A stretch of 51,368 bases of DNA, the filler included, from Streblomastix strix (taxonomy: Eukaryota), in NCBI GenBank assembly GCA_008636045.1. It is 2 parts of 2 records of this genome, joined end to end, with 100 filler letters (N's around TTAATTAATTAA, not from the genome) between each part and the next. Parts side by side here need not be neighbours in the genome. Positions count along the whole stretch, not along the records: positions 25,765 to 51,368 come from SNRW01000196.1; 1 more part is not named here. The stretch is one strand, 5' to 3'. The notes under the pieces are model-generated. The model worked only from the letters and a program-made list of their open reading frames with translations. It was not told the origin of the DNA and ran no database searches. Of this stretch, positions 1 to 51,368 are shown one piece after another (position 1 is the first letter of the stretch; each line of letters begins with the position of its first letter). Made by a program: the position numbers and the translations under genes.

Positions 1-4
1 ATTT

Positions 5-13955
<13,951 letters not shown>

Positions 13956-14461
13956 CTGTTCATAAAAAAAAGTGAAATTTATAAATTACACGATGGATTA
14001 ATTAAAATCTAGAATTATGTTAGAAATTTGATAATTTAGAACAAAATATAAAAAATAATAATGATATTGTACAATAAAATATTCACTCTGGTTTACAGGC
14101 TCGATTTTTAAACAACGGACAAATTACATAAACAATACAAATTTACTCTTTGAAATTTGATCTATAAAATGTAATATATTCATGAATACTTACTAAATTT
14201 AATAAGAAACATAACATTAGCTGAGTTGTAAAAAAACTCTAATTTTAAACGCAAACATTTGTTAAAAATTCTTTATAAATAATAAAATTGAAAATATAAT
14301 ATATTTATTTCTTAGTGAGCGCAAAATATTATATTAACAAACAACATTGAATAATTTAAATTTTTGACTGAAAATTAGCATAAATACGTGGAACTGCACA
14401 TTAATTTCTTTTATATTGACTTTATTTTTCTATTTTATCCTTATTTTTATCAGTTTTTTTA

Positions 14462-16389
14462 ATGCTGAGCATACTTTTGCTTATTGCAGCCGTTTTAAAT
14501 AGTACTCAAATTTAACAACAGTAAACGAATCGATATCCACTACCTCTTGGTTTGCGGCGCTTGAGAAACCCTGGTGAAAGTTCAATTTAAATTGACGATA
14601 TTTAAAATGCCAAAACTATTTTACAAGAATTTAATTTCATTTCACAAGATAAATCCTCTAAATCATTCTCAAATAAAATATTCTCATTCATCCGACCAAA
14701 CACTTCAGGATTTCAAGAGGCACTTGAGTATCTTCCCAAGTTTTCTATTCTTTCACCTAGATGGTATTCTATTAAGTATGAATATAATATATTTGCATAT
14801 TATAATGTACATATACTTTGTACAGAAGCTAAGGATCACTTCATGGATAGGAGAATGTTGACGAATCCTGGATTTAATAAGTGAGAGAACTTGGTACTAA
14901 AGCAGATGAGAACACAAGTAGGTCTCCAATCATTTGCCCATCTGTTACATTTGCAAATTGGACAAAATATGAATTTATAGACTTTGCTTAATCTAAGATA
15001 GAAATTCGTGAAATATATGATGCCCTTTTACACGAATGTAAGTTTGTAAATGATTTGTTATTTATTTAATATATTTTTTATTTAATCCATTGTTTATTCA
15101 TTTAATAACATTATATTACTCAGACTAAGAGATTATGATGGACTTCATTTGAATTTAGGTAATCTTTTATACGATCCAATAATTGATGATCCAACTGATT
15201 AATCAACAATTGGTTAGAGCATAAAAGGAACATTTGCTTTTCTTAGAATGGTTTAATGCATATTATATATTTAAAATACTTAACTCAAATTTAATTACCA
15301 TTCTATATTCGCTTAGATTGGAAGCAGGTTCCACGATGAAGGATTACGTCTCTATGTTTCTGTAGCACCAAATAATTAAGGATCAGGTTCAGACATTCCT
15401 CAGAACAGTACTGCTTTCTTCTCAACACCATATTATTCTTCATATAATGAGATGCTTTAATTAACTGGTAATCCACGTATTCCACATACTGTTACTCAAT
15501 AGCTGCTTGTAGAAGATGATATTGATGGAGTTATAATTGAACCATTCCCTTTGAGGAAGAAGAAGTATCATGAATATTTATTTATTATTTACTTATTATT
15601 TATATATTTTACATATTCTTTATTTGTTATTTATATATATTACTTATTATTTACTTATTATTTATATATTTTACATATTCTTTATTTATTATTTACTTAT
15701 TTTACTTATTCTTTATTTGTTGTATATTAATTGTGAAGTTGTCGATCTCTCTCACCATTCAATCCAGTAGTCCGCACATCAATGCTCTATCTGAACAAAG
15801 CTGGAGTGAATCCACATTCACCTGATTCAGAGTAAGACAAAGAACAACAACAGATTTATGGGCACAATGAATACATCCTGGACTCAATGATAAGATTGGG
15901 CCCTTCTAAAAGACCTCCTCCACAGAGAGTCTTCTTTGGTCTATCATTTTTGGGGGTTGTTACTTCAAAGGGGAGATTCGTTGAATATTTGGACAAAGAT
16001 TAGTTTCTTTACATCTTATCACACTTTAAAACAGAAACTGGATGGGATTCAATTGTATGCTTCTTATTTTCTTTTTTATAATGTTAATAAATGAAATAAA
16101 CTTTATTTATTTATTTGTTATTGCTATCGGTATATTTATATAGGATCGAGAACAATGGTTTATGTACAAATAAAATGGAATAGATTATAAAGTTTACTTT
16201 CCGAGCATTAAGGTTAATTTAATTGTAGAATGTAATCTTAATATACATTTATTAATCATATTTTACTTATTCATTTAATAATAAATTTAGGGTTTAAAGT
16301 AAAGAATCGATATGGCATTTCAATTTGGCTGTGGAGTGGCTGTATTTAATTTGGGTGATGGACTCGATTATTTTATGGACCTTCTGTGA
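14462..16389 (+). CDS. CHID1: Chitinase domain-containing protein 1 (CHID1/SI-CLP)-like, GH18 fold, signal peptide, multi-exon
   Basis: Signal peptide MLSILLLIAAVLNS; LPKFSILSPRW (cf. KFTQISPVW); HGQENVDESWIQQVR; DYDGLHLN; C-terminus KVYFPSIKGLKQRIDMAFQFGCGVAVFNLGDGLDYFMDLL* matches the CHID1 end GVSIWELGQGLDYFYDLL. TGA at 16387-16389; several short GT-AG introns. Confidence 0.85.
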
Positions 16390-16943
16390 AGATTTTAAAT
16401 AAATATAAAAGATATTATAAATTTCTATTGTTCAATTGAAATAATTAAACAAAATAATACTTTATTATCTTACTCTCTCAAACCAAATATATGTTAGTAT
16501 AGTAATAATAAATATACCCACAAAATAAAATTTAAATATTACTTAGAATAAAAATGACATGAACATAAGACTAACAAATAATATTAATCAATTTGTTGGT
16601 GAGTGTAAATAAAGAATTAAACAAAGAAAATGAAGAAATTCACTAAAATGAGAGGTTACTGTTGTAACATTATGAATAAGAAAACTATAGAAACAAAGTA
16701 GTAAGAGATAATTAAAAAGATTAAAGAGTGAGTTGATTTACAAAATTAAAAATGGTTTGATTTAAATAATTAAAAGAAAAAGTTGAATTTTAATAAAGAT
16801 ATAGGCCATGAATAAATATTTTTCAATCTATAAATTTTGATACCACACAAAAGAATGTTTAAAAATATTGGAATAAATAAAGACTTTTTCAGTTCATTGT
16901 TAAATATAACTCTAAAATTCCTACTAATAAATTCTTTTGGGTA

Positions 16944-19900
16944 TCAATAAACATCTTTGGGTATACGTTTCTACAAAATAGCTCGTTATGTACTATTTAA
17001 CGGAATTGGATGTTCAAGATGATCATTAGTGAGTGTAAGAAGTATGGTGTTCTTTCTTCGATATTGTGGATGCATTTGTTCTTATAGGAAACTCATAGTT
17101 GGCTAATGGATAGTAAGTTCCGTATGCCCACCAGTAACTTCTGGGAATATATATGATTGCATTGAATTGATGTTGCTCTTATATGAATTCATAGATGTTT
17201 AAGTATTTGATTTAGATTGAATTGTGGATGTTGTTGTGGATATCTTTTCATCTTTCTCATCTATTAGTAATTATTTACTCTTTTCTTTTTCTTCATCTTC
17301 TTAATTCCCAAATTTCTTTAACATTAAAATAATATTCTTCTTCTGTTCTTCCATCTCTTATTATCTGAATATTGTTATCTGCTATTTTGCTTTTTCTTCA
17401 TCTGGAGGTCTTGGAAGGTTCAATTGAGTCCGAACTCTTTCTCTTTCACTCAACTTCCATCTTTATCTGACATCACCTTCTGCGCCCATTAATGAAATAA
17501 CCTTCCTTATCTGCCACGGTTCAAGTGTCCTCCATCTAAGATTCTCAAATTGAAGTGGATGTGGTGATATTCCCAATAACATCTCTGAATTATAGAACCT
17601 CCCAAACCTCATTGGGAAGATGGGTGTGTGATATCGCATTACTGGGTGTGATGGGATCATCATCAGTGTTCCTGTTTCTGCCAATTCTTCTTCTATTTCC
17701 ATCTGAACATATGTTCTGAATGCGTCTCCTTCAAATATGTCATAGTCTTGAAACAACTGCGCTTATGAATTAATCCACGAATGTCCGAAGCTCATAAGAC
17801 TCGCTGCACTTGAGAATGTCCTCATTCCAAGGTCTCTATAAGGTGTCTAGTCATATCTAATAGGAACAGCTGATGCAAACCATCCTCTGCGAGAAAGAAG
17901 GACAAATGGTTTAATCTCAGGCAGAGTTTATAGGAAATCGTAATCTAAATAATATAATATAAAAATAAATTAATATAAAACGATAATTAAAATAATATAT
18001 AATAAATAAAAGTTATGCTGCTAATTAAATTAATCGATGAATTAAATAATATGATATAAATGATTTATATTTCTATATGTATAATTAAATATATACCTGT
18101 CACGCAACAGGAAGAAATCATAATAGCCTTATGTCTCCAGTTCTAAATCATCTAATAAGGTGAATTATCTGTGAATCTAATTCTGTTTTCTCCTTCAAAA
18201 GATTTAGTTGGCTAATCATCCTCCAATTCATTATGATATGTTTCATGTATTAGAGAAACAGAATCTGAATAAGAAACTTTGCTCTTCCCCAATCTCTCAT
18301 TAGTTTCACTCATTAGATCGAGAGCCATTGTTGCTAATGATGCCAATTCATCACTATATTTATGTATCTCTTTATGAAGCTTTCTGTATTATTGAGTAAA
18401 TTATCCATCAATTCCACCAAAGAGAGTAGATTATCCTATTGTACTTGGAAGTACAAATGAAAGACCATCATTTCTTGGGACTATTCCTGATACCTGCATA
18501 TTGAACATGAACTAATCTTCTTCTTTGTTCTTGAAATATTCTTCTTCTTCTTTATCAAGTTCTTATTTATTTTAGAAAACAAGCCCAGTGTAAATGCTTG
18601 TATCAAATGGATATTCTTTAATCTTATTCATTAAATTCTTATAATCTGGGAAGAAGTGTTGATGTCTTACATTTGGAATTAGTGAGTATATAATAGCACT
18701 TCGATCTGAGATAGCAATGAAGTCATTATTACTCAACATTTGGGCATCAACAACTAATGATGGTGTTCTTCCTTATGCGATTACATTTCCAATTAACCCA
18801 GAAACAGCTAAACACAAAATACTCTCTTTTTTAGATATTGAATATGATTTTGGCCTTGCATGATATGAGAATATGAGCTATTCTTACATTCTTGATAGTT
18901 TTTATCCATGAATCTCAAAAAGCTTAATTATATATCTGACCATATGAACAGCATGTGTCATTGGTCTTAGAAGATGAGGCTCAAGAAGTTGTTGATTCTT
19001 TATGTTCAATTATTCTTCATCTTATTCTTCATCTAATGCAGAATCTTGATCAGAAATATCTGAAGGATCTGTTTATGCGGATGCCATTAGTATTTCAGAT
19101 ATTCCTTATGAATAAGCTTTTGAATATGAATATGAATATTCATCTTTATCCACTTTTCTTATATTTTCTTTATTTTCAATTCTTTCTTTCTTCTTTTCAT
19201 CCTCTTTTTATTCATATAATAATTCATTCTCTTTTCTTTACAATTCATCTTCTTTCTTTTATTTTATATCAATAATCTTATTATAATGTTTATTTTCATT
19301 TTCCAAATTAATGAAATACTTCAATGTTTCTGGAGATAGAATAGCCTATTTATGAAATATACACTAATTTTACTATTATTTCGCTCCATTTTCAATCGAA
19401 GGAAATTTAGTTCCCAAAGTAATATCAGCAACTGCTACTCCACAAGGAGAATATGTTATTAATATTCTTTATCCAATTAACATTCGTAAATAAGGAGGAA
19501 CAAGTGTCTAATATGCATCAAATACTGGTTAATTGGTACTTTATTATCCAATTTCATATCCTTATATTGAGTCTGTTTATAATAAAGTAGAAATTGATGT
19601 AATTGGAGAAGGCAATCTCATAAAGAATGACATTTATGCATAAATTGGCTTCACTTTAACAAATCCTCTATAGAGATCAAACCATAATTAATTCTATTGT
19701 TTTGATATTTGAGTGAGAATTGCATTAGATTAAGATTAATATAAATATTATGTTCTAATATTCCTTGCCTCACTTATTGCGTAATGAAATGGAAGGATAC
19801 TTTACATTTAATTATCATCTGACTGTTAATAAGGTATTGAACATGAACAAATGTCATTGGAAGAACTAACTGCAATATTTTCATTTTCATCTTCATCTTC

Positions 19901-22900
19901 TTTATTATTATTCACATTTGATATTTAGTTAACTTTCTTCTATATGTCATTATCTTGAAGAATAAAAAGCATTAATGCTTTTCCATTCAAAACAAATAGC
20001 GATTATGTACTTGAATATAATCCCTGTACACCTCCTAAAATTCTTATTCTCTTTATCATTACAAAAGAAAGCGATGCAATGTCATATTCATTATTATATA
20101 CTGGTATTAAAATTTGATTATTTTCTGTTTATGGAGGTGGTTCTATACATTAATGCTATGTCATATATTAAGCAACTCTTTTAACATCTTCTTTTGGATC
20201 ATTTCTTATAACTTCAAATAATAATATATCTGAGAATATTGGCGGATAAGCTACTACTTCATTCTCTCGTTTATTCATATTCCTTTAATTTATATCTATT
20301 TCATCGTTGGCATTTTACACTTATCTACCAGCAACACATATTATCGTTCTTGCATATTACTCATTCATTTCTGATGCAGACATATTACTTCCCAATCTTG
20401 AGAATTCTGGAGCATTAACAGTATTTCTTTCTATATTTTGCTTTTAATTGAAAACATTCAATTCAATTTCTTTTTACAGTGGATGAGTGTTACTTTTAGG
20501 AAGACCAACACATGTCATTGAATAAAAAACAAAATTCTAAGTTGTTTACATTTATATATCCTGGATCTTATCAATTATTTCACCTGTCTCTTTTTCAGTT
20601 GAATGTTATTGTAATACTTAAGTTTAAAACAGAGTTTTTTCAAAATTTGATGTCAAATCTAATAAATTGCCTTCAATAATAGAAAGATCATTAAGAGATA
20701 ATTTACCAACACATTACATCATATCTGCTTCATCATATAGAAGGATAATATATTTTGGATGATGTTCATTATTCTTTTCTTATTCAAGTTCTTTTTGTTT
20801 CTCTTATTCATTCTAATGAACATGAAGATGATGTTAACGTTAACGAGGAATGTTCAATTGAAGTTGAGATTACTCAGTTTATTAAACAATATCATTTCTT
20901 GATGTTTAATTTGTAGAATTAAGAATTTCAAGTTAATGAAAATAGGTTGTTGATGTGGATGTGTTACTTGAAAATATTGATTTCTCTTATGAAGAAGATT
21001 CTGAAATTGAATGAGAACTAAGTGCAGGTGAAAGTTATTAATATTTTCTATTAGTTTATTTTACTGGAATTTATGAGTCTTCAATAGATTATGTTTGAAA
21101 AACTTAAATTATCTTCTTTTTTTCTTTATCTTTCTTCTACTTCTTCTTCTTAAGAAAGGCCTCAATAGATGCTCGTGTATAAAAAGAGGGGAAAGAAGAT
21201 ATGAAATCTGTATTTGGGCTGTAATTTATAGATTATTCAACTTTATTATAATGTTTTTACTTAATTGATTAGAAGTTATAATGATAAGGAAAATATTTCT
21301 CAGCATAATGGTCAGCTGCAATATCAGTAAAAGGAATATTATTTGCATCTTTATATCCAACTCCAATATTCTCAATTACGGTGTTTAATGACATATTTTT
21401 ATTTTTATTTTAAATAAGGCAATGATTATCTGATTATGATTATGATTCAATGTTTTAGTTTTTTATAATAATTTCACTATTTTTCTGGTTAATGTATTAA
21501 TTCAGAATATTACGAAGTGGGTTTAATTGAAGTAATTTCATTGAGTCTGAACATATAAAACCAAATTCATTATTAATGTCAGAAAAAACCCATTATAATT
21601 TCTATTTTATTTTTTATTTTTCTTAATTATAATTATCTTATTTAATATCCAATACATTTTCATTTTCAAACTCTGATAATTTTTTTTTCAAATTTAAAGG
21701 TTTTTCGATTCCGTTTTATTTACCATCAGGAATATCTAATTCTTATTCAATATATTATTTCTCTCTGCATAATACTGCAATACTATGAAGAGAAGGCAAA
21801 TGGCTTATTGCAATTGGTATAGAAGGAATTAATTTAACTTATCTATTTATCCTTTATTGTTTTGATATTATTCCAAATGTAACAGAAGCATTATTATCAT
21901 TACCAATCCAAGCAATGGTTGGATTGGGAAGTTTATTTTCATTCATATTAAAATCACTATGAAAATCTTCTGGAGTTTAAAATTCAGATGTAGAAGAGAA
22001 ATCGGATGTTGATGATAAAGAAATAGTGTCTTAATTTGTTTCATTAAGTTTTTCCATCTATTTTTACAGATTCTTTAATTTCATCTTCATTTGAAGTCTT
22101 ATTATCTTTCTTCTTTTATGAATCATCTTCCTTTTTCGCTAATTCAATGTTTCATTCATTAATGCCCTCACTGGAACAATACTTCTTATTCCTTACTCAT
22201 TGAATAATGAAAGCCAAACTGTTCTTCCTAAATATGGATCAAATCTAACAGCATATGTTCTTTCACCTTTAATTATAACTCTTCTATTATCTTCAGCAAT
22301 TGAAACTGGAGATCTTCCCAAATCCATAAATTGAGATTCGGGAGGAAATGTGAATAATTCATGAATTGAATTTTTTAATTTCTATTCTCTTGATTGCATT
22401 CCAATCTTTAATACATCAAACGCTGAATTATATCTCAATGGAGGAACATCCAACATTAATGCAGCTAAAGGAATTACAACATATTGAACTAATCCATATT
22501 AACCACCAACAATTAGCAATGCTCCTTCATATGCTTTATATTACTCTTCCTTCTCAGATGCACTCAACATTCCATATGTTGGTGGTTATTATTATTACCA
22601 AACTGTATTATCAACTATTTATAAATTAGTCTTATGCCCATTTAATGGATATTATTCACTATTCAAGCTCATTCCAAACAGAGCTTCATTCGGCATTACA
22701 TCTTCTTCTGGCCCTAATCTTTTAACTTATCTCTCTAATGTTGTGAATAAACATGATGAAGCTGGATTATTCAATTTCATATCAATTATTGGAGTTACTG
22801 TTATTTATATGCAGCAGAAGTTTAAGAGAAATTTATTATCTCCTAATTAAGCTTCTATAAATTATTAATTTGGAGGAACTTGTGGTTTTGGATTTGGAAA

Positions 22901-25664
22901 TTAAAGTTGGCTAGAAATATTTCTCTTCAAAAATTTAAATTCGTGATCATTAATAAGTTCTATATATAATAATAAATGAAAATAAAAATAATAATGGCAG
23001 CAATAGATGAAAGTGAAATAAAAATTAGTTATTTTATAGTATAAACATTATTTTCAATGTATGTATCATACTCCATAACTTCTAATTCTCTTTTTAGAAC
23101 TCAATATCATTCTCTAAATTGTTTAGTCTGTAAATTTTTGTCATGTTTGGATCTTTTGTGCAGACAACTATGAATTAATTGCCGCATATTGTTGAAGCAG
23201 CAAGAGCATCAACATTAGAAGAAAATTTGAGTGTACACACAGCTTGGAGATGCATTTACATTTAAATATCAGATTATTCTGTTAATTCAAATTAGGAATT
23301 TGTTCCACCAGTTTAATTTAGTTCTTTATTTGTTGCATTCTATTATGAACTACGATATGCGATGAGAGCTAATCTTGTTGCAGGATTCCAAGATGCTGAT
23401 TATTTCTTCTATGACAAGATTATTGGTATTGCTGGGTGCCAAAGAAGAACATATACAATACTCTTATGTGATACAACTATAATATTGTCTCCAACTGCTG
23501 CATGATCAATTGTAATTTGTCTTAGTGGATTGAATTAGATCTATTATATTACATCATCTAATTTAACTCTTTATTCTATTATACTTTTACATTCATCACT
23601 TGTAAGCCAAGGAGGCACTTTCCAAAATGTCCCAACTGAATTCTTACTTCTCATTGGTGTTGCTCTTATAACTAATACTGTTGGAGGTTTAGATTGAGAT
23701 GTGGGAGGTTTAGATGTAAATTGATTAAGAACATTTTATGAGGATATTTATTCTTTATGATTATCATCTGATTTATCTATAGGTTATTTAGTTGTATTAA
23801 TTGGTCTTATTTATGATTAATCGGTGTTCTTAATTAAGCCTAATTTTTCTTACTCCAAAATAATTTGCTGATTTGAAGGTATTGTTGTTAACAATTAGTT
23901 TTCATTTGAAACAATTTATAATCTTTCAGTATTTTATGTATTTTTATCATGTGGATCAGAATCATGCATATCAGAAGGTATCTGTGAAGATATTCCAGAT
24001 TATGAATTGATAGATGATGTTTATTGTGAGGATATTGATGATGATGCTTTTGAATTATAATTATACGATGATGCTGAATCTAAAAAAGAAGAAGATTAAG
24101 ATGAAGAAGATGATGATTATGAAAACATTGATGATGATACATCAGAAGATGCATGAGATTGTTATTATGTTAATAAGATGCTATCATCAAATGATTAATT
24201 AGCATCATTTAAATATGAATGTATTTCACTACCAATTTACTCGGTTCGCATTTTTTCACCTTCTTTTAAGACGCAGAATTTTCCTTTATGTTTCAAAGTG
24301 CATAATATAGTTATATCATTCTCTGATACAAATGCTATTGCTCCTTATAATTCATGGAATGCAATTGCTCTTTTGTTTGGATTAATACCAAAACTCAAAG
24401 GATTAAGAGTTATAATTTTGTTTTCATTCAATTGAAACAGTTTTGTTGTATAAATTGTCTTTACTGGTCCAATCAATGGTGTGCTATTCAACTTTTCATT
24501 CATATTATTTGAAATAAGTAAACTATTCTTTAAATCTGGAAATTAAGTATCTTTTTCTGTGTAAGGTGAATAATTGATTTATTATCTGTTTGATTAAGGG
24601 ACGAGTGAATTAATTTATTCAATTGATGATTGTGTAGATTTATGAATAGGGAATGGAGAAGGAATATTTGGTGTTATTTGTGCAAATGATGTGTTTAAGA
24701 TATTAATTGGATTGGGTATTTATTATGGAATTATATCTTAAATAATATTCTCCTCTTAAGCCAGAAGAAATTCTCTTATTCCTCGACCAGCAAATTATTG
24801 AGAACTGAAAAGTTTTGTATTTCCACATATCCAATTGTCTTTGATAATCTCTTTCAATTTATGTCCAACAGACACAAGCTGTAGTTCGCCAGTTCCAGAT
24901 ATTCCATGAGCAACACCAAATGCCATTCTGTCTTCCTACACTTATTTGTTCTCCCATTTTGGTGGAATATTAATGACATTCTAAATATGACCAGTGCAGA
25001 ATGCAAAGTCCACATCTCCTTATGATTCTATATTTAAACCAGTATCTAAGTGCATCAATAAGGGAGTTCCACTTTAAGAAGTAACAATGGCTGTAGTGTG
25101 TTTAATTGGTTTATTGACTGATCCAATTTATTTAGACTCTTATCGAACCTAATTTCTCTATGATTAAATAACAATTATATTATTAATTGATTTTGATTCA
25201 TTATGTTATTATTGAATTTATCCATCTTGAATGGTCAGAATATCTTATCCTCCTCCAAGAAGAAGTTTATGAATAAATTTGCTAGTTTTATCTTTTTATT
25301 AAGAAATTAGAGGATATGAATGTTATTCTTATTATTAATCTTATTCTTATTCAGTTCTATCTTCAACATAAACATGGCAGAATCCAAAAGGAGGAATTGG
25401 AAGTGCATTTGGAAATGGGAGTATATATGCTTTATTAATTGACTATTGGAGAATAATTGCCTTAGATGATGCAAGTATATAAGGAACAAATGAATGATTA
25501 ATATATTCACATGTCTATGATTGAATATCTTATATAGATGGAGATGATTATATTGACGTTGATGGAGATAGGGGATCATCAGTCAATATTATTCTGTCTA
25601 AAATTATTGATGATTAATTTTATTACTGTATGTGAATTGATATCATTTTTGATTAAGATATCTT
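16944..25664 (-). CDS. Large beta-propeller protein, probably DDB1/SF3B3(RSE1)/CPSF1 family; 5' end cut off by the linker
   Basis: Long open frame in code 6, with an intron at 17945-18096 and TGA at 16944-16946. Family-like blocks in the expected order: AFGVAHGISGTGELQLVSVG, GERTYAVRF, AQGRTPSLVVDAQMLSNNDFIAISDRS and DIFEGDAFRTYVQM (cf. IDGDLxxxF). Family call by eye. Confidence 0.55.
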
Positions 25665-25764
25665 NNNNNNNNNNNNNNNNNNNNNNNNNNNNNNNNNNNN
25701 NNNNNNNNTTAATTAATTAANNNNNNNNNNNNNNNNNNNNNNNNNNNNNNNNNNNNNNNNNNNN
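25665..25764. other. Artificial scaffold/concatenation linker
   Basis: Exactly 44 N + TTAATTAATTAA + 44 N = 100 bp; the 12-mer is a palindromic six-frame standard-code stop spacer. Confidence 0.95.
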
Positions 25765-25886
25765 ATAATATTGTAAATTAATAGCTTAGAATATTCAATA
25801 ATTAGATGAAAAATATAAATAATATTTTAAAATATGAAATTTAATTTTTTATTATTTTTCTTTTATTTCTTATCAAAAATAGAAAC

Positions 25887-26396
25887 ATGGCTATTGTGCC
25901 AAAAGCTTAAACAGGGAAGTGGTAATTTAGTGTTCCAGTTAAATCTCCTGAAGAATAGATGAAAATTTTCATTGATAATATTTCAAAACTATAATCATCC
26001 GATGAATTACCTTAAATTCCAAATTTGAAGCTTCGAAAACGTTAGTATGCAACTGAAGAAGATGCTAGATAAGCTATAAACTATAAGAAGAGGATAGCTC
26101 ATACTAAAGAAAGATAAAGATTAATTAATTATAAATATAATGCTCCGAATTCTTAATTATTACTAATTCAACGTTTGTAAAGAATTGTAATTCCAAATAA
26201 AGATGAATTTGCTTGGATCCATAAAATAATTGATTAATACGATGAGAAAGTTATAAAAATATAGGAATTATTGAGTATTATTGATAAAGATCATGCAGTG
26301 TTTAAAGAATTAGGATATATATAAGAAAATCCTAATAATTCATCTGAAGATGATAATGAACGTGATACTGATGATGATCGTGATAATAATGAGTGA
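25887..26396 (+). CDS. Viral hypothetical protein, 169 aa, basic core with acidic tail
   Basis: MAIVPKAQTGKWQFSVPVKSPEEQ...DDNERDTDDDRDNNE*; open in code 6. Confidence 0.7.
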
Positions 26397-26398
26397 TT

Positions 26399-27022
26399 TC
26401 ACTATAAATCTGTTTCATTAAATCTAACTTCTTATTACTATTAATATTATTTAGGAATTTATTCTTATGGTGGACTTTATATTTGCTCTGCTTATTCATC
26501 GTTAAGTTTCTTTTATTTATAATCTCTTATTTTTGCTTTATATTTCTCAACTTACTTAATAGATTCTTGATGTTATTACTTAATGAATGAGTTTTCTGTT
26601 CGTAAACGTATTAATTCCTCTAAATCTACAGATGGAGAAGTATAATTTATCTATGGCTTCTTCTTTACTGCTTTCATCTGGTTTGGTTTTGGTGTTTGCT
26701 TTGGTTATTCAACGATAATTTATTAAACATCACATTCATCATCGTCATTCTCTATATTCAATGGATAATCTTGCTCATCTTCTGCTTCATCACTGTTTTA
26801 TTCAACATGTCTTTTTAATGTTCGTTTTGGTTTTGTTTAACCTCCACCTCTTGCTTCTAATAATAACTTAGTTTATTATGCTTGAGTTAGAGTTCTTGCT
26901 GCTTTCTTTCCTTCTTCATATACTTTGATCTTATCTTTAACTTACATAATATATCCTTTATAGAAATAGTCGATTGATGTTCCGTTTTCCATGAGATTCT
27001 TAAATGCTTAATCTTGATTCAT
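26399..27022 (-). CDS. Viral hypothetical protein, 207 aa, charged/coiled-coil
   Basis: MNQDQAFKNLMENGTSIDYFYKGYIMQVKDK...VRFNETDLQ*; converges on the previous ORF with a 2-bp gap. Confidence 0.7.
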
Positions 27023-27063
27023 TTTATTAGATACTTATTGATTTTATTTAAACACAAAATTAA

Positions 27064-27891
27064 ATGACAACAATACAAATAAATCAAATTAGAGTTCATA
27101 AAAGCAAACATGCGAGTGTTGTTAAGAAAGAATTATCAGAAGAAGATAAAGCCAGATTATAAGCAATTGATGAAGCTATAACGAATGGATTCAGGAAAGC
27201 TGCGTAAATTCCATAGTTATAAATATAATCTTCTGTTCAGACACCACTATGAAACAGAGATCTAAACACTGATGAGGAAGAAGAACCTTAACGAGAGATA
27301 TAAACAGAAAAACCACGAAAACATCGTTACAATATTAATAAATATAAAGAAGTTCCACGTGAAACAGCTTAGGTTGAACCAGAATAAGTTGTTAAGGATA
27401 CATATTTATCTTATCCTAACTTAGAAGTATAGATTTTCATCATTGATTGCATCTGGAGGTGTGTTGATTCACGAAAGAAAGGTGAGGATTTCATATTTAA
27501 CTCCAACAACTATATCAAAGTCTGGTCATTAATAACATAAGAAGAAGAAAAAGATATTGAGATTGTTATGGAAGAACCACTGATGAAACATAATAGTTAT
27601 ACATCGAAAAAATATAAGAAGAATGAGATTGTAAGAGTTGATGATGTACTCATCAAGAATGTCTCTATATCTAACTTAGATAACGTATTATGGAATAGTT
27701 TTGAGAAGCTGTATCATCTTAGCAAAGATTTCGTTAGATTATCTGACAAGCTAGAATCAGATATTGGCCCAGAGATTTCTGAATATAATATCACTATTAA
27801 ATTGTTTATTTTTGTTGAAAACTAATGGAAGAAGAAGCGTAATAATAAATAACTGACTTGGAGGATCCATCAGAAGAAGAACTATAAATGA
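27064..27891 (+). pseudogene. Viral hypothetical protein (~275 codons) with one in-frame TGA
   Basis: MTTIQINQIRVHKSKH...; internal TGA at 27250-27252, after which the frame continues (IDCIWRCVDSRKKGEDF...) to TGA 27889-27891. Confidence 0.6.
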
Positions 27892-28598
27892 AATCAGAAT
27901 ATGAGAAGATGAAGATATAATAATTAGAAATAGAATCACTATAGAAGTTGTAAAAATAAATAACTTAATAAATAGATAATGAAATTATAAAATGTTTTAC
28001 TTACTTTAGTTAATTCTTTAAGAAATCATCAATATCTGATTTAGTAACATTAAATACAGCTTAAACTATCACTGGAACTAAATCATTTACGTAGCCTATC
28101 ACAGCTAATAAAATCATTAAATTAGCCGGTACAAGTAATTAAATATTATTAGCTAATGGAGATACTATTGATAAAGATTAATTAGATTATAAACCAATTA
28201 AGAATGCACATTATTCAGCAATTGCTTACGGAATGTATGAAACACGAGTATGGGGTACATTAACAACATAAAATAGTAGAGTATATCTTTCAATGCAAAT
28301 AACTCATTCAGATCCAAATACTCTTTGTTAATCAGGATATACTTTATTCTCAATCGTTTATAATGCAATAAAACCAAAATTCAGTGGAACACCAACTAAT
28401 ATGCCATAAAATGCTGTTATGTTTGCGTAAAAAGTATATGGTTATCCAATAGATTGGACTGGTGCAATTCCTATAGATTGTTTTATTAATCTTAATGGTA
28501 ATGTTATAATAAATACAATGTGTTAGATTAATTTACCTAAGGATTTTTATGTTTAAGTATGTGATTCATATGCTATTCATAACTAATCGGCAAATTGA
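27825..28598 (+). CDS. Short fibre/receptor-binding-like protein, 257 aa
   Basis: N-terminal coiled coil, then LVTLNTAQTITGTKSF and ITANKIIKLAGTSNQILLANGDT (motifs typical of phage tail-fibre shafts), then a beta-rich C-terminal head. Frame intact. Confidence 0.65.
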
Positions 28599-28634
28599 TA
28601 TATTTAAAAATAAAATACTCACATTTCACTCAAT

Positions 28635-29033
28635 TCAATTACCATTATAATATGTTTTAAGATTCAATAGCTTCAAATACAATATATATCTCCACATCTT
28701 AGCAAGTTCCTCATCTTATTTTTCTATTGCTTCTTTAACGAATTCCTCTATTTATTCATTTGAATATTTGGACCAATGAAAATAACTTACTTAATTAATA
28801 TTTGGTTTATCAGTACTTTCCATCTTTTGTTTCTTTCTTCTACGATAAACGAATTGAAATATATATAAAATTATATTAATTGGAACTAGAATCACATTAA
28901 AATAATTCCATAATTATTTTATTAATGCAATAATGTCTATTAATTACTTAGGAATTGATAGAGAAATTATAGATACTAAGAAGTTAACTCCATAAAATAT
29001 AGAATTTATTACTATTATTATAATATTTAACAT
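28635..29033 (-). CDS. Small viral membrane protein, 132 aa, two predicted TM helices
   Basis: MLNIIIIVINSIFYGVNFLVSIISLSIP...WNYFNVILVPINIILYIFQFVY followed by RRRKKQK and a soluble tail. Confidence 0.6.
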
Positions 29034-29056
29034 ACGTTTGTTTTATTATAAATATA

Positions 29057-30116
29057 ATGACGTTATCCGAGATATAATCTGTGACTTTCACTGATAATTC
29101 TATGTTAGATGAATATAAAACAAAGCCATTGACAAGGAATTTATTATTTTTAATCAATGGGAATCATTATATAGTTGGTGCAGTTGGTTCAGGAAAAACA
29201 ACTTTATTATGTAAACTTATAGTAATCTACAAGTAAAAAATCAATCCATTCATTTTATATTTCTCTAATTTTGGTGCTGATGAGACTATGGCATTGAATC
29301 TAAACTCTAAGAATATCGTATTGACTAATATAACATACGATGAAGCTATGTATTTCCTTCCTTAATTTGATGAAATTAAATATAAAGTTAAAGAAATATA
29401 TACATACTGGAAGTTAAGTGAAGTAAATGTATCGTACAAATCTGATTACATATAGAGAATGAAGGAAAGAATATTAATAATGAATCTAATAAAATAGAAT
29501 CCAACAAGAATATGCTTCTGCATCACCTGAATAATAATTAGAGAAACCAAAGGATTATGCAAGAAGAATTGCTAAGATATTTCGTTAGGAATGTATCAAT
29601 ATTAAAACGAAATATAGTGTTCCAACAACGATAATGAGATTTACTATTCCTGCTATGATTCATAACGTGTAATTCGAGAGAAAAAAAGAAATATCATAAG
29701 ATGATGGTGATGCTGAATTAAAAGTATCGAAGATTCCTATATTATTTCATAGTTTACTGTTAAATTCATTGTTAATATTTGATGACATAGGAAGTAATGT
29801 TGATATTTAAAGATTCTCCTCAGGATTGTCAAAGACAATAACTCATTTAGTTTCCGACAGTAGACATAGTAAAAATACTGTTTTCTTTGTTGCATAACGT
29901 CCAAGTTACTTATTCAAAACAGCAAGAATATTATCACATGTTATGTGTTTAGGAGTTAATCTATCTGAAAGTGATTTAAAACAAGCTTACGAAGAGAATT
30001 CTATTTAGAATCTTGACTTTGATGACTTTATGTTACTGTATGGTACTCTTAATAAATATGAATTCATAATACTTAATAAGTTGCAGAGTAAATATGAGAT
30101 CTTAAAGAATCAATGA
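29057..30116 (+). pseudogene. A32-like (FtsK-HerA superfamily) DNA packaging ATPase, frameshifted
   Basis: Walker A IVGAVGSGKTTLL, Walker B LLIFDDIG, and SRHSKNTVFFVAQRPSYLFKTARIL (A32-type RH...Q...R motifs). The first frame hits TGA at 29528 and the C-terminal half is in the +1 frame (shift near 29470-29520). Confidence 0.9.
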
Positions 30117-30124
30117 TAATATGT

Positions 30125-31927
30125 ATGATTATATTTATTTTTCTTTATTCAAATATTACATTAGCTAAAACCTTGAGTTAATAATAGATCTAAGTTATTC
30201 GTTCATTAATATAATCAGATTTCCAATATTTGATATAATATTCAAGGAAATCATCAAGTTCTAGCAGTAAATTATCAGGAAGTGAATATTAATTGACGGT
30301 TGATGATTAAAACTCATTAATATATGCACCAATTGATAATACTTAGAATTGAGCAATGAAACTTGAAACTAATGGTGTTATGACATTGAAAAATATAAAT
30401 TTATTAAATAATGATTTCTTAGCGAAAATAACTATATTAGAATAAGAAGTTAACGTATTGTAATAGACATTAGGAACTGCAACTTAAGATATTGGTGGTT
30501 TGCAATAATAAATTAATGTAATTAATGAAGAACTTAATAGATAAACACATTTTAGAGGAAACTATTTATTGAACACAGATATATAATAATTAGAAAACTC
30601 TGCCAATGGTGATTTTGCATTCTCAGCTGAAAGTGGAACAGTATGGATGTATGATAACAGTTGGTATGACAGTGGAGATATAGTTCTTGATTAAGTAACT
30701 CCTGCAAGTGATGTTAATCCATTAATTGATAGTGGAACTGGAGTTGCTGGAACTTCAACTGAGTATTCTCATGATCATTAACATCCACTATAAGTATCTA
30801 CATCATTACCAAGTAAAGATACATCTGTTGGTACTATCGGCTCAGCTAGTTCTTATGCAAGATCTGATCATTAACATCCAATTCAGACTGTAGATACTAT
30901 TCCAGTTAGTGATTCAGCAGATGGATCTTATGGTACTGTTGATTTATATGCTAGAAATGATCATTCACATCCAGTTAATGTACAAACTAATGCTTCAATT
31001 ATACTTATAGTTAATGGAGTTGAAAATAATGGTACTTCAGCATTTTATTCAAGACATGATCATGTTCATCTTTAGTAATTGACTTATGATGGTAACGTTA
31101 CAGCTACTAAATTTATTAAGACAGGTGGATTAGCAACAGAAATACTATGCGCTAATGGTGATACAAAAGCTATATCTGATATTGATAGTGATTCAGTTAA
31201 AAAGACATGCAAATCAATATAAATCGTATAAAGATATCTACGTTATGGTGGAAAACCTCCATAAGATGATGATGAAGAATCGGATTCCTCTGATGATGAT
31301 GATTATTAAACTAGAGGCAAAATATATAGTTAATATGTAAATAAAACATAAACTGAAACAATAGTTGCAAGAAAGACATTTAAAAATGATTAATTTTAGT
31401 TATAACCAATAGGTATAACAAAACCATTAATATTATTCGCTAGTAACTCATCTAATTATTGTTGTGAATAAATGTTAAATGAAAATGAGCTAATGATATC
31501 ATATAATTCAGCATAGACAAACTAAAATTTTTACATTAACTTCAGTGATACTGTTTTATCAGGGACTTACCCCAATGCTAAAATACTATAACGTTTTATA
31601 TTAAATGCTGGTACTTCTACATCTTTTGCAAGCATTACTTCTGGTAATATGTAAATAAATCCTACAGCAACTAGTTATGATGATGGCTTGAGAATATCAA
31701 GAACTGATCCAGATACAGGTAATTCATCAATTTAATTAGGCTGTTGCAGAACATCAAACACTGTTACAATTGTAGGATAATGGACAATATTTACACCGCC
31801 AAATACTGCTATTTAAAACTCCTAAAGTTTTGTTATAGCATCAGCATATTAAGCTGGAGATAATACTAGAGGATTATAAATTAGTGCTGATGGAAACACA
31901 TTAACTTTCAATGATAGAGTACTATGA
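30125..31927 (+). pseudogene. Long phage-tail-fibre-like protein (~600 codons) with four DHxH repeats; one in-frame TGA
   Basis: Coiled coil, then GVAGTSTEYSHDHQHP, GSASSYARSDHQHP, GTVDLYARNDHSHP, GTSAFYSRHDHVHL and VTATKFIKTGGLATEILCANGDT. TGA at 30350-30352, with an in-frame ATG at 30356. Start codon uncertain. Confidence 0.75.
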
Positions 31928-31964
31928 GACTCTTAATATTATTTAATTTATTTTTCCTAGAAAC

Positions 31965-32414
31965 ATGTCAAAACCACATAAATAATTATTCACTGAACTA
32001 GCAAAAACAAACTATGAAGACGAAGGTTTAATAAGAACATCGATAGAAACACTATAAAATCTGCTGATGAAAAATAAATAAGATTCATAACATATATTAC
32101 TAAAGGAATTAATAAGAATTAGTAAGTAATTCACAATATAATAGAGTAAATTATATTCAATGAAATAATTTGTTAATGATGAAGACTATAAAAATAAAAT
32201 ATATGGTGAGAATAATAAGTACTATGCAAATGAATATAACCAAATCAAGAAGAAAATGGATTTGAATCAATATCCATAATAAATAAAGAAATATATTATA
32301 TCTGAAGCAACTGATGATGAAAAATAGATATATAATTAATTTGTTATGGATGTAGATAATCAACTATTTTGTGCATATTATCAATTAACTTAGCTTAGCG
32401 TATCTAAATATTGA
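31965..32414 (+). CDS. Viral hypothetical protein, 149 aa
   Basis: MSKPHKQLFTELAKTNYEDEG...QLSVSKY*; open in code 6. Confidence 0.65.
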
Positions 32415-32614
32415 AGATAACCTATGATTTCTTAAGTTTTATCTGATATAATACCAAATCTTTCACATTCTTATTTTTTTTAATCATAGTACTATTATTG
32501 AAAATCATCTAATTCCTCATCATCAATCAATGTCTCAAATATTTTAAACACTTCATAATCAGAAGCATTATGTTCTTTTCCTAATGCTTAAGCAAAATAA
32601 TATAAATCGTCCAT
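32381..32614 (-). CDS. Viral hypothetical acidic protein, 77 aa
   Basis: MDDLYYFAQALGKEHNASDYEVFKIFETLIDDEELDDF...*; 3' end overlaps the previous ORF by 34 bp. Confidence 0.55.
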
Positions 32615-32679
32615 TGATGAATTTATTATTAGAAAAATAATTTTTAAATATATTCAATTTTTGTAATTAATTTTAATTA

Positions 32680-32886
32680 TCATCTCTTATTTAAGTGTCT
32701 ATTTATTCCTCCAGTAATGTTACCAACTGTATTCATAACTGCACCAGCACCTGAATGCAACATGCTTACTGGTCCACTTAAAGTTCCCATTACTTTATGG
32801 AGCGTAGGGGCAACCCAGCCAGCAACTTTCTTAATACCACCTAATATCTTACTTCCGAAATTTTTCAAACCAGAGAAGAATCCCAT
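32680..32886 (-). CDS. 68-aa amphipathic cationic peptide, putative membrane-penetration protein (adenovirus pVI-like helix)
   Basis: MGFFSGLKNFGSKILGGIKKVAGWVAPTLHKV...; Gly/Lys/hydrophobic periodicity, no acidic residues, N-terminal MG; divergent from the putative MCP. Confidence 0.75.
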   Translation of the reverse strand: MGFFSGLKNFGSKILGGIKKVAGWVAPTLHKVMGTLSGPVSMLHSGAGAVMNTVGNITGGINRHLNKR

Positions 32887-32975
32887 ATTGAATTTAATTT
32901 GATTTTCTTGTTTGTGTATTTGTTTAAATAATAAAACTTACTTACTGTTTTAAATTCTAAGTAAATCAAACTAAT

Positions 32976-34922
32976 ATGAGTTTATCAGCATGTGATTATA
33001 TATAAAAATTAGCTCATGTTTAACATTCTGATTATATATCTACTTATTCAGCGATGTCAGAAGTATTAAGATAAGCATCAATTCATCCATAGAGTTTCTA
33101 ACTAAGTAGAAAAGAATTCTTTGATTAACCTGTATCTTAACTAACAATTGATGGATAAAGATATACTAGAGCTCCATTAGGTGCAAGAGGTAATACTACT
33201 TGTTCAATAGCATAATCATGTTAAGTTAGTTGGTAAATTACTATCCCTGCGGAGAGATTAGCATTATAACTTAATAAAGCAGCAACTGCAGCAGCTGCTA
33301 CTGCTGAATTGGCTAGAGATAGAGTAAATTTCAATGGATTAATTGATCCATAAGCAGAGTGGGTTCGTACTATGCGAGTTGGTGCTGATGATAATGAATT
33401 ACCAATCAATGATGACGAACGTATTAAGCTATGGATTGGTTATTCAACAGCTTGTGGACCATTCTAATAAATAGCAATCAGTAAAGATAATATAAAGCTA
33501 TGGGAAACATCTATTTATGCTAGAGAATAAGCAGTAATAGCTGCAAATTCATTATCAGATGAATGTACCAGGAATTCTGTCAGTGTATCATCATTTGAAT
33601 CAATAGTTAGAGGAAGAAGACATTGTGGAATCTTCTTAGATATTCCTGTTTCAGAGTTTGCTGCAGCAAATTTTAATTATAAGTTTCCATTTGATATAAT
33701 AATTACTGGAGTACTTGATTTAAACTAGTTAAATCCAATATTCAATTCATTTCCAGTGTTAACACGTAACTATGCATCGCTATATTTATAGTTGTGGACT
33801 TAAGATTTCCTATAAGATCTGAAGGTTGTATATTTGAATAAGTCTAATACATATACGAATACACATCTTGCTTACTAAATGATTCCACCAGAGAAACCTG
33901 ATCTATTTTACCTTTTAAATACAGCTGGAAGTGCTTATGCACCATATAACGTAAGAATTGTTAATATGGAAGGTAATCTAGCTACTGAAAAAAAGCCTAC
34001 AAATTCAATAAGTTAAATTAAGGATGCTAGATTCAATAATTTAGATATTATTAATGTTGGTTTCAATATGGAGAATGAAGAAGTTATCATTGATATGATA
34101 AGAACTCAAAAAATATTGAATTTCCCAACGTAAATTATACGTACATAATCAACTAATTTCCCATTTTGAGGATTCATAGCTAGTGGTGGTTCTATGTAAA
34201 GTATAATGTCATTATTAAACATAAAATCTATGTTTATTACATTTGCTATGAACTAATATCCAACTTGGTTTTTCCCAGTGTTATTTTAAAGGTTCAATTT
34301 GGAAATTGATCAGCGACATCTTATTTAATAAGACTATGTATCGTTGAATCCAACTGTCACTTCATAGATGTTCGAATGCTTTGTTGAATAAGACTTAGTT
34401 TCTGCACCATCAGATTTATATCATTCATTGAATTTCCAAAATCGAACTATAAATGAAGGAGAGAGTAAGTTTTACTATGGGCGTGTTGGTAATATCTAAG
34501 AAACAGAGAATATCTTCTATAATACTACGTTATCTGTAGGTAGTAAAGCAGTAAAAATATATTATCCTCATAAATTCATGCTTGCTTGGAAGATAGCAAC
34601 TGATGATTCATTCAGGAGAGGATATAATGTGTCTAAAATGGGTGCTAGAACTAATATATATGTTAGTTTATCAGGCTCTTTAACAGAAGGAATCGTCGGT
34701 ACTGAGTTGATTAAATTGACTCCCGAAGAAAATCAAAACAATCTTATTTCATTTATTGCAACAAGAGCATATCCTACTCCAACATATGCCTAGATAACTC
34801 CTCAGATGCACTATCTATGTGATGCTATCATTAGATTTACCTTTGATGATGCACCTGATCGATAGGTTTTAAACTTTGAAATCATTGGTGAAGTTGGTGG
34901 AACTATGATAAGAATTGGATGA
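32976..34922 (+). pseudogene. Putative major capsid protein (double jelly-roll), 648 codons, one in-frame TGA
   Basis: Largest non-enzymatic ORF of the element; complex sequence with alternating hydrophobic beta-strand patterns and no low complexity; lies near the ATPase and fibres. TGA at 34167-34169. The fold is inferred from size and context only. Confidence 0.65.
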
Positions 34923-35231
34923 ACATTGAAAAATACTCACTTCGTGTATTAATTATTTTTGTTAATTATAAACATGGAAAATCAAATAATATCCTTTGCA
35001 GAATTAATAATTATTAATGATCCAATACTATGTATATTAAGCTAATTATAAATAGAAAAATTAAACAAGAGCTTGGAGCTTGGTGTTCGAGGTCTTTGAA
35101 ATTCATATTTTTATTTTAAATAATTAATTTCCGTTTTTTTATTAAAAAAAGTATTTCTTTTTTTTTATTATTCTTCTTAATTATTCATAATTAAACTTTT
35201 TTTAAAAACTTCATTTTAGATATTTGGCAAA

Positions 35232-37931
35232 ATGGCACAAAGTTAAAAAGGTTCATAATTATCTCCCAAGGAAATGTATATCAAATCAAAAATCACTGAT
35301 TATTCTCCATAAGAACGAGAATAAATAACTGTACTCTACTTTAAAATGGCTGATAGACTACATCTTGACTATAATAAGATGCTAGAAGAAGCTGAATCAC
35401 ATCGTAATGATTCAGTAGAAGAGCGTAATATATTCAGCTCTTATAAGTTTTCGAGTTATCTTCTTGCTCTGACGGAAGATTACGATTATTATACATCAAA
35501 AGAACTTACTCCACGAATTTCCGAGAAACTGATATAATTATATGATTTCAAGAAATTCAACGATGAAATTACTCCATTAGAAGATGATGTGTAGGAAAAA
35601 CCAGTAAAAACTAGGAAAATTACTGGAAAAGCTATAAATATTGCTGATTGCCCATACTTAGCTATTGTTGATATAGATATTGACAAGAAACTAAGTGAAG
35701 AAGATAGAAACCTCATAAGAAATGAACTCTTAGAGAAGATTTATCAATCAGAATTAAACGTAGCCTTAGTTAAAAACTGGTCATTGAGGTTTACATATAT
35801 ATTGTAATATGGATCCTCTAATTCTACTTGCTGGGAATACAATGGTTAAAAAATAGCTACTGAGAAATACGATGTAGATATATTTGCTTGTGTAGATTCC
35901 AATGAAAGTAAGAGATGTATTGTTTTACCTGATTCAAGAATCAAAGACTTTGAATATAATACAGTAACTAAGAGATAATAACCAAAATAACCAAATCAAA
36001 TATTTAAATACGAGAAGTTAGGAAATTCGAAAACAAAATTTGATAAAAAGAAAGATCTAAGTCTCATATCATAAGTATGATAAGTACTTGGATTTGATAT
36101 TGAGCTTATAAAATACCATGAATAACCAGAATAAGATGATAAAGTTAGTTATGATGTTAATATGACGAAATAATAAGCTGATATATTAATAAATGGTCTT
36201 AACAATCTAATTATTCATAATTATGCTGCTAAATCAGAGAAAGAAACTACTCTATTTAAGTTATTTTCATCAGTTAATGGAATGAAAGCTATTGCTCATG
36301 TTGACCTATAGTGGAATAATGAAGCTTATAATAAAATTAGTTAAATTCAAGGTCTAACTATCAAAGCAAGATCAAACTTCGATAGAAATCGTATTAGACT
36401 TGCTGAAAGATCATGTACTCTTCATTATATAGAGAAAATAGTTAGATTAACTGATGAAGAGTATTACAATAGTGAATACTTACCAACTGTCTACGACAGA
36501 GCGAAGCCTGAAGTTAAATCGGACGATACTAAATCAAAATCAAGTAGTAAATCTAACAATGATGATGATATCATTGATCTAGCAAAAATTACAGTAAATG
36601 ATATTGATTTAACTGACTAATTTGAGTTAGCAGATATATGAACTAAGATTAGTAAAGGAGAATATGAGTGTGTTGAAGATATTGTATCTGATATGACTAA
36701 GATAATGAGATATATACACTCTGATACGGTAACATTCTTATTCAAATAATATAATAATCTTGAAAAGAAATATATTTTCGTTCGGAAAAGCGAATCATGT
36801 GCATAAGATATATTAAACATGATTCCAGCACATTTTAATAGAAAGAAGTCTAAAACACTGTGGTAATTAGCTACAGCATATAATTAGATATTCTTAATTA
36901 GGAAGGTTGAATTTAAAAGTGATGATACAGATGTATTTTCCATGTTTTAAGGCTGGAAATATCACGAACTTGAGCAAATAAACATGGATTTAATACAACC
37001 ATATCCAGATCATATAAAATAAGTAATTTCTTCCAATGATACAACTGTTTATGAATACATTTTGAAATGATATGCATTGATAATATAACTTCCAGAATAA
37101 CAGACACGTGTATCAATGATATTAAGAGGTGGATAAGGCTGTGGTAAAAATACTTTTACTGATGTACTGTCTGAGTTAATATCTGGTTATTCATTAAGAA
37201 ATATTACTTCATTAACATCAGTGACTGGCTAATTCAATTCTATCTTGAGTAATAGAGTATTTATAGTGCTTAATGAGCTTACAACATTCAGTTCTTCTAT
37301 TAGTCATGAAGTTGATAAGTTAAAATCATTGATATCAGATCCAACTCTTGAAATTCGTACTATATTCTCTAATTCACGTGTTGAAAAGAACTTATTAAAT
37401 TTCATTTTAGTATCCAATCATTTAGATCCTGTTCATTTAGACCAAGATGATAGAAGATACTTAGTATGTTAATATGATTCTAAATATACGAAGAATACTT
37501 AATATTTCAACAATCTATTTCAACATATAAATCAAGAAGGTTTCTATGATAATCTCATAATTTACTTTCATAAATTAGATATTTCATAGTTTGACGCTAG
37601 AATCATCCCAATGACTGAGGCTAAAAAGGAAATTATCGAAGTATCATTAACTGACATTGATATATTCTGTATTTAATATTTCAAATAGTTAAAAGTTGGT
37701 TGGTTATGCGATGAAGCACTAAGATATTATCCAGATTCTATTAAGCCATAAAACTTCAGATTATAAATTCATAAGAACTGTGAAACTATAAGACAACATC
37801 GTATGAAGAAACAACTTAGATTGTATAAGATTAAGGAGGATAAAATAGCTGAACTAGAATAGTATGTTGAAGATGATGATAATGAATTGATTATTAATGA
37901 GATTAATGAAGAACACTAAAATACATTATGA
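35232..37931 (+). pseudogene. Primase-polymerase (AEP/Prim-Pol) fused to D5-like SF3 helicase, 899 codons, disrupted
   Basis: Prim-Pol motifs AIVDIDI, VKTGHxGLHIYC (displaced to the +1 frame), DVDIF, CIVLPDS. Helicase Walker A LRGGQGCGKNTF, Walker B VFIVLNE, motif C FILVSNH and DDRRY. In-frame TGA at 36078, 36639 and 37068. Confidence 0.9.
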
Positions 37932-37977
37932 TTTTGTATTCTCATAGTAAATTCATTATAAATTATCATTTTTGAAC

Positions 37978-38485
37978 AGAAGGGAATTATGACGAGGTTC
38001 TAATGCAAACTAACATAGTATTACTGATAATGAAACACATAGGAATTCATAAAGAAAATTATTTTTGCACCATGTTTTAACTTACAAAACTCTTATTCTA
38101 TAGTCAAATCTCTTACTTAACCAATAATCAACAGTCATTTCTCTTATCAAGAGCACTTTCATCGAATAAATATCTTACAGCGTATTATCTCATGTCAATT
38201 ACCTTTTCAATTTTATTTTTATAAACTCATTTGACCTCGAGCACCGAGCACCACGACACACTTACTTTTTCAATAAAATTTCAAAAATGACTTATACCTA
38301 CTTTTCTCATTTTATTTTCAATTTTAATTATTAATAATTATTTTCATCAAATTCAATCTTATTCCATTTTCATCAACTTTGCCGATAATTCATGCATTAT
38401 TTTAATTTTCATTATTTTTCCCATTATTTTTCATAAAGCACCGCTAAAATCACACTTGCCATCAACTTCGTCATAATTCCCTTCT
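37978..38485. repeat. 22-bp inverted repeat pair (37978-37999 / 38464-38485)
   Basis: AACCTCGTCATAATTCCCTTCT (- strand) vs AACTTCGTCATAATTCCCTTCT (+ strand), 21/22 identical. Confidence 0.85.
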
Positions 38486-41219
38486 AACATTATATTATAT
38501 TATACCATAATTTACTTTATTTTAAACAATGAATTAAGAATAATTAAAACAAAATAAGTTTGATAAATAAGAATTAAAAAAATGAGGCAACAATGATTTG
38601 ATAATTTTAAATTAGAAATATTTCTTGTTGCACCCAAGATTATCTATGAAAATTCCTATATAAAATAGCATGAAGTGAATTTTTCTAACGATCCATGATG
38701 AAATTTCACTTTCAAAAGTTAAATCTTGCATCTTATGTTCGCATATTCAAATAAATATAAATAATTGTCAATTATATCTCAATATTTTTTATAAATCAAA
38801 TTATATTAATGAATTTTATTATATATTGATATTAGCCTGATTAATATATATTTTCAGATAAAAAAAAGTTAATTTGGAATTTGTTATTAATTTAAGAAAT
38901 ATTGATTAATTTTATGGTTCACACATCTAATTATTAAAATCGTAAAATATTTTATTAAAAATATTATAAGTAAATATAATAATTAAAACTACAAATGCTG
39001 CAAAACAGAAATGAAAAAAATAATTTATATACATTCATCAGAATATAATAAAGAAAATTGAAGTAATTATTAGAATAAATGAATAATCTTATCGACATAA
39101 AAATATAAAAGGAGCATATTTATTTAGTATTAAGTGAATTAAGAAGGAATCTTTTCTCAAAAAAATAGAAATGATATATTGAAGTAATAGATGTATTATT
39201 ATATGTAAAAATCAGTTATTCTGATAAAAATGTTAATTTAGATACAGTATAGTATTGTAAATAATATATATTTATATTTAAAGGCGCAAGAATCGAATTT
39301 TATGATTATAAGGCTTAAACATAGTAATAAATATAATGATCAGTTCGATACGAAATATGATAACCTTATAAATTAAAAAAAATAACTAAAAATTGAGATA
39401 GAAAAAATGCGTCCTTGAATAATCAACTTTTAATGCGTTTTTTTGATATAGCCGCGTACCCCAAAGAGGAGGTCATGCCTTGAATATTGTGGAGTTTAGA
39501 ATAGTTTATTTTGGTGTCTTACATCGATTTATCGTCGATATCAGACATGTCTCATATTTTTGTCAAAATATCACGGCGTTTTGTCAAGATATTATCCCTT
39601 GTCAAAACCTTACATTTTAATAATATAAAAGATTACTAATTTAATTAATTGTAAATAAATTAAAATATTATATTTAATATGCAAAAAATTAATTATTAAT
39701 ATTCAATGTTAGTACTAAAATCCTTGAAAATAAGAATTTCAATTTTTTTCAAATTTTTGGAAAAAACATTAGATTGTGAACCAACAAATATCTTTAATAA
39801 CTTAACCAACATATATTTCAAAAGTAGAATTTATAATATTTAAAAAATTTTAATATAAATTTTAAAATAAATAGAAATCAAAAGTGTAGTTCTGACTTCA
39901 CCGCTGGTTTTTGTTTCACCAATAACTCTATATTTTTCAACAATTTGAATATATTTGCCAGATTTAATTTGGATTGTAGAGTATTGTATGCGGATTGAAC
40001 TATCCAAATATTTTTGCGTATGATATTATTTTAATAAAATTTTAATAGAATTTAATCGGAAATATTTAATATTTTATTTTATTATTTCTATTATTCTGCA
40101 TATATGCAGTTATCGTCGATCTCTTAAAATATTGAATGTAATATTGATTCATTATAATTTATTTATTTTAACGATTTTAATATTTATTTTCAAATAAGTA
40201 TATAATTACTCATCGGTATAAGCTGGAATAATTGGATCAATAATTTATTTTTTAGCCATTCCAGGTTCTTTAGCTTCAGATAAACCTTTTTTAATAGGTT
40301 TATTTTAATTGAAACATAATAAATAAAGAAAATTAAGTTTAAATTATAACTATGTTTAAATTGTACATTTTGATTATACATATAAATAATGCGAACGAAA
40401 ATATGCATTTGGTTTAAATTAATGAATAGCATGACTGATAATGAATAATGTATTGGATTGATGAAGTACGTAAGTGAAGTTCATTATTGAATTGTATTCT
40501 TTGGATGTATGGCACTCTCCATATTTTCATAACAACATAGGAAAGTTAATTAGGAACGTTAATGGATTTGATTAATGAATTTGACTATTGGAAGTCTAAA
40601 ATTTAGTGAGGTTGATACGCTGAAATCAACAGCAGGCGGAGGTCTTACCGACTTGATGAATTCATTGTATTTTGAACATAAATGTATGAAATTGACACGA
40701 GAAATCGATATGGTTAATGATTGTCTATAAAATTATCAGGGTGCAAATAACTTGAGGGTATTTCTAACTCATTATAGAAAATAACTGTAAATATGTCAAT
40801 ATGCCAATTGATTGGATATATTAATACATTTCTAATGGCTAGAACTAAAAAATAAATCTATTTGCATTTCAAACGTTGAATGACTAAGGCTTGATTTATC
40901 CATTATAAATTCAATTTTTTCATCTCAATCCATCTCATCTTTTAACAATTCGAGCTAAGTATAATGTTTTTGTTTTAATTTGTAGCTCTATTAACAAATT
41001 GAATATTTTTATATCTTTTTTATGCTCACAATATGTTTTAATTCCAATCACAAAAAATAATTATTTCATATTGTAGTTTAAATTATGAAGCACTAGCATA
41101 TACAATACTTAATTTAAATTTATCAATATCTTTTAATTTTACATCTTTTATCTATGTTTTATTAGCTTTAATTTTATCACGTTTTGCATCTATCATAGGT
41201 AATTGTCACATATAGAACT

Positions 41220-42080
41220 CCTTCAAAACTTATTACATAAAGAAAATAAATAAATTATTATAAAAATTTTAACTTAATTATTACACAATTCTTAAAGATA
41301 TTTATTATCTCCTTTATAAATTAAACTACATTTTAAGACAACATTCCTAATTTGAATTTATAATTGCATTTAAGTTTGCTATTATTTTTGCTATTATTCC
41401 AGAGATTATTAATGCAGTGCAAATTTTAACAAAACTTAATAATAAAAATTCTTCTATTCTTCAGATAATGGTAATGATTGAGCAATTTATTCTAATTATT
41501 AATTCAATCCCAAAAGAAAATATATTTATTATGAGTTGAATAAATCAGATTATTATTAATCTTATTATTATATCTGATATTTATTAAGAACAGGTGTAGA
41601 CATTATAGATTTGGATTATTTCTATATTTGATTATCTTCTATTTATTCTTTTTATTTATCTACAAATTCTTTTGCATTCTTTTCCAACTATATTTAATTT
41701 TGAGTTTATTACGCTGTTTAGGAAGACGACTATTTCTCAACTTATTTCAGCTTAAATTCCTCATTTAGTTTCTATCTCAATGATTCCTACAATTTTTATT
41801 ATTACATCTATTCATCTTCAAATATATTAGGAGAAAGAAGCTATGTTATATTGAGTAATTGATCAAAAATAAGTGAGACAGGAGAAAATGCATGAGATAA
41901 TATTCTGGATATTGATCTAGCTTGAATCCGTTATTATGATTATTTAGATAGATAAAGTGCTTTAATTAGTGTCTTTATCATCATATTGGCCTACGACAAT
42001 GATATATACATTGACTGAGTTCCATAATTAATCTAATCATTTGCCTTCCTTTCTCCATGCTAACTCTATTTTTAACAAGT
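41220..42080 (-). pseudogene. Gln-rich host-type coding fragment of unknown function
   Basis: Long open code-6 frame (...QARSISRILSHAFSPVSLIFDQLLNITQLLSPNIFEDEQ...) with no clear start; boundaries approximate. Confidence 0.35.
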
Positions 42081-42331
42081 TTTATAAAGTTTTAAAACAT
42101 TCATTCATTTCGCAAACAATTTTTAAAGATTTGCACCAATAATAAAAATAAAAAAAGATTTAAAATTACATTTGTATTATTTATTAAAGTTTCAATGAAC
42201 TATTTACTTAATTAGGCATCGTGTAAAAAAAATAAGATGATCAATAACTTAAACAACGAGATAAAAACTCCTGAATAAATCAAGACTTGAGATTTAACAC
42301 CCATAAATTCATCATCCAATTTATGTTAATC

Positions 42332-43440
42332 TCACCAATCAATTATTTGTGCTTTAGGAATATTATCAACTACTGTGGGTTGTAGAAGAGTCTGCATTGA
42401 AATGATAGTTACAGCTGTTCCTTAATGTTGACGTTATACCTATTCAATAATGTGAAATTAAAAAATTGGAGTAATATTTATGAATTCATTCATTTTAATT
42501 CTATTTTTCTTCTATTATATATATACTATGAACTTAATGCAATCTGGAAGTCCAACAAATGAAATTGGCTGTTGTTTTTCTTCAGAAAGAAGTGCAATGT
42601 CCTTTTCTCTTTATCTTCATGCATGTTCACTTCTAAAGTCATCAAATTCCAATTTTTGTACTTATCATTGCCAGTTATGAATTAATCAACAGATTCTTCT
42701 GTGAGATGACTTATATTACCAATATAATAAGTGTTATAAAATTCTGAAGAAAAATTAGAAATAAAAAAAGTATTTAATTGATATTTAAATTTTTTCATAA
42801 ATTTCAACATTAATAAAATTATATAAATATTCGAATACTCTGATCCACAGTATCCAACGCTAACTGTACATTGAAAACAATGAAGAATATTCAAATAAGA
42901 TAAAATTATATTAAGTATTAAATTCATACATTCATCCTAACCAGGTAGGTACTAATCACCAAAGTCAAAGTTTGAATCAACTATACCAACCTCTGTAATT
43001 AAATTATTTTATTAATAAATAGTATATGATAATTATATATTCATACATCTGAAGCCCCTGTTCAAGTTTTGTAGGTCTTCAAACTTCAATTGAATCTGAA
43101 CTACTCCATCACCAGCAACAATTTCAGGATTAATAGCAACTGTATAATTCCTCATGGTTTTTAACTGAAATATGATATTAACAGAACATTTGACAAAATA
43201 AATATCATTTATAATAACTATTAATATATATGAATTTTTATTAATAAATTAAATTATTTATATTTACATTATTTTTTGTTTAAATACCTGAACAAGTTAA
43301 GTTAAATTTTCTCCTGGTATTCCTAATTATAAATTGATTTGTGATTATTAATAATAAATTTATAACTTTATAGTTTACCTTTGATTTCTTAAGAAACGGA
43401 AGGGAGTTTTATTTCAAATGTAACCGACTCGAGAACTGGA
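42332..43440 (-). pseudogene. Multi-exon SPRY/B30.2-like domain gene remnant with a frameshift
   Basis: Exons give NYTVAINPEIVAGDGVVQIQLKF, VGIVDSNFDFG, SVGYCG, LEVNMHEDKEKRTLHFF/EEKQQPISFVGLPDCIKF and ...IIDW*; GT-AG introns; 1-nt deletion near 42585. Confidence 0.5.
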
Positions 43441-43446
43441 TGTTAT

Positions 43447-43927
<481 letters not shown>

Positions 43928-44339
43928 AAAAAAAATTTTAAATTTCATTTTCTTCTAATAATCATTCTATCGTATTTTCTTTCTCATACAAATTTGTACA
44001 ATTTCAAATGGATCTTTTACTTCTTCATCAATATTCTCCCCACATTTTCTTTAATTTTCTTCAAATTCAAAATAAATTCCCTTATAATTTTGATAGCACT
44101 CATTTTCTTAAGTTGTTTCAATGATCTCAACATCGTTTTCTTTTATAATTGGAAAATTTTCCCTTATGCAAAGGAGGTGTGCTTTAAATAAAAAAAATAT
44201 AATTAAAAATTAATTATGGATTTTTTTTATAATTAAAATTTATAAAAATTATTTTATCCTATTTAATTGTTATACTCCTTAGACATTATTTCAATATGTT
44301 ATTAAAAAGTTGTCCCCTATAATAACTAAAATAAATAAA

Positions 44340-45280
44340 CATAAATACGCTAACAATCAATACATACTGATGAAAGGTTATAAATTATAACTATTATAAA
44401 GACTACAACGATCTTATTTTTATATAAAATTAGGGAGTTTGGAAATAGATATAGTCTTTTCTGTCGACAATGCATTGTAAGAAAATGATGATGAATATGA
44501 TGTTGATATCTTTGAATAAAATGAAATTAATTATAGAAAGAAAAGTAAGTTTTTATCTATTTTGCATAAATATTAATGCAAAACGTTTTGTTATAAATCC
44601 AATGATAGATAAAACAACCCAATATGTCGTTGGATAATTGCAAAAATTAATTAGAAATTATTATGTAAATATCATTCGTGGTTATGGTGAGAAAGTATTT
44701 AATGGTTTTTATTTTGATTTATTTTGATCTGAGAATAAAATTAATGGAAATTTCACAGATTCAAAATTCATTAATCATAATAAATTAGTCGATTCAGTTA
44801 TTTGTACTTTAAGGAATGAATTTTGTTATAAATTTAATTAATTTTCAATAAATTAATAAAAATAAATAATCATTTATATATGCAATGATACTGCTCATCT
44901 TGCATTTCAAGAAAAGTATAGTCAATATTAAGTTCAATTGTCTAGAGATTTGGAAGAAAAATAAATTCATTCTTAATTGAAGAAATTATAGGGAAAATTT
45001 GCAAGATAATAATAAGAGAATATATTATCATTTAAAGCGGGAAATATAATCTTATTTCATCTTAATTTCTAAAACATAATAAAAATTTATGAAATAAAGA
45101 AAAAATTTCAATTAATTAGCGGAGTTCATTAGATATATAAATGGTAATGTTTTATGCCGATTATTGAATCATTCTTATAGAATAAAAACAATCGAAATAC
45201 CTTCATATTATCCCAAATTTGTTCCTAGAAATAAGGAATCTATACTAGAATATTACGCAATAGAATTTTTATTTAGATGA
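44340..45280 (+). pseudogene. Decayed retroviral-type (rve, DDE) integrase
   Basis: LGSLEIDIVF ... YLFCININAKRFVINPMIDKT ... IIRGYGEKVF (second catalytic D apparently changed to Y) ... NHNKLVDSVICTLRN ... CNDTAHLAF; frameshifts and a TGA. Start approximate. Confidence 0.7.
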
Positions 45281-46199
45281 AATAAAAATGATAATTATAA
45301 TTATTTATTTTTAATTTCGTATTTTAATTGAAAAGACAGATAATTAAGCAATCAATTAATCAACACAAACTGAACAATAAATTGCTTTATGCAAACAAGG
45401 ATGTTCAATGAAATTCACAGATAAAGAATAGGAAATAATCTCTGATAGACAACAACGCAAAAATGCAAGAATTTGATACAAATAAAATTAAACAAATTTT
45501 GTTTCAAAAGTTAATGATATGCAACTATTTAATAATCAAAAAACTTAAAAAAATAATCGTGAATATTAATGATTTGATTACAAAAAATGAATTGATTAAA
45601 AAATACTATGAGATGCCAAATATATTTGATATCAGCGAACGAATCTAAGTTTGAAACATATGAGTTAAGTTTATTTTTAGTAAATCTGGCCATTTTTCCG
45701 TCTTGCCACAGCTTTTTATGAAAGTTTCTGATTCGGAACACTCTGAAAACTCAAAGGACATTCATTACCGACTTCATTTACGCTTGTCATTTCCGAAGAT
45801 TTTATTGATGTTTAAAGCCTTGGAGCACTCGAAATAACATATGCATACATAACTTAATTAAATTTTAAGTTCAAATTGCAACGATTTCACCAACAATTTT
45901 AGATTTCCATTAACCAATTACTTCATCTAAGCCATCAATCTTGCCATGTAATTATTTGAAAAAGATGAGTGCCATACATACAAAGATTATATTCATTATC
46001 ATACACCATTAATCATATACATATGTTTTCATTAATTATTCTGTATTCAGTTATGCCTTGACTTATCTTAAAGGCTTATTTTCTCTTATATCAATTAAAT
46101 ACAAATTATTTCTAATGTTATTTCAATATCATATTTTAATTCCATTATATATCCATCATTATTTTTAAAAATTTTTATTCATGGAGCATTCATATTCTT

Positions 46200-46420
46200 C
46201 TCATAACTACTTAGGTGATAATTCTTAACTAATATTTTCAACGCATTCTTAATTCATCCTGCAGATTTATTTCTTAATGGAAAAACAACATGATTTTTTA
46301 AATTAAAATTAATACAATGCAAATATATTTAATTAGTATGTTTCTTATAATCAAATTTAATTACAGGTACTTAATAAAGTTATGGAAAATCGTCAGCAAA
46401 TTTATTTTCATTTTTAACTT
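46200..46420 (-). pseudogene. Second integrase fragment (rve N-terminal part)
   Basis: YLHCINFNLKNHVVFPLRNKSAG*IKNALKILVKNY parallels YLFCININAK...P..DKT...LQKLIRNY of the first copy. Confidence 0.5.
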
Positions 46421-46673
46421 ATTTTGCTTCTACAAATAATTATTCAAGCCTTTTTTCAAGAAATATATTTTAATTTTAATCAAATGATAATGTTTATGTT
46501 TACATTTATGTCTTTATTGATGATGCAACAGCTGTTAAAATATGAATTTATTGTTATTATCCTTCGTATTCTTCAACTAACTTTATCTTCTATAAATTAA
46601 ATAAAATTTAGTTGGTTAATATTCATCTTACCGATAATGTATTAAAAGAAATTAATACGTTTTGTTTGATATA

Positions 46674-47518
46674 ATTCAACCATGATTGTTCAATACAAGA
46701 ATTTAATTGAGCAATAATGGAAATTAATTTTTCAATAATGGAAATTAATTTTTAAATACGGACGGATTTGGTTTTTAATAATTCGTAAGCTTTTTTACTA
46801 ATCTTCTCTCGCAAACTAAATTCGCGCTAATTTCAAAAAATATTTTAATATGAATGAAAAATTAAAATAATAAATTGAATAAATTTGCCGTAAAATATAT
46901 TTAAATGTAAATTATATTCCTTAATCTACAGAAAAAGGCGATTTTAAACGAAAATAAATTAAAAAAAGTTTATATAAATAACGGTAGCCAAACACAAAAT
47001 AAAAAGGTAAATTCATAAATAAAAAAATAAATCTATATAAATTATGATTTGGGGTGAAATATGTTGGGTAGATCGTTGGAACAGCATTATTTATTAAAAT
47101 TTCATCCAAATCCAATCTTTATCATTCCAATTTCGAACATATCTACAGATAAAAGTTGATTTATATTAATATAACCTTTTAAAAGTAGTTTATGACAGAC
47201 CTTGCAAAGCGCAAAGGTTGCCTGGATGGTCAAAACAAACTTCAGACTGGATTCTGAAAGATAAAAAAAAGTTGTGAAAATTGTTTGGACAGTTTGAAAT
47301 ATGCTTCTGATTATTTAATGTATATATTAAATAAATATAGGAATATTGATATTGAGTAATAATTAAATTTTATGCTAGTTATTTTTTCTTTTATTGAACA
47401 ATTAAATTCCTTTATTGAAAAATTAAATTTTATTATTGAAAAATTTAATTCCATTATTAAACAACTAATTTCCATTATTGCTCAATTAAATTCCTGTATT
47501 GAACAATCATGGTAGAAT
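46674..47518. repeat. Inverted repeats (~80 bp) built from 21-bp subunits; MITE-like or head-to-head element ends
   Basis: ACCATGATTGTTCAATACA(A/G)GAATTTAATTGAGCAATAATGGAAATTA at 46679 (+) and ending at 47513 (-), each followed inward by TTCAATAATGGAAATTAATTT-like units. Confidence 0.8.
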
Positions 47519-49299
47519 ATGGGCAAAAATGTTTAATAAATTTCTCAAATGCAGTATATTTAACGATTTTTCTACTTTTTTCATTCATTCATATGAATAT
47601 CTATTTTTCTTTTTGCATTTCGATTAATATCTTAAGTCAATTTTGAATAATTTTTACATAATTAATAAATTTTAATTCTAAATAGTTTAATTTGTAAGTT
47701 TCATAATTACTCTGAAAAAAGAATATAATTTATTACTTATTTCCTATTATTATGAATTTTAATCAGTTCTCCCATATTTTTTTTCCAGAAAAAAAGCAGA
47801 CTATAAGAGTAAATCATCATGGAATATATTGTAACCATCAATTCTTCGGTATCTATCATAATTCTTTCATGCATTTGTCATATAGTTGATCTAACATATT
47901 TTTTTATATTTATTTATTGATTCTTTATTGCAAAAATTAGTTGATGCATGCTTTTAAGTTTAATAATTATCTGGATGTTAAGTTTTATAAGAAATTTCAT
48001 ATTTAATTTTGAATCGGTATTATGTCAATAGAGTTTATTTGGATCCTCAGTACTCAGCATCCTGAATTAATTCATTTCGTTAAATCACTGTTCCAAAATC
48101 AATACTTCATTTAAATAAACTTCCAATTTCATGCTTATTTATTTTTTTGATAAATGTATCACAATCTTCTGGCAAATTATCAACATTATTATAAAATTCA
48201 ATAGGTATAGCATTATGATATTTTCTACGAGAATAATTTTTAAATTCTTCATTAAAATTTTCTCGATTATCTGTAATTACCTAAGATAATTAATCAAATC
48301 TTGCAGGATTTGTCTAAAAAATGAACTCTGGATTATCATAAGTAGAATCATCTAAATCCTAATCAAGATATAAACGATTCATTTCAAATATTTCTTCTCA
48401 ATTTTTATATGAATTTTTCTTTTTGCATACTTATTCCATCACTTACATTGAAAATTTCCGCTATAATCATTATTCAAGTTCTAGAAATTTTTTCATGGGT
48501 TATTTTTTTTACCGTTATTCAGCATATATTTTTGTTTTATATCAGGCAATTTAGCCTATGCTAACTTATGTTATTACTTTCTATTTGTTTGTTATTTCTT
48601 AATGAAATTCTTTAGTAAAGCTCTATCGAACAGATTCTTATTTATCTTTCCATATATATTAGATTTAAAAATTACTATATATTTTGCATTTTTTGTTTAT
48701 TTTTATTATATATTTTTAATTGATTTTCTAGCATATTATTTTTTATCTGGCAATTGAGAAAAATTAAAGAAAGCAAAATTATTAAATTTGAAGATGCTTG
48801 AAATGATATAAAAAGATGTTTTATAAAATTAGTTTAGTTGCTAATTTGAAACAGAGTAAGCTTCTTCGATGCAAGAAGAAATATATTCGTCATTATCCTC
48901 AACAATTGATTTTTCTTTAATTTCTATTCTTTAATTTAATAAAAATGATGATTTTAATTAAGCTATATCGAAAATAATATTATAAAAAATAAAAATCGTT
49001 GCAAAAAATTGCAAATAAATGATTTCTTAAAATTCGTCCGAAATAAAGAAGAAGAAAATGAAAAATTTATAATGAAAATTTATATTATTGAAAAATACTG
49101 CATATAATTTGGAAATATTTCAAGATAATATGCTTAAGAGAAATTAACATGAACTAGATTACAATAACGGAATAAAATATTTGATTTATTTAAAACATTT
49201 TAGTCAACAAGTTCTTATTTTAAAATTGATTAGTTAATATTTAGAAAGAATCCACTAAATATCGATAATTAATTTAAAATTGTTGAATTATTTATAAGT

Positions 49300-50150
49300 G
49301 ATAATATTTGTCACTAAATGATGTTGATATACAAATAATATAAGACTATCTTTATCTTACCAAATAAGTTATTACTGCAAAAAATGAAGAGATTTATTTA
49401 TATTTAATAAATTGGATATTATGAATAGTTCCAAATCTAGAAAAACATACAATGGTTGCTATAGTTCATAGAGAAATTTAATATTCATGTAGAAATACAT
49501 TTGTAAATGTTTAGCGGAGCTATTTAATGGATACTATTAACCCAATTTAATAGACTTTAAAGATTTAACAGGATATTTGACTTAAACTACAATTGAAGCA
49601 AATGTTTTTGCAGTATGTAATGATGTACAAATTTGTGATGATTAAGATATTCATACATCAAGAGTTATGAAATCAGTAATTACTGATGATAAAATGAAAG
49701 TTGGCGAAAATTATAAGCCAAAAGATTGAGTAAATAATCAAGTAAATCAAATTTTTTTTTCAAACCATGCAAACCTACATAAGTAGAATAATATGATAGA
49801 AGATATATAGCTTTACATGTTAATGATGTACTTTAAAATAACAAGGAGTTATTCAAGAGAATTCATAGGAATATAAATTAAAAGTTATATGATAACTTAA
49901 TGACATTGTTTTTTAAGAGAGGTTTATCAAATTTTAATTTAATAGAGAATCTTCCTATAATTGAAGCAAAATTAGAAAATTAATGTGCTTCAAGAACAGC
50001 ATTTTATTATTTTATAATGAATTGTGTACCCTAATTGCAGAAATTAATGATTTATTAAGATGCTTTCTAAAACTAACCAAGAGAAATGAAGTTGAAAAAC
50101 TTCAAAACATCACATAAATTCTACCGCAAGAGAAAGAAAATTACAAAATA
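49300..50150 (+). pseudogene. Heavily decayed second D5-like SF3 helicase
   Basis: Across frameshifts: EEIYLYLINWI, degenerate Walker A (...CRNTFVNV), AELFNGY, VFAVCND, MKSVITDD, IFFSNH, DRRYIAL, YDNLMT; colinear with the helicase at 37000-37650. Confidence 0.7.
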
Positions 50151-50713
50151 AGTTATAAGTGGATGATATTATTTTTCAAATCCTGTATATTTTGAAAATT
50201 TCTTAAGAATTAGAGGTAATCTTATTGATAATAATGAAAATTTATTAATAAATGAAAAAAAAGAAATTTTTTGAAAATGCTAGCTATTGGAACATTATAA
50301 AGTAAATCGGATATTAAGTTATCCAAAAAATTACGATATTTTAAATATTTTTATTTAATTTGTCTTTTTTTTATTTTTATATTTTATAAATTCATTTGTT
50401 TACTACTTTAAACAATTCTTTGATATCATTTAAGGATGAAGCATAAATAATTATTATCAAGGATTTTTTTCTTCGTAAATTACTGATAACCAAATAAACC
50501 CAGTTACTCACTTCTTGCGTTTTTCATAATTTCATACATGTCGGAGAATAAGTCTAAATATTGTTCTTTCCTAAAGTTTAAGAAATAACGGTATGATATT
50601 AATAACATATATGTATACTAATATGAATTATTCATAAATTATGTATTGTTGTAAACTGCGTCTATTCTATTAGATCTTATAAAATTTAATATTTAAAAAA
50701 GGCAAATTTAAAA

Positions 50714-51348
50714 AAATAAAAATCTAGATCAAAAGAACAGATTTTGATTTATATCAAATATTATTTTTATATATTATTAATATGATTGTCATACACTATA
50801 ACATACTATAAGGACATAATCCAAAAACGTGTTTTCAATTTTCATGATATTGAAAATGGATCACCACCTGTAATAAGGCGAGCTGACCTCTTTATTGCAC
50901 ATGGGCTCACTCAATTGGGCCCAGACCGTTCAAAAATGACGTGTTATTAATAAACAATAAACAAAATAACATATTGCAACTGTTTCAACATGAAACATTG
51001 CAATCCCTTTTTGGTTCCTTATTTTGTTTCTTTCAGTTTTTTGATGCGTTTCATCCTGATCCCACTGGGACACTGTTCGCATCCGGCTCAGCTCGTCTTA
51101 TTCTCATTATTTCCCCTTCTTCTCTTCGCTGGCCTCTGCATCCTCGCTTATTCCTCAAGGGAGGGCAACGCAGTTGCGAAGGGTGGGAGAGGTCAGCTCG
51201 CCTTATTACAGGTGGTGATCCATAACCCTCATTGCTTTCGGATTATGTCCTTATAGTATGTTATAGTGTATGACAATCATATTAATAATATATAAAAATA
51301 ATATTTGATATAAATCAAAATCTGTTCTTTTGATCTAGATTTTTATTT
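50714..51348. repeat. Bipartite perfect inverted repeat around a relatively GC-rich core
   Basis: 109-bp block 50714-50822 is the reverse complement of 51240-51348; 36-bp block 50856-50891 is the reverse complement of 51188-51223; the spacers between blocks differ (33 vs 16 nt). Confidence 0.9.
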
Positions 51349-51368
51349 AATTTGTCTTTTTTTTATTT

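Follow-up and report, generated by a model that had tools for sequence, protein, structure and literature searches.

The window analysed here, a 51,368-nt stretch of Streblomastix strix DNA (GCA_008636045.1) made of two joined records, probably carries at 25765-38485 the decayed remains of one copy of a Polinton-like virus (PLV) that is repeated in, and likely integrated into, the genome of this gut oxymonad, a termite-gut protist. The element uses the host code and has a predicted double-jelly-roll capsid that likely marks it as a lineage of its own, apart from the S. strix viruses published so far. This supports the main claim of an earlier note on this DNA, which saw an endogenous Polinton-like virus read in code 6 and encoding a double-jelly-roll capsid, an A32 ATPase and a primase-helicase. 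It also adds two points that the note had missed, namely that this copy, laden with pseudogenes, belongs to a large family and that the lineage has, by sequence comparison, relatives outside S. strix.

Coding capacity and decay of the element

A 25,604-bp contig, corresponding exactly to 25765-51368, carries this copy's recorded capsid fragment. Because the element begins at the contig end, the left 25.7 kb need not be its neighbour in the genome; the left end is overrun by two aligned contigs, by 111 and 74 bases. Translated in code 6, the interval 25765-38485 holds 11 gene units (Table 1) that span 10,797 bp, or 85% of its length, whereas code 1 leaves a single ATG ORF of at least 80 aa (27568-27825) and its longest stop-free runs span 97 codons of the 648 in the capsid gene and 91 of the 899 in the helicase. 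The element thus uses the host's TAA/TAG=Gln code, with translation table 6 opening genes that code 1 closes. The claim of twelve dense ORFs visible only in code 6 holds for density and fails for exclusivity, since the 68-aa peptide gene, with zero TAA/TAG codons, is open in both codes.

Glutamine is written as TAA/TAG in 34 of 39 codons of the capsid gene and in 39 of 51 of the helicase; in the left contig, four long ORFs have a share of 80-84%. Against 11 outside relatives, TAA/TAG columns faced Gln in 21.6% of 329 cells and non-Gln codons in 4.0% of 5,834 cells, the cells of this comparison not being independent. A reading of TGA as Trp was dismissed, given that homolog residues vary at the four TGA positions. 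Concealment by the code is not a novelty of this element, as PMC10120064 has already described S. strix viruses that use the host code. The capsid, ATPase and primase-helicase genes are all broken by stops or frameshifts, and Rfam gave zero matches in 25765-51368.

Table 1. Features of the window with their positions, strands and supporting evidence.
Feature	Position	Strand	Evidence
Assembly join: N44 + 12-bp linker + N44	25665..25764		Sequence read
169-aa ORF, basic middle, acidic tail	25887..26396	+	No significant Pfam, PHROG or NCBIfam match
207-aa ORF rich in Gln/Glu/Lys	26399..27022	-	No family in Pfam, PHROG or NCBIfam
~275-codon frame, one in-frame TGA	27064..27891	+	No significant Pfam/NCBIfam match
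Fibre-like ORF 1, 257 aa: predicted coiled-coil start, beta-rich remainder	27825..28598	+	Putative fibre role
Small ORF, ~62 aa from internal Met of 132-aa frame	28635..28823	-	No Pfam family
A32-type packaging ATPase, split by frameshift near 29500-29510	29057..30116	+	Relatives and motifs
Fibre-like ORF 2, 523 aa: predicted coiled-coil start, four 31-33-aa HxH-motif repeats, variable distal part	30356..31927	+	Putative fibre role
149-aa ORF	31965..32414	+	No family in Pfam, PHROG or NCBIfam
68-aa cationic amphipathic peptide gene, divergent from capsid gene	32680..32886	-	Conservation and composition
Major capsid protein gene, predicted double jelly roll, 648 codons, in-frame TGA 34167-34169	32976..34922	+	Homologs and fold model
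Putative AEP primase-polymerase fused to NrS-1/DUF5906-type SF3 helicase	35232..37931	+	Pfam, PHROG, PDB; AEP by motifs
508-bp unit, 22-bp inverted repeat (1 mismatch), 3-bp direct repeat outside	37978..38485		Repeat search

Capsid and packaging ATPase

The 648-codon ORF of the earlier note is indeed a capsid gene of that length, broken in this copy by its in-frame TGA. The gene has 290 homologs; among the 120 listed, 119 are named Streblomastix strix, 12 are auto-named 'Major capsid protein' in UniRef and 14 are 640-660 aa long, the latter being mutually 55-91% identical with their variation concentrated in loops. One 90% cluster contains 29 members (652 aa in five of the 15 listed), and on a single 6,512-bp contig the capsid EZS28_019530 is accompanied by the helicase EZS28_019531. 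Searches with capsid sequences in Pfam, PHROG (window halves), NCBIfam and PDB returned nothing significant, and the Pfam Sputnik-capsid family had 0 matches in 52 proteins (42 family members and 10 outside relatives).

The fold was modelled with AlphaFold2 on the intact homolog P0016, 69% identical to the window gene, using an 85-row alignment (pLDDT 85, pTM 0.88); this model supersedes one from a shallower alignment of 42 S. strix rows (pLDDT 44), which gave faint capsid hints. Foldseek against PDB returned 223 matches at E<=0.001, led by the capsids of PBCV-1 (3.5e-12), mavirus (1.1e-9) and Sputnik (1.5e-9). All 50 matches listed by VIA-align, at 5-10% identity, were capsid or scaffold proteins of the double-jelly-roll type, the best with Z 15.5, rmsd 3.4 and 334 aligned residues, and an Atlas model of the relative P0224 had TM 0.43-0.56 to capsid clusters. 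The double jelly roll anticipated for this gene is borne out by the model of a homolog. Virophages (Sputnik, mavirus) and Maverick-Polintons resemble the element in ATPase class and in the fold of the capsid, with Z 11.5-12.4 for Sputnik and mavirus, whereas capsid identity to them is 8-10% and the fit is no better than to PBCV-1 or faustovirus, the virophage capsids scoring lower than that of PBCV-1.

The ATPase is A32-type by way of its relatives: the window halves are 34% and 28-31% identical to the ATPases of the metagenomic contigs L001/L002, the Pox_A32 cut-off was passed by four of seven scanned relatives, and the Walker A, Walker B, RH and QR columns are conserved in the alignment, while the window halves themselves had no Pox_A32 match in Pfam. 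The motifs described earlier as unambiguous are thus present, in a gene split by a frameshift. Together, the fold model and the ATPase relatives support the proposed morphogenetic module of A32 ATPase and double-jelly-roll capsid.

Primase-helicase

The helicase part matched DUF5906 (E 1.6e-18), PHROG primases (E 1e-16) and PDB 6k9e (E 2e-34), and the homologs P0121-P0123 are 81-87% identical to the window gene, which is interrupted by three in-frame TGAs and also has a pair of frameshifts that compensate each other. The AEP primase-polymerase part is putative, being assigned from its motifs, with no support from Pfam or PDB searches. Its putative motif II is displaced by the frameshift pair to another frame and there cut by a stop, and the AEP motifs are clean only in P0121; so of the "unambiguous Prim-Pol/SF3 motifs" the SF3 helicase stands and the Prim-Pol motifs are broken in this copy. 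A length-limited search recovered only eight S. strix primase-helicase clusters and there is none within the 13.4 kb of L002, so this replicon may be atypical of the lineage. On this point the unusual gene set of the earlier note is overstated, because a polymerase/primase-helicase replacing pPolB is common in PLVs, as stated in PMC10120064 and bioRxiv 10.64898/2026.06.19.733378.

Amphipathic peptide and fibre-like genes

The 68-aa peptide, with a net charge of +8 and a hydrophobic moment matched by 14 of 10,000 shuffles, has counterparts in L001/L002 at 37-41% identity (phmmer E 4.4e-8 among 16 ORFs), and four further S. strix gene models place its gene beside that of the capsid. These features make it a candidate internal membrane-active virion protein. 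Pfam had no match for it, and a search of its profile against PDB aligned pre-pVI residues 40-53, in the N-terminal region of pVI, in three of ten rows at E 1.1-2.5, which is below significance; the "pVI-like" label of the earlier note is accordingly reduced to a sub-threshold lead. Adenovirus protein VI, adomavirus LO6 and the adintovirus 'cupiennin'/GasderminX core proteins, as described in bioRxiv 10.1101/341131, are likewise small amphipathic cationic proteins encoded beside the major capsid gene. In contrast to these, the S. strix peptide is only 68 aa long, with an N-terminal helix and no propeptide, and so would need no protease.

For the two fibre-like genes, the description as phage-like was not upheld: neither had a phage match (tblastn for ORF 1), and the best PHROG match of ORF 1 was phrog_14531, of unknown function, at E 0.001. 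ORF 1 shares a short motif with a 542-aa ORF of L002 (E 0.019), and aligned-contig depth dips at 31185-31726, inside ORF 2.

Element ends and flank

The 508-bp unit is a candidate for either the right terminus or an inserted MITE. Aligned-contig depth drops between the bins 38231-38772 and 38773-39314, placing the right boundary at 542-bp resolution. No long terminal inverted repeat was found within 25765-39500, and neither a left terminus nor a whole-element target-site duplication was seen in this contig-end-cut copy. Beyond the element, a contiguous, AT-rich flank of 12.9 kb with much lower aligned-contig depth contains microsatellites, another helicase relic and, at 41223-42104, a TAR-coded ORF rich in Gln; none of 17 segments of this flank had a Pfam match, so host flanking genes were not identified.

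No penton, integrase (including rve), cysteine or other protease, or pPolB was recognised in the visible 12.7 kb, from which the left part is missing, and cysteine protease, pPolB and integrase were likewise not seen in L002, both contigs being incomplete. Because the contig starts inside the element, the lack of penton, protease and integrase is unscorable and should not be taken as absence; moreover, L002 has a penton candidate, a 701-aa ORF whose feature hits are weak (0.91; V18-19 on 10% of a single cluster), with a model pTM of 0.22 and no match in the window.

Relatives and lineage

Relatives of the family outside S. strix were found in metagenomes at 21-31% identity, four of them on contigs of 20.0-21.8 kb; none were found in IMG/VR, GTDB genomes or GenBank phages. 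The 13.4-kb standard-code contig L002 keeps the capsid, the A32 ATPase and the 68-aa amphipathic peptide along with the penton candidate, the standard code being confirmed at the DNA level for L001-L003 only. In a quick tree of 36 rows (25 from S. strix and 11 from outside, fragments excluded, with a long-branch warning), the 25 S. strix rows formed one side of a branch with SH-aLRT 100.

Broad-sense PLVs, as presented in bioRxiv 10.64898/2026.06.19.733378, resemble the element in the double-jelly-roll capsid, the A32-like ATPase, the polymerase/primase-helicase fusion instead of pPolB, the 15-25-kb size class and, as is likely for the element, integration in a protist. The element differs in that no penton or integrase was seen in its visible fragment and its capsid falls outside Pfam, NCBIfam and PHROG (window halves). 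That work leaves Metamonada elements ungrouped, with Streblomastix unmentioned in its main text.

For S. strix viruses, the literature searched yielded nothing beyond PMC10120064, in which all 820 S. strix hits fall in the MCP cluster MMPC_40 and the viral share of the genome is estimated at ~11%. The MMPC_40 references from S. strix are ~553-562 aa long and ~32% identical to T. vaginalis capsids, and the Metamonada (MMN) clusters MMPC_12/40/41 are DUF4106-type Trichomonas capsids grouped at 25% identity over 30% length. The 650-aa family is probably a second S. strix capsid family beside MMPC_40, as set apart by indirect comparison.

Alternative explanations

We consider it unlikely that the element is instead a divergent member of the published MMN group, already among the 820 capsid hits, so that the gene map alone would be new. 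The MMN viruses of S. strix, Trichomonas and Entamoeba do share with it the host, the host code, high copy number and a capsid recognised by structure only (PMC10120064); in the Atlas feature search, P0224 hit best a cluster of 583 aa in which Parabasalia is the most frequent taxon, and motif spacing is similar by eye in printed MMN sequences and the 650-aa family. Because of these last two likenesses, MMN capsids and the 650-aa family are probably distant kin. The capsid is, however, ~650 aa long against 528-586 aa for full-length MMN-type representatives in Table S3 of that paper, and DUF4106 matched 0 of 52 proteins (0/42 family members and 0/10 outside relatives; no positive control). Six locus tags and two motifs of the family do not occur among the rows listed in the available part of its supplement, and a profile search of 1.84 billion representatives returned 213 proteins at E<=0.001, among the 150 listed of which no Trichomonas-type full-length capsid was recognisable, in a library without names; nor were the metagenomic relatives named Trichomonas-type.

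More doubtful still is that the family spreads mainly as an intragenomic transposon, its capsid module being baggage or rarely used and the 22-bp inverted repeat a mobile terminus. The very many copies, mostly fragmentary or broken, and the position of that repeat at the right end would suit such an element, but the near-full-length capsids remain alignable with their variation in loops, a recent subfamily includes several full-length copies, and a distant relative keeps capsid, peptide and ATPase together. It is highly improbable that the sequence is not part of the S. strix genome at all and was contributed by a free virus, or by another gut organism with code 6, that was amplified together with the cell. 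In favour of this, the assembly record is that of a MAG, the sequence of the element opens at the end of a contig, and the right flank has no identified host gene; against this stand the stops and frameshifts in three essential genes, the contiguous low-depth flank with its TAR-coded ORF, microsatellites and helicase relic, the presence of copies on contigs up to 40.6 kb, and one gene model fused to a reverse transcriptase.

Proposed biology and implications

Under the preferred reading of an integrated Polinton-like virus, genome replication in intact members would take place in the nucleus and be the work of the primase-polymerase/helicase fusion, with no need for pPolB, and the ATPase would pump the DNA into an icosahedral shell of ~650-aa capsomers. 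This shell would be closed by a penton, which was not seen in the present fragment, and decorated by fibres with variable tips, while the small cationic amphipathic peptide inside the capsid may breach the membrane at entry. An integrase encoded in the unseen left part would insert copies that then decay. From the tree and the Gln codon usage, we infer a single invasion by a standard-code ancestor, followed by recoding and radiation in the host.

A broader proposal, for and against which we see the case as evenly balanced, is that these sequences represent an unnamed deep lineage of ~20-kb double-jelly-roll protist viruses whose capsid proteins have 600-700 aa and which belong to none of the PLV, Polinton and virophage groups described so far. 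The conserved core of this lineage would be the capsid, the A32 ATPase and the 68-aa peptide as a protease-independent counterpart of the lytic helix of adenovirus pVI, and one branch would have entered S. strix, changed ~85% of its Gln codons to TAA/TAG and reached hundreds of copies beside a separate MMN family. If so, the lineage would offer a matched pair of standard-code and code-6 genomes.

Metamonad PLVs are unplaced in current frameworks because their capsids are so divergent (bioRxiv 10.64898/2026.06.19.733378), and a probable second, larger S. strix capsid family with relatives in metagenomes supplies bridging sequences; it would also make the viral share of the S. strix genome larger than the ~11% published. 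As a conserved amphipathic molecule, the 68-aa peptide offers a concrete candidate for the means by which these viruses cross membranes. Moreover, the standard-code and code-6 branches provide a testable case of a eukaryotic virus adopting its host's reassigned code, which would confine the virus to hosts with that code.

Organization, decay and genetic code of the element

The contig on which the window's own capsid fragment is recorded measures 25,604 bp and corresponds exactly to 25765–51368; thus, the element is cut off on its left by the contig end. The "unusual gene set" proposed in the earlier note is partly an effect of truncation. Its claim that the ORFs are visible only in code 6 held in the main, as the element contained 11 gene units (85% of the interval) under code 6 versus a single ATG ORF of at least 80 aa under code 1. 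Its GC content was 27.5% versus 22.2% in the right flank, and its observed/expected CpG ratio of 0.57 lay between those of 1–25664 (0.36) and the right flank (0.86).

Features of the window and of the relative locus L002
Feature	Position (strand)	Details
Long code-6 ORFs, presumably host genes	1–25664 (-)	Four, 899–1,987 codons, Gln/Ser-rich
Joint of pieces	25665–25764	N44, 12-bp linker, N44
Element	25765–38485	
Fibre-like ORF 1	27825–28598	257 aa
ATPase gene	29057–30116	Frameshifted near 29500–29510
Fibre-like ORF 2	30356–31927	523 aa; four HxH-containing repeats, variable distal part
Peptide gene	32680–32886 (-)	68 aa
Capsid gene	32976–34922	648 codons; in-frame TGA at 34167–34169
Primase-helicase gene	35232–37931	Three TGAs, compensated frameshift pair
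508-bp unit	37978–38485	22-bp terminal inverted repeats, starting AG, ending CT; 3-bp direct repeat outside them
High-depth segment	39315–39856	Contig depth high only in runs X2 and X4; no Rfam match
Repeated segment	40399–41271	Depth 10,589 in bin 40399–40940; contigs join 31956 to 40512
Helicase-like match	40915–41271 (-)	Weak, E 3e-4
Helicase relic	49302–50127 (+)	SF3/DUF5906-type, frameshifted
L002 tandem repeat	64–363	2.6 copies of a 105–122-bp unit at the contig end
L002 paralogous ORFs	5380–7293 (+)	Three in tandem between ATPase and penton candidate, 201–222 aa, 27–30% mutually identical; no Pfam match

The residues facing the in-frame TGAs of the capsid and primase-helicase genes varied among homologs, indicating that these TGAs are nonsense changes; a further code change with TGA as a sense codon was rejected on the same ground. 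The window copy is unable to produce its own capsid, ATPase, or replicase. Gln was written as TAA/TAG at 34 of its 39 codons in the capsid gene, at 39 of 51 in the helicase gene, and at 35 of 38 in fibre-like ORF 2, compared with 80–84% in the four long left-contig ORFs. At capsid TAA/TAG columns, Gln occupied 21.6% of 329 cells in 11 outside relatives versus 4.0% of 5,834 cells at non-Gln columns, and in the ATPase 12.9% of 62 versus 2.5% of 2,201, the cells being non-independent in both comparisons. Together, codon usage and these columns suggest that the genes were translated in code 6 prior to decay. Host-code use by S. strix viruses is already known (Bellas et al. 2023, PMC10120064).

Predicted capsid fold and associated genes

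The capsid had no significant match in sequence libraries. A whole-library profile search yielded 213 proteins at E ≤ 0.001, and the 150 listed included long relatives outside S. strix, 21–31% identical to the S. strix family. The fold was modelled from an 85-row alignment with outside relatives, taking as target P0016, an intact homolog with 69% identity to the gene in the window (pLDDT 85, pTM 0.88). Foldseek matched the model to capsids of PBCV-1 (E 3.5e-12), EhV-201, an iridovirus, mavirus, and Sputnik; BFVD added adomavirus LO7 together with capsids of virophages and a pithovirus. VIA-align gave Z 15.5 for PBCV-1 (rmsd 3.4, 334 aligned), 14.9 for faustovirus, 12.4 for mavirus, and 11.5 for Sputnik, and all 50 listed rows were double-jelly-roll proteins at 5–10% identity. 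The jelly-roll fold, whose lack from the 648-aa ORF, with no other capsid gene in full-length copies, would have counted against the earlier note, was thus recovered through this homolog. The viral nature of the element is confirmed.

The window ATPase halves were 28–34% identical to the ATPases of the metagenomic loci L001 and L002, in whose family four of the seven members scanned passed the Pox_A32 cut-off. Capsid–helicase adjacency recurred in another copy (EZS28_019530 and EZS28_019531). The helicase of the element is DUF5906/NrS-1-like. The N-terminal part of the primase-helicase is a putative AEP, based on DxD, His, and Asp motifs in the homolog P0121, read against the AEP consensus; the libraries gave this part no support. 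As for the "phage-like fibres", both ORFs had a layout resembling fibres, but a search for phage matches found none for either.

Cationic and amphipathic, the 68-aa peptide has a hydrophobic moment that 14 of 10,000 shuffles reached, and it adjoins the capsid gene in four further S. strix gene models. It was 37–41% identical to the peptide beside the L001/L002 capsid gene, more than the capsids themselves (27–28%). As for the "pVI-like entry peptide", its profile matched adenovirus pre-pVI residues 40–53 at E 1.1–2.5 (3 of 10 rows, not significant); pVI likeness is at most a lead. Adomaviruses and adintoviruses provide a precedent for small membrane-active core proteins (10.1101/341131).

Copies and flanking regions

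The element was matched by contigs from four runs belonging to three studies, and one of the runs is possibly the source sample. In the best run, summed contig depth, which is not a copy number, was 8,340–75,434 across 25765–38772 except for two dips, and 686 in the bin right after 38772. The 22-bp arms of the 508-bp unit did not occur elsewhere within the window, and this inverted repeat may represent a terminus or a MITE. The helicase relic matched the element helicase family at E 4e-20 with only 25–33% identity and is what the flank retains of another virus-like element. The S. strix gene models P0108 and P0130 comprise a capsid fused with an HNH endonuclease and a helicase fragment joined to a reverse transcriptase. 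These fusions suggest that an HNH gene lies nearby in some copies and that retrotransposons have inserted into the elements.

Relatives and comparison with published viruses

Capsid first-half homologs numbered 290; among the 120 listed, 119 were S. strix proteins and one was the window's own. The UniRef automatic name "Major capsid protein" was already on 12 of 120 listed capsid homologs, and 14 of 120 were 640–660 aa with 55–91% mutual identity. One 90% cluster had 29 members (652 aa in 5 of 15 listed).

One metagenome scan returned three loci. The 13.4-kb L002, with frames open in table 11, carried genes for the capsid, the peptide, and the ATPase, three 200-aa paralogs, a fibre-like ORF of 542 aa, and one of 701 aa that is a penton candidate with weak matches. 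None of its genes was recognisable as a primase-helicase, pPolB, integrase, or protease. Its tandem unit is possibly a terminal repeat or origin. Four further relatives lay on 20.0–21.8-kb contigs. A quick, unrooted maximum-likelihood tree, carrying a long-branch warning, placed 25 S. strix rows on one side of a long branch versus 11 outside rows (SH-aLRT 100). One invasion of S. strix fits, without being proven.

In PMC10120064, S. strix viruses were located by PSI-BLAST from T. vaginalis capsids, and all 820 S. strix matches fell in capsid cluster MMPC_40, with S. strix references up to about 553–562 aa, whereas the window family has about 650 aa. None of 52 proteins (window family and outside relatives) matched DUF4106, and six family tags and two family motifs were missing from the portion of that paper's supplement ahead of the S. 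strix contig rows. Full separation is opposed by the top Atlas feature match of the relative P0224, a Parabasalia-dominated cluster, and by the motif spacing of the family, which, judged by eye, looks similar to that of the published Metamonada viruses (MMN). The window family is therefore likeliest a distant sister of MMN. A 2026 framework preprint (bioRxiv 10.64898/2026.06.19.733378) leaves Metamonada elements ungrouped and describes primase-helicase replicons as ordinary in PLVs; its HMM set could include a match.

Probably new are the capsid lineage, those of its relatives that use the standard code, and the peptide conserved with them. The present analysis demonstrates or predicts the fold of the capsid, the class of the ATPase, the helicase, and the code. 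Intact members are most likely integrating viruses, which would replicate by the primase-helicase, package through the A32 ATPase, attach via variable fibres, and enter via the amphipathic peptide.

What the first reader, a model, noticed from the sequence alone, without database searches (positions are those of the whole stretch)
32680..32886. Stand-alone peptide resembling the adenovirus protein VI membrane-lytic helix, head-to-head with the capsid gene
Seen: intact 68-aa ORF MGFFSGLKNFGSKILGGIKKVAGW..., strongly amphipathic and cationic, starting 89 bp from the putative MCP start on the opposite strand. Established: human adenovirus pVI ruptures endosomes through the helix AFSWGSLWSGIKNFGSTVKNY; FSGLKNFGS matches WSGIKNFGS at 7 of 9 positions, with the other two conservative. 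Inference: a capsid-internal penetration peptide, possibly N-myristoylated at Gly2, that needs no protease maturation. This would link protist PLV entry to adenovirus entry by homology or convergence.
Basis: partly seen in the sequence, partly recalled or inferred. Interest (0 to 1): 0.82.

Follow-up and report, generated by a model that had tools for sequence, protein, structure and literature searches.

The report
Split-off virophage-type capsid entry peptide
A conserved 68-residue amphipathic peptide gene lies head-to-head with the likely capsid gene of integrated viruses in a termite-gut protist; it matches the tail that virophages cut off their capsid protein better than it matches adenovirus protein VI, so it is likely that tail made as a separate gene, predicted to breach host membranes during entry.

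Summary
The ORF is real: 68 aa, net charge +8, strongly amphipathic, starting 89 bp from the MCP start. It belongs to a large family whose listed members are almost all labelled Streblomastix strix. It is the next gene call to MCP on 10 of 11 shared contigs. The pVI match is real (7-8 of 9 residues) but covers only about 15 residues.

The closest relative found is the protease-released C-terminal tail of Sputnik-type virophage MCPs. Profile probability is 98; the tail profile scores the family at a median 33 bits against 17.8 for the best PDB chain. The peptide starts in register with the Gly-Gly cut site.

Best reading: a virion membrane-penetration peptide, the virophage tail encoded as its own gene, needing no protease to free its N-terminus. 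Function and capsid association are inferred. Similar heads begin unrelated phage virion proteins, so convergence remains possible, especially for pVI. Myristoylation is not supported. This genomic copy is decaying.

The parts
32680..32886 (-). 68-aa cationic amphipathic peptide gene, the finding. Residues 2-22 form the predicted lytic helix, followed by a Gly/Pro-rich helical part. This copy differs from the family at two nearly invariant positions (45 and 62).
32887..32975 (.). 89-bp AT-rich (17% GC) spacer between the divergent starts; a shared bidirectional promoter is inferred, not shown
32976..34922 (+). [quoted passage not shown]
30356..31927 (+). Fibre-like protein (coiled-coil start, repeats; label inferred from the sequence, no Pfam family passes). 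In 13 read-through gene calls of other copies the peptide runs into this gene.
28652..30116 (+). Probable packaging ATPase in two ORFs (Walker A-like in the first, Walker B-like in the second)
   Evidence: weak P-loop hits only
35232..37931 (+). Replication region in several ORFs, ending in a helicase-type domain (DUF5906, E 1.6e-18; VapE-like)
31890..32614 (.). Two unannotated ORFs (174 aa on +, 77 aa on -) between the fibre-like gene and the peptide

Best explanation
The ORF encodes a conserved amphipathic peptide of an integrated Polinton-like virus that is likely the counterpart of the protease-released C-terminal tail of virophage capsid proteins, made as its own gene, and it is predicted to be packaged in the virion and to breach a host membrane during entry. 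Shown: a conserved family beside MCP; a strongly amphipathic cationic head; sequence similarity to virophage tails beginning at the residue after the Gly-Gly site; an MCP without such a tail; no protease detected in the window. Inferred: co-expression with MCP from the shared spacer; removal of Met1 leaving the same free N-terminus that the protease creates in virophages; packaging inside the capsid; release on uncoating; insertion of residues 2-22 into the endosomal or vacuolar membrane; and descent from a fused MCP-tail gene by fission.
For: Family: 59 clusters by single-sequence search and 188 by profile. On the 11 contigs shared by the two hit lists, MCP is the next gene call in 10 and three calls away in 1; peptide identity to the window is at least that of MCP in 10 of 11. 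Head-to-head layout is seen in 13 of 64 further gene calls. Virophage link: 27 tails picked through jelly-roll words, not the motif. Profile-profile probability is 97.9-98.1; 0 of 60 shuffles reach the score under each of three schemes, two of which keep the hydrophobic pattern. The tail profile finds this ORF first in the window, 33.5 bits against 8.0 for the next, and scores the family at a median 33.1 bits, 90 of 100 at E<1e-3 for a PDB-sized search; the best PDB chain scores 17.8 and motif-selected phage heads 10-16. The peptide profile lands in register just after the Gly-Gly-type site in 28 of 37 virophage MCPs. That site aligns with the mapped mavirus cut and lies within a residue of the end of the solved Sputnik MCP chain. 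Born et al. predicted an endosome-rupturing amphipathic helix in that fragment (PMC6048507, section 17). Several of the 12 PDB neighbours of the tail profile are membrane-lytic peptides: six pre-pVI chains, a myeloid antimicrobial peptide and a capsid gamma peptide (none significant).
Against: No expression, virion or membrane data. Similarity is concentrated in the first 20 residues: residues 13-68 give probability 72 and residues 23-68 only 4. The Streblomastix MCP shows no profile similarity to virophage MCPs (probability 0.2), so a shared MCP ancestor with a tail is not shown. Similar heads start 7 distinct unrelated proteins, mostly of tailed phages, in 12 of 18 loci, so the motif can recur. 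The virophage set grew from motif-selected seeds and is biased to one clade; 4 of 37 MCPs had no recognisable tail. The lytic role of the virophage tail is itself a prediction, and Born et al. did not detect the fragments in native virions. The protease search was insensitive (control 7-10 bits) and covered one window. No dN/dS was obtained; the protein-level signal is modest (mean BLOSUM 0.07 against -0.38 expected).
Confidence: 0.58

Rival explanations
1. Convergent entry peptide: membrane-lytic and virion-borne, but independently evolved; the shared head is a recurring solution for virion membrane-penetrating helices.
For: Similar Met-Gly-Phe heads begin phage virion-module proteins, one a DNA-ejection family member (phrog_598, E 2.7e-17), and an ORF in a Rep-encoding small contig. 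An antimicrobial peptide and a gamma peptide score as well as pVI against the tail profile. The MCPs are not alignable.
Against: The family scores about twice as high on the virophage profile as those recurring heads do (33 against 10-16 bits). Similarity persists beyond the head (median 11.3 bits against 1.2 shuffled and 3.3 reversed). The start falls in register with the cut site.
Confidence: 0.2
2. Assembly or core protein: it works like the scaffolding, DNA-tethering role proposed for the mavirus MCP tail, binding capsomers or DNA rather than lysing membranes.
For: Born et al. found full-length MCP to be the assembly-competent form and propose scaffolding and DNA binding by the tail (PMC6048507). 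The peptide is cationic (+8) and tied to MCP.
Against: The peptide corresponds to the first, amphipathic fragment and lacks the Lys/Arg-rich later fragments to which DNA binding was assigned. Its hydrophobic moment is extreme.
Confidence: 0.12
3. Non-virion membrane toxin: an egress (viroporin-like) or antibacterial peptide acting in the cell or on symbionts.
For: Weak antimicrobial-peptide Pfam hits in 3 of 100 members (E 0.17-0.55); the nearest named Atlas cluster is cecropin at 0.79. Small DNA viruses encode predicted pore-formers (10.64898/2026.10.13.758929, passages).
Against: No signal peptide or long hydrophobic segment (mean hydrophobicity of the sampled 18-mers at most 0.66); the best match is a capsid-derived peptide.
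Confidence: 0.08
4. Not a functional gene: a chance ORF carried along in a multicopy element.
For: This copy is decaying (MCP stop, split ATPase); dN/dS was not measured.
Against: Fixed length and about 20 nearly invariant columns among relatives down to 40-50% identity; conserved at least as well as MCP; GC 39% against 17-20% in its flanks.
Confidence: 0.02

Closest known systems
C-terminal tail (fragment C1) of virophage major capsid proteins, Sputnik/mavirus type (Born et al. 2018, PMC6048507)
   Same: Amphipathic cationic head starting at the same register, similar length (about 50-65 aa), Pro/Gly-containing second part; profile probability 98.
   Different: Stand-alone gene on the opposite strand rather than an MCP tail; no protease found; lacks the later basic fragments; its MCP is not alignable to virophage MCP.
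Adenovirus protein VI amphipathic helix, residues 34-54 (PMC8156859; Pfam PF02993)
   Same: Shared 9-residue core: 7-8 of 9 for this copy, identical in 12 of 100 relatives; profile probability 94 over 15 columns. In pVI the helix also follows a Gly-Gly protease site.
   Different: No similarity outside the helix (probability 0.9); 68 against about 250 aa; no N-terminal hexon-binding propeptide and no C-terminal protease cofactor; no Pfam hit.
Adintovirus cupiennin-like genes and the 'Macc' membrane-active core class (PMC8502044; PMC11071296)
   Same: Small predicted membrane-active genes in the virion module of Polinton-type viruses.
Capsid gamma peptide (PDB 1F8V; nodavirus origin recalled) and phage ejection-protein N-termini
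   Same: Helix-Pro-helix or similar head; weak scores.
   Different: Unrelated virus groups; best treated as analogues.

Membership tests
Adenovirus protein VI (PF02993) | Match to the MCPVI family profile | tested here: not met
   0 of 100 members at E<=10; a fetched pVI scores E 4.8e-101 as control
Adenovirus protein VI (PF02993) | N-terminal amphipathic helix with the conserved 9-residue core | tested here: met
Adenovirus protein VI (PF02993) | 33-residue propeptide and C-terminal protease cofactor, both cut by AVP | tested here: not met
   The ORF starts at the helix and has 68 aa; no similarity after the motif; features from PMC8156859
Adenovirus protein VI (PF02993) | Membrane lysis and packaging in the capsomer cavity | not testable with these tools
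   Needs experiments
Virophage MCP C-terminal tail (C1) | Sequence similarity to tails, in register with the first cut site | tested here: met
Virophage MCP C-terminal tail (C1) | Fused to a Sputnik-type MCP (PF21915/PF22031) | tested here: not met
   Separate gene; the neighbouring MCP family has no such Pfam hit and no profile match
Virophage MCP C-terminal tail (C1) | Released by a virus-encoded cysteine protease | tested here: inconclusive
   No protease found in the window, but the control was weak and only one copy was searched
N-myristoylated viral penetration peptides | Gly2 in an N-myristoyltransferase-compatible context | tested here: not met
   Gly2 in 93 of 100, but a recalled PROSITE-type pattern is met in 2 of 100; a pattern is not an assay, and no paper confirming the rule was found
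Endogenous Polinton-like virus | Double-jelly-roll MCP, packaging ATPase and replication gene together | tested here: inconclusive
   Helicase domain solid and ATPase weak; MCP by database names and Atlas neighbours; own fold search not significant
Endogenous Polinton-like virus | Integrase, minor capsid protein, terminal inverted repeats | tested here: inconclusive
   None identified in the Pfam scans; the repeat listing was swamped by simple repeats

The most novel reading that the evidence does not exclude
One ancestral membrane-lytic helix is shared by descent across three double-jelly-roll virus lineages in three architectures: behind a propeptide in adenovirus pVI, as the cleaved MCP tail in virophages, and as a free-standing gene in Streblomastix elements, where a start codon replaces the protease cut. 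In the IMG/VR scan the Trp-initial form of the motif occurred in 39 loci, all pVI (36) or virophage MCP tails (3).
Probability: 0.4. Interest if true: 0.82.

Novelty: new variant of a known kind. Interest (0 to 1): 0.64.

Why it matters
How virophages and Polinton-like viruses cross host membranes is largely unknown, and pVI has no recognised relative in the papers I searched. A short shared helix gives a candidate origin for adenovirus endosomal escape, sequence support for the 2018 prediction about the mavirus capsid tail, and a case of a maturation cleavage replaced by gene fission. It is testable with synthetic peptides and liposomes. It also gives a marker for finding unannotated entry peptides in protease-less Polinton-like viruses.

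Tried and rejected
No whole genome is held for this window, so there is no DNA of sister copies and no dN/dS. The wide read-laying showed the stretch in DNA contigs of three studies but listed too few variants inside the ORF to use. No RNA holder was listed. The complex prediction of MCP with the peptide gave no answer.

The MCP model was poor (pLDDT 51). Foldseek gave nothing at E<=0.001 in either library, only weak jelly-roll capsid rows; the VIA-align searches did not run.

The peptide and its profile found nothing useful in the PDB or Pfam. Four of the 73 representative hits (P0125, P0134, P0174, P0188) are unrelated repeat proteins and were set aside. The Atlas lead to a 92-aa Parabasalia cluster (0.89) could not be fetched. 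Earlier findings of this scan: none returned.

Rejected: pVI as closest relative; myristoylation as likely; the 194-aa table-6 reading; the terminal Gly of the MCP (55 of 73 records, 13 end in Gln) as proof of fission, since it is only suggestive. The Streblomastix MCP modelled in Bellas et al. Table S3 (EZS28_010462) looks like a different family and is not among the hits listed, so its Sputnik match was not used as evidence.

Full report
Setting. The window yields long ORFs only when TAA and TAG are read as Gln, and homologues are labelled Streblomastix strix. Between about 25.8 and 37.9 kb lies a virus-like block: a split ATPase, a fibre-like gene, the peptide, a probable MCP with an internal stop, and a helicase-ending replication region. 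Bellas et al. report 820 MCP copies in S. strix (PMC10120064: passages and supplement rows). A 2026 preprint leaves Metamonada elements ungrouped (10.64898/2026.06.19.733378, passages). This copy is decaying.

Observation. The 68-aa ORF, the 89-bp gap and the charge are as described. Residues 3-20 have a hydrophobic moment of 0.62, reached by a fraction 0.0001 of 8,997 background 18-mers. The model is helical throughout.

A real gene family. A single-sequence search gave 59 of 59 candidates. A profile gave 188 of 4,146; I saw the best 120, all S. strix apart from the window's own record and three JGI records. In 100 near-full-length members chosen for alignment, lengths are 68-70 aa and about 20 columns are nearly invariant. 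Of 64 further gene calls, 13 carry antisense MCP sequence upstream of the peptide and 13 run on into the fibre-like gene. dN/dS could not be computed. Substitutions between subfamilies are mildly more conservative than unselected changes (0.07 against -0.38).

The pVI claim. Two pattern scans of IMG/VR gave 52 loci: 36 adenovirus pVI, 4 virophage MCPs, 10 others and 2 without an in-frame motif. The window 9-mer matches pVI at 7 or 8 of 9, and 12 of 100 relatives match a pVI 9-mer exactly. Profile comparison gives probability 94 over 15 columns, above 0 of 60 shuffles in each scheme, but nothing beyond the motif. A pVI profile scores the family at a median 9.9 bits, none of 100 significant (that profile comes from motif-selected, closely related sequences). 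No member hits PF02993. The pVI helix (residues 34-54) and its lytic role are from PMC8156859 (passages).

The better match. The four virophage hits lay at the start of the MCP C-terminal tail. I then collected 43 virophage loci through jelly-roll words. Of these, 37 had an MCP ORF of 400 aa or more reaching its end (one is cut late in the tail), 33 gave a tail, and I dropped 5 that were motif-linked and 1 duplicate, leaving 27. Family against tails gives probability 97.9-98.1, with 0 of 60 shuffles reaching the score under each of three schemes. The tail profile ranks this ORF first in the window, 33.5 bits against 8.0, and scores the family at a median 33.1 bits. Its best PDB hit is 17.8 bits; the 12 rows at E<=10 include six pre-pVI chains matched at the lytic helix, a myeloid antimicrobial peptide and a capsid gamma peptide, none significant. 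The peptide profile lands in register just after the Gly-Gly-type site in 28 of 37 MCPs. That site aligns with the mapped mavirus cut at 516/517 and lies within a residue of the end of the solved Sputnik chain. One pairwise alignment runs ungapped for 58 residues at 31% identity. Born et al. showed the cleavage and predicted an endosome-rupturing amphipathic helix in fragment C1, but did not detect the fragments in virions (PMC6048507: abstract, passages, section 17 and supplement passages; the alignment figure S2 is a picture I could not see).

Results against. The match weakens quickly after the head: probability 72 for residues 13-68 and 4 for residues 23-68, although residues 13-68 still beat shuffled and reversed controls. 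The two MCP families do not align. The virophage sample grew from motif-selected seeds. A scan for the Met-Gly-Phe head found it at residue 1 in 12 of 18 loci (7 distinct proteins), mostly in tailed-phage virion modules; one is a DNA-ejection family member and one lies in a small Rep-encoding contig. The head therefore recurs in unrelated viruses. That fits a membrane role and weakens any argument from the motif alone; these heads score 10-16 bits on the tail profile. pVI scores no better than an antimicrobial peptide in the PDB test, so descent of pVI from the same helix is possible but unproven. Against pure chance, the Trp-initial motif was found only in pVI and virophage tails, 39 of 39 loci.

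Mechanism. Shown: gene, conservation, position, amphipathicity, similarity and register, an MCP lacking the tail, and no protease in the window (weak test). Inferred: divergent co-expression with MCP, Met removal exposing the N-terminus that the protease exposes in virophages, packaging, release on uncoating and membrane rupture. Myristoylation is unlikely on a recalled pattern (2 of 100) and is not needed to explain the start, because bacteriophage proteins share it. Confidence 0.58; rivals are convergence (0.2), scaffold or core role (0.12), non-virion toxin (0.08) and non-gene (0.02).

Known or new. Membrane-active small genes in Polinton-type virion modules are a known idea: cupiennin-like genes (PMC8502044, passages) and the Macc class (PMC11071296, passages). 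I found no paper describing this family or a sequence link between virophage tails and pVI. This rests on ten library searches (two of them concerned pVI mutants and myristoylation) and term look-ups in PMC11161782, PMC6723459, PMC12220804, 10.1101/2023.08.22.554363 and the two 2026 preprints (passages only). The library lacks most subscription papers, and preprint supplements could not be read. Verdict: a new variant of a known kind; it works like pVI and the virophage tail but is not a member of the pVI family. Interest 0.64.

Noticed in passing
L062-L101, MCP C-termini (e.g. L081:3669-3833): Sputnik-type virophage MCP tails share a conserved amphipathic head with the adenovirus pVI helix; three tails carry a 9-mer identical to a pVI and a tail profile lists six pre-pVI chains among 12 weak PDB hits. 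This holds apart from the Streblomastix peptide.
   Followed up: yes
L106, L108, L109, L113, L114, L116: Tailed-phage virion-module proteins begin with a similar Met-Gly-Phe amphipathic head; L114:5001-5648 is a DNA-ejection family member.
   Followed up: partly
L112:1168-1668: A 2.9-kb Rep-encoding (CRESS-like) contig has a 167-aa ORF with the same head beside a probable capsid gene.
   Followed up: partly
window:32976-34922 and homologues: This roughly 650-aa MCP family appears distinct from the S. strix MCP modelled by Bellas et al.; 55 of 73 records end in Gly and 13 in Gln.
   Followed up: partly
Atlas clusters: Parabasalia clusters neighbour both the peptide (92 aa, 310 members, 0.89) and the MCP (583 aa, 522 members, 0.96), hinting that trichomonad elements carry the same pair.
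   Followed up: no
window:27825-28598 and 30356-31927: Two fibre-like ORFs share a short repeat with weak hits to the BppL_N baseplate domain (E 0.93 and 0.054).
   Followed up: no
L061:611-2918: A virophage with two tandem penton-like genes upstream of its MCP (label inferred from position and similarity).
   Followed up: no
window:7774-7938 and 43400-43950: Long AAT/TTA trinucleotide runs, one inside a large host ORF as poly-Asn.
   Followed up: no
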